64,000 nucleotides of DNA from an uncultured delta proteobacterium (GTDB taxonomy: Bacteria; Myxococcota; Myxococcia; Myxococcales; Myxococcaceae). The notes under the pieces were generated by a model. The model made no database searches. It worked only from the letters and a program-made list of their open reading frames with translations, and was not told the DNA's origin. Location of the stretch: the NCBI GenBank assembly GCA_963776345.1, contig CAVZMH010000016.1, positions 128,001 to 192,000 on the forward strand. The letters are read 5' to 3'. A program made the translations under genes and the position numbers. Each line of letters starts with the position of its first letter. The first letter of the stretch is position 1. Shown one piece after another: positions 1-64,000 of the stretch.

Positions 1-1197
<1,197 letters not shown>

Positions 1198-1201
<4 letters not shown>

Positions 1202-2511
1202 ACGCCACGCTCGAGGAGCTCACCGCCTGGCTCGGGCAGCAGCGCTGGTTCGGCAGCAAGGGGGTCCCCATCACCAAGGTCGAGGTCCTGGAGCGGCTCC
1301 CCCTGCCCTCCACCGACGGCACGAGCGCCGAGGCGAGCGTGGTGCAGGTGAGCTATGTCCTTGGCACGCCGGAGCGCTATCTGGTGTTCCTCGAGCGGAC
1401 GGCGGACGGTCAGCTCCGCGACGCGCTCGAGGACCCGGCCGTCGCGCGCGCCGTCCTCGCCTTCGCCCGCGAGGGTCGCTCGGTCCCGGTCGGCACGGAC
1501 GTGGTCCGCAGCGAGCCCGTGGGCGACGGGGCGCGCATCCTCGGCGCGCTGCCCAGGGAGCCGTCGGTCCGGGCGCTGGGCGTGGAGCAGAGCAACACCA
1601 GCCTGGTGTTCGAGGAGAGGGTGTTGCTCAAGATCCTCCGCAAACTCGAGGTGGGCCGGTCGCCCGAGGTGGAGATGGGCCGCTTCCTGGCGACGCACGG
1701 CTACCAGGCCACCCCGCAGCTCCTGTCGGCGCTCACCCTCGAGGGCCCAAGTGCGAGCGAGGTGGCGCTGACCTACGCCTTCGTCCCCAACCAGGGCGAC
1801 GGGTGGGAATACCTCACCGCGGCGCTCCGGAGCGCGCCGGAGCCGGGGCCCGAAGTGCTGGACCGGCTCGAGCGGCTGGGCACGCGGGTGGGCGAGCTGC
1901 ACCGGGTGCTCGCCTCGGACCCGTCGGACCCGGCGTTCGCCCCGGAGCCCGTCCTCCTGGAGGACCTCCAGCGCTGGAGCAGCTCCATCGTCGGCGAGCT
2001 GGGGGTGACCCTGGCCAAGGCCGCCGAGCGGTTCCCCGGGCTGGCCGAGCGGCAGGACGCGCTCACCGGACGGGCGAAGGCGCTGGCCTCGCTCGCCCCA
2101 TCGGGGCAGAAGATCCGGCTGCATGGGGACCTCCATCTCGCGCAGGCGCTCTGGACGGGGGCCGACTGGATGGTGATCGACTTCGAGGGCGAGCCGGCCC
2201 GGCCGTTCGCCGCCCGGCGCGAGAAGCACACCCCGCTCCGGGACGTGGCGGGGATGCTCCGCTCGTTCGCCTATGCCGCGGCGGTGGAGCTGCCCCCGGA
2301 GAGGCGGCGGCGCGCGGTGGCCTCGGCGCGCACGGCCTTCCTCCAGGGGTGGCGCACTGCGGTCGAGGGCACGGGGCTCCTGCCGGCCAGCGAGGCGGAC
2401 ACCCGGGTGATGCTCGACGTGCTCGAGCTGGAGAAGACGCTCTACGAGCTGCGCTACGAGCTGCAGATGCGGCCCGACTGGGCACACATCCCGGCCGAGG
2501 CGCTCGCGTGA
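1198..2511 (+). CDS. mak: Maltokinase (Pep2/Mak, aminoglycoside-phosphotransferase fold)
   Basis: [54 protein letters not shown]; lies between treS and glgB. Confidence 0.9.
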
Positions 2512-4724
2512 CCGCCGCCGCCTCGACGGACCCGGGCCTCCGCGCCGCGCTGGATGCGGTCCGCGCGCTCCACCACCCCGACCCGCACCAGGTCCTCGGC
2601 GCCCACCCCGCGCCCGGAGGCGGCACGGTGGTGCGGGCGTACCGTCCCGAGGCCGAGGGCATCACCGTCATCACCGACGACGGCGGCGAGTTCCCGATGC
2701 GCTCGCTGGGGCGCGGAATGTTCGAGGCGCGGGTCCCGCGGCCCATCGGCCCGTACCACCTGGCGGTCGTCTACCCCGGTGGCCGCCGCTTCACCGTGGG
2801 CGACCCGTACCGCTTCTGGCCCACGGTGGGCGAGCTCGACCTGTACCTCCTCAACGAGGGGCGGCACGCCCGGCCGTGGGAGCGGCTCGGGGCGCACCCC
2901 ATGCTGCACGGCGGGACGGCGGGCACCGCCTTCGCGGTCTGGGCCCCCACCGCTGCCGGCGTCTCGGTCGTCGGCGACTTCAACGGCTGGGACGGCCGGA
3001 TCCACCCCATGCGCCGGATGGGAAGCTCGGGCATCTGGGAGCTCTTCGTGCCCGAGGTGGGCGACGGCGCCCGCTACAAGTTCGAGATCCGCCCCGCCGG
3101 CGGAGGGCCCCCGTTCCTCAAGGTGGACCCCTACGCCTTCCGGACCGAGATGCCGCCGGCCAACGCCTCGGTGGTCCACGCGCTCGACCAGTACGAGTGG
3201 AGGGACGCCGGCTGGATGGAGCAGCGGGCCCGAGGCGACCTCTGGGGTCGTCCGATGAGCGTCTACGAGGTCCACCTCGGGAGCTGGCGCCGGGTGCCCG
3301 AGCAGGGGGGGCGCCCGCTGACGTACCTCGAGCTCGCGGTGCAGCTGGCAGGGTACTGCCAGGACATGGGCTTCACCCACGTGGAGCTGCTCCCCGTGGC
3401 CGAGCATCCCTTCGGCGGCTCCTGGGGCTACCAGGTGGGCAACTACTTCGCCCCCACCGCCCGGTTCGGCCACCCCGACGACTTCCGCTTCTTCGTGGAC
3501 CACCTCCACCAGGAGGGCATCGGCCTCCTGGTGGACTGGGTGCCCGGCCACTTCCCGCGCGACGTCTGGGGCCTCGGGCGCTTCGACGGCTCGGCGCTGT
3601 TCGAGCACGCCGATCCGCGTCAGGGCGAGCAGCCCGACTGGGGCACCTACGTCTTCAACTTCGGCCGCAACGAGGTGCGCAACTTCCTGGTGGGCAACGC
3701 CCACTTCTGGATCGAGCAGTACCACGTGGACGGGCTGCGGGTGGATGCGGTGGCCTCGATGCTGTACCTCGACTACTCGAGGCAGCCGGGCGAATGGGTC
3801 CCCAACAAGTGGGGAGGCCGGGAGAACGAGGACGCCATCGCCTTCCTCAAGGAGCTCAACGGGTCGGTGCGCGAGCGGCACCCCGGGGTGCACGTCATCG
3901 CCGAGGAGTCCACCGCCTGGCCGAAGGTGACCGCGCCGGTCGGCGACGGAGGCCTCGGCTTCACCCTCAAGTGGAACATGGGGTGGATGCACGACACCCT
4001 GAAGTACTTCGCCACCGACTCGCTCTTCCGTATCCACCACCACAACACGCTGACCTTCGGGCTCCTCTACGCCTACAGCGAGCGCTACGTGCTCCCGCTC
4101 TCGCACGACGAGGTGGTGCACATGAAGGGCTCGCTCTGGGGCCGGATGCCCGGGTACGACGAGCAGAAGGCGGCGAACCTCCGCGCGCTCTTCGCCTGGA
4201 TGTGGGCTCACCCGGGCCGCAAGCTGCTGTTCATGGGCGGCGAGCTCGGCCAGCCGGCGGAGTGGAACCACGACCGGAGCCTCGACTGGCACCTCCTGAC
4301 CGACCCCGCGCACGCCGGGGTGCAGGCCCTGGTCCGGACGCTGAACCGGCTCTACCTCCAGCACCCGGCGCTGTACGCTCAGGACGACCGGTCCGAGGGC
4401 TTCCGGTGGATCCAGGCCGACTCGGCGACCAGCAACGTCTACGGCTTCCTGCGCTTCGACCGGTCGGGACGGGCCATCGCCTGCATCGCCAACCTCGCCA
4501 ATCAGGCCTGGCCCGGGTACCGGCTGGGGATGCCCCTGCCCGGCACCTGGCAGCGCATCCTGGACACCGACGCCGCGGCGGTGGGCGGGCGGGAGCGGAG
4601 CGGCCCGTCCGTGGTCGGGACCGAGCACGTCCCCTGGGACGGACTCTCCGAGTCGGTGATCCTCGACCTGCCACCCCTGACGGTGCAGTGGCTCCTCTCC
4701 CCCGAGCGCGACCCCCGGGGCTGA
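2508..4724 (+). CDS. glgB: 1,4-alpha-glucan branching enzyme
   Basis: FAVWAP, YEVHLGSW, SWGYQ, DWVPGHFP, GLRVDAVASMLYLDYSR, AEESTAWP, LSHDEVVH; GTG start overlaps the mak stop. Confidence 0.96.
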   Translation: MTAAASTDPGLRAALDAVRALHHPDPHQVLGAHPAPGGGTVVRAYRPEAEGITVITDDGGEFPMRSLGRGMFEARVPRPIGPYHLAVVYPGGRRFTVGDPYRFWPTVGELDLYLLNEGRHARPWERLGAHPMLHGGTAGTAFAVWAPTAAGVSVVGDFNGWDGRIHPMRRMGSSGIWELFVPEVGDGARYKFEIRPAGGGPPFLKVDPYAFRTEMPPANASVVHALDQYEWRDAGWMEQRARGDLWGRPMSVYEVHLGSWRRVPEQGGRPLTYLELAVQLAGYCQDMGFTHVELLPVAEHPFGGSWGYQVGNYFAPTARFGHPDDFRFFVDHLHQEGIGLLVDWVPGHFPRDVWGLGRFDGSALFEHADPRQGEQPDWGTYVFNFGRNEVRNFLVGNAHFWIEQYHVDGLRVDAVASMLYLDYSRQPGEWVPNKWGGRENEDAIAFLKELNGSVRERHPGVHVIAEESTAWPKVTAPVGDGGLGFTLKWNMGWMHDTLKYFATDSLFRIHHHNTLTFGLLYAYSERYVLPLSHDEVVHMKGSLWGRMPGYDEQKAANLRALFAWMWAHPGRKLLFMGGELGQPAEWNHDRSLDWHLLTDPAHAGVQALVRTLNRLYLQHPALYAQDDRSEGFRWIQADSATSNVYGFLRFDRSGRAIACIANLANQAWPGYRLGMPLPGTWQRILDTDAAAVGGRERSGPSVVGTEHVPWDGLSESVILDLPPLTVQWLLSPERDPRG

Positions 4725-4776
4725 GACCCCGCGTTGTGAATCCCGGGTCCGCCGTGCTTTGACGGACACTCCTGGC

Positions 4777-6555
4777 ATGCTCGAGATCCGCGAGGCGCTG
4801 CTCTTCCTGACGGTGGTGGTGGTCGCCGTCCCGCTCTTCAAGCGGCTCGGGCTCGGCTCGGTCCTGGGCTACCTCGTGGCCGGGGCGCTCATCGGCCCCC
4901 ACGGGCTCCGGCTCATCCCCGACGTCGAGGAGGTGGGCCACCTGGCCGAGCTCGGGGTGGTGCTGCTCCTCTTCCTCATCGGGCTCGAGCTCCAGCCGAG
5001 CCGGCTCTGGGAGCTGCGGACGCGGGTCTTCGGCGCGGGCGGGGCCCAGGTGGCGCTGAGCGGCGTGGCGCTGGCCCTCGGCGCGCTGGCCCTCGGGCTC
5101 TCCTGGCAGGCGGCGCTGGTGGCCGGACTCGGGCTGTCGCTCTCGTCGACGGCGTTCGCGCTCCAGCTCCTCGGCGAGCGGAACGAGCTGGCGACGGCGG
5201 GGGGCCAGACCGCCTTCGGCATCCTCCTGTTCCAGGATCTGGCAGTCATCCCGCTCCTGGCCGTGCTCCCGCTCCTCGGGCCCTCCAGCGCCAGGATGGA
5301 CACCTCGTGGGTCCCGCTGGCCAAGGCCGCCGGGCTCATCGTGCTCATCGTCTTCGTGGGGCGGACCCTGCTCCGGCCCGCGTTCCGGCTGGTCGCCTCC
5401 GCCCGGAGCCAGGAGGTCTTCACCGCCTCGGCGCTGCTGGCCGCGGTGGGGACGGCGGTCCTGGTCTCGGCGGTGGGGCTGAGCATGGCGCTCGGAGCGT
5501 TCATGGCCGGCGTGCTGCTGGCCGACTCGGAGTACCGGCACGAGCTCGAGGCGGACCTCGAGCCCTTCCGGGGCCTCCTGATGGGCCTCTTCTTCATCTC
5601 GGTCGGGATGTCGGTCGCGCTCGAGCTCTTGCTCCAGCGGCCGCTCCTCGTCGCCGGCCTGGTACTGGGGATGACCGGCCTCAAGATCGTGTCCATCGCC
5701 GCGCTGGGCCGGCGCACGCTCGGGGCCTGGCCGGCTGCCTGGGAGCTCGGGGTGCTGCTCAGCCAGGGCGGCGAGTTCGCCTTCGTGATCTTCGGCCTCG
5801 CGGTCTCGTACGAGATCCTCTCCGCCCCGCTCCGGGACACGCTGGTCCTGGTGGTGAGCCTGTCGATGGCGCTCACCCCCCTGCTCACCCTGGCCTACGA
5901 CCGCCTCGTCGCCCCCCGGCTCCGCACCCGGGACGACCGGCCGTATGATCGCGGCGTGGAGCAGGACACCCCGGTGATCATCGCCGGCTTCGGGCGGTTC
6001 GGGCAGGTCGTGGGCCGGATCCTGCGGGCCCGGGGCATCCCCTTCACCGCGATGGATGCCGACCCGGCGCAGATCGACTTCCTGAAGCGCTTCGGGAACA
6101 AGGTCTTCTACGGCGACGCGTCGCGGCTCGACCTGCTCCGGGCCGCGCGGGCGGACAAGGCCCGGCTCTTCGTGCTGGCCATCGACGAGGTGGAGGCCTC
6201 GCTCCGCACCGCGCGGGAGGTCCAGGAGCACTTCCCACATCTGGTCATCTTCGCCCGGGCCAGGAACCGGGCCCACGCCTACCAGTTGATGGAGCTCGGC
6301 ATCCAGCACGTGTCGCGGGAGACGTTCCTCTCCAGCCTGGAGCTGACCGGGGACGTCCTTCAAGAACTGGGGTTCAGCTACTCGGAGGCCCGGAGCACGC
6401 TGGACCGGTTCCGCGAGCATGACGAGCAGCTCCTCCAGGAATCCTTCCAGTACCAGCGGGACGAGAAGAAGCTCATCGAGATCGCCGAGCGGTCGCGCCG
6501 CGAGCTCGAGTCCCTCTTCGCCCGCGACGCCCAGGAGGAGCGCAAGAGCGCGTGA
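4777..6555 (+). CDS. kefB: Glutathione-regulated K+ efflux antiporter, KefB/KefC family (CPA2 + KTN domain)
   Basis: LGLGSVLGYL, SSTA, GILLFQDL, SEYRHELEADLEPF, SQGGEFAFV, KTN motif IIAGFGRFGQ; kefB versus kefC cannot be resolved. Confidence 0.88.
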   Translation: MLEIREALLFLTVVVVAVPLFKRLGLGSVLGYLVAGALIGPHGLRLIPDVEEVGHLAELGVVLLLFLIGLELQPSRLWELRTRVFGAGGAQVALSGVALALGALALGLSWQAALVAGLGLSLSSTAFALQLLGERNELATAGGQTAFGILLFQDLAVIPLLAVLPLLGPSSARMDTSWVPLAKAAGLIVLIVFVGRTLLRPAFRLVASARSQEVFTASALLAAVGTAVLVSAVGLSMALGAFMAGVLLADSEYRHELEADLEPFRGLLMGLFFISVGMSVALELLLQRPLLVAGLVLGMTGLKIVSIAALGRRTLGAWPAAWELGVLLSQGGEFAFVIFGLAVSYEILSAPLRDTLVLVVSLSMALTPLLTLAYDRLVAPRLRTRDDRPYDRGVEQDTPVIIAGFGRFGQVVGRILRARGIPFTAMDADPAQIDFLKRFGNKVFYGDASRLDLLRAARADKARLFVLAIDEVEASLRTAREVQEHFPHLVIFARARNRAHAYQLMELGIQHVSRETFLSSLELTGDVLQELGFSYSEARSTLDRFREHDEQLLQESFQYQRDEKKLIEIAERSRRELESLFARDAQEERKSA

Positions 6556-7079
6556 GGGTGCTTGCTCCCCAGATCCGGCCGGCGGTGACCGGCGACGCGC
6601 CGGCCATCGCGCGGGTCCAGGTGCTCACCTGGCAGCACACCTACCGGGGCATCCTGCCCGATGCGTTCCTGGACGCGCTCGACATGGAGCGGAGCGCGGA
6701 GAGCTGGCGTGCCGTCGTCTCCGACCGCAAGCGAATCACCCACGTGGTGGACGGCCCCGGGGTGCTGGGCTTCTGCACCGCCGGGCCCTCGCGCGGGGAC
6801 CCCGGCGGGTACCGCGGCGAGGTGGAGGCCATCTACGTGCACCCCGCCGAGCAGGCCCGCGGTCACGGCACGGCGCTGGTCCGGGCGGCGATGGGCTGGC
6901 TCGCCGGCCGACGGCTGACGCCGGTGGTGGTCTGGGCGCTCGAGGCCAACACCTCGGCCCACGGCTTCTACCAGTCGCTGGGGGCGCAGCGGCTGGACAT
7001 CCGGCTCCTGCGCATCGCCGATGCGCTCTACCCCGAGGTGGGCTTCGGCTGGCCGGAGGGAGCCTTCGACGACGACTGA
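6552..7079 (+). CDS. GNAT family N-acetyltransferase
   Basis: IRPA..DAPAIARV, IYVHP.EQARGHG (acetyl-CoA motif A), N..AHGFYQSLG. Confidence 0.85.
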   Translation: MRVLAPQIRPAVTGDAPAIARVQVLTWQHTYRGILPDAFLDALDMERSAESWRAVVSDRKRITHVVDGPGVLGFCTAGPSRGDPGGYRGEVEAIYVHPAEQARGHGTALVRAAMGWLAGRRLTPVVVWALEANTSAHGFYQSLGAQRLDIRLLRIADALYPEVGFGWPEGAFDDD

Positions 7080-7209
7080 TCGGGTCCCGCGCCGAGCCGA
7101 ATCGTGCGCGTGTCGGTCGGCCCCTGGGGGACGCCAGGACCCGGCGCTCGCTCCGGGTCCGCTCGTTCGTGGACATCCCGGAGCACCGCAGGGCGGTGCG
7201 GCTCAGCGC

Positions 7210-7706
7210 TCAGCGTGCCCGATCGAGCGTCGCGATCCACGCCTCGGGCAGTCCGGCGGCCCGGGCACCACGGACCAGCGCCTCGACGAAGCGGGGGCTC
7301 ACCGGACCCTCGAGGCTCCGCCGTCCGGGCGCGGTGGTGAAGGCCGTCGCGGTTCGCTCCCCCGCCGAGGTCCGGACCCGCACCTCGCGCTCCACGCACA
7401 TCTGGGTGATGGCCCCCTCCTTGTGCTGGATGATGGGCCAGTCCTTCGGGGCGATCTCGAAGAGCAGCCCGTGCACCTCGCCCCCGGGCCGGTCCTCGAG
7501 GCCCGCCACCCGGCCACCCCACCACCGCGAGGGGAAGTCGTAGACCAGCCCGAGGTCGAGCGCCTCCGCGCGGGTCCCCGGCGGCAGACGGAAGAAGTCG
7601 TAGCCGTGCTGGTGCCGCCACTCCTCGAAGGCCGCCGGGTCCAGGATGGTCGAGTACGCGAAGTAGGCCCGGGGCGGCCCGTCGGCGAGCCTCTCCCGGG
7701 CGGCCA

Positions 7707-7731
<25 letters not shown>
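7210..7731 (-). CDS. Gamma-glutamylcyclotransferase-fold (GGCT/AIG2-like) protein
   Basis: C-terminal part of track ORF 7210..9330; YFAYST resembles the YFAYGS motif, plus W.G.VA, VHGLLFEI and KEG (catalytic Glu position); GTG start with a GGAG-containing RBS. Confidence 0.7.
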
Positions 7732-9209
<1,478 letters not shown>

Positions 9210-9307
9210 GAGGACCGGGGGTCCTAGCACGTGCAGCCGCCCGGAAAAGCGACGCCGTCGGCGAGGTCGACGTCCCTGCCCCCGGGCCGCTAGAGAGCCG
9301 GGGCACC

Positions 9308-9836
9308 ATGGCCGACCCCCATGAGCCCACCCTGGACGCGCGGATCGAGGCAGCCGTCCGCGCCGCGCTCGACGCCGCGGGGGCACGCTACGAGGTGCTC
9401 GACTGCGACCCGGCGTTCGCCGACACCGCGGAGTTCTGTGCGCGCTACGGCATCGACCCCGCCGACTCGGCCAACGCCATCCTGGTGGCGAGCCGGCGCG
9501 GGTCCAGGGTGTACGCGCTCTGCCTGGTGCTCGCCACCACCCGGCTGGACGTCAACCACGTCGTCGCCGACCTCCTCGGGGTCAAGAAGCTGTCCTTCGC
9601 CTCGGCCGAGGAGACGGCTCAGCCTCACCGGGATGGTGCTGGGAGGCGTCACCCCGTTCGGGCTTCCCGGCTCCCTCCCGGTCTACGTCGACGCCCGCGT
9701 GCCCGGGCGCCCGACGGTGGTCGTCGGAGGCGGGAGTCGCTCCACGAAGATCCGCCTGGACCCGGAGGTCTTCCGCCGCCTGCCCGGGTGCCGCGTGGTG
9801 GAGGGGCTCGCGATGGAGCGCCCGGGAAACACCTGA
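9308..9836 (+). pseudogene. YbaK/EbsC/ProX-like aminoacyl-tRNA editing domain protein, frameshifted (pseudogene or sequencing error)
   Basis: N-half ADTAEFCA..G...SANAILV..KKLSFASAEET in one frame, C-half LTGMVLGGVTPFG in the next; one extra C near 9623. Confidence 0.8.
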
Positions 9837-9993
9837 GCGGGAGCCCCCCCGACTCCAGCGGCGCTGCAACGCTCGCCGCGGCCAGGCCCCGGGAGCCTCT
9901 TGCGCGCACGCCTTGCGCGGCCGGTCCCCCGCCCCCCCTGGCCAGCGCCCCGGTACGAGAAATGCTCGCTCCACACGGGCGGAGGGCTCCCCG

Positions 9994-10311
9994 ATGACCG
10001 CATTCGAGCTCCTGACCGCGGTGGCCTTCGGAGCAGTGGCCGGATTCGCTCTCGCCGTGACGGGACGCTGGCGTGCGCTGGGCTGGGCGCGTGCGCTCGG
10101 GGGCGGAGCGCTCGGAGGCATCGTCGCGGGGCTCGTCGGAAGCACCGCCTTCGCCGAGAGCCCGACCTGGGGTGAGCTGCGCTTCCGCCCGGCCGTGGCC
10201 GCCTGCGCCCTGACCGGGGGTGCGCTGGTGGTTGCACTGCACCAGCTTCTCGGCGATGCCCACGCCCGGAGGCGCACAGCGAGGGCCCACCGGTACTCGG
10301 CCTCCCGCTGA
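9994..10311 (+). CDS. Small Gly/Ala-rich membrane protein
   Basis: GGAGG upstream of ATG; three hydrophobic segments; 10 bp upstream of pfkA. Confidence 0.55.
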   Translation: MTAFELLTAVAFGAVAGFALAVTGRWRALGWARALGGGALGGIVAGLVGSTAFAESPTWGELRFRPAVAACALTGGALVVALHQLLGDAHARRRTARAHRYSASR

Positions 10312-10321
10312 AAGGACACCG

Positions 10322-11419
10322 ATGCGGATCGGAATCAACACCGGGGGCGGAGACGCTCCGGGACTGAACGCGGTCATCCACGCGGTGGTGCTCTCGGCCC
10401 ACCACCGCGGCTGGGAGGTCTACGGCATCCAGACCGGGTACGCGGGGCTGCTCGATACGAGCAAGACCACCCGGCTGACCCCGGCCCACGTGGAGTCCAT
10501 CGTCGACCGGGGCGGCACCATCCTCGGGACCACCAACCGTGCCGACCCGTTCCGGTTCCCGGTGCGAGGTCCCTCCGGCGAGGTGACCTTCACCGACGTC
10601 TCGGACGAGGTGGTGCGGAACTTCCGCGCGCTGAGGCTGGACGCCCTGGTGGCAGTCGGCGGGGACGGGAGCATGAGGCTCGCCGCGCGCTTCGCGGCCA
10701 AGGGCATCCCGATGATCGGCGTCCCGAAGACCATCGACAACGACCTCGCGGACACCAACTACAGCTTCGGCTTCGACACCGCGGTCACCACCGCCACCGA
10801 CGCCGTGGACAAGCTGCACTCCACCGCCAGCGCGCACCAGCGGGTGTTCGTGGTCGAGGTGATGGGCCGCTACGTGGGGTGGATCGCGCTCCACACCGGG
10901 CTGACCGGCTCGGCCGACGTCATCCTGCTCCCCGAGATTCCCTTCGACCTCGAGTACGTCTGCGCGAAGATCCGTTCCAACGAGCGCCGCGGGAAGGCGT
11001 ACGGGATCATCGTCGCCGCCGAGGGGGCGAAGCCGCTCGGTGGACAGCTCCACACCCGCACTCAGTCCACCCTCGGGCGAGAGGAGCCGCTGCTCGGGGG
11101 CATCGCCGAGTGGGTGGCCCAGGAGGTGGGCCAGCGCACCGGGAAAGAGACGCGGTCCCTGGTGCTCGGACACCTGCAGCGCGGAGGCTCGCCCACCCCG
11201 TTCGACCGGCTGGTGGCCCTGCGGTACGGGGCCGCCGCGGTGCGCTTTCTCGCCGAGGGCAAGCGCAACGTGCTGGTCGCCTACCAGCCGCCGGAGATGG
11301 TGCCGGTGCCGCTGGAGGGCGCCGCGTCCCGGCGGAAGACAGTCCCGGTGGACAGCGACACCATCAAGACCTGCCGCGAGCTCGGCATCTCGCTGGGGGA
11401 CGCGCCCCCGGTGGAGTGA
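10322..11419 (+). CDS. pfkA: 6-phosphofructokinase (PfkA family)
   Basis: GGGDAPGLNAVI, GGTILGT, GGDGS, PKTIDND, EVMGR, LGHLQRGG. Confidence 0.95.
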   Translation: MRIGINTGGGDAPGLNAVIHAVVLSAHHRGWEVYGIQTGYAGLLDTSKTTRLTPAHVESIVDRGGTILGTTNRADPFRFPVRGPSGEVTFTDVSDEVVRNFRALRLDALVAVGGDGSMRLAARFAAKGIPMIGVPKTIDNDLADTNYSFGFDTAVTTATDAVDKLHSTASAHQRVFVVEVMGRYVGWIALHTGLTGSADVILLPEIPFDLEYVCAKIRSNERRGKAYGIIVAAEGAKPLGGQLHTRTQSTLGREEPLLGGIAEWVAQEVGQRTGKETRSLVLGHLQRGGSPTPFDRLVALRYGAAAVRFLAEGKRNVLVAYQPPEMVPVPLEGAASRRKTVPVDSDTIKTCRELGISLGDAPPVE

Positions 11420-11489
11420 TGCCCGGCGACTGGGCCACTGGCGTTTTCGCCTCCGTGCAGCGCAGAGTCCCCGGGCGGAGGGGGCGTCC

Positions 11490-11981
11490 ATGGAGAAGGC
11501 ACCGTCGATCGACGGGTACACCCGTGACGTCTGGCGCGCGGTGGGCCGGCTCTGGCCCAACCTCGGCAAGGATCCCGCCGCGGTCGTCCAGCCCTACATC
11601 CCCGTGCTCCCGGCCTTCCTCGCCGAGGCGCACCGGAAGGGCCAGACGCCCGAGTCGGCGGCGCTGGAGGTGATGCGGTTCTTCCTCCGCATCTACATCG
11701 AGAACGCGCTCACCGAGGAGGAGCGCAACGCCCAGCTGGTGGACCTGCAGGCGCTGTCGAAGCGCTCCTTCGAGGAGAGCCAGGCGGTTCCCGTGCTCCC
11801 GTTCACCGCGGCCCTCTTCGGCGCCCAGCAGACCGTCTCGGAGTGGACCGCCGAGGAGAAGGTCGCCAACGACGCCGGCCAGGGGCTGAACCGCGAGGTC
11901 CTCGCCGCGCTCCTGGGGAAGTCCCCCGGCGAGGTGTCCCGTCTCGGCTGGCTCACCCTCGAGGCCGCCGGGAAGTCGTGA
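11490..11981 (+). CDS. Hypothetical helical protein
   Basis: GGAGG RBS, host-like codon usage, 163 aa. Confidence 0.65.
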   Translation: MEKAPSIDGYTRDVWRAVGRLWPNLGKDPAAVVQPYIPVLPAFLAEAHRKGQTPESAALEVMRFFLRIYIENALTEEERNAQLVDLQALSKRSFEESQAVPVLPFTAALFGAQQTVSEWTAEEKVANDAGQGLNREVLAALLGKSPGEVSRLGWLTLEAAGKS

Positions 11982-12144
11982 CTCAGCGGGTCTCCGGCAT
12001 CAGCTGCCAGCTCCCTGCAGGCCAGCAGGAGATCCAGCGACATGGCGTCCCTCCGGTCTCGCCTGGGCTGCTCCGCTGCGAGATCCGGTCCACCCTAGCT
12101 CACGCGTGTGGGGCCCGGCCGGTGATGCTACCGTGCTGCCGCTC

Positions 12145-12747
12145 ATGTACCCGGATCGCTTCCGGCTCCCCTTCCTCGCCGGCGTGCTGATCGCCGCCGC
12201 CGAGCGCCGGCGCCCCGCCCTCGGCCCGTGGTCGCCCGAGGCGGAGGAGCAGCTGCGGCACGCGTTCGACTCGGAGCTGGACGAGGTGCGGCGCAGCTTC
12301 CTCGAGTCGTTCGACGACCCCGGCTGGTTCGCCCGGGTCGAGGAGAAGCTCGGGGAAGTCGCCCTGCCCCGCTACCTCGCCGAGGCCAGGCGGGAGACGG
12401 AGCTGGAGCAGCGCGGGTACGGGCTCTGGCGCGGGGGAGACCTCGTGTCCCGCGTCGTCTGGGGCCTCGGCGGTTTCTTCCTCGGGGTGTTCCTGGTGAA
12501 GGCGCCGTTCATCCCCATCCCCACCACCTGGGACCTGCTCGCCTTCGGGATGCTGCTCCTCTGCCCCTTCATCCCGGACCTCCAGATCGCCCTGCACCGT
12601 CGCCGCCACCGCCGCGCGCTCCGGGCCATCGTCGAGGACCTGCAGGACGCCGAGGCGAAGCTCGATCTCTACCAACCGCTGTCGTCGCCGGAGAGCCCGG
12701 GAACCGCCGTGACGGCTCCCCGCGCCTCCATCCGGCAGAAGGGCTGA
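12145..12747 (+). CDS. Hypothetical membrane protein (two central TM helices)
   Basis: Hydrophobic pair VVWGLGGFFLGVFLV / LLAFGMLLLCPFI; stop lies 11 bp before the first SPFH gene. Confidence 0.7.
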   Translation: MYPDRFRLPFLAGVLIAAAERRRPALGPWSPEAEEQLRHAFDSELDEVRRSFLESFDDPGWFARVEEKLGEVALPRYLAEARRETELEQRGYGLWRGGDLVSRVVWGLGGFFLGVFLVKAPFIPIPTTWDLLAFGMLLLCPFIPDLQIALHRRRHRRALRAIVEDLQDAEAKLDLYQPLSSPESPGTAVTAPRASIRQKG

Positions 12748-12758
12748 CGGTGCAGCCG

Positions 12759-13844
12759 ATGCAGGTTCCTCCAGCGATGCCGAGGCGGCGGTTCGACCTG
12801 CGCGCCGTGGGCCGCCGCGTGTTCGGCGCGCGGCCCGGACGCAGGCTCTACCTCGTCGTGGCCGCGGCGATCTTCGTCCTGGTCGTCTGGGGGGTATGCA
12901 CGGTCTACGTGCGGCCCAACGAGTTCGCGGTGAAGCAGGTCACCGTCGGGCGCCACAAGGGCATCCTCCCCGAGGTCTACTACCCGGGGCTCCACTTCGT
13001 GAGCCCGGGCACCGAGCGGCTCCACGTCTTCCCCACCGACCTCCAGTCGCTCGACCTCACCAACGACCCCACCGAGCGGCCCAAGGACGACAAGCGGGTC
13101 ACGCCGGCGATCAACATCCAGACCTCGGAGGGCTACACCGTCACGGTGGACGTCTCGGTGCTCTACCGCATCGAGGACCCCTACAAGGTCCTGACCACCA
13201 TCGGCCCGGGGAAGCTGTTCGAGGACGCGCTGGTGATCCCCCGCACCGAGCAGCTGCTCCGCAAGCGGCTCGGCGAGCTGGACGCCGAGGAGTTCTACGA
13301 CGTCCACAAGCGGATGGCGCGATCCCACAACGTCCGGGAGGAGATCAACGCCGAGCTGGTGCCCAACGGGATCCGGGTGACCCACATCTTCCTGCGGCGC
13401 TACGCGTACGACGGCCGCTACCAGGCCGCCATCGAGCAGCGGAAGATCCAGGACCAGACGGTCTTCAAGAACATCGCCGAGGCCGAGCTGTCCACCGCCA
13501 CTGCCGAGCGCGACCGGGTGGTGGCCCTGGGACAGGCGGCGGTGCGGGTGGAGCTCTCCCGCGGGGACGCGGAGAAGAAGAAGCTCGACGCCGAGGCGGA
13601 CCTCTACTCCCGCCGGCAGCGCGCCGCGGGCGAGCTGGCGGTGTCGCTGGCCGAGGCCGAGGGCACGCGCCTGGAGAACGAGGCCCTCCGCGGCGTCGGG
13701 GCCGAGAACCTGGTGGGGCTGAAGATGGCGGAGGTCCTCCGAGGGACCAGGGTCATCGTGGTGCCCACCGACGGGGAGTCGGGCGTCAACCCGCTCGACC
13801 TCCGCTCCGCGCTGAAGCGCTTCGACGTGAAGGGGGGCCCATGA
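12759..13844 (+). CDS. SPFH/Band 7 domain protein with N-terminal TM anchor and coiled-coil tail
   Basis: TM helix, then YVRPNEFAV, PGLHF, IQTSEGYTVTVDVSVLYRI, YQAAIEQRKIQDQ and an AEA-rich tail; start uncertain (12750 GTG, 12759 or later ATG). Confidence 0.85.
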   Translation: MQVPPAMPRRRFDLRAVGRRVFGARPGRRLYLVVAAAIFVLVVWGVCTVYVRPNEFAVKQVTVGRHKGILPEVYYPGLHFVSPGTERLHVFPTDLQSLDLTNDPTERPKDDKRVTPAINIQTSEGYTVTVDVSVLYRIEDPYKVLTTIGPGKLFEDALVIPRTEQLLRKRLGELDAEEFYDVHKRMARSHNVREEINAELVPNGIRVTHIFLRRYAYDGRYQAAIEQRKIQDQTVFKNIAEAELSTATAERDRVVALGQAAVRVELSRGDAEKKKLDAEADLYSRRQRAAGELAVSLAEAEGTRLENEALRGVGAENLVGLKMAEVLRGTRVIVVPTDGESGVNPLDLRSALKRFDVKGGP

Positions 13845-14905
13845 TGAGACGCCTGCTCTGGCCCTTGCTCCTCTCGCTGCCGCTGGCGGGCTGCACCTGC
13901 CACTCCACTCACAGCACCGAGGTCGGAGTGCTGACCCGCCGGGCAAGCCTCGGCGGGCTGCTCGGAAAGCCGGGCATCCAGACCGAGGTGTACGCGCCCG
14001 GAGCGACGTACATCTTCCCGGTCTTCCTCACCGACTGGCACACCTTCGACGTCTCGCTGCAAAATCTGGTGATGATCCGGGACCCGAAGAAGGGTGGAGA
14101 CCGGAACGCCGAGGACGATCTCTTCTTCAAGACCATCGACGGAAACGACATCCGGGTGGACGTGACGGTGGCCTGGGCCGTCGACCCGAGGCGCGCGCCG
14201 TATCTCCTGAACAAGGTGGGCGACAGCACCGACCAGGTGAAGGAGAAGCTGGTGCGTCCCGCGTGCCGGAGCGTGGTGCGCGACGTCCTGAACTCGCTCC
14301 GGAGCGAGGAGTTCTACGTCTCCGAGAAGCGCTTCGCCAAGGCAGCCGAGGCGCGGGATCTCCTGGCGGCGGTGCTCGAGCCCGAGGGGATCCTGGTGCG
14401 GCAGGTGATCCTCGGCGAGCACCACTTCAGCCCCGAGTACGAGAAGGTCATCCGGGACAAGAAGCTGGCCGAGCAGAACAGCGAGCGGATGCGGAGCGAG
14501 GCCCGCGCCGCGGCCGAGCAGGTGAAGAGCGAGCTGCAGAAGGCGAAGGGCACCGTGAACCAGCAGCTCGCCGCCGCCCAGGGCACGCTGGACACCGCCA
14601 GGCTCGCCGCCGACGCTCAGCTGTTCCAGAACCAGAAGCAGGCCGAGGCGCTGGTGGCGGAGAAGAAGGCCCGCGCCCAGGGGGTCAGGAAGCAGAACGA
14701 GGCGCTCGCCGGGAGCGGCGGGACGGCGCTGGTGAAGCTGAAGATCGCCGAGGCCCTCGCCGGGAAGGATCTCTTCTTCCTGCCCGGCGGCAAGTCGGGC
14801 GTGGGCATCCAGACGCTCAACCTGAACCAGCTGCTGCAGGCGGTCACCGCGCAGCAGGCGGTGCAGTCCGTGGAGCCCACCAAGCCGGCCGAGACCGTGC
14901 GCTGA
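13841..14905 (+). CDS. SPFH/Band 7 domain lipoprotein
   Basis: Signal peptide ending in lipobox LAGC; EVGV, FKTIDGNDIRVDVTVAW, FSPEYEKVIRDKKLAEQ, coiled-coil tail; ATGA-coupled to the previous gene. Confidence 0.85.
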   Translation: MMRRLLWPLLLSLPLAGCTCHSTHSTEVGVLTRRASLGGLLGKPGIQTEVYAPGATYIFPVFLTDWHTFDVSLQNLVMIRDPKKGGDRNAEDDLFFKTIDGNDIRVDVTVAWAVDPRRAPYLLNKVGDSTDQVKEKLVRPACRSVVRDVLNSLRSEEFYVSEKRFAKAAEARDLLAAVLEPEGILVRQVILGEHHFSPEYEKVIRDKKLAEQNSERMRSEARAAAEQVKSELQKAKGTVNQQLAAAQGTLDTARLAADAQLFQNQKQAEALVAEKKARAQGVRKQNEALAGSGGTALVKLKIAEALAGKDLFFLPGGKSGVGIQTLNLNQLLQAVTAQQAVQSVEPTKPAETVR

Positions 14906-14981
14906 GCAGCTCCGGGCTGAGGTAGCCTGTCGCCGTGCGACGCGCGCCGGCGGTGGAGCTCGCAGTGGCGGGAGGGCGACC

Positions 14982-16565
14982 ATGACCGCCCCGGCGCACC
15001 CGCGCATCTCGTACGACACCGTCCCCTACCCCACCTTCGCGCAGCGGCAGACGCATCCCGACCGCCTCGCGGTCCAGGCCACGCTCCTGGGGATGACGCC
15101 GGCGCCGGTGGAGCGGTGCCGCGTGCTGGAGATCGCCTGCGGCGATGGCAGCAACCTCGTCCCCATGGCCTTCCATCTTCCGGGGAGCGAGTTCGTCGGC
15201 GTCGACCGCGCCGGCGCCCCGATCGAGCGCGCGCGGGGCATGGCCGCGGACCTCGGGCTGGGGAACGTCCGCTTCCTCCGGTGCGACCTCGCCGAGCTGC
15301 CGGCGGACCTGGGCTCGTTCGACTACCTCATCGCCCACGGCGTCTACTCCTGGGTCTCGCCGGAGGTGCAGGACGCGCTCCTCGCGGCGTGCCATCGGCA
15401 CCTCTCCGCCCGGGGCATCGGGTACGTCAGCTACAACACCTACCCGGGCAACCACCTCCGCCAGATGGTCCGGGAGATGATGCTCTTTCACCTGCGCGGG
15501 GTGGACGATCCCGCCCGCCTCCTGGAGCAGGGCATCGCCCTGGCGCGCTTCGTGGCCGAGTCGCAGTCGAGCCCCGACGCCTACGGCCAGCTCCTCCGCA
15601 TCGAGCTGGAGCGCTTCCTCAGCGTGGACGGCAACTACCTGCTCCACGACACGCTGGAGGAGCACAACCTCCCGCTCTACTTCCACGAGTTCGCCGAGCG
15701 CGCCTCGCGGCATGGGCTGCAGTACCTCGCCGAGGCCGACTTCCACGAGATGCTGGACTGGGGGTTCCAGCCCGAGGTCTCCAAGACCCTCGGCCAGCTG
15801 GGCAGCAACCGCATCGCGCGCGAGCAGTACCTGGACTTCCTCAAGTGCCGCTGCTTCCGGCAGACCCTCCTCTGCCACCAGGACATCCCGCTCGACCTCT
15901 CGCTCCGACCCGAGCTGGCCCGCCGCTTCCTGATCGCCGGCCCCTCCCGCCCGGAGACGGACCAGGTCGACCTCGACCGGCGCACGCCCCAGCGCTTCGT
16001 CCATCCGCAGGGGGCCTCCCTCCGCACCGACTGGCCCGTGGCCAAGGCGGCGCTCCTGCTCCTCGGCGAGCGCTGGCCCCGGGCCCTCCCCTTCGACGAG
16101 CTGCTCCGCCTCTCGCTCGCCGGCGTCCCGGAGGGGGCCGCCGGCCTGTCCGAGCCGGACGCCGCGGACGAGCTCGGCGCGATGCTGCTGCGCGCCTACG
16201 CCTCGGGGCTGGTCGAGCTGCACCTGCACGCGCCCGTCGCCCCGCCCGCCTCCGAGGGGAAGCCGGTGGCCAGCGCGCTCACCCGGTGGGAGGTGCGCTC
16301 CGGCCGGCGGCGGGTCACCGGGCTCTACCACTCCACGATGGCGGTCGACGACGAGCCCACCGCCCGGCTGCTGGCGTGGGCCGACGGCTCGCGCACCAGG
16401 ACCGCGCTGCGCGAGGCGCTCGCCGAGAGCCTGTCCCGGCCGGGGGAGATCCGCATGCCCGACGGAGCGCCCGCGGCGTCCATCGAGCAGGCGAGGAGCT
16501 TCCTGGTCGGGTCCTTCGATCGGACGGTGGACCGGCTGGTCCGGATGGGGCTGCTGGTCGCCTGA
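14982..16565 (+). CDS. Class I SAM-dependent methyltransferase with methyltransferase regulatory domain (rickettsial PKMT-like architecture)
   Basis: YDTVPYP..QTHPDRL, RVLEIACGDGSNL, FDYLIAHGVYSWV, SYNTYPG, YLLHD.LEE.N.PLYFHEF, EQYLDFL..R.FRQTLLC. Confidence 0.85.
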   Translation: MTAPAHPRISYDTVPYPTFAQRQTHPDRLAVQATLLGMTPAPVERCRVLEIACGDGSNLVPMAFHLPGSEFVGVDRAGAPIERARGMAADLGLGNVRFLRCDLAELPADLGSFDYLIAHGVYSWVSPEVQDALLAACHRHLSARGIGYVSYNTYPGNHLRQMVREMMLFHLRGVDDPARLLEQGIALARFVAESQSSPDAYGQLLRIELERFLSVDGNYLLHDTLEEHNLPLYFHEFAERASRHGLQYLAEADFHEMLDWGFQPEVSKTLGQLGSNRIAREQYLDFLKCRCFRQTLLCHQDIPLDLSLRPELARRFLIAGPSRPETDQVDLDRRTPQRFVHPQGASLRTDWPVAKAALLLLGERWPRALPFDELLRLSLAGVPEGAAGLSEPDAADELGAMLLRAYASGLVELHLHAPVAPPASEGKPVASALTRWEVRSGRRRVTGLYHSTMAVDDEPTARLLAWADGSRTRTALREALAESLSRPGEIRMPDGAPAASIEQARSFLVGSFDRTVDRLVRMGLLVA

Positions 16566-16589
16566 GCGAGAGGCCGGACCGCCCGAGGG

Positions 16590-17657
16590 TCAGTCCGAGC
16601 TGCCGGAGCCGCCGGACGCGCCGAAGGCGATCCGCTCGCAGTACATCTCACCCTTGATGGTGCGGTACTTCTCGGCCGCGTTGGCGTTCACCGGCGCGAC
16701 CCGGAAGACCCCCAGGTGGCTGAAGCTCAGGGTGAACAGCGGACGGAGGCGGGCGTCGAGGTAGTCCAGCGTCCCGCTCCGCTCCCGGTCGTCCCCGTTG
16801 TTGCCCTGGACGACGAAGTCCTGGTGCCAGTCGTAGAAGGACTGCGCGTGGCTGTCGGGGACGGTCACCACCAGGTCGGAGAAATCCACGCCCGCCGGCT
16901 GCTTCTGGACGTCGCGCGTCTCTCCGACCGCGTTCTCCACGATCTTCTGCTTGATGGTGATGGCCTCGATCTTCAGGGCGCGCGAGGTCGCGTCGGCGAG
17001 CCCGTCGATCTTCAGCTTGAAGTCGGAGGTGCGCCACTTGTCCGCGACGATGTCGAACTTGATCGCCGCGCCGCTGCCCTTCTTGGTCCGGGTGAGCTCG
17101 GGGGAGAACTTCACCGTCATCTTGGCCGTCGCGCGCGAGGAGGCGTCGAGCGCCGGCAGGTCCACCTCGGAGAGGAGCGCGTTCGAGAACTCGAGACGGG
17201 AGAGCTCCCGGGCGCTCTGGTCGGACTCGATCACCGCGCCGGTCTTCGGCTTCGGCTGCAGGGTGAGGGTGTCCTGGATCCACTGGTAGAAGGCCTTGCT
17301 CATCCCGGTGCCGCAGTTGACCGTGATGTCCTCGTACTTGATCGCGCCGATGTGCTTCTTGGCGAAGCCATCGGGTCCGACCTTCTCGGTCACCACGTCG
17401 CCCACCGCGCTCCCGCCGTCCACGGACTGGATCCAGCCGGCGAAGGACCCGTCCAGCTCCAGCCCGAACTTCGCGGTGGCGCGCGAGGCGAAGCGCAGGG
17501 CGGCCTCGTCGCTCGCGACGGCGGCGGTCGCATCGGCCGCCGCCGGATCCCCCGGGGCACCCGCGTTCTCCGCAGCAGCGACTCCGCAGCCCGTCCCGGC
17601 GACGGCGGCGGCGGTGACGCCGAGCGCCTTCAGGAACTCTCGCCGGTCGTTCGACAT
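16590..17657 (-). CDS. Tat-signal protein with two tandem phage tail-tube (T4 gp19/Afp1-like) domains
   Basis: N-terminus MSNDRREFLK + hydrophobic stretch + possible lipobox GTGC. Repeat 1: FGLELDG..GW...G..KYEDITV..G..S..FYQW..GAVI..D..E..R.EF.NA...PALDA. Repeat 2: FKLKIDG..P..VDFSDLVV..FYDW..RSGTL.YLD. Confidence 0.75.
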   Translation of the reverse strand: MSNDRREFLKALGVTAAAVAGTGCGVAAAENAGAPGDPAAADATAAVASDEAALRFASRATAKFGLELDGSFAGWIQSVDGGSAVGDVVTEKVGPDGFAKKHIGAIKYEDITVNCGTGMSKAFYQWIQDTLTLQPKPKTGAVIESDQSARELSRLEFSNALLSEVDLPALDASSRATAKMTVKFSPELTRTKKGSGAAIKFDIVADKWRTSDFKLKIDGLADATSRALKIEAITIKQKIVENAVGETRDVQKQPAGVDFSDLVVTVPDSHAQSFYDWHQDFVVQGNNGDDRERSGTLDYLDARLRPLFTLSFSHLGVFRVAPVNANAAEKYRTIKGEMYCERIAFGASGGSGSSD

Positions 17658-17770
17658 CCGTAGACCCCCGGTCCAGAGGGGGAACGGTTCCACACCCGCT
17701 CGGCCGCCCGCAAGACGCGGGGCCCCGGAAGCCGCGCTCGGGCCCGGGTCCGTTTCACCCCTGGGCGAGT

Positions 17771-18268
17771 TCAGGGGGCGCGATCGAGCGTGTTGCTGCC
17801 CGAGATCTCGCAGGTGAACGTGCCGAGGGTGCTGGTCTGCGTGGCATCGAGGCTGAAGACCTCGATCATCTGCGAGGCGTCGCTGGGCTTGAGCTCCATG
17901 AGCAGGCTCTTGAGCTTGTAGAGCGTGGTCATCGGGTTGCCGAGCCCATCGGTCCCGCTCACGGTGCACTCCTCGCCGGCCACTCCGCCGGCGTGCGTCG
18001 CGGTGGTCTGGACGACCTTGAACCGGCAGCCGTCGGGGTTCTTGCGCACGAGGGTCCCGGCCTCGTCGACAATCTGGAAGCCGCTTCGCGTGAGGTCGAC
18101 CGTGCGCGAGGTCGTGTAGCAGTTGACGAAGCTGAAGGAGCCCTGCTGGTACTGCCACACGCCTAGGAAGCCCGCCCCGCCTCCACCGCCGCCACCACCC
18201 CCGCCGCACGAGGCCAGCAGCCCCAAGGTGAGCAGCAGCATCGAGGCCGGGCGAAGGAATGAGCGCAT
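17771..18268 (-). CDS. Lipoprotein with Gly10 linker and beta-rich domain containing 4 Cys
   Basis: MRSFLRP..LLLTLGLLASC lipobox, then G10 and GFLGVWQY (lipocalin-like GxW start). Confidence 0.75.
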   Translation of the reverse strand: MRSFLRPASMLLLTLGLLASCGGGGGGGGGGAGFLGVWQYQQGSFSFVNCYTTSRTVDLTRSGFQIVDEAGTLVRKNPDGCRFKVVQTTATHAGGVAGEECTVSGTDGLGNPMTTLYKLKSLLMELKPSDASQMIEVFSLDATQTSTLGTFTCEISGSNTLDRAP

Positions 18269-18287
18269 GATCGCTGCGCTCCGGGAC

Positions 18288-18303
18288 AGCAAGGCCTGTG
18301 CCT
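18288..18303 (-). promoter_or_regulatory. Candidate sigma-54 (-24/-12) promoter
   Basis: Minus strand AGGCACAGGCCTTGCT = GG-N10-GC, close to TGGCACNNNNNTTGCW; only about 20 bp above the lipoprotein start. Confidence 0.4.
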
Positions 18304-18618
18304 CGCGAGCCTGGGCGCCGTGCCCGCCGGTTGCGCAAGGGTGGCGCACGGGCGCCACCGTCGACGTCCCGGCGCGCATGCATTGCGCTCCCGCAAGCCG
18401 ATGCCATTCCTTGCGGTCGCAGCGGGCACACCGCGACTCATCTCGATCTGCAGCACGGCGCGACACGCTTTTCGGGCAACCTGTTGCGCAGATGGCTACG
18501 CCCGGCGATCGCTCCTCAGCGTTTCCCGTGACTTGAGCGTGGCCTCGCCGATGCAGTGAGGACCGGGCGGACCGGACAACGAGGTCCTCCCCCGAGTCCA
18601 GTTCGAAAGGAGCCCGCC

Positions 18619-18795
18619 ATGTCCACCACCGTGTCGACGCTGTTCTCCTCCTCGTTCAGGAACCACGGCCTCGGCCTCCTCGTCGCCGGCGTCATCTTCT
18701 TCCTCGTCGGTGTCGGCGGGTCCGGCGCGCTCTATGGCAGCTACGTGCAGACCGCCTCAGCGCAGGTTCCCGCCGTGACGTCGGCGAGGGTCTAG
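18619..18795 (+). CDS. Small (58 aa) single-TM protein
   Basis: Strong RBS AAAGGAG before ATG; one hydrophobic helix GLGLLVAGVIFFLVGVGG; high GC3. Confidence 0.6.
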   Translation: MSTTVSTLFSSSFRNHGLGLLVAGVIFFLVGVGGSGALYGSYVQTASAQVPAVTSARV

Positions 18796-18868
18796 CGTCC
18801 AGATCCGCCCCGGCGCGCAGGGCGAGGACGGTCCCGGCTCACCTGCTTCGATCCGGGCGGGAACGACG

Positions 18869-20644
18869 TCAATGCGCCGGGCTGGCGCCCGGTCGGTCAG
18901 CGGACGGAGGTGTTGGGGGCACGGCGAGGACCGGCTCACGGGGCTTCTCCGGCGCTGCTGTCCCCAGGAGTTGCTCGCGCACGGGTCGGCGCAGGAGCTT
19001 GCCGATCAGCGAGCGCGGCAGCTCGTCGACGAAGGCGATTCGCCGGGGCACGGCGTAGGGCGAGAGGCGCTCCCCCGCCCACGCCCTCACCTGCTCGAGG
19101 CTGACCCGCGGGACCCCCGCGACGGGGACGATCGCCGCGACCACGAGTTCCCCGCTCGTCCCGCCGGGCAGTCCGACGACGGCGACGTCGCTCACCCCCG
19201 GCATCAACCGGAGAATCTCCTCGACCTGCGAGGGGAAGACCTTGAACCCACCAGAGATGATGACTTCCTTGATGCGGTCGGTGAGGACGACGAAGCCGTC
19301 GTCGAGGTGGACCAGGTCTCCGGTGCGCAGCCACCCGCCGGGAAGCATGACCTTCGCGGTCTCCTCGGGCCGGCCGAAGTACCCCTGGCATACCTGGGGG
19401 CCGCGGACGACCAGCTCGCCGAGCTGCCCGGCCGGTACCTCGGTGGCCGGGTCCTCCGGGTCGACGATCCGGAACTCCGTCGACGGGAACGGCAGCCCCA
19501 GCGTCCCCGGGCGGCGCGCCGCCGACAGCGGGTTGCCCATGATGACCGGTGAGCACTCGGTCATCCCGTAGCCTTCGGAGATGAGGCCGCCGGTGACGCG
19601 CTCCCACCGCTCCGCGATCTTGTGGTCGAGCGCCATGGCGCCAGAGATGGAGAAGCGGATCGAGCGAAGGTCAATCCCCCTGTCCTCGGCAGCCCGCGCC
19701 ACCCGGTCGAACATCGGTGGCACGCCGGGGAAGAACGTCGCCGGGTGACGCTTCATCGCCGCGAAGAGCAGGTCCACGTCGAACTTCGGCACGATGAGCT
19801 GCGTCGCCCCGAGGCGCACCGCGAACGTCAGACACAGGGTGAGGCCGAAGGCGTGGAAGAACGGCAGCACGGAGAACACCGTCTCGTTGCCCTCCTCCAT
19901 CCCCTGGACCCAGGCGATGCCCTGCAGCGCGTTGGCCACGAGGTTTCGGTGGCTCAAGGACACGGCCTTGGGCGTACCGGTGGTACCCCCGGTATGCAGG
20001 AGGACGGCGAGGTCTTCCGATGCCGGCTCGGCGTACCCCGCAGAGAGCGGCGGGGCGTAGGCCACGGCGTCGTCCCAGCTGAGGACCCCTCTGGGCACCG
20101 GGCCACGGAGCGCGTCACGCTGCTTGCGCGCCGCGGCGAGGGGCAGCTTGAGCAGGAACCGCGAGCGCCAGGGCAGCGCGGCCGTGAGGTCCACGGAGAA
20201 GACTTTCCGGCCGCGGAGATCACCGTCTGGCGCCACCTGGCCGAGCGTCTTTTCCCAGGCGATGACGAACCGGGCCCCGTGAGCCGCGAGCTGGGCCTGC
20301 AGCTCGGGCGCTGGAGCGAGCGGGTTGTGCTCGGCGACCACGGCTCCGAGGCGGAGCACGGCGTAGAAAGCCACCACGTGCTGGGGGCAGTTCGGCAGCA
20401 CCAGCGCGACCCGGTCGCCGGGGCGGACACCGGCGGCCGCCAGCATTCCGGCGGCACGGGAAACGGCTTCAGCCGCCTCGGCGTAAGTCGTCTCGCCACC
20501 CAGGAAGTCGAAGGCGATTCTATCGGGCCACCGACGGGCTGCGTCCTCGAGAAAACGGCTCACCGGGACGTCCGGGATCTGGACCTCGGCGGGTACGCCA
20601 GGGGCGTAATGCGGTCGGGCGGCGACAGGCTCGGAAGAGAGCAC
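18869..20644 (-). CDS. Long-chain fatty-acid--CoA ligase (AMP-binding)
   Basis: LLHTGGTTGTPKAV, EGYGMTE, GWLRTGD, DRIKEVIISGGFKVFP, LPRSLIGKLLRR; GAAAGGAG RBS before GTG. Confidence 0.92.
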   Translation of the reverse strand: MLSSEPVAARPHYAPGVPAEVQIPDVPVSRFLEDAARRWPDRIAFDFLGGETTYAEAAEAVSRAAGMLAAAGVRPGDRVALVLPNCPQHVVAFYAVLRLGAVVAEHNPLAPAPELQAQLAAHGARFVIAWEKTLGQVAPDGDLRGRKVFSVDLTAALPWRSRFLLKLPLAAARKQRDALRGPVPRGVLSWDDAVAYAPPLSAGYAEPASEDLAVLLHTGGTTGTPKAVSLSHRNLVANALQGIAWVQGMEEGNETVFSVLPFFHAFGLTLCLTFAVRLGATQLIVPKFDVDLLFAAMKRHPATFFPGVPPMFDRVARAAEDRGIDLRSIRFSISGAMALDHKIAERWERVTGGLISEGYGMTECSPVIMGNPLSAARRPGTLGLPFPSTEFRIVDPEDPATEVPAGQLGELVVRGPQVCQGYFGRPEETAKVMLPGGWLRTGDLVHLDDGFVVLTDRIKEVIISGGFKVFPSQVEEILRLMPGVSDVAVVGLPGGTSGELVVAAIVPVAGVPRVSLEQVRAWAGERLSPYAVPRRIAFVDELPRSLIGKLLRRPVREQLLGTAAPEKPREPVLAVPPTPPSADRPGASPAH

Positions 20645-20962
20645 GGTTCCGCTCCTTTCAGGCCCGGCATCGGAGCGAATTTGCCGGATTGCCAAGCCTT
20701 GAAGAAGGTAACGCAGGCTGGGGCGAGCGCACGCCGCACCGGTGCAGCCGTCCACCTTGCACCGGGGCGCTGTGACCTGCCGTTCTCCGGAGAACGGCGG
20801 TTGTTCTTCCGTCTAGGCGCGCAATCCCTGCACTGGGAGCAGTATGGGTTTCCCGTCCGCGCAAGCCCTTCACGAAGCTTGAGCGCCCTCCTCGCAAGCG
20901 CAACCGGCTTTGAAAATGCAGCCAGTTGAACCTCGGTAGCCGCCTGCCTGCGGGGAGCCGTC

Positions 20963-21961
20963 ATGCCCTGGCGTCGAGCCACTCCGGTCCTCGGGTTCGT
21001 GGTCCTCTGCACTGCCTGCAGCGGGAATGGCGAGGAGCAGGAGCCGCCCTACCTGAGCGTCAACCCGAGCCGCCTGACCATGACTCCCGGCGACCCGCCG
21101 TACACGTTCGCCGCGGACATCATCGAGGGCGGCCCCGCGGACAGCGCCACCGAGGTGTACTGGACCTTGACGGGGCGCGGGACCCTGGGTGCCACCGCAG
21201 GCTCCACGACCACGTACACACCGCCGGACCGGGCCCCGCCCGGGGAGACGGTCACCCTGACGGCGCAATGGCATGACCAGGTGCGCGATGCGGTGATCAC
21301 CCTGTCGCCTCCCCCGGTCGACGTGTCGGGCCGGGTGGTCGAATCCGACGGCCGCGCGATCGCGGGCGCTCGGGTCGAGACCAACCCCTATAGTCCGTAC
21401 GGGCGCTTGCAAACGGCGACCGACGCGTCCGGGAGCTTCAGGCTCGGCGCACTCCGCATCCCGTACGATGTCATCGTCGTCGCGCCTGACAGGGTGACGA
21501 TCGGGATGTTCGAGGGACTGCTCCGCGGGGATCCAAGACTGGTCCTGGTCCGGAGGACGGACGCGGAGGCCGCCGCCACGCGCGCAACACCGGTGAGCGC
21601 CAGCACGCCACTGGCCCTCCCCGCCACGCAGCTCGAGCCGCCGCCGGGCGCGACGGACGTCATCTTCAGGAACGGCGATCCTCACTTCACGTGGACGGCG
21701 TTCCCAGGTGGACTGACGGTCGTCGCGCTGGCCGGACCGCCCGGCGGCTTGTTCGTCTCGATCGTCGCGGCGGGAACCACGTCTTACTCTCCCGACGTCT
21801 GGGAATTCCGGCCGAACGGCGAGACGTGGATTTGGCGGGTGTTCGGCATCGGCGGGGTCGGCACCGTCGACGCGTTCACCGGCTTCCCCACCGACGAAGG
21901 AACGACGTTCACGGTCAGCGAGCCGTGGACATTGACCTTCCGTCACTATGAGGCATTTTGA
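20963..21961 (+). CDS. Lipoprotein with Ig-like and carboxypeptidase-regulatory-like domains
   Basis: Lipobox CTAC; VSGRVV..DGRAIAGARV..TDASGSFRL; paralog of 41252..42839. Confidence 0.7.
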   Translation: MPWRRATPVLGFVVLCTACSGNGEEQEPPYLSVNPSRLTMTPGDPPYTFAADIIEGGPADSATEVYWTLTGRGTLGATAGSTTTYTPPDRAPPGETVTLTAQWHDQVRDAVITLSPPPVDVSGRVVESDGRAIAGARVETNPYSPYGRLQTATDASGSFRLGALRIPYDVIVVAPDRVTIGMFEGLLRGDPRLVLVRRTDAEAAATRATPVSASTPLALPATQLEPPPGATDVIFRNGDPHFTWTAFPGGLTVVALAGPPGGLFVSIVAAGTTSYSPDVWEFRPNGETWIWRVFGIGGVGTVDAFTGFPTDEGTTFTVSEPWTLTFRHYEAF

Positions 21962-21989
21962 AATCTGGGGAAGAATACCTGGGACGTGC

Positions 21990-22967
21990 TCACCTACCCT
22001 GCTGGGGCGGCAGGTAGGCCAGGTAGAGGTAGGCGGCAGCCACCTCCTCGTCGCTCAGGTAGGCGAAGATCGGCATGCGCGACGCGGGGCTGGCCATCCC
22101 CGCCATCGAAGTCCAGCCGTGCCGCACCTTGTGGACCACCCCGTCGAGCGACATCTGCTCAGGGAGGTTGGCCAGCGCCGGGACCAGACCGGCCATCATC
22201 ATGGCGTGTCCACCGCTCATTCCGGTGGCGTCGTGGCAGACGCGGCAGGTGCCGCGGACCACCTGCTCGCCGATCCGCATGGCCGACTGGCTGACCTTCT
22301 GGACGGCGGCCCCTTTGCCGGCGACCCCGCCCAGCTGCTTGAGGTAGTCCGCGAGCGCCACCACCTCCTGCTCGGAGAGGTAGGCGAAGGGCGGCATGGT
22401 TTCTAGGTAGGGCAGCTTGGGCTTGACCCCGCCTTTGGCCAGCCGCTCCCGCAACGCCTCCTCGGCGTGCAACGCCAGCTGCCGGGCCAGCTGGGGCTTC
22501 GGTTCGGCCCCCGCCGCCTTCATGACGGCCTCGTGCTGAGCCGGCGAGAGGGCCCGCGCCGGGCCGATGATCGAGGCGATGGCGGGCGGCTTCCCGGACC
22601 CGGCCGGACCGTGGCAGGACCGGCAGTTCAGGCGGTAGATGTCCGCGCCGCTGACCGGGAACGTCGCGCGCAGGCTCTGGAGTGCCGCCTCGTCCCTGGA
22701 TCCGGCCTGCGTCAGCGCCTTGCGGACCGAGTCGACGAAGGCCTGGGGAAGCGCGCTTCGGGGAGGGCCATCTCCGCCGAGCCGGCCGAGCGGACTCTCC
22801 TCGACGGTGAGCGCCAGTCCTCGCAGGATGCTGGGGCCGCTGAGCGGCTGGACGGTCCCCGCGGACGCGGCGGCCGCGGGCGGGACCGCCTGCGCCACGG
22901 CCAGCGCCGGTGTGGAGGTGGACAGGAGCAACACCAGGGTCGCGAGGCCGTGACGGTTCGTGCGCAT
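21990..22967 (-). CDS. Exported di-heme c-type cytochrome
   Basis: Signal peptide; CRSCH and CRVCH heme motifs, each followed by MP.F.YLS..EV. Confidence 0.85.
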   Translation of the reverse strand: MRTNRHGLATLVLLLSTSTPALAVAQAVPPAAAASAGTVQPLSGPSILRGLALTVEESPLGRLGGDGPPRSALPQAFVDSVRKALTQAGSRDEAALQSLRATFPVSGADIYRLNCRSCHGPAGSGKPPAIASIIGPARALSPAQHEAVMKAAGAEPKPQLARQLALHAEEALRERLAKGGVKPKLPYLETMPPFAYLSEQEVVALADYLKQLGGVAGKGAAVQKVSQSAMRIGEQVVRGTCRVCHDATGMSGGHAMMMAGLVPALANLPEQMSLDGVVHKVRHGWTSMAGMASPASRMPIFAYLSDEEVAAAYLYLAYLPPQQGR

Positions 22968-23170
22968 GCGCGGAACGATACGCCCCCCTGAGTCCGGCTC
23001 GCGAGAGACGTGGGGCGGGTCATGGGGTGCGGACACCGCAAGCGGATGCTCTCGTGGTGCTCGCTGCCGTCGAACGCCTCGTCCCGGGCGAGACACCTTC
23101 GACGACCTGAGGGCTCCGAGCCTTGCGCGGACCATCGACTGGTGTCCTGATTGGTCGGGAGGGCTCGGAG

Positions 23171-24235
23171 ATGAAGCCATCGTTCTGGAGCGCGGGGATC
23201 CTCGTACTCGCCTGCGCAGGCGCCAAGGTGCCGGTCCCTGCTCCAACGACTCCGCCCGGGTTGCCGGAGGCGCCGGCCGGATTCGACCGGCTCACCAATG
23301 GACGGGTGACGCAGGAGCAGCACGATGCAGATCGCGCGCAGTTCGAGGAGGACGCGGTGCTACCGGCGCTCGGGCCGGTCTACAACGCGCGCTCCTGTGC
23401 CAACTGCCACGAGACTCCGGTGACGGGTGGGACCAGCCAGGTGGCCGAGGTCCGGACGGCGAACGGGTTGGTCCATGACCGCGCAGTCAGCGCCGAGTCG
23501 CAGGAGCATCTGGTTGCCGGCACCCACTTCTCCCTGCGCGCCTCCACCAGCCTGCTCGGCCTCGGCTTCGTGGAGGACGTCCCCGACGACGAGCTCCGGT
23601 CGTTGGCCCGCGCCAACGGAGGCCAGGTGGTCGAGGTCGCAATTCTGGAAACGCCGGGCTTGCATCGCGTGGGACGATTCGGCTGGAAGTGTCAGCACGC
23701 CTCTCTGCTCAGCTTTGCCGGCGATGCCGAGTTCGGGGAGAAGGGCGTCACCAATCGACTCTTCACCGGCGGGCAGAAGCCACCGTTCGAGGACGTCGAC
23801 CAGGATGGGTCCGAGGACATCGACGCCTACGCCAGCTTCATGCGAGCCACCAAGGCGCCCGGCCGGTCGGCGGCTGCCGGCTCGGACCAGGTCCGGTCCG
23901 GCGAGCGCGTCTTCCTCGACATTGGCTGCGGTTCCTGCCACGTGCCGACGCTGTTCACGAAGAAGGAGGTCTTTCATCCCTACGGCGACTTCCTTCTCCA
24001 TGACGTCGGGACCGCTGACGGAATCGCCCAGGGTGCGGCCCCACCGAACAAGCTGCGTACCGCGGCTCTCTGGGGCCTCCGGTCCCGCTCCAGGCTCCTG
24101 CACGATGGACGCGCGCTCGACCCGGTCGCTGCCATCCAGGCGCATCACGTCGAGGCGGAGCAGAGCCGGGAGCGCTTCGACTCCTTGAACGCTCAGGACC
24201 GGGCCGCGATCCTCGCGTTCCTGGCGTCACTGTGA
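23171..24235 (+). CDS. Di-heme oxidoreductase (DHOR-like) family protein, probable lipoprotein
   Basis: LGPVYNARSCANCH, LLGLGFVE.VPD, GRFGWK, GCGSCHVP, LLHDVG, RTAALWG, LHDGRA. Confidence 0.85.
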   Translation: MKPSFWSAGILVLACAGAKVPVPAPTTPPGLPEAPAGFDRLTNGRVTQEQHDADRAQFEEDAVLPALGPVYNARSCANCHETPVTGGTSQVAEVRTANGLVHDRAVSAESQEHLVAGTHFSLRASTSLLGLGFVEDVPDDELRSLARANGGQVVEVAILETPGLHRVGRFGWKCQHASLLSFAGDAEFGEKGVTNRLFTGGQKPPFEDVDQDGSEDIDAYASFMRATKAPGRSAAAGSDQVRSGERVFLDIGCGSCHVPTLFTKKEVFHPYGDFLLHDVGTADGIAQGAAPPNKLRTAALWGLRSRSRLLHDGRALDPVAAIQAHHVEAEQSRERFDSLNAQDRAAILAFLASL

Positions 24236-24325
24236 CTCCCTCCGCCGGCTCGGGATTCGAAGAACTCGAAGCGAGGTTCCCCGCTCTCGTCGATTGGGCT
24301 CCATGCTGCTCCCCGAGGAGGGACC

Positions 24326-25042
24326 ATGTTCATCGGCCATTACGGCGTCTCGCTGGCGCTGAAGCGGGCAAACCCACGGCTCTCGCTCGGCGGCCTGTTC
24401 CTCGCGGTGCAGGGCCTCGACCTGCTCTTCTTCAGCTTCGTGCTGCTGGGCATCGAGAAGATGCGCATCGTGCCCGGCTTCACCGAGTACAACGCCTACG
24501 ACCTGTACTACATGCCCTACAGCCACGGCCTGGTCGGGTCGCTGGTCTGGGCCGGGCTCGCCCTCGGTGGCGTGCTCCTCCTCCGGCGGGCCCCGCTCAC
24601 CGGAGCGGCCCTGGTCGGGCTGGCCGTCTTCTCGCACTTCCTGCTCGACGTGCCGATGCACACGCCCGACATGCCGCTCCTCGGCGACAGCTCGCCCAAG
24701 GTGGGCCTCGGGCTGTGGAACCACCGCTGGTGGGCGCTGGCTGCGGAGCTCTCGGTCCTCGGGGCTGGGCTCCTGCTCTACCTGCGTGCCTCACGCCCGC
24801 GCACCCCGTCCGGACGGTGGGTGACGGCCACGGTGGCGGTGACCCTCGTCGCGCTGTGCGTGGCGACGCCGTTCATGCCACCGCCGTCGGGCGTCGTTTC
24901 GGGTGCCATCCAGGCCTTGCTCGCCTACGTCGTACTCGCGGCGCTCGCCGTGTGGCTCGAACGCGCGCGCACCGCGAGCTCGATGGAAGGGAAAGCCATT
25001 TCCGCAAGAGCGAGGCCGTGGAGCACCGGCTCGCCCAGATGA
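24326..25042 (+). CDS. Membrane-bound metal-dependent hydrolase-like protein
   Basis: MFIGH, DLL, YSHGL, SHFLLD..H motifs; multiple TM helices. Confidence 0.75.
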   Translation: MFIGHYGVSLALKRANPRLSLGGLFLAVQGLDLLFFSFVLLGIEKMRIVPGFTEYNAYDLYYMPYSHGLVGSLVWAGLALGGVLLLRRAPLTGAALVGLAVFSHFLLDVPMHTPDMPLLGDSSPKVGLGLWNHRWWALAAELSVLGAGLLLYLRASRPRTPSGRWVTATVAVTLVALCVATPFMPPPSGVVSGAIQALLAYVVLAALAVWLERARTASSMEGKAISARARPWSTGSPR

Positions 25043-25073
25043 ACTCGAGGCACGGGGAGCCTCCACTCACGTG

Positions 25074-25901
25074 TCACCCCGGAACGGGGGCGAGGAAGTG
25101 CTCCATCAGCGCCCGCGCCGTCTGTTCCTCTTGCTCCAGGGGGAAGACGTGGCCGGCGCCCCGGAGGATGACCAACTTCGCGTTCGGGATGAGCCGGGCG
25201 AGCGCGTACGCGTTCTCCACTGGCACCAGCCGATCCTGATCTCCGGAGAGGACCAGCGTGGGGCACGCGATCTGCTTCAAACGGGGGGAGGTGTGGTGCC
25301 CCAGGATGGCGCTCAGCTGGGTGAGGGCCGCGAGCGGCCGCGCGTGCTCGCTGCGGAGAAACCAGGCGCCCACCACGTCCGGGTTCGCGGCGACGAAGGC
25401 TGGCGTGGTCAGCAGCCTGCCGATCACGCCCGGGCGGTTGCGCGGCCCGCGGGCCACCACGCGCACGAAGTCCACCACGGTGGAGAGCGAAGGCTTGTGG
25501 CTGATCAGGTACGAGGCGTGGGTGGCCCCCAGCGCCAGCGCGCGCAGGCGCTCCGGGTGCCGCAGCGCGAGCTCCTGCGCGATCATCCCGCCCATGGAGA
25601 TGCCGAAGACGTTGGCCCCTCCGGCGCCGCCCTGCCGGGGTGGGATTCCCACCGCGTCGAGCACGGCCACGGCGTCGTCGGCCATTTCTCGCATCTTGAG
25701 GAAGCCCAGCCGCGTGCCCGAGTGGCCGGTCCCGCGGTTGTCGAAGGTGACGACGAAGAAGTGCTGGGCCAGCTTCTCGGGCAGCGCGCCCCAGCCGCGC
25801 GAGGAGACGCCCATGCCCATGACCAGCAGCAGGGTTGGCGAGGAGCGCTCGCCATAGGTCGTGTAGTGGATGCGGTGGCGCTGGCGCGTGGTGAAGGGCA
25901 C
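25074..25901 (-). CDS. Alpha/beta hydrolase (esterase/lipase-like)
   Basis: FDNRGTG.S, nucleophile motif GISMGG, GDQDRLVP, GAGH. Confidence 0.9.
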   Translation of the reverse strand: MPFTTRQRHRIHYTTYGERSSPTLLLVMGMGVSSRGWGALPEKLAQHFFVVTFDNRGTGHSGTRLGFLKMREMADDAVAVLDAVGIPPRQGGAGGANVFGISMGGMIAQELALRHPERLRALALGATHASYLISHKPSLSTVVDFVRVVARGPRNRPGVIGRLLTTPAFVAANPDVVGAWFLRSEHARPLAALTQLSAILGHHTSPRLKQIACPTLVLSGDQDRLVPVENAYALARLIPNAKLVILRGAGHVFPLEQEEQTARALMEHFLAPVPG

Positions 25902-25913
25902 GGTGGGGCGGCC

Positions 25914-27366
25914 TCAGGAATTCCCCGGGGCGGCTCGCGCCGCGCCCGAGGAGGAAGCGGTGGCCGCGGCACCCTCGGCGCCAGCGACCAGCTCGGTCAT
26001 TGCCTGGCCCATGTGCTCGGCCAGGCTGGGAAGATCCTTGGCTGCCTCCGCGTCGCCCAGGAGTCCCACGCCCACGTGCCCGTTGTAGCTGAGCAGTCCC
26101 ACGGACAGGGTCTGCAGGGCGGCCAGGGGCACCGCCGGGTAGCAGGCCAGCATCTGGCGGCCGAGCAGGTAGAGCGGGAACTGGGGCCCCGGCACGTTGG
26201 TGACCACCAGGTTGAAGAAGCGGGTGGCCACTGCCTGCAGCCGCGCCGCCTGGGTGAGCAGCGTGGGCGGGGCGAAGTCCGACAGCCGGGTCAGCGCCAT
26301 GGCGCTCATCACCTGGCCGCTCTCCTTGAGGCCCTTCATCGACTCGCGCACGCGCTCGAGGCGGCGGCGCGGGTCCGGCTCGCCGACCGGGAGCGCGCAG
26401 AAGGTGGGTGTCACCTGGTTGCCCAGCGTCTCGGAGCCGCGCGCCGACGCGCCGCGCACGCTCACCGGAACCATGACCCGCAGGTCGGGCCCCACCTCCT
26501 CGCCCCGGCCCAGGAGCAACGCGCGCAGCGCTCCCGCCACCACGGTGAGGAGCACGTCGTTGACCGTCCCGCCGAGCGTGGCCCGCACGCGCTTGATCTC
26601 CGCGAGCGATAGCTGGGCGGTGCAGAAGCGGCGGTGGGGTCCGATGGGCACGTTGAGCGAGCTGCCCGGGGCCTTGCCCATCTGCGCGAGCCCCAGAAGG
26701 GGCTTCACGCTCCCGGCCAGCATGGCCACCAGGGTCCGGGCGTCCGAGCCCGGCTTGAGCGCCAGATCCCTGGCCATCTCCAACGGGTGGGTGAGCTGCT
26801 GCTTCACCGAGGCGCGCAGCAGCGCCAGGCGGCTCGGCGCGGGCCGCGGCGTCCAAGGCGCGCCCGGCAGCTGGGGTCTCCGGGACGGGCTCGGCGTCCA
26901 TCAGCACCGACGCGATGTCCATGCCAGAGATGCCGTCGACCATGCAGTGGTGCGTCTTGGTGAGGATGGCGAAGCCACTGCGGTCCTCCCCCACGCCCTC
27001 GATGAACCACATCTCCCAGAGCGGCTTGCTGCGGTCGAGCTCCTGGGCCATCAGCCGGCCCGTCAACTTGAGCAGCTGGGTCTCACTCCCCGGGACTGGC
27101 AAGGCGGTCTGACGCACGTGGTACTCGAGGTCGAACTGGTCCTCGTCCACCCACACCGGACGACCCTGCTGGAAGAGGACCCACTCCAGGCGCTGGCGGT
27201 AGCGGGGGACGCGCGAGAGCCGGGACTCGACCAGCCGCAGCAGCTCGTCGTACTGCGGAGAGGGACCCTCGAACAGCGCGAGCCCGCCCACGTGCATGTG
27301 CGTGCTGCGGTCTTCCAGGTTGAGGAATGCGAAGTCCAGACTGCTCAAGCGCTCGAACCACGCCAT
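25914..27366 (-). pseudogene. Wax ester/triacylglycerol synthase (WS/DGAT), frameshifted (pseudogene or sequencing error)
   Basis: LSSLD.AFL..E...HMHVG, LDRSKPLWE, catalytic HHCMVDG; C-half (GGTVNDV, FNLVVTNVPGP, LSYNG) in the next frame; one extra base near 26862-26866. Confidence 0.88.
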
Positions 27367-27453
27367 GGCGGCAACTTGTCACATCTGCGCGGGTGGCTCA
27401 GCGGGTTGCTGGCGGCCGTTCGCTCGCCGCGCTTGAATGGGCGTCCTCGGGCG

Positions 27454-28245
27454 CTACGGCTCGAACGACCAGCTCTCGCTGCCGCCCGACCAGCTGATGG
27501 TGCGTGTGGCTGGCGTGGTCGTGGTGTCCGTCGAGACCGTGAAGGCGCAGCTGCTGCCGTCGCTGGTGGTGAACGAACCGTCGATCAGGACCGAGAGCCG
27601 GGTGTTCGTTCCACCGGCATCGTCGGAGAACGAGGCGATGACCTGACCGTTGGCCAGCCGGAGGAATACCTCGTCGAAGATGCCCGGGGCGTCGCCACAG
27701 GGGTCGATCACCGACACCACCGAGAACGCCGTGGGCGGCGCGGGCGTCCCCGGCTCTCCCTGCGGACCGGGCTCGCCGGGAGCACCGTTGAGGACGAGCG
27801 TGGAGGTGGCGCCACAAACAATCAGCGCGCCACCGTCGGGAGCAGGACCGGCGGGATCGGCCACCACCGCCTGGACCGTGCAGCTCGCCCCGTCGCTTCC
27901 TGCGGGACCCGCCGGGCCCTGCTGACCCGGAGCGCCATCCGATCCGTTCGTGCCATTGGTCCCGTTGGTTCCGTTCGTGCCGTCGCAGACCACCGCCTGC
28001 GAGACGAGCCGATCACCGGTGGTCACCGTCCCCGACCCGTCGACGTCTTGGTACGAGGCAGCGACGACGCCCGGGCCGCCGTTGCATCCGGCCGCCGCGT
28101 CCTGTCGCTGCAGGATGAGTAAGGTCGAGACGCCGGCAGCCCCGTCCGTGCCGTTCTGGCCGTCGGCACCCTTCGCCCCGGTCACACCTTCGACGCCCGT
28201 GCAACCGCCCAGGGCGACCACCACACAGAGTGTCCAGTGCTTCAT
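27454..28245 (-). CDS. Collagen-like (Gly-X-Y) repeat lipoprotein
   Basis: Lipobox LGGC; three GXY tracts separated by Cys-containing spacers; C-terminal DPCGD..DEV.LRL domain; alternative GTG start at 28254. Confidence 0.8.
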   Translation of the reverse strand: MKHWTLCVVVALGGCTGVEGVTGAKGADGQNGTDGAAGVSTLLILQRQDAAAGCNGGPGVVAASYQDVDGSGTVTTGDRLVSQAVVCDGTNGTNGTNGTNGSDGAPGQQGPAGPAGSDGASCTVQAVVADPAGPAPDGGALIVCGATSTLVLNGAPGEPGPQGEPGTPAPPTAFSVVSVIDPCGDAPGIFDEVFLRLANGQVIASFSDDAGGTNTRLSVLIDGSFTTSDGSSCAFTVSTDTTTTPATRTISWSGGSESWSFEP

Positions 28246-28279
28246 CGTGTTCACGTCTCCGTTTCCGGATGGACGGAAC

Positions 28280-28295
28280 TGCAGCCGCCGTGCCC
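28280..28295 (-). promoter_or_regulatory. Candidate sigma-54 promoter of the collagen-like lipoprotein
   Basis: Minus strand GGGCACGGCGGCTGCA = GGCACG-N4-CTGCA with exact GG-N10-GC spacing, followed by a GGAG RBS. Confidence 0.55.
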
Positions 28296-28483
28296 CGAGG
28301 AAGGGCTCCTGACATCATGGGCTTGGACGACGGGAGCGAAGGTCCACTGAGCGGGATGGGTCCGGGCGAACCCCGGAGTCAGTGCAGCCGGGGAACGCGC
28401 AGGCGGCCAGGCCGCGCGCCGCTCTCCAGGGCCCGGCACGAGCGGCATGTCGAGTCGGCCGGGGCCTCATGGCCGCAGACACG

Positions 28484-28525
28484 AAAAACCCCCGCCAGCC
28501 AGATTCTCCTGTGCTGACGGGGGTT
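28484..28525 (-). terminator. Intrinsic terminator downstream of tRNA-Pro
   Basis: Minus strand stem AACCCCCGTCAGC / GCTGGCGGGGGTT ending in a U-run. Confidence 0.75.
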
Positions 28526-28530
28526 CTCCT

Positions 28531-28607
28531 TGGTCGGGGCGACTGGATTTGAACCAGCGACCACCTGCACCCCAAGCAGGTGCGCTACCAGGCTGCGCTA
28601 CGCCCCG
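28531..28607 (-). tRNA. tRNA-Pro(GGG)
   Basis: CGGGGCGTAGCGCAGCCTGGTAGCGCA-CCTGC TT GGG GT GCAGG-TGGTCGCTGGTTCAAATCCAGTCGCCCCGACCA; CCA encoded. Confidence 0.97.
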
Positions 28608-28646
28608 GGAACTGCTCGGCGATGCGGCGAACTGCGGGGAAGCGGG

Positions 28647-28675
28647 GATGTACCTGCCGGCCCCCGGTCGGTCAA
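28647..28675 (-). promoter_or_regulatory. Candidate sigma-70 promoter of tRNA-Pro
   Basis: TTGACC-N17-TACATC, overlapping the ihfA stop codon. Confidence 0.45.
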
Positions 28676-29001
28676 GCCGCTCCGTCGCCGCCGGAGCTCC
28701 CGCCCGCCGCCGCGGCTGCCTCGGCGGCGTTGTTCAGGGCGCTCTTCAGCACCTGGCTCGGGCGGAAGGTGAGCACCCGACGCGCCGAGATCTCGATCTC
28801 CTTGCCCGTCTGCGGATTCCGCCCGACGCGCGCGTTCTTCTGGCGCACCTGGAAGTTCCCGAAGCCGGAGATCTTGATCTTGTCCCCGCGCTCGAGCGTC
28901 TCCTTCACCATGTCGAAGACCAGCTCGACGATCTCGGCGGATTCCTTCTTGGAGAACCCCACCTTCTCGTAGACGCCTTCGATGATGTCGGCCTTCGTCA
29001 T
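28672..29001 (-). CDS. ihfA: Integration host factor subunit alpha
   Basis: MTKADI, KISGFGNF, R.GRNPQTG.EIEISARRVLTFRPSQ.LK; follows pheT. Confidence 0.95.
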   Translation of the reverse strand: MTKADIIEGVYEKVGFSKKESAEIVELVFDMVKETLERGDKIKISGFGNFQVRQKNARVGRNPQTGKEIEISARRVLTFRPSQVLKSALNNAAEAAAAAGGSSGGDGAA

Positions 29002-29009
29002 GGAGCAGA

Positions 29010-29039
29010 AGCATGCCTGCCTGCTCCCGAACGTGTCAA
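29010..29039 (-). promoter_or_regulatory. Candidate sigma-70 promoter directly above ihfA
   Basis: TTGACA-N18-CATGCT, 8 nt before the ATG. Confidence 0.45.
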
Positions 29040-29061
29040 CTTGCCGGAGTTGCTGAGGGTT

Positions 29062-31482
29062 TTAACGACCCCTCAGCTGGCCACCCAGGCGCCTCTGGAC
29101 CTCCTCCACGATGCGGGCATGGGCCGCCTGGACCTCGTCGTCCCGGAGCGTCCGGTCGGGGGACCGGTACCGGAGCGCGAAGGCGAGGTTCTTCTGCCCC
29201 TCGGGCAGAGGTGCGCCGATGTAGACGTCGAAGAGCTCCGCGTCCTCGACCAGCGGCTGGCCCACCTCGCGGATGACGGCGCGCACCTCGGCCGCCTGCC
29301 TCGAGACCGGCACCACCACCGCCAGGTCGCGGAGCACCGCCGGGTAGCGAGGGAGCGGCTGGAACTGCGGCGACAGCTCCGCCACCCGCTCCAGCGCCGC
29401 GAACTCCAGCTCGAAGGCGAACACCCCCCGGGGCAGCTCGAGCTGCTGGGCCACCCGCGGATGGATCTCCCCCACCCACCCCAGCACCACGTCGCCCACC
29501 CGCGCCTCGGCGGTCGCGCGCGGATGGAACGGCGCCACCCGGGCCAACCGGCAGGTCACCTCGCCGCCCCCGAGCGCCGAGACGATGGCCTCCACCGCGC
29601 CCCGGGCATCGGCGAAGTCGTTCGCCGCATCCTTCGAGGTCCAGCCGCGCGGATCGCGCCGGCCCCAGAGCACACCGGCGACGTGGAGCCGCTCCTCGGC
29701 CACCGGCCGCAGGTCCTTCCCGCCGTACGGGTCGCGCAGGTAGGCCCGGCCGATCTCGTAGAGCCGGAGCGCCGCGGGCTGGTGACGCAGGTTGGACGCC
29801 ACGTTCGAGAGCAGGGAGGCCAGGAGCGTGGTCCGCATCACCGCCTGCTGCGGGGTGAGCGGGTTCCTGAGCGAGACCGCCTCCACCGAGCTCCCGAGCT
29901 TCTCCAGGGCCCGCGGCGTCACCCACGGAAGCAGGCCCGGGTCGACGAAGCTGTAGTTCACCACCTCGTCGAAGCCGCCGCCCGAGAGCGCGCCGCGGAT
30001 ACGCCGCTCCACCTCCACCCACGCCGGCTCGGGCACCAGCTCGCCCGAGCTCGCCGGGAGCACCGAGGGGATGTGCTCGTAGCCACGGACCCGGGCGACC
30101 TCCTCCACCAGGTCCTCGGGCCGCTCCACGTCGTGGCGCCAGCCGGGAACCCGCCAGCGCCCGCCGCTCTCGGCGGCGAAGCCGAGCGAGCCGAGGATGG
30201 ACCGGACGTCCGCCTCCGGCACGGGGGCCCCGAGGAGCGCGTCCACCTCGCCCTTGCCCAGGGTCACGACCCGCGGCTCGGCCGGGCGCGGGTGCACGTC
30301 GAGCCGCCCGCGGCGCACGGTCGCGCCCGACAGCTCGGCCATCAGCGCCGCGGCATGATCGAGCACCTCCGGGAGCACCGTCCGGTCGACGCCGCGCTCG
30401 AAGCGGTACGAGGCCTCGCTGTGCAGCTGGTGCCGGCGCGCCATCCGGCGGATGGTGCCCGGGTCCCAGTTCGCCGCCTCGAGCAGGACGCGGGTCGTGC
30501 CCTCGGTCACCTCGGTGTCGGCTCCGCCCATGGTGCCGGCGAGCGACTGCGCGCCCCGGGTGTCCTCGATGACCAGGTCGTCCGCGGCCAGCGTCCGCAT
30601 CTTCCCGTCGAGGGTGGTGAGCGCCTCGCCGTCGCGCGCCCGGCGCACGCGCAAGAGGCCCCCCTGGATCCGGTCCAGGTCGAAGGCGTGCAGCGGCTGC
30701 CCGAGTTCGAGCATCACGTAATTGGTCACGTCGACCACGTTGCTGATGCTCCGGACCCCGCAGCGCTCGAGCCGCCGCCGGAGCCACGCGGGCGACGGCC
30801 CGATGCGCACGCCCTCCAGCACCCGGGCGGTGAAGCGCGGGCAGCCCACCGGGTCGGCGATCTCGATACGGATGGGGTCGGAGACCGGCGCGCCCGACTC
30901 GGCCGGGGTCCGGAGCTTCCGCTGCAGCGGGACACCGAGCACCGCCGCCGCCTCGCGGCCCACGCCCAGGTGGCTGAGCGCGTCGCCCCGGTTCGGGGTG
31001 ACGTTCACCTCGAGCACCGTGTCCTCGAGCCCCAGCGCCTTCGCCAGCGCGGTCCCCGGCACGAGCTCCTTCGGCAGGATGAGGAGGCCGCTGGCGTCGT
31101 CGGACAGCCCGAGCTCCTTGCCGGAGCAGAGCATCCCGTTGCTCTCCACCCCCCGGAGGCTGGCCCGCTGGATGGTGGGCCCACCGGGCAGCGTCGTTCC
31201 CACCGTCGCCAGGGCGACCAGGTCACCGACCTGGAAGTTCTTCGCCCCGCAGACGACCTGGAGGTGAGCGCCGCCCGCGTCCACCTGGGTGACGCTCAGC
31301 TTCTCGGCGTTGGGGTGCGGCGCCGCCGCCGCGATGCGCGCGACGACCACGCCGGCCAGCACCTCGGCCGGCCGGTGCAGCCCCTCGACCTCGAGGCCCG
31401 CCCGGGTCAGGCGCCGGGCGAGCTCCTCGGCAGCCGGGAGCGGGGAGACGAAGTCACTCAACCACTCGACGGAGACCTTCAT
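29062..31482 (-). CDS. pheT: Phenylalanine--tRNA ligase beta subunit
   Basis: MKVSVEWL, HPNAEKL, VVCGAKN, NVTPNRGDALS, VDVTNYVMLELGQPLHAFD, RFERGVD, YPAVLRDLA. Confidence 0.97.
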   Translation of the reverse strand: MKVSVEWLSDFVSPLPAAEELARRLTRAGLEVEGLHRPAEVLAGVVVARIAAAAPHPNAEKLSVTQVDAGGAHLQVVCGAKNFQVGDLVALATVGTTLPGGPTIQRASLRGVESNGMLCSGKELGLSDDASGLLILPKELVPGTALAKALGLEDTVLEVNVTPNRGDALSHLGVGREAAAVLGVPLQRKLRTPAESGAPVSDPIRIEIADPVGCPRFTARVLEGVRIGPSPAWLRRRLERCGVRSISNVVDVTNYVMLELGQPLHAFDLDRIQGGLLRVRRARDGEALTTLDGKMRTLAADDLVIEDTRGAQSLAGTMGGADTEVTEGTTRVLLEAANWDPGTIRRMARRHQLHSEASYRFERGVDRTVLPEVLDHAAALMAELSGATVRRGRLDVHPRPAEPRVVTLGKGEVDALLGAPVPEADVRSILGSLGFAAESGGRWRVPGWRHDVERPEDLVEEVARVRGYEHIPSVLPASSGELVPEPAWVEVERRIRGALSGGGFDEVVNYSFVDPGLLPWVTPRALEKLGSSVEAVSLRNPLTPQQAVMRTTLLASLLSNVASNLRHQPAALRLYEIGRAYLRDPYGGKDLRPVAEERLHVAGVLWGRRDPRGWTSKDAANDFADARGAVEAIVSALGGGEVTCRLARVAPFHPRATAEARVGDVVLGWVGEIHPRVAQQLELPRGVFAFELEFAALERVAELSPQFQPLPRYPAVLRDLAVVVPVSRQAAEVRAVIREVGQPLVEDAELFDVYIGAPLPEGQKNLAFALRYRSPDRTLRDDEVQAAHARIVEEVQRRLGGQLRGR

Positions 31483-31484
31483 GG

Positions 31485-32525
<1,041 letters not shown>

Positions 32526-32553
32526 GGGTCCTCCCAGTCCTCCTCAAACGACA

Positions 32554-32579
32554 GAGGGCCGCCCCTGGGGGCAGCCCTC
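32554..32579 (-). terminator. GC-rich hairpin between rplT and pheS (possible terminator)
   Basis: Minus strand GAGGGCTGCCCC-CA-GGGGCGGCCCTC followed by TGTCGTTT (weak U-tract). Confidence 0.4.
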
Positions 32580-32625
32580 GTGTCCTCTCGCCGGGGCTCG
32601 AAGCCCGCCCGGCAGGGGTCCGATG

Positions 32626-32970
32626 TCAGGCCGCCGCGATCTTCGCGATGGCGGCAAAGCCCTGCGGATCGGCGACGGCGATGTCGGCCAGCACCTTTCG
32701 GTCCAGCGCCACCTGCGCCTTGCTCAGCCCGGCGATGAGCCGGCTGTAGCTCAGGCCCGACAGCCGGGCCGCGGCGTTGATCCGGACGATCCACAGCGCG
32801 CGGAAGTCGCGCTTCTTCCGGGCCCGGTCACGGCTGGCGTAGTCCAGCGCGCGCTCCACGGCCTGGTTCGCCCGCTTGTAGCAGTTCTTCCGCCGGCCCC
32901 TGAACCCCTTGGCCAGCTTGAGAATCCGGTTGCGGCGACGGCGCGCCTTGAAACCCTTCTTGACCCGCAT
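32626..32970 (-). CDS. rplT: 50S ribosomal protein L20
   Basis: [40 protein letters not shown]. Confidence 0.98.
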
Positions 32971-32979
32971 GGCTCGTCC

Positions 32980-33189
32980 TCAGTTCGCCCCGTAGGGGAA
33001 CAGCTCCTTGATGACCTTCTTCGCGTCCATGTCGCGAAGGTGGCCGGTGCCGCGGTTGCGGCGATCGTTGTTGGCGGTCTTGGAGAAGGTGAACAGGTGC
33101 TTGGCGTAGGCCTTGCCGTGCTTCACCTTGCCCGACTTCTTCACCTGGAACCGCTTCTTCGCCCCGCTCCGCGTCTTCATCTTCGGCAT
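32980..33189 (-). CDS. rpmI: 50S ribosomal protein L35
   Basis: MPKMKTRSGAKKRF; GAGGAG RBS. Confidence 0.97.
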   Translation of the reverse strand: MPKMKTRSGAKKRFQVKKSGKVKHGKAYAKHLFTFSKTANNDRRNRGTGHLRDMDAKKVIKELFPYGAN

Positions 33190-33200
33190 CGCTCGACTCC

Positions 33201-33842
33201 TCAAACCTGTCCTGGCCCCGCGGGGGGGGCCTTGGTTGCCGCCTCCGCCGCAGGGGGAGTCGGCTCTGCCTTCCGTTCCGCTTCCAGCTGCGCCGCCCGT
33301 TGCCTGGCGAGGTCCCGCGCCCGCTGGGCGACCTTGGGATTGGGAGCGAGGATCATGAACATCTGCCGGCCTTCCATGCGGGGCACCTGCTCCACCACGC
33401 CCACTTCCTTCACGTCCTTGATGACGTCGTCGAGCAGCGCCTGGCCGAGCTCCTTGTGGGTGATCTCCCGGCCCCGGAACATGATGGTGATCCGCGCCTT
33501 GTTCCCCTCCTCGAGGAAGCGCTTCACGTTGCGGACCTTGAACTCGTAGTCGTGCTCCTCCGTCTTCGGCCGCATCTTCACCTCCTTGAGGTGAACCACG
33601 ACCTGCTTCTTCTTCGCCTCCGATGCCCGCTTCTTCTCCTCGTACTTGAAGCGGCCGTAATCCATGATCTTGCAGACCGGAGGCTTGGCCATCGGGTTGA
33701 CCTCGACGAGGTCCATCCCGAACTGATTGGCCTGCTCCAGTGCCGCTTCGATCGTCAGGACACCCAGCTGCTCGCCAGCAGGCCCGACCACGCGCACTTC
33801 ACGGGCGCGGATCCGCCGGTTCGTTCTCTGGTCGCGAGCGAT
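33201..33842 (-). CDS. infC: Translation initiation factor IF-3 with non-canonical ATC start and C-terminal extension
   Basis: GGAGGT RBS, 8 nt spacer, then ATC GCT CGC GAC CAG AGA ACG AAC (xARDQRTNRRIRAREVRVV); PPVCKIMDYG, KEVKMRP, MFRGRE. Confidence 0.93.
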   Translation of the reverse strand: MARDQRTNRRIRAREVRVVGPAGEQLGVLTIEAALEQANQFGMDLVEVNPMAKPPVCKIMDYGRFKYEEKKRASEAKKKQVVVHLKEVKMRPKTEEHDYEFKVRNVKRFLEEGNKARITIMFRGREITHKELGQALLDDVIKDVKEVGVVEQVPRMEGRQMFMILAPNPKVAQRARDLARQRAAQLEAERKAEPTPPAAEAATKAPPAGPGQV

Positions 33843-33905
33843 GTGAGTCGACCTCCAGCTGGGGGATGCCTGCCCGGGCGGGCGCAGGGGTCCAAAGGGC
33901 GGGGC

Positions 33906-33933
33906 AAGATACTTACCTGACGCCCCAAGTCAA
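33906..33933 (-). promoter_or_regulatory. Candidate sigma-70 promoter of infC-rpmI-rplT
   Basis: TTGACT-N16-TATCTT. Confidence 0.5.
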
Positions 33934-33999
33934 GCGACGCCCCCGGCCAGGCGAGGACCTCACCTTCATAGCGCCGAAAGGGGCACACTGCCCGGCGCG

Positions 34000-35700
34000 A
34001 TGCGTGTCCTTCTCCCCCTGCTCCTGGCCGGGTGGACGGTGTCGGCGGCCCCCCCGTCCCGTGGGGACACCTCGGTGGGCCTGTTACTCCACGACTCCTG
34101 TGCCGGGCCCAAGGCGGAGGCGTGCAACCGGCTGGGGCGGATGTTCATGCCCGGGTTCGTGACCCGGAACGAGCTGAAGGCGCTCCGGGCGTCCAAGGCC
34201 TACTGCGAGCTGCTCGGGACACCCTGGGAGTGCCTCGACGCCCGCGAGCGGGTGCTGCGCCAGCGCCCACCGGACCTGGCGGCGGCGGCGAGCCTGGCCT
34301 CCGGAGCGTGCAGCTCGGGCTCGCCCCGGGGCTGCGTCCTCTGGGCGGAGGCGCTGGGGTGTGGCCGCGGTGTCCCGGCGGACGTGAAGAAGGGGCTCGC
34401 GGTGCTCCGGCGACAGTGCGAGCAGGGCCCGCAGGCCTGTCTCGAGCTGGCGGCATGGCTCGACGTCCCGGGCGCTCACGCGGCCCTGGCCGGCTCGCCG
34501 GCGAAGCCGAACGCGACCTACGCCGCGGCGCAGATCGCGCTCTTCAACGACCGGGTGGACCGCGCCGCCCAGCTGCTGGCCTCCTTGCCCAAGGCGGCCT
34601 CTCCCTGGCCGGAGCGGCGGGCCTTCCTCTCGGCGATGATCGCCCTCGCCCGGAAGGACGACGCAGGATTCCGGGCCTCGGTGGCGCAGCTCCGGAAGCT
34701 GAAGCCGGACGAGCCCGTGGCCCGCATCCTCGGCAGGCTGGTCTCCGCGAACCTCGCCGCTGGCTGGATGCCGGCGCTGATCTCGGCATGGACCGAGGAG
34801 CGAAAGCCCGAGCTGCGGAGTGATCCGTTCCTGCTCCCCTGGTTCGAGCCGCAGTCGACCTGCGTCCCCGGGGAGCGGGACCTCCGGACCGCCGACCCTG
34901 CCGAGTCGGTGGAGGCCTTCGTCACGGCGCTCGCGCACCGCCTCCAGGAGTGGCCGCGGCCACCGCCCCCGGCGGCGCTGCTCGATGCGGCGCGCACGCA
35001 GGCCGGGGTGTCCGACGACGGCGTGCGGTTGATCGCGGTGTCGCTGCTGGTCGAGCCCTTCCTCTCGCCGGAGCAGCGGGAGCGGTCGCGCCCGGTGGCG
35101 ACGGGGGCGCTGTCGGCGCTGGCCGGTGCGAACCCGGCGGATGCGTTCCTCCAGCTCGCGGCGCTGGCGGGGCCGGATCCGGAGACGGCGCCGGTGGGGA
35201 TCCCGGCGCTCGACCGGCTCGAGCGGGTGGCGAAGGCGGACGCGCTGCGCTTTCCAGGGCTGCTGCTCCGCGAGACGCTCGAGCGGACGCTCCGGCCGGA
35301 AGACTTCCGCGACCTCGGGCTGAGCACGGCGGTGCAGGTGGTGCTCGACGTCGACCTCGAGCGGTACCTGGAGCGCGTGCTCAACGAGGCCGGGGAGCCG
35401 GACCGGCGGGTGGCCGTGGTGCGGACGCTGGGCTGGCAGATGTCCCGGAGCGGCTGGCTGGTCCACCTCTTCACCGGCGCCAGGCTCCTGGCCCTGGTGG
35501 CCGAGCGAACCGGAAGCGACGCCGACCGGGCGATGGCCGCGTCGACGCTGGCGCGGGGGCGGCGGCTGTGGAGCGGGTGGGCGGTGCTCCCGCGGATCGG
35601 GCGCTGGCCGGTGTCCGCGCTCCCGGACGAGCTGCGGGCGCGCGGCTTCGAGGACGAGGTGGGCGTGCTGGAGCGCTACGCGGCGATGGGCGCGGAGTGA
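34000..35700 (+). CDS. Exported protein with Cys-rich Sel1-like repeats and helical C-terminal region
   Basis: Signal peptide; AC..LG, AC..G...GC...A...G.GVPADVKKG...L..QC..G..AC..LA patterns. Confidence 0.65.
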   Translation: MRVLLPLLLAGWTVSAAPPSRGDTSVGLLLHDSCAGPKAEACNRLGRMFMPGFVTRNELKALRASKAYCELLGTPWECLDARERVLRQRPPDLAAAASLASGACSSGSPRGCVLWAEALGCGRGVPADVKKGLAVLRRQCEQGPQACLELAAWLDVPGAHAALAGSPAKPNATYAAAQIALFNDRVDRAAQLLASLPKAASPWPERRAFLSAMIALARKDDAGFRASVAQLRKLKPDEPVARILGRLVSANLAAGWMPALISAWTEERKPELRSDPFLLPWFEPQSTCVPGERDLRTADPAESVEAFVTALAHRLQEWPRPPPPAALLDAARTQAGVSDDGVRLIAVSLLVEPFLSPEQRERSRPVATGALSALAGANPADAFLQLAALAGPDPETAPVGIPALDRLERVAKADALRFPGLLLRETLERTLRPEDFRDLGLSTAVQVVLDVDLERYLERVLNEAGEPDRRVAVVRTLGWQMSRSGWLVHLFTGARLLALVAERTGSDADRAMAASTLARGRRLWSGWAVLPRIGRWPVSALPDELRARGFEDEVGVLERYAAMGAE

Positions 35701-35701
35701 G

Positions 35702-37630
35702 CTAAGGCGCGGCGCCTTCCCTGGAGAGCAGCTCGAGGAAGGCATCGAGCGGCATGGACTTGAGATCTTCGCCGCCGTAGCGCCGGGGGGCGACGGCGCG
35801 CTGCTCGACCTCGCGGTCGCCCATGACCAGGGTGAAGGGAATCTTCTGGAGCTGGGCCTCGCGGATCTTGGCGTTCATGGTCATGCCGCGATCATCCAGC
35901 TCGGCGCGGAAGCCCCGCGAGCGGAGCAGCTCGAGGACCTCGCGGGCGTACGGCAGCTGCCGGTCGGCCACGGTGACCAGCGCGACCTGGATCGGGGCGA
36001 GCCAGGTGGGGAACGCGCCAGCGTAGTGCTCGACCAGGATGGCGATGAAGCGCTCGAAGCTGCCGTAGATGGCGCGGTGGAGGACCACCGGGCGGTGCTC
36101 GGCGTTGTCCTCGCCGACGTAGGCGAGCTCGAACCGCTCGGGCGCGTTGTAGTCGGCCTGGATGGTGCCGAGCTGCCAGGTCCGGCCGATGCTGTCCTTC
36201 ACGTGGAAGTCGAGCTTCGGGCCGTAGAAGGCGCCGTCCCCGGGGTTCTGCTCGTACTCGATGCTCAGCGACTTCACCGCGGACTCGAGCGCGGCCTCGG
36301 CGCGGTCCCAGAGCGCGTCGTCGCCGATGCGCTGGGGTGGCCGGGTGCCGAACTTGGCGACGTAGGTGAGGCCGAACGCGACGTAGACCTGGTCGAGGAG
36401 CTGGATGAAGCGCTTCACCTCGTCGGCGAGCTGCCCCTCGGTGCAGTAGATGTGCGCGTCGTCCTGGGCGAACTGCCGGACGCGGGTGAGGCCGCTGAGG
36501 CTGCCCGACGCCTCGTTCCGGTGCAGCACGTCCTGGGTCGAGAAGCGCAGCGGCAGCTCGCGGTAGCTGTGCTTCCGGGAGGCGAAGTACAGGTGGTGCG
36601 AGGGGCAGTTCATCGGCTTCAGGCTGAAGTCGTGCTCGCCGGTCTCGTTGTCGAGGACCAGGAACATGTTCTCGCGGTACTTGCCCCAGTGCCCGCTCTT
36701 CTCCCAGAGGGCCTTGTTGTAGAGGAGCGGGGTCTTGATCTCCTGGTAGCCGTTCTCCCGGGTCCACCGGCGCATCCGGTCGGCGAGCACCTGGTAGAGG
36801 ACGGTCCCCTTCGGGCTCCAGAAGGCGGCCCCGGGCGCCTCGGGGAAGAACTCGAACAGGTCGAGCTCGCGGCCGAGCTTCCGGTGATCGCGCTTCTTCG
36901 CCTGTTCCTGGAGGTTCAGCCAGGCATCGAGCTCCTTCCTGTCGAAGAAGGCGGTGCCGTAGATGCGCTGGAGCATCGGGTTGCGGTGATCGCCGCGCCA
37001 GTACGCGCCGCTGGTGCTGAGCAGCTTGATGGCGCCGATCTTCCCGGTCGAGGGGCCGTGGGGGCCGAGGCAGAAGTCAACCCAGTCGCCGTGCCGGTAG
37101 AGCGTCAGCGTCGTGGCGCCCTTGGCGACGATGTCCTCGATGATCTCCACCTTGAACTTCTCGCCCTTGGACTGGAAGAGATGGATGGCGTCGGCGACGT
37201 TCACCTCCTCGCGGACGAAGGGGAGGTTCTTGGCGATCTCCTTGTTCGCCTCCTCCTCGATGGCCTGGAGCTCCTCCGGGGTGAAGGGCTTGTCGCGGAA
37301 GAAGTCGTAGTAGAAGCCGCCCTCGATCGTCGGGCCGATGGTGACCTGGGTCCCGGGGAAGAGCTTTTGGACCGCGCTGGCGACGACGTGAGCCGCGTCG
37401 TGGCGGATGGTGTCCAGGGCCTCGGGGGCCTTGGAGGTGAGGATCTCCAGCTTCCCGTTCTCGGTCAGCGGCCGGGTGAGATCGATCTCCTTGCCGTTGA
37501 AGCGGGCGAGGACGGCCGCCTTGGCCAGGCCGGGACCGATGGACTCCTTGACGAAGTCCCCGACGCGGATGCCGGCCGGAGCAGCCTTGGTGCTGCCGTC
37601 CGGGAGGGTGATCTGGATCGAGTCCGCCAT
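35702..37630 (-). CDS. thrS: Threonine--tRNA ligase
   Basis: TGS domain [55 protein letters not shown]. Confidence 0.98.
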
Positions 37631-37669
37631 GGAGGGCGGATACCTACGAGAAACACGGGGCTGGCGCCA

Positions 37670-38041
37670 CTACGAGTCGTGGCTCGCCGCTCGCGAATTG
37701 ACCCCAAGGCGCGCCCGCGCCTCGAGGCACGGTGCGCTGCCCGGCTCGAGTGCGCGGCACAGCATGGGCCGATCTTCGTAGACGGCGCAGAGGAATCGGT
37801 TCGGTACGGCGGTGCGCAGCGCGCTGCAGTGTCCGTGCGTCATCTTCATGAAGCGCCTCGGCTCCGACTCTCGGCCGAAGCTCGCCGGGATCTCACCGGA
37901 GGCCGGGGCCACGAACTCGGCCGTTCGTGCCGTGCCCAGCCTCGCGACGTCATCGGGGAAGACCTGCACGTAGTCGCGCTTTCCGAAGCAGCAGGCGCCG
38001 CAGGTCGTGCAGTCGTAGGTTTCGCCCAAGGTCGAGTACAT
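37670..38041 (-). CDS. YkgJ-family Cys-cluster (CxxCxxCC) protein
   Basis: CTTCGACC, C.AL, CAVYEDRP.LCR. Confidence 0.8.
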   Translation of the reverse strand: MYSTLGETYDCTTCGACCFGKRDYVQVFPDDVARLGTARTAEFVAPASGEIPASFGRESEPRRFMKMTHGHCSALRTAVPNRFLCAVYEDRPMLCRALEPGSAPCLEARARLGVNSRAASHDS

Positions 38042-38100
38042 AACCGGGACGAGCGCCAGCGCGCTTCGTCAGCCAGCTCGCCACCCTCTCACAAATCTTG

Positions 38101-38172
<72 letters not shown>

Positions 38173-38231
38173 CGAAGAGGCAGGGGAAATACCTGGCCGC
38201 CCCCCGGGGGTGTCAAGCGACGCGGCTCAGC

Positions 38232-38699
38232 TCACGCCCGCTCGACCCGGGCCGCGTAGCAGCCCCGACCGGCGTTGTGGACGTGGAGGTACGCCGTCCC
38301 GGGCATCGCGAGCAACCGCTCGAAGACCGGAGCTGCCTCCCGCCCCTTCACCACCACCCCGTCGAGCATCTGGCCGGCCTGGTCGAACGCCCGGACCGAG
38401 AGCGTCCGCCGCGCGAGCACCTCGGGCACCTCGTCGATCCCGGGACGGGCCTCCTCCGCGCCGTCCTCGACGAAGATGGCGTGCGAGGAGCGGTACGGCG
38501 TCGCCGCGGGCTGGTGCTCGAAGTTCAGGAGCAGCATCCGGGTGCCGGGCTCTGCGTCGCGGAGCGAGACGCGGCAGGGGAAGCCGGGGACGGCGTCGGC
38601 GAGCTTCACCTCGATGCCTCGCGCGGCGAGCTCCCGGTCCGACAGCCCGTAGAGGGAACGGAACAGCGACGACGGCAGACCCACGACCCGAAATGCCAC
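38232..38699 (-). CDS. DUF1203 family protein
   Basis: GFPCRVSLRDAEPG..LLLNFEHQP..TPYRSSHAIFV, YLHVHNA.RGCYAARVER; AGGAGG RBS before GTG. Confidence 0.85.
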   Translation of the reverse strand: MAFRVVGLPSSLFRSLYGLSDRELAARGIEVKLADAVPGFPCRVSLRDAEPGTRMLLLNFEHQPAATPYRSSHAIFVEDGAEEARPGIDEVPEVLARRTLSVRAFDQAGQMLDGVVVKGREAAPVFERLLAMPGTAYLHVHNAGRGCYAARVERA

Positions 38700-38807
38700 G
38701 GCGTCCCTCCTGCTCAGGTTCGCCCAGGAGAGTGTCCGAGAAGCATCCACCGGGCGTCCCGGTTCCTGCGCTCGAATGCTCGTCGGAGGGCGACACGGCG
38801 TCGGAGG

Positions 38808-39551
38808 TCAGACCGTCAGCTCGACCGCGCGACGCAGGACCTGGTCGAACATCGCCGGCGTCAACCGGCCGGTCTGCGTGTTCTGCTGGCTCACGTGGTA
38901 CGCGCCGAGGAGAGTCGGAGCTCCATCGAGCGATACCTCCGCCCCGTGCGCGAAGCGGGGCGCGGGCCGCGGGACGACCACGCCCTGTGCGCGCAGCACC
39001 CCGAGCACCGCCCCCCAGGCGATCGCCCCGAGCGCGAGCACCACCCGCGGCCGCAGCAGCTCCAGCTCGCGGGCGAGCCACGGCGCGCAGCGGGCGAGCT
39101 CGTCGGGACGCGGCGCATTGGCCGGCGGCGCGCACCGGGCGGACAGCGTCACCCACGCTCGCCGGAGAACGAGCCCGTCGCCACGCGACTCGCTCCGGCC
39201 CTGATTCGCCAGCCCGGCCCGGTGCAGCGCCGCGTACAGGAAGTCACCCGACCGGTCGCCGGTGAAGACACGCCCCGTGCGGTTTCCACCGTGCGCCGCC
39301 GGCGCGAGGCCCACGATCACCAGCCGCGCCCGCGGATCCCCCCACCCGGGGACCGGCCGGGCCCAGTACGTCCAGTCCCGGAAGGCCCGGCGCTTCACCC
39401 GGCCCACCTCCTCGCGCCAGCGCACCAGCCGGGGACACGCCACGCAGCCCAGGATCCGATGCTCCAGCACGTCGAGCGAGCCGCACCGGGGCGCCGCCGA
39501 GGCGGGGCTCCGGACCGCCCCGGGCGAGCGGATGGCCGACCGCGCGCTCAT
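38808..39551 (-). CDS. Uracil-DNA glycosylase family 5 (UdgB-like, Fe-S)
   Basis: C..CPRL, GLAPAAHGGNRTGRVFTGD, RCAPP.N.P...E...C, YHVSQQNT.TGRLT. Confidence 0.92.
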   Translation of the reverse strand: MSARSAIRSPGAVRSPASAAPRCGSLDVLEHRILGCVACPRLVRWREEVGRVKRRAFRDWTYWARPVPGWGDPRARLVIVGLAPAAHGGNRTGRVFTGDRSGDFLYAALHRAGLANQGRSESRGDGLVLRRAWVTLSARCAPPANAPRPDELARCAPWLARELELLRPRVVLALGAIAWGAVLGVLRAQGVVVPRPAPRFAHGAEVSLDGAPTLLGAYHVSQQNTQTGRLTPAMFDQVLRRAVELTV

Positions 39552-39602
39552 GGGCCTCCGCACCTCGAACGCCAGCCGCCAGCCCGGGCGACCGCGTCCA
39601 GA

Positions 39603-39720
39603 GCACAAGACGCTATAGCAACCACGCTGCCACCGAGCGTGAAGCGGGAACGACGATTCAGCCACTTGCGACGGCTCGGTTCGCACTCCCAGTCATCGAA
39701 ATTGCTATAGCGTCTTGAGC
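39603..39720. repeat. 118-bp intergenic element with 19-bp terminal inverted repeats (16 bp perfect)
   Basis: CAAGACGCTATAGCAA (39606-39621) / TTGCTATAGCGTCTTG (39702-39717); inner pair ACCGAGC (39632-38) / GCTCGGT (39674-80). Confidence 0.85.
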
Positions 39721-39810
39721 GCGGGGAGCAGGCTCCCCCGGCCGCTCCCCACCTCAGAGTGCCCACCGAGGCGCGCTCGATCCGCGAGCCGCCGTCTCCC
39801 CGGGAGCGAG

Positions 39811-40614
39811 TCACGGGCCCCCGTCGCTCCGTGTTCCGGCGGCCATGTTCGACGTGGCCGGCGCGTTCGGAGTCGCGGCCTCGAGCTGATCCAGCAACCG
39901 CCGCGCCGCATCCGCCCGCGCGAGCTCCTCGCCCACCTCGACCCGCAGCTCTACGTCCGGATGCACGAGCAGGACGGCGTGCACGGCGCCGGCATCCGCC
40001 ACTGCCGGCACCTCCACCCGGAGCGGCAGTCCGCAGACCCCGTCCGCAGTCACCCCGGCGAGCGGCGCCCGGATCCGCACCCGTGTGTGCGCCGGCACCG
40101 CCCCGCACTCGACCGGGGCACCGGGAACCCCGGAGAGCTCCACCCCGGAGAACGCCCGCGCCCGCGTCCACTCCTCGCGCTCGGGCCACCCGCCCCTGCT
40201 CCACCGCACCGCCACCGGTCGCAGCACCCGGAGCCGCGCCGCGAGCTCCTCGGTGAACGGCCCATCGACGTCGACCGCCAGCCGCCCGGGCGACCAGCGG
40301 CGCACCCGGGCCACGTCGAGCCCGCGCTCCTCGACCCACGGCCCCACCCGGCCCACGAACGGCGCGAGCGCCGGAGCGCCGAGTGGCGCACGCACCTGAA
40401 CGAAGGCCGAGCCCGCGAGCTGCAGCGTCTCCTCCGTGGACCGCCGGAGGCCGTTGCTCCGTGTCCGCACCCAGAGCACCACCTCGGGCCGGGCCAGGGC
40501 CCGCAGCCGGTCCGGGTCCAGCTCCTCGGAGACCTCGACGTGCATCCGGAACCCCGGCAAGGCCAGCTCCGAGGGCCCGGCCGCGAGCACCAGAGCCAGC
40601 GCCACCCAGCTCAC
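39811..40614 (-). CDS. Hypothetical exported protein
   Basis: GTG start overlapping the upstream stop (GTGA); N-terminal hydrophobic signal WVALALVLAA. Confidence 0.6.
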   Translation of the reverse strand: MSWVALALVLAAGPSELALPGFRMHVEVSEELDPDRLRALARPEVVLWVRTRSNGLRRSTEETLQLAGSAFVQVRAPLGAPALAPFVGRVGPWVEERGLDVARVRRWSPGRLAVDVDGPFTEELAARLRVLRPVAVRWSRGGWPEREEWTRARAFSGVELSGVPGAPVECGAVPAHTRVRIRAPLAGVTADGVCGLPLRVEVPAVADAGAVHAVLLVHPDVELRVEVGEELARADAARRLLDQLEAATPNAPATSNMAAGTRSDGGP

Positions 40615-41183
40615 GGGGGTGCCCGCCGCGCCGGAGCCACCCAGAGGTGCCCCCAGCGCAGGAAGTACTGCGCGGTGCTGATCGCCACGCACAGGCCAGT
40701 GAAGTAGCCGGAGACCAGAAACCAGGCGTGCAGCAGCGGCGAGTCGCTGAACGTCAGGTCCATCAGCCCGAGCACCAGGAAGCAGGTCAGCGCGAACGTC
40801 GCGTACTTGCCCACCCGGGACGGGGCCGCGGGCATCTCCAGCCCCTTGCGCTTCACCATCGCCGCGCCGGCGGCAATCGAGCCGTCGCGGAAGGCGATCA
40901 GGAGCACCATCCACAGCGGCGCCTCGTGCTCGAGGAAGAGCATGATCAACGCCGCGCCGGTGAGCAGCTTGTCCGCCAGCGGATCCAGGAAGGCGCCGAG
41001 CTTCGTCCGCTGATGGAGCAGTCGCGCCAGGAGGCCGTCCAGCGAGTCGGTCAACGCGGCGGCGAGGAAGAGAGCCAGGGCCCAGCCCGGCCTACCGCCC
41101 AGATGGAGCGCCACGAACACCGGCACAGCCAGCAGGCGCAGATAGGTCAGGAGATTCGGGACAGTCCACGCGTCCGCGGGCAC
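40611..41183 (-). CDS. CDP-alcohol phosphatidyltransferase (PgsA-like)
   Basis: PNLLTYLR, AALTDSLDGLLAR....TKLGAFLDPLADKLL. Confidence 0.93.
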   Translation of the reverse strand: MPADAWTVPNLLTYLRLLAVPVFVALHLGGRPGWALALFLAAALTDSLDGLLARLLHQRTKLGAFLDPLADKLLTGAALIMLFLEHEAPLWMVLLIAFRDGSIAAGAAMVKRKGLEMPAAPSRVGKYATFALTCFLVLGLMDLTFSDSPLLHAWFLVSGYFTGLCVAISTAQYFLRWGHLWVAPARRAPP

Positions 41184-41251
41184 GAGCAGTACAGATTAGC
41201 AGGGCATCGCCAGGCGCTCCCGCAACGATGTGGCGTGGCGAGCCTCATCCG

Positions 41252-42839
41252 ATGAGACAACCGTTCCCTCGAAAGGACGCTCATTCCGTGCGTGGTCTCC
41301 TCGTCGTCGCAGCGCTGACCCTTCTCCAGGCGTGCGGAGCCTCGAACGCGCCCGGAGCTCCGGGACCCAGCGCAGGTGGCCCCGACGCCGGTGGGCCAGG
41401 GGCAGCGCTGCTCACCGTCTCGCCGCAGTCCCAGCGGCTCGTCGCCGGCTCCGCCGCGGTGAGCATCACCGCCACCCTCACCGGCGACAGCGGACCCATC
41501 ACCTGGGCCCTCACCGGGCCCGGGACGCTGGGGGCGACCACCGGCACGGCGACCACCTATGCCCCGCCGGCGACCGTCCAGGCGGAGACCACGGCGACCG
41601 TGACCGCCAGCGCCGGCCCGGGGCTGACCGCCTCGGTGACCGTCACCATCGTGCCCGCCTCGGCGATGGACGTCACCGGCCGGGTGGTGGGTACGGCCGG
41701 GAGCGGGCTCCAGGGGCTGACGGTGGCCATCGGAGACAGCACCGCGCTGACCGGGGCGGACGGGCGCTTCTCGATCCCCGGAGTCAATCCGCCCTACGAC
41801 CTCACCGTCGTGCTCTCCGGCACCCCCCTCTACGCCGGGAGGTACGAGGGGCTGACCCGCCCCGACCCCACCCTGGTGTTCCTCTACCTCGTCAACTCTG
41901 GCGAGCCGAACACCGCGACCGTCTCGGGAACCGTCTCCGGCGGGGACCCGGTCGGAACGGCGGGGGAGTTCACCGCGGCCGTCTTCACCTTCTCGGCCGG
42001 GGTCTTCGACCTCGACGCGATCGGCATCACCGAGCGCAACAACCCCTTCACCCTCCCGCTCTCCTGGTTCGGTCCGGAGTCCACCGTCGGCAACCTCCAT
42101 GTGCTGCAATGGAAGAGCCCGCGGCCCGGGACCCCTCCCACCGAGTACACCGGCTACGGAGTCCCAGAGCGCGATCGCCGTCACGCGCGGAATGTCCCTC
42201 GAGGGCGCGAACGTCACCATGACCGCCCCCACGACCGGCTCCATCGCCGGATCCATCGTCCCGCCGGCCGGCTACACCGTGGAGAGCAAGTTTCTGGGCC
42301 TCGAGCTCGACGGCCTCACCGCGGTCCCGCTCGGACACGTGGACACGGACGCCACCGACTTCCAGTTCGCGGTGCCCGGCGGCATCCCGGCCACCGCGGC
42401 AGTCACCGTCTCCGCCCAGCGCCTCGGGGCCGGCACCACCTCCCGCCGCCTCTCCGGCCTCTTGCCCGGGCAGGTGGGCCTCTCGCTCGAGCTCCCCACG
42501 CCGGCCCTGCCCACCTCGCCCGCCGACGGGACCACCGGCGTGAGCGGCACGACCGATTTCACCTGGACCCCCTTCCAGAACGGGGTCCACTTCGTCCTCT
42601 TCAACGGCGGACCCACGTTTCCCAGCTTCTACGTCGTCACCGCCCGGACGACGGCCCACATTCCGGTCGCCCCGGCGCTCGGCGTGGGTCTGCCGCGCGG
42701 CGCGAGCTACACCTGGTTCGTCGCCGGCTTCGGCCCCTTCGCCAGCGTCGACGCCTTCACCGGAGGGGTCCACCTCTTCCCTCCCCTGGGAGAGACCGTG
42801 CAGTCGGTGAGCGAGCCGCACGGCTTCGTCACCGAGTAG
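41252..42839 (+). pseudogene. Ig-like/carboxypeptidase-regulatory-like lipoprotein, frameshifted (pseudogene or sequencing error)
   Basis: Lipobox LQAC; beta-rich Thr/Gly/Pro sequence continues in the next frame after an extra C near 42163 (GYGV|QSAIAV); paralog of 20963..21961. Confidence 0.7.
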
Positions 42840-42861
42840 GGCGGCCTGGCCGGCGCCCCCG

Positions 42862-43572
42862 TCAGGGGTGCTTCTGCAAGAAGCGGTCGATGGCGTCCTT
42901 CTGCTGGGTCGCCTTGCCGGTCTGGAACTGGGTGTCGGTGATGCGCACCTGGCGGCCGGCCTGGAGCTCGACGAAGCGCTTCTCCCACTCCTCGGCGGTG
43001 ACCTCGGTCGGCCCGGGCACCTCCACCCGGGGCCCCTTGGGCGGGGGAGGCTTGGCCGACTTCTTCACCTGGGCGTTCACCGCCACCCGGCCCTCGGCCA
43101 CCCGGACGACCGTCTCGCGGATCTTCGGCGGACGGGTCCCGGCGATGAGCGGCGTGGCGTCCACGCGGAAGATGGTGCCCCGCACGCCGGCGACCGCCCG
43201 GGCCGCGCTGACCTCGAACGTCGAGTCGCTCCCGGCGATGGCCTTCTTCACCTTCGCCCAGACCCCTCCGACCAGCAGCTTGAGCGAGACCTTGCTCCGC
43301 TCCTGGGCCTCGAACTCGGCGCGCTCCACCAGGAGCTCGCTGTCCGGACCGAGCACCACCACGCTCTGGTCGGTCAGGGTGAGCTTGACGTTGCCCTCGA
43401 GGCCGGTGCGCAGCGTGTCGTCGAGCTCGACGGACGCGCCCTGCTGCAGCGCCTGCTCGGCGCCGTCCTTCGGGGTCCGGAACGCCGGCCCCTCCACCAC
43501 GGTGACGGTCCCCACCGCCCCCAGGGCCGAGGAGGTCGAGAGCACGAGGACGAGGAGCGCCGCGCGCATCAC
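42862..43572 (-). CDS. Exported FecR-domain protein
   Basis: Signal peptide; VGTVTVVEG, D.LRTG, L.D.SVVVLGPDSEL, AVAGVRGT.F.V, V.EGRVAV. Confidence 0.85.
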   Translation of the reverse strand: MMRAALLVLVLSTSSALGAVGTVTVVEGPAFRTPKDGAEQALQQGASVELDDTLRTGLEGNVKLTLTDQSVVVLGPDSELLVERAEFEAQERSKVSLKLLVGGVWAKVKKAIAGSDSTFEVSAARAVAGVRGTIFRVDATPLIAGTRPPKIRETVVRVAEGRVAVNAQVKKSAKPPPPKGPRVEVPGPTEVTAEEWEKRFVELQAGRQVRITDTQFQTGKATQQKDAIDRFLQKHP

Positions 43573-44753
43573 TTGCCGAGCTTGACCTCGAGCGCGTTGC
43601 CCGAGACGCCGGTCACCGACACCTTGCGCTTGCCGAGCGACTTGCCGTCGATCTGCTCCGCCAGCCGCTCCGCCGTGCCCAGGTAGGTGACCTCGAGCTT
43701 CCCGGTCCCGCCCGCCAGCGAGGGCGATCCGACGTCGCGCACCCCGGCGCTCCAGACGCTCAGCTGCTGCCGGAAGGACTGCAGGGTGGAGAAGTCGCCC
43801 GCGTTCTGCACCTCGACCACGATGCGCGCCCCGCTCTGCTCCGAGGCCCGGAGCGACTCGAGGACCGCCTTCCGCACCTGGCCGGTGATCTCCGCCTCGT
43901 GGCCCTTGACCAGGTTGTAGGCGCTCTCCTCGCGCGAGTTCACGCTCACGTTCGACATCTCGCTCCGGAGCTTCCCCGACACCTTCGCCAGCTGCGCGCC
44001 GGCCGAGGTCTCGAAGACGCCGAGGTCGTAGTCGCCGGTCAGCGGGAAGGCGGAGCGCGGCGCGCCGGGCTGGACCAGGATGCCGTCCGGGGGGACGTCG
44101 CGGAAGGCCACCGTGCCGTAGAGGATGTAGTCGGCCTTGCTCAGGGTGCCGATCTCCTTGGCCTCGGTCGCGCCCAGCGCCACCGCGGACGAGACCCGCA
44201 CCTTCCCGGCGGCGAACGACGGATCGATCATCGTCCAGCCGTCGCGCTTGAACGCGTCGGTCAGCACGGTCGCGGTGACGCCCGAGGTGGTGGTGACGCC
44301 CTTCTCGTCGATGGTCTGTTCTTGTAGCAACACCACCAGCTTCCGTCCCTGGAGCCGCTTCACCAGCGCCTGGACCGCCTGGAGGTCTCGGTCGAGCTCG
44401 GCCGTGCCCACCTTCGCCCGGACCTTCACCTTCACCACGCCGCGCTCGGTGGTCTGCGACAGGACCTCGTAGCTCCGCACGTAGCCCGCGCTGTGCGAGT
44501 AGACCTGGTCCGAGACCAGCTGGCTGTTCACCGCCAGCGACTGCGACGAGACCAGCACCCCCGCCACCTGCTCCACCGCGCTCCGCAGCGCGGCCTCCTT
44601 CGCCTCGCGGGCCGCCCGGTCCACGTTCCCGCCGACGATGGCCGCCTCGCCCTCGGCCTCCTTGGTGACCACCTCCGGCACCTTCTCCGCGGCCCAGGCC
44701 GGGGCCAGCGCCAGGGCCAGGAGCAGCGCCGCGCCTCGACGTGCATTCCTCAT
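43569..44753 (-). CDS. Exported protein with flagellar assembly protein T (FlgT) N-terminal-like domain
   Basis: Signal peptide; EAEGEAAI......AAREAKEAALRSAVEQVAGV.VSS......D.VYS.S.GYVRSYEVL. Confidence 0.72.
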   Translation of the reverse strand: MRNARRGAALLLALALAPAWAAEKVPEVVTKEAEGEAAIVGGNVDRAAREAKEAALRSAVEQVAGVLVSSQSLAVNSQLVSDQVYSHSAGYVRSYEVLSQTTERGVVKVKVRAKVGTAELDRDLQAVQALVKRLQGRKLVVLLQEQTIDEKGVTTTSGVTATVLTDAFKRDGWTMIDPSFAAGKVRVSSAVALGATEAKEIGTLSKADYILYGTVAFRDVPPDGILVQPGAPRSAFPLTGDYDLGVFETSAGAQLAKVSGKLRSEMSNVSVNSREESAYNLVKGHEAEITGQVRKAVLESLRASEQSGARIVVEVQNAGDFSTLQSFRQQLSVWSAGVRDVGSPSLAGGTGKLEVTYLGTAERLAEQIDGKSLGKRKVSVTGVSGNALEVKLGK

Positions 44754-45539
44754 GGGACGATCGCCACCCGGCCCTCGACCAGGGCCTTCGAGGAGAGCTG
44801 CTCGAGCGCGCGGGCGTCGGCCTCCGCCAGGACCAGATCCGAGCCCTGCGCCTTCTGCGCCTTGACCAGCAGCGGGTTGTTGCCGAGGGCCGGCGCGTGC
44901 GTCGCCTGCTCGAGGCTCTTGAAGTACCGGGCCGGGACCGCGTCCTTGCGCGCGGCGGCGCCCATCACCTCGGCGGCGTAGAGCACCTTGCCCGAGCGCG
45001 TCGAGCAGCCGCGGCGCGAGCACCGGCTGCACTCCGAGCCCGCGCGCATCGACCAGCAGACCGGTGTAGCGGCCCTCGGTCGTCTTGGCCGCCACCGTCT
45101 CGGCCGGCGCCGCGGCGGGCTCGAGCACCGCCTGGGCGATGCCCGAGAGCGGGACCTCGACGTCCATCTCCACGCCCTGATCGCTGTAGTACCGCTTCTT
45201 CACCACCTTGAAGCCCCTCACCACGCCCTCGACGCGGCCCTTCACCTCGTCCTTCGCCATCACCTCCCCCACCGTCTTCTCGGAGGAGATGCGGATGCCC
45301 TTGGCCTGGGCGATGAGGTTGCGAAAGGCGTCGAGCTGGGCGGCCTTCTCCGCCCCGAGGCGTGCCTGCGCCGGGCTGAGCGAGCGCATGTCGGGCGCGC
45401 CGGAGCCGGTGGCCTTGATGACCTGACCTTCCCAGTCGACGGCGCCCTCTCGCCTCGCCGGGTCGGTCTTCGGTGGATCGGCCTTCGCGGGCTCGGCGGC
45501 CAGGAGGGCCAGGGTGACCAGAACGGGATGCAGCAGCAT
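44750..45539 (-). pseudogene. LPP20/FlgP-like exported protein, frameshifted (pseudogene or sequencing error)
   Basis: VDWEG.VIKATG.GAP, A.LGAEKAAQLDAFRNL, YYSD..VE, YTGLLVDARGL..P.LAPRL; continues as SGKVLY..GNNPL..GRVAIV after an extra C near 44996. Confidence 0.75.
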
Positions 45540-45729
45540 CGTGGTGGAGCACCTCCACCTGCCCCCCGGGGCGCCGAGCGTCGGCCGTCGGAACCCACGG
45601 TCGCGGGGAGGTCCGGAAATCAGACGTGACGCGTCCGGAGCGTGTCAAGCGCCACGGGATTCACCCGGGCGCCTCCTGGGGCGAACCCATCCCGGCGCTG
45701 TGCACGCCGGGGCACGGCACGGGCGGTGC

Positions 45730-46068
45730 CTACTCCTCGGCGTCGGTGGCCGCGGTCTCCACGAAGCGGCGGATGAGCTGGCGGTGACGCTCGGTGAGCA
45801 AGGTGAAGCGCACGCCATCCGCCTGCGCGTTCTCCGCCTCCACCCACTCGCGCACCACCTCGCCCTCGGCGTAGATGACCTCGTTCGAGCCTGGGAGCTG
45901 GAACTGGAGCCCCACCCGCCTGCCGGCGTGCTCCGGCTCGAGCAGCCGCGCCAGGCTCACCCCGCCTGGGCTGATGTCGCGCGCACGCGCGGTGTAGGGG
46001 ACCCCACCGACGTACTTGTTGAGCAGGATGTCGACCTGCACCCGCTCCGTCCTGCGTTGCTCGGCCAT
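45730..46068 (-). CDS. Stand-alone PilZ domain protein
   Basis: RxxxR (RRTER) and DxSxxG (DISPGG) c-di-GMP motifs; GEVVR, GVRF. Confidence 0.88.
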   Translation of the reverse strand: MAEQRRTERVQVDILLNKYVGGVPYTARARDISPGGVSLARLLEPEHAGRRVGLQFQLPGSNEVIYAEGEVVREWVEAENAQADGVRFTLLTERHRQLIRRFVETAATDAEE

Positions 46069-46244
46069 CGGTCCGCCTTCCTCCACGAGCACCGGGGGAA
46101 AGCATGCCTCCCGGGAATGACAGGCCGCTGCAGACCTGTTCACTGGCGCCGAACGGTAGGCCGGGGTGTCGATCGGTCAAGAAAACGCCCGGACTTCCTG
46201 GTAAGCGACCCCCGCCAATCACCGACGAAGGGAAAGCAACAGAC

Positions 46245-47048
46245 ATGCGACGACTGTCCTGGCTCCTCCTCGCGATCTCCGCGCCCGCGCTCGCCGCGGC
46301 GCACGACGGAGGCGTGAGCAGCACCCCCACCAAGGCTCCTGACGGAGGCGTGGCCGCCCCCGAGAAGCCGGTTGGCTACCTCAAGACCGCCGAGGACAAG
46401 GAGCTGTACACGCTCGGCTACAGCTTCGGCCGGAACCTCCAGGTCTTCGACCTCTCCCCCGCCGAGCTGGAGATCGTCCGCAAGGCGATCGGCGAGGGCG
46501 CGACGGACAAGAAGCCCCTGGTCTCGCTCGAGACCTACGGGCCGAAGATCCAGGAGCTGGCGACCGCGCGCCACACCCGCGCCGCGCAGAAGAAGGAGGC
46601 CCGCGACAAGCCGTACCTCGACGCGGCGGCGAAGCAGAAGGGCGCGCAGGCGCTCGCCTCGGGCGTGATCTACATCCCGGAGAAGGAAGGCACCGGACCG
46701 AATCCCAAGTCCAGCGACGAGGTGACGGTCAACTACGTGGGCAAGCTGACCAACGGCACCGAGTTCGACTCGAGCTACAAGCGGAACCAGCCGCTCAAGT
46801 TCCAGCTCGACAAGGTCATCTCCTGCTGGACCGAGGGGGTGCAGAAGATGAAGGTGGGCGGCAAGGCCCGCATCGTCTGCCCCTCCAAGGCCGGCTACGG
46901 CGAGAACGGCCAGCCCCGCGCGGGCATCCCCGGCGGCTCGGTGCTCGACTTCAACGTCGAGCTGCTCGACGCGAAGGCGCCGCCTCCGCCTCCGGTCCCG
47001 ACTCCGGGCGCCACCCCGGGGTTCACCCCGCCCCCCAGCGGCAAGTGA
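46245..47048 (+). CDS. fkpA: FKBP-type peptidyl-prolyl isomerase (FkpA/Mip-like)
   Basis: Signal peptide; N-terminal dimerisation helix YTLG; V.VNYVGKL.NGTEFDSS, VISCWTEG, IPGGSVL.F.VELL. Confidence 0.9.
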   Translation: MRRLSWLLLAISAPALAAAHDGGVSSTPTKAPDGGVAAPEKPVGYLKTAEDKELYTLGYSFGRNLQVFDLSPAELEIVRKAIGEGATDKKPLVSLETYGPKIQELATARHTRAAQKKEARDKPYLDAAAKQKGAQALASGVIYIPEKEGTGPNPKSSDEVTVNYVGKLTNGTEFDSSYKRNQPLKFQLDKVISCWTEGVQKMKVGGKARIVCPSKAGYGENGQPRAGIPGGSVLDFNVELLDAKAPPPPPVPTPGATPGFTPPPSGK

Positions 47049-48433
47049 GCAAGGCGCGCCGCTCCGGAAAGGCCTCTCCGGGCCGGCGCGCGCCTGCCGC
47101 ACGACGCCCGTCGGCTCAAGGCGAGCGGGCGGCGACCCCGAGCGACGTCCCCGACCTCTCGGCCCTGCGGGCGGCGCTCCGGCGCTGGACACGGGACTGC
47201 ATCCGCCCTCCGCACCTCCGCTTCCAACACCCGTGGCTCGCGCCGATGCCGCTCAGCCGGGCGGCGGGGCGGGTGCTCTCCGGCTCCGCTTCCGCCGGCC
47301 AGCGCGCCGCGTCCTCCGGCGACGGGTTCAGCTCGGGCGACTATTCGCTCGGGCTCTTCCACCACGACGCGAGCGAGGCGTCGATCGCCCTGCTCGACGA
47401 CCCGGAGCTCCGCGAGGCCGCGGCCGGGAGCCTGCTCTGCCTGCTCGACTGCGCCGACCCCGACGGCCGGGTGCACCGCGCCGAGCTGCCGCACAAGGCG
47501 CGCGAGGCCGAGCCCTCCAAGCCGGTGATCGCCCAGTGGGCCCTGCGCTGCGCCCGGGCGCTCGGGGCGGAGTGGGCCGAGCGTCACCGGGTCTACCCCC
47601 GGGTGGTCGCCTTCCAGCGCTGGCAGGAGCGTCACCTGGCCGGGCTCCACGGCCTGTTCCTGACGTGGAGCGCGCTCCAGAGCGGCTTCGACACCGACGT
47701 GCTCTCCGCCGGCTTCCCCGACCGCACCGTCGAGGGCCCCGACACCAACGCCTTCATGGTGCTGGAGTACGAGGCGCTGGCCGAGCTGGCGCGCCTGCTC
47801 GGGCGCGAGGGCGAGGCCGACGGCTGGCTCGAGTCCGCGGCCACGCTCCGCCGGCGCATCGAGGACCTGCTCTGGAACGAGCCGCTCGGCCACTACGTCG
47901 CGCTCCGCTGGGAGCACGGGGTGGGCGCGCCGGACGCGGAGATCGTCGGCACCCGCGGCGTGGACGGGGCGGTGCAGCCCTTCGTGAGCTGGACCGGGCT
48001 GCTCCCGCTGTACGCCGGGATTCCCTCCCCCGAGCGCGCGCGCCGGATGGTCGAGGTGCTGCTGCGCCCCGAGGGCTTCTGGGGCCCGGTGGGCGTGCGC
48101 ACCTGCCCCGCCGACGACCTCTACTTCCAGCAGTCGCCGCGGGTGCTGCTCTTCGATTTCAAGAAGGGCCGCCGGGGCCCGGTGTCCAACTGGAGCGGAG
48201 CGGTGTGGGTCCTCTCCAGCGCCTACCTCGCCGAGGGGCTCGCCCGGTACGGCTTCGGCGCCGAGGCCCGGGAGCTGGCCATCCGGACGGCGCGGCTGCT
48301 CGCGGACGACCTCGCGCGGACGGGCATGCTGCACGAGTGCTGGAACGACGCCGGGGAAGGCCTCTGGCCGCGGCGCGGCACCTTCGTCTCCTGGAACGTG
48401 CTCGGGCCCTGGCTGCTCGACCGGCACCTCTGA
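47045..48433 (+). CDS. GH63/MGH1-like (alpha/alpha)6 glycoside hydrolase (trehalase-like)
   Basis: LFHHD, SKPVIA, QSGFD, D.NAF, LLPLYAG, WSGAVW, LHECWN...GEG, FVSWN. Confidence 0.7.
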   Translation: MSKARRSGKASPGRRAPAARRPSAQGERAATPSDVPDLSALRAALRRWTRDCIRPPHLRFQHPWLAPMPLSRAAGRVLSGSASAGQRAASSGDGFSSGDYSLGLFHHDASEASIALLDDPELREAAAGSLLCLLDCADPDGRVHRAELPHKAREAEPSKPVIAQWALRCARALGAEWAERHRVYPRVVAFQRWQERHLAGLHGLFLTWSALQSGFDTDVLSAGFPDRTVEGPDTNAFMVLEYEALAELARLLGREGEADGWLESAATLRRRIEDLLWNEPLGHYVALRWEHGVGAPDAEIVGTRGVDGAVQPFVSWTGLLPLYAGIPSPERARRMVEVLLRPEGFWGPVGVRTCPADDLYFQQSPRVLLFDFKKGRRGPVSNWSGAVWVLSSAYLAEGLARYGFGAEARELAIRTARLLADDLARTGMLHECWNDAGEGLWPRRGTFVSWNVLGPWLLDRHL

Positions 48434-48459
48434 GGCCCTGCAGGCCCCGGACGTGCGAA

Positions 48460-48492
48460 GGCCCGGGACTCCTTCGACGGAGTGCCCGGGCC
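48460..48492. terminator. Hairpin between convergent genes (possible bidirectional terminator)
   Basis: GGCCCGGG-ACTCC / GGAGT-G-CCCGGGCC stem. Confidence 0.5.
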
Positions 48493-48527
48493 AATCGTGA
48501 AGGTGCGTTCTCCGAGTGTCGAAGGAG

Positions 48528-48731
48528 TTACTGCGGACGGACGTTCTGCGCCTGCAGGCCCTTCGGACCCCGGGTGATGTCGAAGGTCACCTTCTGCCCC
48601 TCGGCGAGGGTGCGGAACCCATCGGCCTGGATGGCGGTGTGGTGGCAGAACACGTCCTCGCCCCCGCCGTCCTGGGTGATGAAACCAAAGCCCTTCGCAT
48701 CGTTGAACCACTTCACGGTACCAGTTGCCAT
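48528..48731 (-). CDS. Cold-shock protein (CspA family)
   Basis: [24 protein letters not shown]...[21 protein letters not shown]. Confidence 0.97.
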
Positions 48732-48887
48732 TTCGTTGCTTCCTTCATTTGTCGGCCGGGGATTCACCCCCGTGCCAGCGATCTCGGCCGTCATGGCTCG
48801 AGCGCCGAGGGGCAACATAAGAGCTTCTTCCTCCACTGTCCACGCGCTTTTCCAGGAAGAACGGCTGAACCGGGTCGCGGCGGCACC

Positions 48888-50687
48888 TCACCACCCACAG
48901 GTGCGGCCCTTGTTCGCATCCTGGAGCCAGCTCTGGAGGGGCGCGAAGTACTCCAGCAACGCCCCGCCGTCGATGCGCCGCTCACCGGTGAGCGCCTGGA
49001 GCGCGTCCGGCCAGGGCTTGCTCGCTCCGAGGGCGAGCATCGCCTGGAGACGGCGTCCCGCCTCCTTGCTCCCGGCGAAGGAACAGGTGTGTAGCGGGCC
49101 GGTCTGCCCCCCCGCCCGGCAGAGCGCCCGGTAGAACTGGAACTGGAGCACCCGGGCGAGGAAGTAGCGGGTGTAGGGCACGTTCGCCGGCACGTGGTAC
49201 TTGGCGCCCGGGTCGAAGTCGGCCTCGGTCCGCGGCACCGGCGGCGCCACGCCCTGCTCCTTCGTGCGCAGCGCCCACCAGGACGACTGGTAGTTCGCCG
49301 GCGTGATCTTCCCCGCGAAGACCTGCCACCGCCACTGGTCGATGTCCTTGCCGAAGGGCAGGAACGACACCTTCTCCAGCGCGGCCTTCAGCTGCTCGTT
49401 GATCAGCGCCTTCTGGCTGTCCGGGGGCACCCGGTCGAGGAGCCCCGCCTTCACCAGATAGGCCGGGGTCACCGAGAGCGCGAGCGCGTCGCCCACCGCC
49501 TCGTGGAAGCCGTCGTTCGCCCCGGCCATGTAGAGGAACGGCTGCTTCACGTAGGCGTGCTGGTAGTAGTCGTGCCCGAGCTCGTGGTGGATGGTGATGA
49601 GGTGCTCTTCCTCGGGGCGGATGCACATCTTGATCCGCTGGTCGTCCGACCAGGTCACGTCCCAGGCCGAGGCGTGGCAGACCACCTCCCGGTCGCGCGG
49701 CTTGGTGAACTGCGAGCGGGTCCAGAAGGTCGCCGGAAGCGGATCGAGCCCGAGCCCGGTGAAGAAGGTCTCCCCGAGCTTCACCATCCGCTTGGCGTCC
49801 CACTTCCGCTCCACCAGCTTCCGGGTGACGTCGAGGCTGGACACGCCGGGGTAGGGCTCGACCAGCGGGTAGAGGTTGGTCCACTCCTGGGCCCACATGT
49901 TCCCGAGCAGGTGCGCAGGGATCGGCTTGCCGTCCGGAACCAGGGCCTTGCCGTACTTCTTCTGCAGGCCCGCGCGGACGAAGCAGTGGAGGTCGGAGTA
50001 CAGCGGCTTGACCTGGGCCCAGATGCGGTCGGTCTCGCGCTCGAAGTCGTCCGGGGTCATGTCGTAGGCGCTCCGCCAGAGCGCGCCCAGGTCGCCGAAG
50101 CCGTTGTCCCGCGCCCCCTCGTTGCCCAGGACCACGAAGCGCTCGTAGAGCGGGCGGATCTGCCGGCCCACGCGGTGCCATCCCGTCCAGGCGTCGAGCA
50201 GCGCCTTCGGGTCACGGCTCCGGTCCATCACCTCCTCGAGCTCCTGGAGCTCGCGGCAGGGCCCCTTCCCGTCCGGCCCGCAGTCCTTTCCCGCGCCGTA
50301 GATCCCCTCCATCCTCGCCAGGAGCGCGGTGAGCTCCGACCGATGGCCCGCGTCCGCCGGGGCGAGGACCGGGTTGCTGACCCGGAGCAGCCGGATCATC
50401 CGCGCCGTGTCCGGGTCGAGCGGGAGCCCGTCGAAGCGCTTCGCCTGCTCCAGCGCCTGGCGGGTGTAGGCCAGCAGGTCGTCGTTGGCCCAGGCCGAGG
50501 CGCGCTCGGTGTCCTCGGTGATGTACGTGGACTTGATCCAGTCCGCGGTGGACTGCTTGACGGTGAGGGCCTTCAGCTCCTCGTTCACCTTCTTGATGAA
50601 GGCGCGGGCCTCGTCGGGGCTTGCAGGCGGGGGCGCGGCCAGGGCAGTCAGCGGGAGCAGGAGGAGCAGGAGCGGTGGGGAGCGCAT
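48888..50687 (-). CDS. M2-family (ACE-like) peptidyl-dipeptidase
   Basis: Signal peptide; PAHLLGNMWAQEW, VVCHASAWD, HHELGH (HExxH), GFHEAVGD, FDPGAKYHVP, YTRYF. Confidence 0.93.
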   Translation of the reverse strand: MRSPPLLLLLLPLTALAAPPPASPDEARAFIKKVNEELKALTVKQSTADWIKSTYITEDTERASAWANDDLLAYTRQALEQAKRFDGLPLDPDTARMIRLLRVSNPVLAPADAGHRSELTALLARMEGIYGAGKDCGPDGKGPCRELQELEEVMDRSRDPKALLDAWTGWHRVGRQIRPLYERFVVLGNEGARDNGFGDLGALWRSAYDMTPDDFERETDRIWAQVKPLYSDLHCFVRAGLQKKYGKALVPDGKPIPAHLLGNMWAQEWTNLYPLVEPYPGVSSLDVTRKLVERKWDAKRMVKLGETFFTGLGLDPLPATFWTRSQFTKPRDREVVCHASAWDVTWSDDQRIKMCIRPEEEHLITIHHELGHDYYQHAYVKQPFLYMAGANDGFHEAVGDALALSVTPAYLVKAGLLDRVPPDSQKALINEQLKAALEKVSFLPFGKDIDQWRWQVFAGKITPANYQSSWWALRTKEQGVAPPVPRTEADFDPGAKYHVPANVPYTRYFLARVLQFQFYRALCRAGGQTGPLHTCSFAGSKEAGRRLQAMLALGASKPWPDALQALTGERRIDGGALLEYFAPLQSWLQDANKGRTCGW

Positions 50688-50721
50688 GCGGGTCGCGGAC
50701 CCTAGGCAACCGGACGGTGGG

Positions 50722-51762
50722 ATGGAACGGGCAATCAGGCAGCGGATCCTGGTCTTCCTGAAAGGTGGCATCGGCGACGTGGTGTTCGCCTTGCCCCTGC
50801 TGGGCGACCTGCGCGCCGGTTTCCCCGGCGCCGAGCTGGTCGCGCTCAGCCACGACCAGGGGGCGGACGTGCTGCGGTTCGCGCCCGCAGTGGACGCTGT
50901 CCGGTCCACCGGCCCGATGTCCGCTCGCGCCTCGGTGGCCGCCTCGCTCCGGGCGCTCGGGCCCTTGCGCTTCGACCTGGCGGTCACGCCGGTGCGCTCG
51001 GTGCGGGCCGCCTGGCTCCTCTTCCGCTCCGGCGCCCGGATGCGGGCCGGGTTCGGCGGGGGGCCCGAGCGGCTGCTCCTCACCCACCTCGCCCCGGCGC
51101 GCCCGTTCGAGGTCGTCTTCTCCCGGCGCTTCGAGCGGCTGGCGACGGCGCTAGGGCTCCCCACCGGCGCGCCCGGGCGTCTGGTGGTCGGCGGGCCCGA
51201 GCGCCAGGAGGCCGAGCGCCGGCTGATGAATGCCGGGCGGGAACCCGGACGGCCCCTGGTGGCGCTCCACGTCGGCGGCGGATGGCCCACCAAGCGCTGG
51301 CCGCTCGAGCACTGCCGGGAGCTCGTCTCGACCCTCGCCGCGCGCGGCGCACAGGTGCTCCTGGTCGGCGGGGCCGAGGACCGGGGACGGGCGATGGCCA
51401 TCGCGACCGGCGCACCGCCGGGCGCGGTGCTGGACCGCACCGGCGCGAGCGTCGCCGAGACGATCGCCGAGCTGTCGCTGGGCACGGCGGCGGTGGGGCT
51501 CGACTCCGGCCTCTCGCACGCCGGGGTCGCGCTGGGCATCCCCACGGTGCTGCTCTTCGGGCCGAACGATCCGGACTCGGTGGCGCCGGCCGCGCACGCC
51601 CGGCTGGTGACCCAGCCGCTGCCCTGCCGCCCGTGCAACCGCGCCGGGAAGGTGCGTTGTCCCGAGGGTCACCACCGCTGCATGAGGGACTCCACGCCGG
51701 CGCAGGTGCTCGCGGCGCTCGCCGCACTCGGAGCCCCCGCGGCCCTGGTCGGGGGCCGCTGA
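50722..51762 (+). CDS. Glycosyltransferase family 9 (LPS heptosyltransferase-like)
   Basis: IGDVVFALP, KRWPLE, DSGLSH..VALG.PTV.LFGP, CRPC..C..GHHRCM. Confidence 0.9.
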   Translation: MERAIRQRILVFLKGGIGDVVFALPLLGDLRAGFPGAELVALSHDQGADVLRFAPAVDAVRSTGPMSARASVAASLRALGPLRFDLAVTPVRSVRAAWLLFRSGARMRAGFGGGPERLLLTHLAPARPFEVVFSRRFERLATALGLPTGAPGRLVVGGPERQEAERRLMNAGREPGRPLVALHVGGGWPTKRWPLEHCRELVSTLAARGAQVLLVGGAEDRGRAMAIATGAPPGAVLDRTGASVAETIAELSLGTAAVGLDSGLSHAGVALGIPTVLLFGPNDPDSVAPAAHARLVTQPLPCRPCNRAGKVRCPEGHHRCMRDSTPAQVLAALAALGAPAALVGGR

Positions 51763-51835
51763 CCGACCGGGGGGCCCGGGAGGCCTGCCGGGGTTCCTGC
51801 CTCGCGCGTCCGATGGCCTATGCTCCCGCACTGGC

Positions 51836-53650
51836 GTGGACGCGGACCTGGACAGCCCCCGGGTGGACGCTCCCGCGGGGCCATTGCTCGGCGAGGGGTG
51901 GGAGCTCCGTCCGTCCACCGGCCGCGCCGCGGGCACCGTGCTGGTGGTGCCACCGGAGGGCGCGGTCCTCGGGAGCTCGCGGGAGTGTGAGCTGGTGCTG
52001 TCCGACGAGAGCGTCGCCCCCCGGCACCTGCGGCTCTCCCGGGCCCCCGGCGGCCGGCTGGGCTTCGTGCACCTCGGTGGGCGCTGGCCCACCCTGCTCG
52101 ACGGCGAGCCACGGACCAGCGGCACGCTCGAGGAGGGGAACCTGCTTCAGGTCGGAGCGGTGCTGCTCTCGGTCGCCCGGCGCTCGATGACCGCACCGCC
52201 CGGGGGCCCCGCCACCGAGGACGACGAGCCGCCGCTCGCACCCGGCACCGTGCTCGCCGAGCGCTACCGCATCCACGACCTCGTCGGCCGCGGCGGCATG
52301 GGAGCCGTCTACCGCGCCGAGCACCTCGCCCTGGGCAACACCGTGGCGGTGAAGGTCCTCCGTGCCTCGCACGGGGCGCGCACCGACATCGTCCGCCGCT
52401 TCCAGCGCGAGGCGGTGGCGGCGAGCCAGATCCGCCATCCGGGCATCGTCGAGGTCACCGACTTCGGCCGCACGCCGGACGGGCGCTTCTACCTGGCGAT
52501 GGAGTTCGTGGACGGCGAGACGCTGGCCCGCCGGCTGGCGAGGCTCGGCCCGTTCGCGCCCACCGAGGCGGTGTCGCTGGTGCGCACGCTCGCCCGCGCG
52601 CTCGGCGCCGCGCACGCCCGCGGCATCTACCACCGGGACATCAAGCCGGAGAACGTGCTCCTCGCCGCGGACGGCAGCATCAAGCTGGCCGACTTCGGCA
52701 TCGCCCGCCTCGCCGAGGGCCCGCGCGACGCACGCGAGACCGCGGCGGGGCTCATCTTCGGCACGCCCCACTACATGTCGCCGGAGCAGGCCGCCGGCCA
52801 GCGCCAGGACGGTCGGAGCGACGTGTACGCGCTCGGCGTCCTCCTCTTCGAGCTCCTCACCGGCGCTCCTCCCTACGTGGGGGCGAGCGCCACCCACGTG
52901 CTCGCCGCGCACCTGCTCTCGCCCGTGCCGCGCCTGCCGGCACAGGGTCCGCACGGGCCCATCCCCTCGACCCTCGCCGACCTCGCGGGGCGGATGATGG
53001 CCAAGGACGCGGCCGAACGCCCGGCGAGCATGGCCGAGGTCGAGGCCGCGCTCGACGCGGTGATGGCCGGTCAGGCGCTCCCCCCGCCCACGCCGCGTCG
53101 CAGCGCCGCGCCCTGGCGACGGGGCGTCGTCGTCGCGGCCGTCGCGCTCGCCACGGTGGCTGGCGCGGTGGCGCTGGCGATCCGGACCGGGCGGCCGCCC
53201 CCGACCTCCTCCCTGGCCGCCGGCCCGCCCGCCAGCGGCGCACCCACGACCGCGGCCGCCGAGGGGGCGCCGCCCGCCGTGGAGCCCCAGGCGCCCGCCG
53301 GAGGCGCGGTGGCGACACCCGGGCCGCCCGCTCCCGCGGTGCATGCCGCGGCCGAGAACCGGCCGACGGCCACGCCCCCGCCCAGGCCGCAGCGTGCCGC
53401 TTCCGTCCCGGTCGAGCTCCGGTCGACGCCTTCGGGAGCGCGGGTCACCCTTCGTGGACGGCCGCTCGGGCAAACGCCGCTGTCGGTTCGTCTTCCCGCG
53501 GACACCACCGTGCTGCTGGTGTTCGAGGCCGAGGGACGGCTGTCCATCGCCGAGCGGGTGAGGCCACGGAGCGGGCTGGTGGTCACCGCGCATCTGCCGC
53601 CGGCGCCGATCACCCCGGGCCTCGAGGACCTCAAGGCCTCGCCGTACTGA
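51836..53650 (+). CDS. Ser/Thr protein kinase with N-terminal degenerate FHA, TM helix and C-terminal PEGA-like domain
   Basis: GRGGMGAVY, VAVK, HRDIKPEN, DFG, GTPHYMSPEQ; TM helix GVVVAAVALA; STPSGARV..G..LGQTPL. Confidence 0.92.
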   Translation: MDADLDSPRVDAPAGPLLGEGWELRPSTGRAAGTVLVVPPEGAVLGSSRECELVLSDESVAPRHLRLSRAPGGRLGFVHLGGRWPTLLDGEPRTSGTLEEGNLLQVGAVLLSVARRSMTAPPGGPATEDDEPPLAPGTVLAERYRIHDLVGRGGMGAVYRAEHLALGNTVAVKVLRASHGARTDIVRRFQREAVAASQIRHPGIVEVTDFGRTPDGRFYLAMEFVDGETLARRLARLGPFAPTEAVSLVRTLARALGAAHARGIYHRDIKPENVLLAADGSIKLADFGIARLAEGPRDARETAAGLIFGTPHYMSPEQAAGQRQDGRSDVYALGVLLFELLTGAPPYVGASATHVLAAHLLSPVPRLPAQGPHGPIPSTLADLAGRMMAKDAAERPASMAEVEAALDAVMAGQALPPPTPRRSAAPWRRGVVVAAVALATVAGAVALAIRTGRPPPTSSLAAGPPASGAPTTAAAEGAPPAVEPQAPAGGAVATPGPPAPAVHAAAENRPTATPPPRPQRAASVPVELRSTPSGARVTLRGRPLGQTPLSVRLPADTTVLLVFEAEGRLSIAERVRPRSGLVVTAHLPPAPITPGLEDLKASPY

Positions 53651-53660
53651 GGCCGCTGGG

Positions 53661-53746
53661 ACCTACCGGGACGCCGCGGCCTTGACCTACCCGACGCCGG
53701 GGCTCCTGGCCTACCGGACGCCGCGGCCTTGACCTAACGTCGCCGC
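53661..53746 (+). repeat. Intergenic tandem repeat, about 24-bp unit, 3.5 copies
   Basis: ACCTACCGGGACGCCGCGGCCTTG / ACCTACCCGACGCCGGGGCTCCTG / GCCTACCGGACGCCGCGGCCTTG / ACCTAACGTCGCCGC. Confidence 0.8.
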
Positions 53747-53751
53747 TCGAG

Positions 53752-54621
53752 ATGATGGCGATGGTGATGGCCGGCCTCTTGCTCGCGGCCCCACCAGGGG
53801 ACGTGGAGCAGGCCCGGGCCGACTTCGAGCAGGGTGCGGCGCTGTACCGCGCGGGAGATTTCCGCGGCGCCCTCGCCGCGTTCGAGGCGGCCCAGGCCCG
53901 CGCTCCGGCGCCGCAGGCGCTGTTCAACATCGCCCGGTGCCAGGAGCGGCTCGGTCAGCTGGCCGACGCCGTGGAGTCGTACGGGGCGTACCTCGCGCTG
54001 GCCCCGGATGCGCCCGATCGCGAGGCGGTGGCCGCGCGCATCACCGAGCTCCGGGCGCGGCTCCCGCTGGACGCCTCGCTGCAGGTCACGGTCCAGCCGC
54101 CCTCCCCCGTCTCCGTGGATGGCGACGCGGCCGGGCTCTCGCCGGTGTCGGTCCGGCTCAGGCCCGGACCCCACCGCGTGCGGGCGACACAGGATGGCTA
54201 CCAGCCGCTCGAGCGGGACCTGGAGCTCGCCGCCGGAGCCCAGGTGCAGCTCGAGCTGTCCCTGGTCCCGCTGATCCCGGCCGTCGCCGCGACCGGGCGC
54301 GCGCCCGACGCGGCGGTCCACGACGCGGTCGCGCCACTGCCGAAGACGCCGCCGCGGCGCTGGACCTACGTCGCCGCGGGGCTCGCCGCCGCCTGCCTCG
54401 CCGCGGGCATCACCTTCGGGGTCAGCGCCCACCAGGCGGAGGACACGCTCAAGACCGGTCCCCCCCGGAGCCAGGAGTCGGTGCAGCAGGTCTACGACAC
54501 CGCGATCGCCCGGAGCAACGCCGCGAACGGCTTCTACGCCGCCGCCGGCATCACCGGCGCCGCCGCCATCGTCCTCTTCTTCCTCGAGCCACACCTCGGC
54601 GCGCCGGCGGAGGCCCGCTAG
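53752..54621 (+). CDS. TPR + PEGA domain protein
   Basis: A.ADFEQG.ALY.AGDF..AL.AFEAA, LFNIARC.E.LG, PEGA (VSVDG..PGPHRV...DGY), hydrophobic C-terminal hairpin; start uncertain. Confidence 0.85.
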   Translation: MMAMVMAGLLLAAPPGDVEQARADFEQGAALYRAGDFRGALAAFEAAQARAPAPQALFNIARCQERLGQLADAVESYGAYLALAPDAPDREAVAARITELRARLPLDASLQVTVQPPSPVSVDGDAAGLSPVSVRLRPGPHRVRATQDGYQPLERDLELAAGAQVQLELSLVPLIPAVAATGRAPDAAVHDAVAPLPKTPPRRWTYVAAGLAAACLAAGITFGVSAHQAEDTLKTGPPRSQESVQQVYDTAIARSNAANGFYAAAGITGAAAIVLFFLEPHLGAPAEAR

Positions 54622-54622
54622 G

Positions 54623-57550
54623 GTGCGTCGGCCGCTGGCCGGTGTGGCGTGGACGCTGGCGGTCGTCCTGCTGGCCGGCTGCAAGCTCGATCTCACCGGC
54701 GCCGCCTGCAACACCAACGACAACTGCCCGGTCCGGCAGTACTGCTCCGTGCCGGAGGGGGTGAAGCAGGGCACCTGCCAGTCCGGCGCGCGCTTCACGG
54801 CGATGCTGACCCTTGCCGCTGACTCACCCATCCTGCCGGCAGGAGCGACGACCCAGGCGGAGGCCACGCTCACCGCGGACGGCGGACCTCCCGTCCCCGA
54901 CGGCGGGCTGGTCACCGAGCTCGTCGACTGGAGCGTCCAGACCGGGGGCGAGGCCATCGTCTCGGTGAGCAACGACGCGGGGACCCGGGGCCTGGTGCAG
55001 GCGCTCGGCCCGGGGCAGGCGACGCTCGTCGGGAGCATGGTGTTCGCCGACCAGCGGATCGAGGGCGCCACCACCATCGTGGTGAGCAACGCCGCGCTCC
55101 AGCGCATCGTCGCCGTCGCCGACCGCCTCCAGTACGCGCCCGGCACCGCGGGAAGCGCCGCGGCCACCGGCTTCTTCAGCGACGGGACCCACGCCGACCT
55201 GACCTCCCTGGTGAAGTGGTCGAGCAGCGCCCCCGCGGTGCTCACGGTGTCCAGCGCCTCGGGGAGCTGGGGGCGCCTCGCGGCGGTGGCCCCGGGCCCG
55301 GCCCTCCTCGGGGCGGCGTACCTGAGCCTCACCGGGACGACCTCGGTGGTGGTGGGCGACGCGACCCTGGTCGGGCTGTCCATCTCCCCGCCGCGCCCGC
55401 GAGGGCTCGAGGGGATGGAGCTGGAGATCGAGGCCACGGGCGTGTTCTCCGACGGCACGGCCCAGACGATGACCCGCTCCGTGCAGTGGGCGCTGGACGA
55501 CCAGGGCCTCGGGTACTTCGCCACGCCGGGTGTGGTGACCCTGCTCGCCCCCGGCAGCACCACGGTCCGGGCCGTGGCCGGTTCGGTGGAGGCGCAGGCC
55601 CTGCTCGACATCGACCCGTTCGCTCCGGTGCAGCTCGAGATCTCCCCTGCCTGGCCGGATCCCCTGCTGGTCGACGGCACCACCCGGCTCTCGGCCTGGG
55701 CCACCCACCAGGCGGGGACCGTCGCTCCGGCGGCGGTGGACTGGAGCACGAGCGCTCCGCCACTGACCGTCTCCTCCGCCGGGGACCTCCTGGCCCTGTC
55801 GCCGGGGCTGGCCACGGTGGTCGCCGACGCCGGGGCGCTCGACGCCCACACGACCGCGGAGGCCACCGCGGGCCCGGGCGTGAGCTGGCTGGTCTGGCCC
55901 CCCGAGGCGATCGTCCCGGTGGGGGCCGAGGGGACGCTGGCGCTGGAGCGCACCCATGCCGACGGGACGGTCCAGGACCTCACCGTGGTCGCGGGCTGGC
56001 GGCAGGGAGATCCCGACGCGGGCTCGCTGGACGTGGAGACCGGCGACACCGGCGGGACGGTGCGCTCCCGCCAGCCGGGATCACGCGTCCCGGTGCTCGC
56101 GGTGCTCCCCGGAAAGGTCGCCCGGGCATGGGTTCGGGCCCCGGCGGGGCTCCCGACGCTGGAGATCGTCCCCGCCGCGGGCGCGTTCCCGGTGGGCGCG
56201 CGCACCCGGCTCGCGGCGGTGGGGCACTGGCCCGACGGGACGGTGGTGGACCTCACCGGCGCGGCGAGCTGGACGGCGGTGCCGGACGGGGTGGTGGTGG
56301 CCGGAGACGGCCCGAGCGCCGGGCTGGTGCTCGGAGCCGATGCCGGGGTGAGCACGGTGCGGGCCCACTTCGCCGGAGCGACCGCGCAGGCACAGCTCGT
56401 CGCCGAGCCCGAGACCGGCGTCCTCGAGGTCTGGCCCCCCAGGGCGACCCTGGCCGCCGGGACGGGGTTGCCGCTCTCGGTGAGCCTGGTCTCGTCGTCG
56501 GGCGAGTCGACCGACGTCACCCCCGACGCCGTCTGGACCTCCGGCGCGCCGCGGGTGGCCGTCGCCACCAACGCCCCGGGCCGGCACGGCCAGCTGCTCG
56601 GCCGGGCCCCCGGGAGCACCGTCCTGACCGCGCACCTGGACGGGCTGCAGGCCACGCTCTCCGTGGTGGTGACGGCGGCCACGCTCCAGGCGGTCGAGCC
56701 CCAGGCACCGCCCGCGGTGCTGACCTGGGTTCCCGTCCGCTTCCTCGCGACCGGCCGGTTCTCGGACGGCAGCGCGCAGGACCTCACGGGGTGGGTCAGC
56801 TGGACCACCTCGGACCCGGGCGTCCTCCGGCTCCGCGGCACCGGCTCGGAGCGGGGCGCCGCGCACGGCGTCGACGCCGGGGTGTCGCTGGTGGCCGCGC
56901 GCCCCCGCGGGGGCCCGGCGACCGGAATCCCCGTCACGGTGAACGGGGCGCCGCCCTCCTCGCTCTCGGTCACCGTCCCCCAGGGGCCGGTCGCGCTGGG
57001 GACGCGCCCGCACGTGCAGGCGGTGGCGCGCGCCGCGGACGGCACGACGGTCGAGGTGACGGGGCTGGTCGAGTGGAGCAGCTCGGACCCGACCGTGGCC
57101 ACGGTGTCCAGCGTCGTCCGCCCCGGATGGGTGACGACGCTCCGCACCGGCACCACGTCGCTCGGCGCGCGCTTCGCGGGGCTGAGCGGGAGCGCGCCCC
57201 TCCAGGTCTCCGGAGACAGCCTGACCAAGCTCTCGCTCTCCGCCCCGGGCAGCCTCCCGCAGGGGTCGAGCGCGACCGCGATCGCCACCGCCACCCTGTC
57301 GGGCGGGGGCTCCCAGCAGCTCGGAGAGGACGTCGTCTGGTCGTCGGACGCTCCGGCCGTCCTCGGCGTGTCCAACGCGCCCGGGGCGCGCGGCCGGCTG
57401 CTCGCGCTCGCGCCGGGAACCGCGACCGTGCGTGCGCGCACCCGGGCCGGGCTGCCTCCGGTGCAGGCGACCGCCGTGGTGACGGTCTCCGCACCCCCGC
57501 TCCGTGCGCCGTCCTTCGGGCCGGTTCGTGCCCTGGCTCCCCGCCGGTAG
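54623..57550 (+). CDS. Large lipoprotein with Cys-rich N-terminus and tandem bacterial Ig-like (Big_2-type) repeats
   Basis: Lipobox LAGC; CNTNDNCP..QYC..C; repeated ATG.FSDG...DLT..V.W.SS.P.V..VS motifs. Confidence 0.85.
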   Translation: MRRPLAGVAWTLAVVLLAGCKLDLTGAACNTNDNCPVRQYCSVPEGVKQGTCQSGARFTAMLTLAADSPILPAGATTQAEATLTADGGPPVPDGGLVTELVDWSVQTGGEAIVSVSNDAGTRGLVQALGPGQATLVGSMVFADQRIEGATTIVVSNAALQRIVAVADRLQYAPGTAGSAAATGFFSDGTHADLTSLVKWSSSAPAVLTVSSASGSWGRLAAVAPGPALLGAAYLSLTGTTSVVVGDATLVGLSISPPRPRGLEGMELEIEATGVFSDGTAQTMTRSVQWALDDQGLGYFATPGVVTLLAPGSTTVRAVAGSVEAQALLDIDPFAPVQLEISPAWPDPLLVDGTTRLSAWATHQAGTVAPAAVDWSTSAPPLTVSSAGDLLALSPGLATVVADAGALDAHTTAEATAGPGVSWLVWPPEAIVPVGAEGTLALERTHADGTVQDLTVVAGWRQGDPDAGSLDVETGDTGGTVRSRQPGSRVPVLAVLPGKVARAWVRAPAGLPTLEIVPAAGAFPVGARTRLAAVGHWPDGTVVDLTGAASWTAVPDGVVVAGDGPSAGLVLGADAGVSTVRAHFAGATAQAQLVAEPETGVLEVWPPRATLAAGTGLPLSVSLVSSSGESTDVTPDAVWTSGAPRVAVATNAPGRHGQLLGRAPGSTVLTAHLDGLQATLSVVVTAATLQAVEPQAPPAVLTWVPVRFLATGRFSDGSAQDLTGWVSWTTSDPGVLRLRGTGSERGAAHGVDAGVSLVAARPRGGPATGIPVTVNGAPPSSLSVTVPQGPVALGTRPHVQAVARAADGTTVEVTGLVEWSSSDPTVATVSSVVRPGWVTTLRTGTTSLGARFAGLSGSAPLQVSGDSLTKLSLSAPGSLPQGSSATAIATATLSGGGSQQLGEDVVWSSDAPAVLGVSNAPGARGRLLALAPGTATVRARTRAGLPPVQATAVVTVSAPPLRAPSFGPVRALAPRR

Positions 57551-57597
57551 TCCGATGGCGCACCGTGCGCAGGCGGTGCTAGCTCCTCGAGCCAGCG

Positions 57598-58977
57598 ATG
57601 GAACCGACAGCTCCGCAGGACGCCCCGGCCCCGCCCGCGCCCGACCGGGTCCTGGTCGTGGACGACGAGCGGAACATCCGCGCGATGCTCCGGGTCTGCC
57701 TCGAGCAGGCGGGCTGCGAGGTGCGGGAGGCCGGCTCCGCGGAGGCGGCCCTGGCCGCGCTGGGGGCCGCGCCTGCGGAGGTGGCGTTCGTCGACCTGCG
57801 GCTCGGGACCGGGAGCGGGCTCGACCTCGTCCCGGCGCTCCTCGCCGAGAATCCGGACCTGGACGTGGTGGTGGTCACCGCCTACGCCTCGATCGACACC
57901 GCCATGGAGGCCGTCCGGCGAGGCGCGCGCGACTACGTCCCGAAGCCCTTCACCCCGGCGCAGATCCGCACCGTGCTGGAGCGGCTCCGCGAACGCCGGC
58001 GGCTCCGGGCGCGGGTGGAGACGCTCGAGGACCGGCTGGCCGGCGTGGACCCGGACGCCCTGCTCGAGACCCGGTCCCCGGCGATGCAGGCCACGCTCTC
58101 GCTGCTCCGCCGTGCCGCGGCCTCGGACGCCGCGGTCCTGCTTCGGGGCGAGAATGGCACCGGGAAGAGCATCCTGGCCCGGGCCCTCCATCGGCTCTCC
58201 CGCCGGGCAGAGAAGCCCTTCGTCACCGTCAGCGCCCCCACCCTCTCCGACCAGCTCCTGGTCTCGGAGCTCTTCGGGCATGTCCGCGGGGCCTTCACCG
58301 GGGCGGTCCGCGATGCGCCGGGCCGGGTCGAGGCGGCCGAGGGCGGGACGCTGTTCCTCGACGAGATCGGAGAGCTCGGCCCCACCACCCAGGCCCAGCT
58401 CCTTCGCTTCCTCCAGGAGAAGGCCTTCGAGCGGGTGGGCGAGACGCGGACCCGCCACGCCGACGTGCGGATCGTCTCGGCGACCAACCGGGAGCTCGAG
58501 GCGGACGTGCGCAGCGGGCGCTTCCGCGAGGACCTCTTCTACCGGCTCAACGTGGTGGAGATCCGCGTCCCTCCGCTCCGGGAGCGCCGGGAGGACATCC
58601 TCCAGCTGGCGGGCCGGATGCTCCGCCACTTCGCCACCTCGCTCCACCGCCCGGGCCTCGAGCTCGCTCCGGAGACCGCCGCAGTGCTCGAGGGCTACGG
58701 CTGGCCGGGGAACGTGCGCGAGCTGCGGAACGCGGTCGAGCGGGCGGCCATCGTCTGGCCGGCGGACGTGCTCCCCCCGGCCGCCTTCCCCGAGCGCATC
58801 GCCGCCACCCAGGCCGCCGCCCCCGCCCTTGGCGGCCCGTTCTCCCTGGAGCAGATCGAGCGGGAGCACATCCTGCGGGTGATGGCCGGCGCCCCCACCC
58901 TCGACGAGGCGGCGCGCATCCTGGGCATCGACGCGTCCACTCTGTGGAGGAAGCGCAAAAAGTTCGAAGGGAGCTGA
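57598..58977 (+). CDS. Sigma-54-dependent response regulator (REC-AAA+-HTH, NtrC/AlgB-like)
   Basis: VLVVDDE, phospho-Asp VDLRL, GENGTGKS, ELFGH.RGAFTGA, LFLDEIG, FREDLFYRLNV, WPGNVREL, HTH. Confidence 0.95.
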   Translation: MEPTAPQDAPAPPAPDRVLVVDDERNIRAMLRVCLEQAGCEVREAGSAEAALAALGAAPAEVAFVDLRLGTGSGLDLVPALLAENPDLDVVVVTAYASIDTAMEAVRRGARDYVPKPFTPAQIRTVLERLRERRRLRARVETLEDRLAGVDPDALLETRSPAMQATLSLLRRAAASDAAVLLRGENGTGKSILARALHRLSRRAEKPFVTVSAPTLSDQLLVSELFGHVRGAFTGAVRDAPGRVEAAEGGTLFLDEIGELGPTTQAQLLRFLQEKAFERVGETRTRHADVRIVSATNRELEADVRSGRFREDLFYRLNVVEIRVPPLRERREDILQLAGRMLRHFATSLHRPGLELAPETAAVLEGYGWPGNVRELRNAVERAAIVWPADVLPPAAFPERIAATQAAAPALGGPFSLEQIEREHILRVMAGAPTLDEAARILGIDASTLWRKRKKFEGS

Positions 58978-59049
58978 GCCTGGTCGGCGGCGCGCTGCTG
59001 CGCTCCCGCAGGCGTCGCCCTGACGCGGGGGGTTGAAAAGTGGCCGAGC

Positions 59050-60909
59050 TCAGGTGGCGGCAGATGCCAGGACCGGTCGCGCGCCCGTGTCCGAGTCAGG
59101 CAGCTCGATCCAGAAGACCGTCCCCGCTCCAGGGGCGCTCCGGACACCCACCTTGCCGCCGTGCGCCTCCACCACGTCGCGGACGATGGAGAGTCCCAGC
59201 CCCGCGCCCCCCGGTTGTGAGCCCGGCACCCGGTAGAACTTCTCGAACAGGCGCGGCTGGTATTCCGGGGCGATGCCCGGCCCCTCGTCCTGCACCTCGA
59301 TGCGGACCCCGCCGCTCGCCCGGAGTGCCCGCACCACCACCGGCCGTCCCGCCGGCCCGTGGTGAACGGCGTTGGCCAGGAGGTTGGTGAGGGCGAGGTC
59401 GATCCGGTCCGGATCGGCCACCAGCCGCTCGGCCCCGGGCTGGATGTCCAGCTCGATGGGAACCGCCCTCTTCTCGGCCCCATCGCGGACCGCCCGCTGC
59501 GCCTGCCCGAGCACCAGCTCGGTGGAGAGCTCGCGGGGGTGCAGCTCGAGCCGTCCCGAGCGGATGCGCGCCAGGTCGAGCAGATCGTCGACGATGCCCT
59601 GCAGTCGCTCGCACTCCTCGCGGGCGGCGACCACCAGATCCAGCTGCTGCTCGGAGAGCGGCCCCACCGTCTGCTCCGCGAGGAGGTGAATGGCCATCCG
59701 CAGGCTGGTGAGCGGGGTCCGGAACTCGTGGGCCACGGTGGCGACCAGGTCGTCCTTCAGCTCGTCGAAGCGCCGGAGCCGGGTGATGTCCTGCAGGAGC
59801 ACCGTGACCCCGAGCAGCTGGCCCTCGTCGCTCGAGACGCGGTTGGCCCGGGGGAGCAGCGCCCGGTTCCCGTCACTCGATTCGACCAGGAGCGCGTCCT
59901 CGAACCCCCGCGGCTGCACCGCGGCGGCGCCGGCGAGGACCTCGTCCCGGATCCGCTCCACCCGCTCCCTCACCGCGGGCGGCGCCGATGCGAGGTGTCC
60001 ATCCGCAGCGCGGATGCCGAGGATCTGTTCCGCGGCGCGGTTGGCATTGGCCACCTTCCCCTTGATGTCGAAGACCACCACCGGATCGGGAAGGCTGTCG
60101 ATGGTGGCCTGGGCCGCCAGCTGCGCCTCGAGGAGCTCCCCCAGGCTCGAGTCGCGGTAGCGCTGGAGACTCTCGGCCATGGCGTTGAAGTCGCTGGCCA
60201 GCTGGGTGAGCTCCGAGCCGCCGCCCTCCGGCACCCGGGCCCGGGCCGCGTAGTCGCCCTGACCGAGCCTCCGCACCGACTGCCCGAGCACCGCGACCGG
60301 CCGCAGCGCCCGGGCGGTCAGCGCCGCCGAGGCCAGGAGGCCCAGCACCAGCGCGGCGAGCACCCCGGCGACCACTGCCGTCTCCACCCACTCGCTCTGG
60401 CGCCGCAGCCGGGTGCTCTTGAGCACCATCGCGTCCTGGTTCAGCGCGAGGATCTCGTCCGCGGCGGCCTTCACCCTGAGGAAGCCGGGCTGGAGCGCGT
60501 CCAGGTAGGTGCGCCGGAGCTGCTCCTCGGGCGCGGCGAGGAAGCGCTCGAAGTCGCGCTGGTAGGCGGTCCAGGCCTCGCGGAGCGTCCCCGCGGCCTG
60601 GGCCTCGCCCGGCTCGGTGATGTTGCGCTCCTCCACCTGCAGCTCCCGCTCGAAGGCGGGGCGGTGCTCGCGGGCCAGCGCCACGCCACGCTCACGCTCG
60701 CCGATGACCACGAAGAGTGCGCCGCTGTCCAGCCGCTCGATGGACTCCTTCATCCGCTGCGCCGCGAGCACGCTGCGGTAGTTGTCGGAGAGGATCCGCT
60801 CGCCGGCGCGCCCCAGGGTATTGCTGGTGAGGACCGAGAGGACCGCCACCGCCGCCAGGGCGACCGCCAGCGGGGACTGGGCGATGAGCAGACGGGTCCG
60901 GAGCGTCAC
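59050..60909 (-). CDS. Sensor histidine kinase (four-helix sensor, HAMP, PAS, HisKA, HATPase; KinB-like)
   Basis: Two TM helices, HAMP, ATVAHEFRTPLTS, NLLANA, DEGPGI, GAGLGL. Confidence 0.93.
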   Translation of the reverse strand: MTLRTRLLIAQSPLAVALAAVAVLSVLTSNTLGRAGERILSDNYRSVLAAQRMKESIERLDSGALFVVIGERERGVALAREHRPAFERELQVEERNITEPGEAQAAGTLREAWTAYQRDFERFLAAPEEQLRRTYLDALQPGFLRVKAAADEILALNQDAMVLKSTRLRRQSEWVETAVVAGVLAALVLGLLASAALTARALRPVAVLGQSVRRLGQGDYAARARVPEGGGSELTQLASDFNAMAESLQRYRDSSLGELLEAQLAAQATIDSLPDPVVVFDIKGKVANANRAAEQILGIRAADGHLASAPPAVRERVERIRDEVLAGAAAVQPRGFEDALLVESSDGNRALLPRANRVSSDEGQLLGVTVLLQDITRLRRFDELKDDLVATVAHEFRTPLTSLRMAIHLLAEQTVGPLSEQQLDLVVAAREECERLQGIVDDLLDLARIRSGRLELHPRELSTELVLGQAQRAVRDGAEKRAVPIELDIQPGAERLVADPDRIDLALTNLLANAVHHGPAGRPVVVRALRASGGVRIEVQDEGPGIAPEYQPRLFEKFYRVPGSQPGGAGLGLSIVRDVVEAHGGKVGVRSAPGAGTVFWIELPDSDTGARPVLASAAT

Positions 60910-62063
60910 TCCCGCGCCTCCCCCAGGGCCACCACCTGCACGTCGAGGTCGCTCGCCTCGCGCACCAGGCGGAGGTCCACGGTGCGCCCGAGCAGCCGCC
61001 GCCAGCCGCCCTGGTGCGAGCGCCCGATCAGGAGCAGGCCCACGCTGTGGCTCCGGGCGAAGTCGAGCAGCGCCGTCACCGGGTCCTCTGCGCGGAGCCG
61101 GACCACCTCGGCGCCGAGGGCACGGGCGCGCTCGATATTTTCCAATAAGTGTCGCTGGGCCTCGGAGTCAATCCGGTCGGGCGCCTCGCTGGGCGTCTCC
61201 ACGTAGACCACGAACCAGTCGATGTTGAGCCGCCCGGCTACCCGCGATCCGCGGCGGAGGAGCTCGGCGGCCCGCGGCGGGTACGACGAAAGACAGACCA
61301 TGACGCGCCCCCCGGTGGACCGGGTCGGCGTCTCGGAGGAGGACTCGCGCCGGAACGTGTCTCGCTCCAGGGACTCGGCCACCTCCCGCAGGGCCAGCTC
61401 GCGGAGCGTGGCAAGATTCCCGCGCTGGAAGAAACGCTCCAGGGCCTGGGGCACCTTCTCGCTGGCGTAGATCTTCCCCGCCCTGAGCCGCTCCTCCAGG
61501 TCCTCCACAGCGAGGTCGAGGTTCACCACCTGATCCGCGGTCTTCAGCCAGGCGTCGGGGATGGTCTCCCGCACCCGAACTGCCGTGGCCCGGGCCACCA
61601 GGTCGTTGAGGGATTCCAGGTGCTGCACGTTGAACGCCCCGATGACGTTGATCCCCGCGGCGATGAGCTCCTCCACGTCCTGCCAGCGCTTCCGGTTCCG
61701 GCTGCCGGGAGCGTTGGTGTGGGCCAGCTCGTCCACCACCGCCACCTCCGGCTTGCGGGTCAGGATGCGGTCGAGGTCCATCTCCTCCACCTGGACGCCC
61801 CGGTACTCGTGGGTACGCCGCGGGACGATCTCCAGACCCTCCAGCAGCGCGGCGGTCTCCGCCCGACCATGCGTCTCGACGAATCCCACCACCACGTCGA
61901 CCCCGCGCTCGCGGAGTGCGTGGGCCTCCTCGAGCATCCGGTAGGTCTTCCCCACTCCGGCCGCGAAGCCAATGTAAAGCTTGAGCCGTCCCCGCTGTCC
62001 CTGACGCACCAGCGCCAGGAAGTCCTCCGCCCTGCGCTCTGGGCGGTCGGGGACAGAAGTCAT
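60906..62063 (-). CDS. kdpD: Stand-alone KdpD N-terminal domain + USP domain protein (split KdpD)
   Basis: GRLKLYIGFAAGVGKTYRML, VETHGR.ET, VDELAHTN, NVQHLESLND, LRELALR; no TM or kinase domains. Confidence 0.9.
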   Translation of the reverse strand: MTSVPDRPERRAEDFLALVRQGQRGRLKLYIGFAAGVGKTYRMLEEAHALRERGVDVVVGFVETHGRAETAALLEGLEIVPRRTHEYRGVQVEEMDLDRILTRKPEVAVVDELAHTNAPGSRNRKRWQDVEELIAAGINVIGAFNVQHLESLNDLVARATAVRVRETIPDAWLKTADQVVNLDLAVEDLEERLRAGKIYASEKVPQALERFFQRGNLATLRELALREVAESLERDTFRRESSSETPTRSTGGRVMVCLSSYPPRAAELLRRGSRVAGRLNIDWFVVYVETPSEAPDRIDSEAQRHLLENIERARALGAEVVRLRAEDPVTALLDFARSHSVGLLLIGRSHQGGWRRLLGRTVDLRLVREASDLDVQVVALGEARE

Positions 62064-62677
62064 GGCCCTCGGGTGGCCGCCGTTCCGCTGCGGTCGAGGG
62101 CGCCGAACTGACGATCCAGCGCCAGGTTCAAGCTCAGCACGTTCACCCGCGGCTCACCGAGGACCAGAAGGTCCCGCCGCTCGACCTGCGATTCGACCAG
62201 AGCTCGCACCCGGTCCTCAGCCACGTGTCGTGCCTTCGCCACCCGGGGAACCTGCCACAGCGCCCCGGCCGGGGACAGATGGGGGTCCAGACCACTGCTC
62301 GAGGCGGTGACCAGCTCCACCGGCGCCGGGCCCCGAGCGTCCGGGTTCTCGGCCTGGAGCTTCTGCAGCGCCTCCGTCGCCCCGTCGCGCAGCTTCTTGC
62401 TGGTGGCGCCAAGGTTCGAGCCCCCTGAGCTGGTGGGATCCCAGCCGTCCTTCCCCGCCGCCGAGGGGCGGGGATGAAAGTAGCCCGGCGCGCTGAAGCC
62501 CTGCCCCAGCAGCTCCGAGCCGACCACCCGGCCGCCTTCGTCCTTCACCAGGCTCCCGTTCGCCCGCCAGGGGAAGAGAGCCTGGGCGAGCCCGGTGGCG
62601 ACCACCGGGTAGACGAGCCCGGTGAGAACCAGGGTGACTGCAGTGACGCGAAGAGCGACCACGAGTTCCTTGCGCAT
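62060..62677 (-). CDS. kdpC: K+-transporting ATPase subunit C
   Basis: GLVYP, ANGSL, GSELLGQ.F, YFHPRPSAAG, SGGSNLG, VTASSSGLDPH, VNVL.LNLALD. Confidence 0.96.
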   Translation of the reverse strand: MRKELVVALRVTAVTLVLTGLVYPVVATGLAQALFPWRANGSLVKDEGGRVVGSELLGQGFSAPGYFHPRPSAAGKDGWDPTSSGGSNLGATSKKLRDGATEALQKLQAENPDARGPAPVELVTASSSGLDPHLSPAGALWQVPRVAKARHVAEDRVRALVESQVERRDLLVLGEPRVNVLSLNLALDRQFGALDRSGTAATRGP

Positions 62678-62687
62678 GACGGCTGCC

Positions 62688-64000
62688 TCAGACCAGACCG
62701 AACGCGGCGACCACCAGGTCGACCAGCTTGATGCCGACGAAGGGGACGATGATTCCTCCGGCCCCGTAGATGAGCAGGCTCCGCTTGAGCAGCGCCGCCG
62801 CCCCCACCGGGCGGTAGCGCACTCCGCGGAGGGCGAGCGGGATGAGCGCGATGATGATCAGTGCGTTGAAGATGACCGCGGAGAGCACCGCCGAGTAGGG
62901 CGACGCCAGCCGCATCACGTTCAAGGGCGCGATCTCCGGATACACCCCCACGAACAGGGCGGGGAGGATGGCGAAGTACTTGGCCACGTCGTTGGCGATG
63001 CTGAAGGTGGTGAGCGTCCCCCGGGTCATCAGCAGCTGCTTTCCGACCTCCACCACCTCCAGGAGCTTGGTGGGGTTGGAGTCGAGGTCCACCATGTTCC
63101 CCGCCTCCTTCGCCGCCTGGGTGCCGGTGTTCATCGCCACCCCCACGTCGGCCTGGGCCAGCGCCGGGGCGTCGTTGGTGCCGTCGCCGGTCATGGCCAC
63201 CAGCTTGCCCTTGGCCTGCTCCTCCCGGATGAGGCGCATCTTGGCCTCGGGAGTGGCCTCGGCCAGGAAGTCGTCCACTCCCGCCTCCTTGGCGATGGCT
63301 GCGGCGGTCCGGGGATTGTCTCCGGTGATCATCACCGTGCGGATTCCCATCGCCCGGAAGCGGTCGAAGCGCTCCTTGATCCCGCCCTTCACCACGTCCT
63401 TGAGGTGGAGGATCCCCAGCACCCGCGCGCCCTCGGACACGGCGAGCGGCGTGCCGCCGGAGTCCCCGATGCGGGCTGCAATCTGGAGGGCCTCATCGGG
63501 AACCTTGCCCCCCAGCGACTCGACGTGCCGAGCCACGGCGTCGACCGCACCCTTGCGGATCACCCGGCTGCCGAGATCCACCCCGCTCATGCGGGTCTGG
63601 GCGCTGAAGGCCACGAAGTGCGCCTCCTGGTGGCCCACCTCGCGCCCCCGGAGGCGGTAGCGCTCCTTGGCCAGGACCACGATGCTCCGGCCCTCGGGGG
63701 TCTCGTCGGCCAGGCTGGAGAGCTGGGCCGCGTCGGCCAGGTCCTCGATCCGTACCCCGGCCAGGGGGAGGAACTCGGTGGCCATCCGGTTGCCGAGGGT
63801 GATGGTCCCGGTCTTGTCCAGAAGGAGCGTGTCCACGTCGCCGGCGGCCTCGACCGCACGGCCGCTGAGGGCGATGACGTTCTTCCGGAGCAGCCGATCC
63901 ATGCCGGCGATTCCGATCGCGGAGAGCAGCCCACCGATGGTGGTGGGGATGAGGCAGACCAGCAGCGCCACCACCGCGGTCGTCGAGAGGTGGACCCCGC
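62688..64000 (-). CDS. kdpB: K+-transporting ATPase subunit B, 5' end outside window
   Basis: [51 protein letters not shown]. Confidence 0.97.

Follow-up and report, generated by a model that had tools for sequence, protein, structure and literature searches.

To our knowledge, in phages, tailocins, eCIS and T6SS alike, tube proteins occur only as machine parts that are assembled in the cytoplasm. The window, a stretch of 64,000 nucleotides from an uncultured delta proteobacterium, encodes a tube protein (P0002) that starts like an export substrate. What does a tube protein do when it appears to leave the cytoplasm without the machine to which it should belong? A sequence-only reading of the window had proposed that the gene codes for a domesticated phage tail tube, and we followed this proposal from the protein to its genome, its family and its possible roles.

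A tandem tube protein behind an export signal

The tube gene has exactly the boundaries proposed in the sequence-only reading and lies on the minus strand (Table 1). Its product begins with MSNDRREFLK and a hydrophobic stretch, continues with AGTG-C24 and an Ala/Pro/Gly tether, and carries two gp19-type tube domains. The make-up described earlier (twin-arginine start, hydrophobic stretch, cysteine, Ala/Pro linker and two related repeats) was confirmed by the sequence and by Pfam and NCBIfam matches: PF06841 matched in two stretches (Pfam; E 2.8e-17, 63.2 bits, cut-off 28.2), and TIGR02241 scored slightly below its cut-off (NCBIfam). The two halves are 22% identical across 105 aa (E 2e-6), and domain 2 alone matched PF06841 weakly (E 6.2e-4). 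A gp19 pattern had been seen in both repeats; it holds for domain 1, but domain 2 departs from two of its motifs, KY.DIT and R..F.NA, which only domain 1 matches exactly.

Table 1 Features of the tube gene and its surroundings, in positions of the window
Feature	Position	Strand	Basis or remark
Exported (predicted) tandem tube gene, P0002	16590..17657	minus	355 aa; Pfam and NCBIfam matches, codon usage
Twin-arginine motif DRREFLK, residues 4-10	17628..17648	minus	sequence; TIGR01409 above cut-off
Signal peptide, residues 1-23, and lipobox Cys24 (17586-17588)	17586..17657	minus	predicted Tat/lipoprotein
Flexible Ala/Pro/Gly tether, residues 25-61 (~37 residues)	17475..17585	minus	low conservation
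Tube domain 1, residues 62-195, long hairpin 84-108	17073..17474	minus	PF06841 E 1.6e-11; model
Tube domain 2, residues 205-346, long hairpin 233-259	16620..17045	minus	structural alignments
Upstream conserved element with Shine-Dalgarno-like GGGGGT	17658..17678	minus	common to L001 and L002
Convergent SAM methyltransferase with PF10119 regulatory domain	14982..16565	plus	Pfam
165-aa lipoprotein-like gene with poly-Gly tether	17771-18268	minus	no Pfam match; 113 bp upstream, co-oriented
Pair of related SPFH/Band 7 genes	12777-14905	plus	kept with the methyltransferase in L001 and L002

The start call is supported by the relatives P0003-P0009, which use the same start codon except that P0006 was called 12 residues earlier, and by the shared GGGGGT element 7 nt upstream of the start. 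A Shine-Dalgarno-type function of this element is suggested by its sequence and by its presence in L001 and L002. A scan for promoters and terminators at the gene found none, and in small shares of four RNA runs the matches to P0002 were short pieces only, mostly less than 90% alike. With a GC3 of 0.97 and a codon-adaptation percentile of 90, the gene is fully adapted to its host genome; the codon-adaptation index failed to put ribosomal genes on top and was therefore used for amelioration only.

An AlphaFold2 model of residues 54-346, based on an input alignment of 103 rows (A1), reached a pLDDT of 92.4 and a pTM of 0.88. Both of its domains were covered by the duplicated tubes of P74-26 (8ed0; Z 17.4, rmsd 3.7, 268 aligned residues), SH-Ab15497 (8xan; Z 17.1) and T5, whose pb6 (5ngj, 9iny) gave Z 13.3; these full-length alignments comprise 239-268 residues at 6-11% identity. 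Single domains of P0002 matched the tubes of PVC, AlgoCIS, Anabaena CIS and T4 with Z 12-13, the CIS tube structures 6j0n, 7aeb and 6j0b were among the structural matches, and Hcp was found at Z 8-10. A search of solved structures by sequence returned a single weak match (8bl4, E 0.002), and the ESM Atlas contained two clusters of the same family (0.92-0.93), neither naming a function, with a recognition score below threshold. From PF06841 and the model matches we conclude that the fold is that of a duplicated tube, with two tube domains in tandem as in pb6. The earlier comparison with T5 pb6 stands as far as the duplicated fold is concerned, but at 6-9% identity pb6 is a structural analogue only.

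The Tat signal model TIGR01409 scored P0002 above its cut-off (17.9 versus 16.7 bits), and PF10518 (TAT_signal) below it (19.8 versus 22.7 bits). An N-terminal [STDNE]RRxF[LFM] occurs in 8 of the 3852 ORFs that a simple gene finder predicted in the source genome, so the motif of P0002 exceeds chance, and the genome encodes TatC (E 1.1e-39). Given DRREFLK, the hydrophobic stretch and TatC, P0002 is predicted to be exported by Tat. Cys24 fits a PROSITE-like lipobox pattern, as do 12 other signal-bearing rows out of 78. It is kept in P0003-P0012 and P0017 and absent from the sisters P0013-P0016 and P0019; the lipobox of P0002 has Gly at position -3, and an AxA site follows it. The lipobox is thus less certain than the Tat signal, and P0002 may be lipid-anchored at Cys24.

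We compared the gene with those of four relatives (L001, L002, L020 and L021, in this order). Residues 1-29 carried 0, 1, 1 and 0 non-synonymous versus 11, 8, 16 and 12 synonymous changes. No other part of P0002 is as constrained, and the signal is under strong purifying selection. Together with the position of the start upstream of the twin arginines, this speaks against a true start downstream of the motif. The tether is nearly unconstrained (residues 30-61: 15-20 of 32 identical, dN/dS 0.39-0.89), and dN/dS was 0.35-0.47 for tube domain 1 and 0.30-0.43 for tube domain 2.

Injection-machine genes in signal-bearing and signal-less genomes

The source assembly (G000; 5.1 Mb, 24 contigs, 98.4% complete) contains no other PF06841 match than the P0002 gene. 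No match was found in it for the sheath (PF04984, PF17482), baseplate J (PF04865), the T6SS sheath VipB (PF05943) or hub/VgrG (PF05954), nor by tblastn with sheaths of the family or with the terminator, CIS_tube and hub proteins of L073, L088, L057 and L100. When the proteins of five CIS-type loci were used as tblastn queries, the matches in the assembly were the tube gene and ordinary flanking genes only. The same sheath search matched all ten control genomes with single-domain or signal-less tubes. The lack of sheath, baseplate and spike genes, noted before for the 64 kb, therefore holds assembly-wide for the CIS and phage-tail families searched.

The genes around the tube gene are of housekeeping type (the methyltransferase, the SPFH pair, cytochrome and lipoprotein-like genes) and do not resemble a phage or prophage tail operon. 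On its downstream side, the SPFH/Band 7 pair and the methyltransferase are conserved in L001 and L002. As a partner, the PF10119 methyltransferase was rejected, since it adjoins the tube gene in only 5 of 21 other signal-bearing loci (L001, L002, L021, L007 and L079); it is probably not part of a tube system. The 165-aa lipoprotein-like gene was rejected as well, because L001 and L002 do not have it next to their tube genes. Among the loci read, recurring neighbours of exported copies were confined to one genus. SAM methyltransferases of the PF10119 or DUF7059 type do recur beside tandem tube genes of unrelated hosts, which may be chance (14982-16565 in the window, L007:10962-15013, L079:5362, L092:2172-3692, L097:3-980 and L057:3-1307), and one methyltransferase type is also fused to the tube.

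Across the family, we related the signal to the flanking genes in two sets of loci. Set 1 (L001-L115) comprised 95 loci after removal of 15 duplicates or non-hits and 5 single-domain or fragment loci; five starts were reassigned by hand from upstream frames, a locus was called CIS-adjacent when the tube gene stood beside a sheath, a terminator or a small conserved gene, and 13 signal-less short-flank loci, 2 methyltransferase fusions and 4 truncated rows were left out of the count. None of the 21 signal-bearing loci was beside CIS genes, as against 45 of the 55 signal-less ones (10 were not). The held-out set 2, obtained by three phylum searches (28 loci minus 3 duplicates, 25 in all) and classed by eye, gave 0/7 and 6/18, respectively. 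Both sets together thus contain 0/28 signal-bearing versus 51/73 informative signal-less loci beside CIS genes, and full-length CIS-adjacent tubes were signal-less at 51 of 51 loci. Fisher's test for set 1 (p 1.5e-11) overstates the difference because the loci are related, and we claim no p-value. We conclude that signal and CIS context exclude each other across the family. The close homologues of P0002 keep the signal and have no CIS genes beside them, rather than being signal-less members of CIS or prophage loci.

At the level of genomes, 14 of the 15 that carry a signal-bearing copy gave no sheath match (completeness, given for six of the 15, is 92-99%), among them five close relatives (92-99% complete). 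The exception, G691, has an exported tandem tube and a lone sheath gene (L145:1159-2226) with no tube or baseplate neighbour; the only tandem tube in this genome is the exported orphan. G363, which has a signal-less methyltransferase fusion, gave no sheath match.

Orphan status does not need a signal, since 22 of the 73 signal-less loci are also orphan. All 12 signal-less orphans of set 2 are in genomes with a sheath elsewhere (six genomes). Orphan tandem tubes without a signal were observed at loci that are conserved but not of CIS type: at L123, L134, L136, L137 and L139, at L125, L129, L131 and L132, and at L032, L058 and L101. Most of these genomes hold a CIS elsewhere, with up to 3 extra copies, and at L058 and L101 two tandem tube genes flank an uncharacterised 137-aa gene. 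Such orphans are possibly accessory tubes that act in trans.

Family and descent of the tandem tube

At E 1e-30 or better, the family comprises 1847 clusters (50% identity), the two-domain make-up being checked for part of them. Heuristic classification of the top 150 clusters gave 32 Tat, 52 Sec-type, 36 signal-less, 25 otherwise extended and 5 truncated N-termini, so that 84 of these 150 representatives start with a Tat or Sec-type signal, a share that is inflated because the search profile includes the signal region and favours signal-bearing rows. Among 121 homologue rows, the N-termini were Tat in 44, Sec-type in 17, without signal in 55 and other in 5. Counted per genome, the family is rare (10/351, 4/301, 3/251, 9/351 and 1/201 in separate genome sets), and the distribution of the gene within the genus is patchy: 3 of 12 other genomes hold it, one of them (G008) as a 42% identical copy at another locus.

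The hosts of signal-bearing copies include Myxococcaceae, Anaeromyxobacteraceae, Polyangiales, Fimbriimonas, Chthonomonadales, Symbiobacteriaceae and Bacteroidota/Kapabacteria, and Sec-type signals were found in Symbiobacteriaceae as well as in diderm phyla. Within the exported group the signal has switched among Tat, Sec and lipoprotein forms. Tat thus does not appear to be special, as Sec-type and lipoprotein signals seem to do the same job in the family.

Signal-less CIS copies are about 49% identical to P0002. In L147, the order of genes is Pvc16 terminator, sheath, tandem tube, small conserved gene, second sheath, single tube, CIS_tube, hub, two OB-fold spike genes, gp25 and baseplate J, and it is similar in L073. 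From viral contigs, 92 candidate stretches yielded one family locus, with a CIS layout. Since the signal-less CIS copies are already tandem and viral contigs are nearly empty of the family, we conclude that the duplication predates export and took place in a cellular CIS lineage. The phage origin proposed earlier has to be changed accordingly: a tube was probably domesticated, but its source was an eCIS-type locus with an already duplicated tube and not a phage. Sequence and genome context give good support to the domestication itself. An origin of the tandem by fusion of adjacent paralogues was considered in view of L016, where two single tubes stand in a row, but found no support, as the second gene scored poorly against both half-profiles.

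The loci L147 and L073 point to an eCIS-type lineage in which the first tube gene is tandem (L147:15151-16062, L073:7962-8891), and two tandem tube genes stand in a row at L072, L087, L088 and L119. In this lineage, a trimeric tube is predicted to lie beneath a six-fold sheath. In the literature searched we found no description of this lineage, which the family brings to light.

In a FastTree of 204 rows, the signal-bearing rows were scattered among CIS rows. A single signal-bearing clade was rejected by an AU test with 46 rows, including two long branches, under LG+G4 (p 0.015), but not with 32 rows, no long branches and a better-suited mixture model (p 0.24); the trees of the family are without a firm root. 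We see an even chance that the inner tube detached from eCIS repeatedly, in many phyla, and with a signal became a one-gene envelope ring, a sheathless nanotube or an anti-injection decoy. Because the two AU tests disagree, we hold back the claim of repeated origin.

Several known systems share features with P0002. Duplicated siphophage tubes belong to the virion, are assembled in the cytoplasm around a tape measure and are not known to carry an export signal. The tubes of T5 (pb6), P74-26 and SH-Ab15497 are sheathless and have the same two-domain layout as P0002, but at 6-11% identity to it they were likely duplicated separately, and unlike them the family of P0002 is nearly absent from viral contigs. 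Hcp is single-domain and hexameric and leaves the cell via the T6SS without a signal peptide; it has the same fold as P0002, and its ring is able to hold clients, but T6SS sheath and VgrG were not found in the source genome. TasA and chaperone-usher pili are exported by a signal peptide and then assembled outside the cytoplasm. This is the route that we propose below for P0002, although their fold is unrelated and P0002 has no adjoining dedicated peptidase, usher or anchor gene.

The eCIS tubes (Afp1/Afp5, Pvc1/Pvc5, Cis1; PF06841, TIGR02241, NF053769) belong to the same domain family and fold as P0002, which differs from them by two domains per chain, an export signal and a genome without sheath, baseplate and hub; against the CIS1 family model NF053769 it scored 21 bits, far below the cut-off of 220. 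Of the eCIS features, the gp19 tube domain was found for P0002, whereas sheath, baseplate J, hub/spike, CIS_tube, terminator and a signal-less tube were not. In one survey, baseplate J (Afp11) together with Afp1/5 is the screening criterion for eCIS (PMC6899500). In the portions consulted of three eCIS surveys (PMC8213781, PMC12210884, PMC6899500) the word 'orphan' is absent and no exported or fused tube is named. Our full-text literature searches showed no paper on signal-bearing or tandem CIS tubes; locus tables of these surveys may list tandem ones.

Possible roles of the predicted exported tube

The genome has no injection machine, yet it keeps a doubled tube behind a conserved export signal, which makes re-use of the tube in the envelope likely. 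We propose, with a probability of about 0.5, that P0002 is an exported doubled eCIS tube that assembles by itself into membrane-tethered trimeric rings or short sheathless stacks and serves as an envelope scaffold. The folded monomer would pass through Tat and, likely lipidated, would hang on its flexible tether, either in the periplasm or on the cell surface. Self-assembly outside the cytoplasm would then give trimeric, pseudo-hexameric rings or short sheathless stacks, and the rings may act as a structural or display scaffold. Export and lipidation are suggested by the N-terminus, ring assembly by analogy with T5 pb6 and P74-26, and the scaffold role by the lack of a fixed partner gene and by exported members in which the tube pair is fused to other domains (choice-of-anchor D/Ig-like, DUF4352, DUF4214). 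No cytoplasmic cofactor seems to be needed, since Sec-type signals serve other members, and P0002 likely acts alone, as no partner gene recurs.

Duplicated tubes form trimeric rings and polymerise alone when purified or overexpressed (PMC10034513, PMC5717097). In P74-26, two long hairpins make nearly all ring-to-ring contacts. A lone trimer of this tube is unstable, and its N-terminus joins in assembly (PMC10034513). The lengths of both stacking hairpins are kept in P0002 and in 61 and 65 of 78 signal-bearing rows. The ratio of conservation between exported and CIS copies was 0.57-0.66 for hairpin 2, 0.65 for the tip of hairpin 1 and 0.8-1.1 for most core strands of domain 1. Relaxation in the exported group is strongest in loops, the stacking hairpins among them, and is not specific to the hairpins because other loops relax equally. 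Hairpin lengths that are kept, a relaxed sequence and a conserved core point more to rings or short stacks than to a rigid filament of great length. The same forms are favoured by lipid anchors, which, if present on every subunit, would get in the way of a long free filament. Several points argue against the scaffold reading: the N-terminus of P0002 is replaced by the tether, unlike that of P74-26, the domains show a dN/dS of only 0.30-0.47, G691 is an exception, the gene is patchy and the lipobox uneven.

The main rival to the scaffold is a role in immunity: in the envelope of cells that make no CIS themselves, the exported tube mimic would cap or poison tubes arriving from related injection machines or phages, or sequester their lumen-binding effectors. 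Descent from a CIS tube and about 49% identity to CIS copies would suit such a decoy, as would the near-restriction of signal-bearing copies to sheath-less genomes (14 of 15) and a patchy, mobile gene such as the displaced copy in G008; any export route would suffice, and in P0123 and P0161 a single chain joins several different tube paralogues of CIS. We nevertheless consider it unlikely, because no known defence genes are associated in the loci read, the fully codon-adapted gene lies among housekeeping genes, and dN/dS below 1 indicates no diversifying selection.

That the rings hold clients in their lumen like Hcp, or stack into a duct that spans the periplasm, seems rather improbable. The fold relation to Hcp (Z 8-10) speaks for a carrier, and the fusions of the pair to methyltransferase, patatin and peptidase/amidase domains and its position behind encapsulin genes suggest a general carrier module; however, no transporter, secretin or client gene is co-inherited, and Sec-type copies in Symbiobacteriaceae and diderm phyla mean that no single envelope architecture is needed. 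Quite improbable, too, is a re-use of the fold alone, in which exported monomers or small oligomers would have gained another binding surface and given up tube rings: loops and hairpins do diverge in the exported group, where mean identity is 0.49 versus 0.63 among CIS copies, but column conservation correlates between exported and CIS copies (r 0.70), core strands and the PALD loop are still conserved, and hairpin lengths are kept. That the gene is a stray part or relic of a CIS or prophage located at another site in the genome, its signal-like N-terminus being due to chance, is very improbable and largely refuted, for although a locus could be missing from 24 contigs at 98.4% completeness and signal-less orphans occur in genomes with a distant CIS locus, five family searches and tblastn found no CIS gene, the five close relatives are also without sheath and the signal is the most conserved part of the protein.

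New in the scaffold proposal is the system of exported machine-less tubes, to which we assign a function tentatively; the fold itself is known. For this fold, release from the machine and export by Tat or Sec would be a new fate. If the tube assembles, it would represent a new kind of envelope structure made from one gene, or else a means of defence against injection machines, and if tubes were detached and re-used in this way, a new class of surface structure (or of anti-injection decoy) born from a weapon is hidden in more than 1000 clusters annotated 'phage tail protein'. The family is large, and one gene is enough to study it in a laboratory strain. A further study describes gp19 genes in Myxococcota that are highly transcribed and linked to sheaths (PMC11937823). 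A metagenomic gp19 match or transcript alone does not equal a weapon.

Other members of the family combine tube domains in further ways. P0123, a protein of 1943 aa from a Bacteroidota record, has a Sec-type signal, Ig-like domains, a CIS_tube domain, a single gp19 domain and two tandem units. Chains of this type (also P0140 and P0161) have six tube-fold domains with DUF4214 inserted; six is the number in one ring, and a single-chain ring or a stack of fixed length is conceivable. In P0144 (2774 aa), the tandem tube lies inside a polyprotein with peptidase S8, amidase, PG-binding and PLD-like domains, and in P0129 (519 aa) a shortened tube pair is fused behind a patatin domain. In a second signal-less class, the chain ends with a long linker and a conserved peptide resembling ILSGEYPxRFTRLR (P0068, P0078, P0083, P0084, P0086, P0089, P0096, P0100 and P0118, and also P0025, P0035, P0055, P0067 and P0097).

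Signal-less orphan tandem tubes were also observed directly behind a family 1 encapsulin-like gene (PF04454) at L005:354-2954, L078:57-2420 and L082:789-2626. The tubes of L005 and L078 have an N-terminal methyltransferase, and those of L005 and L082 a flexible tail that ends in a conserved ...LRFR[AT], which is also present in P0053, P0072 and P0074. This peptide loosely resembles a published targeting consensus (PMC8346489). A capsid-derived shell thus stands beside a tail-derived tube, and the tube is possibly its cargo.
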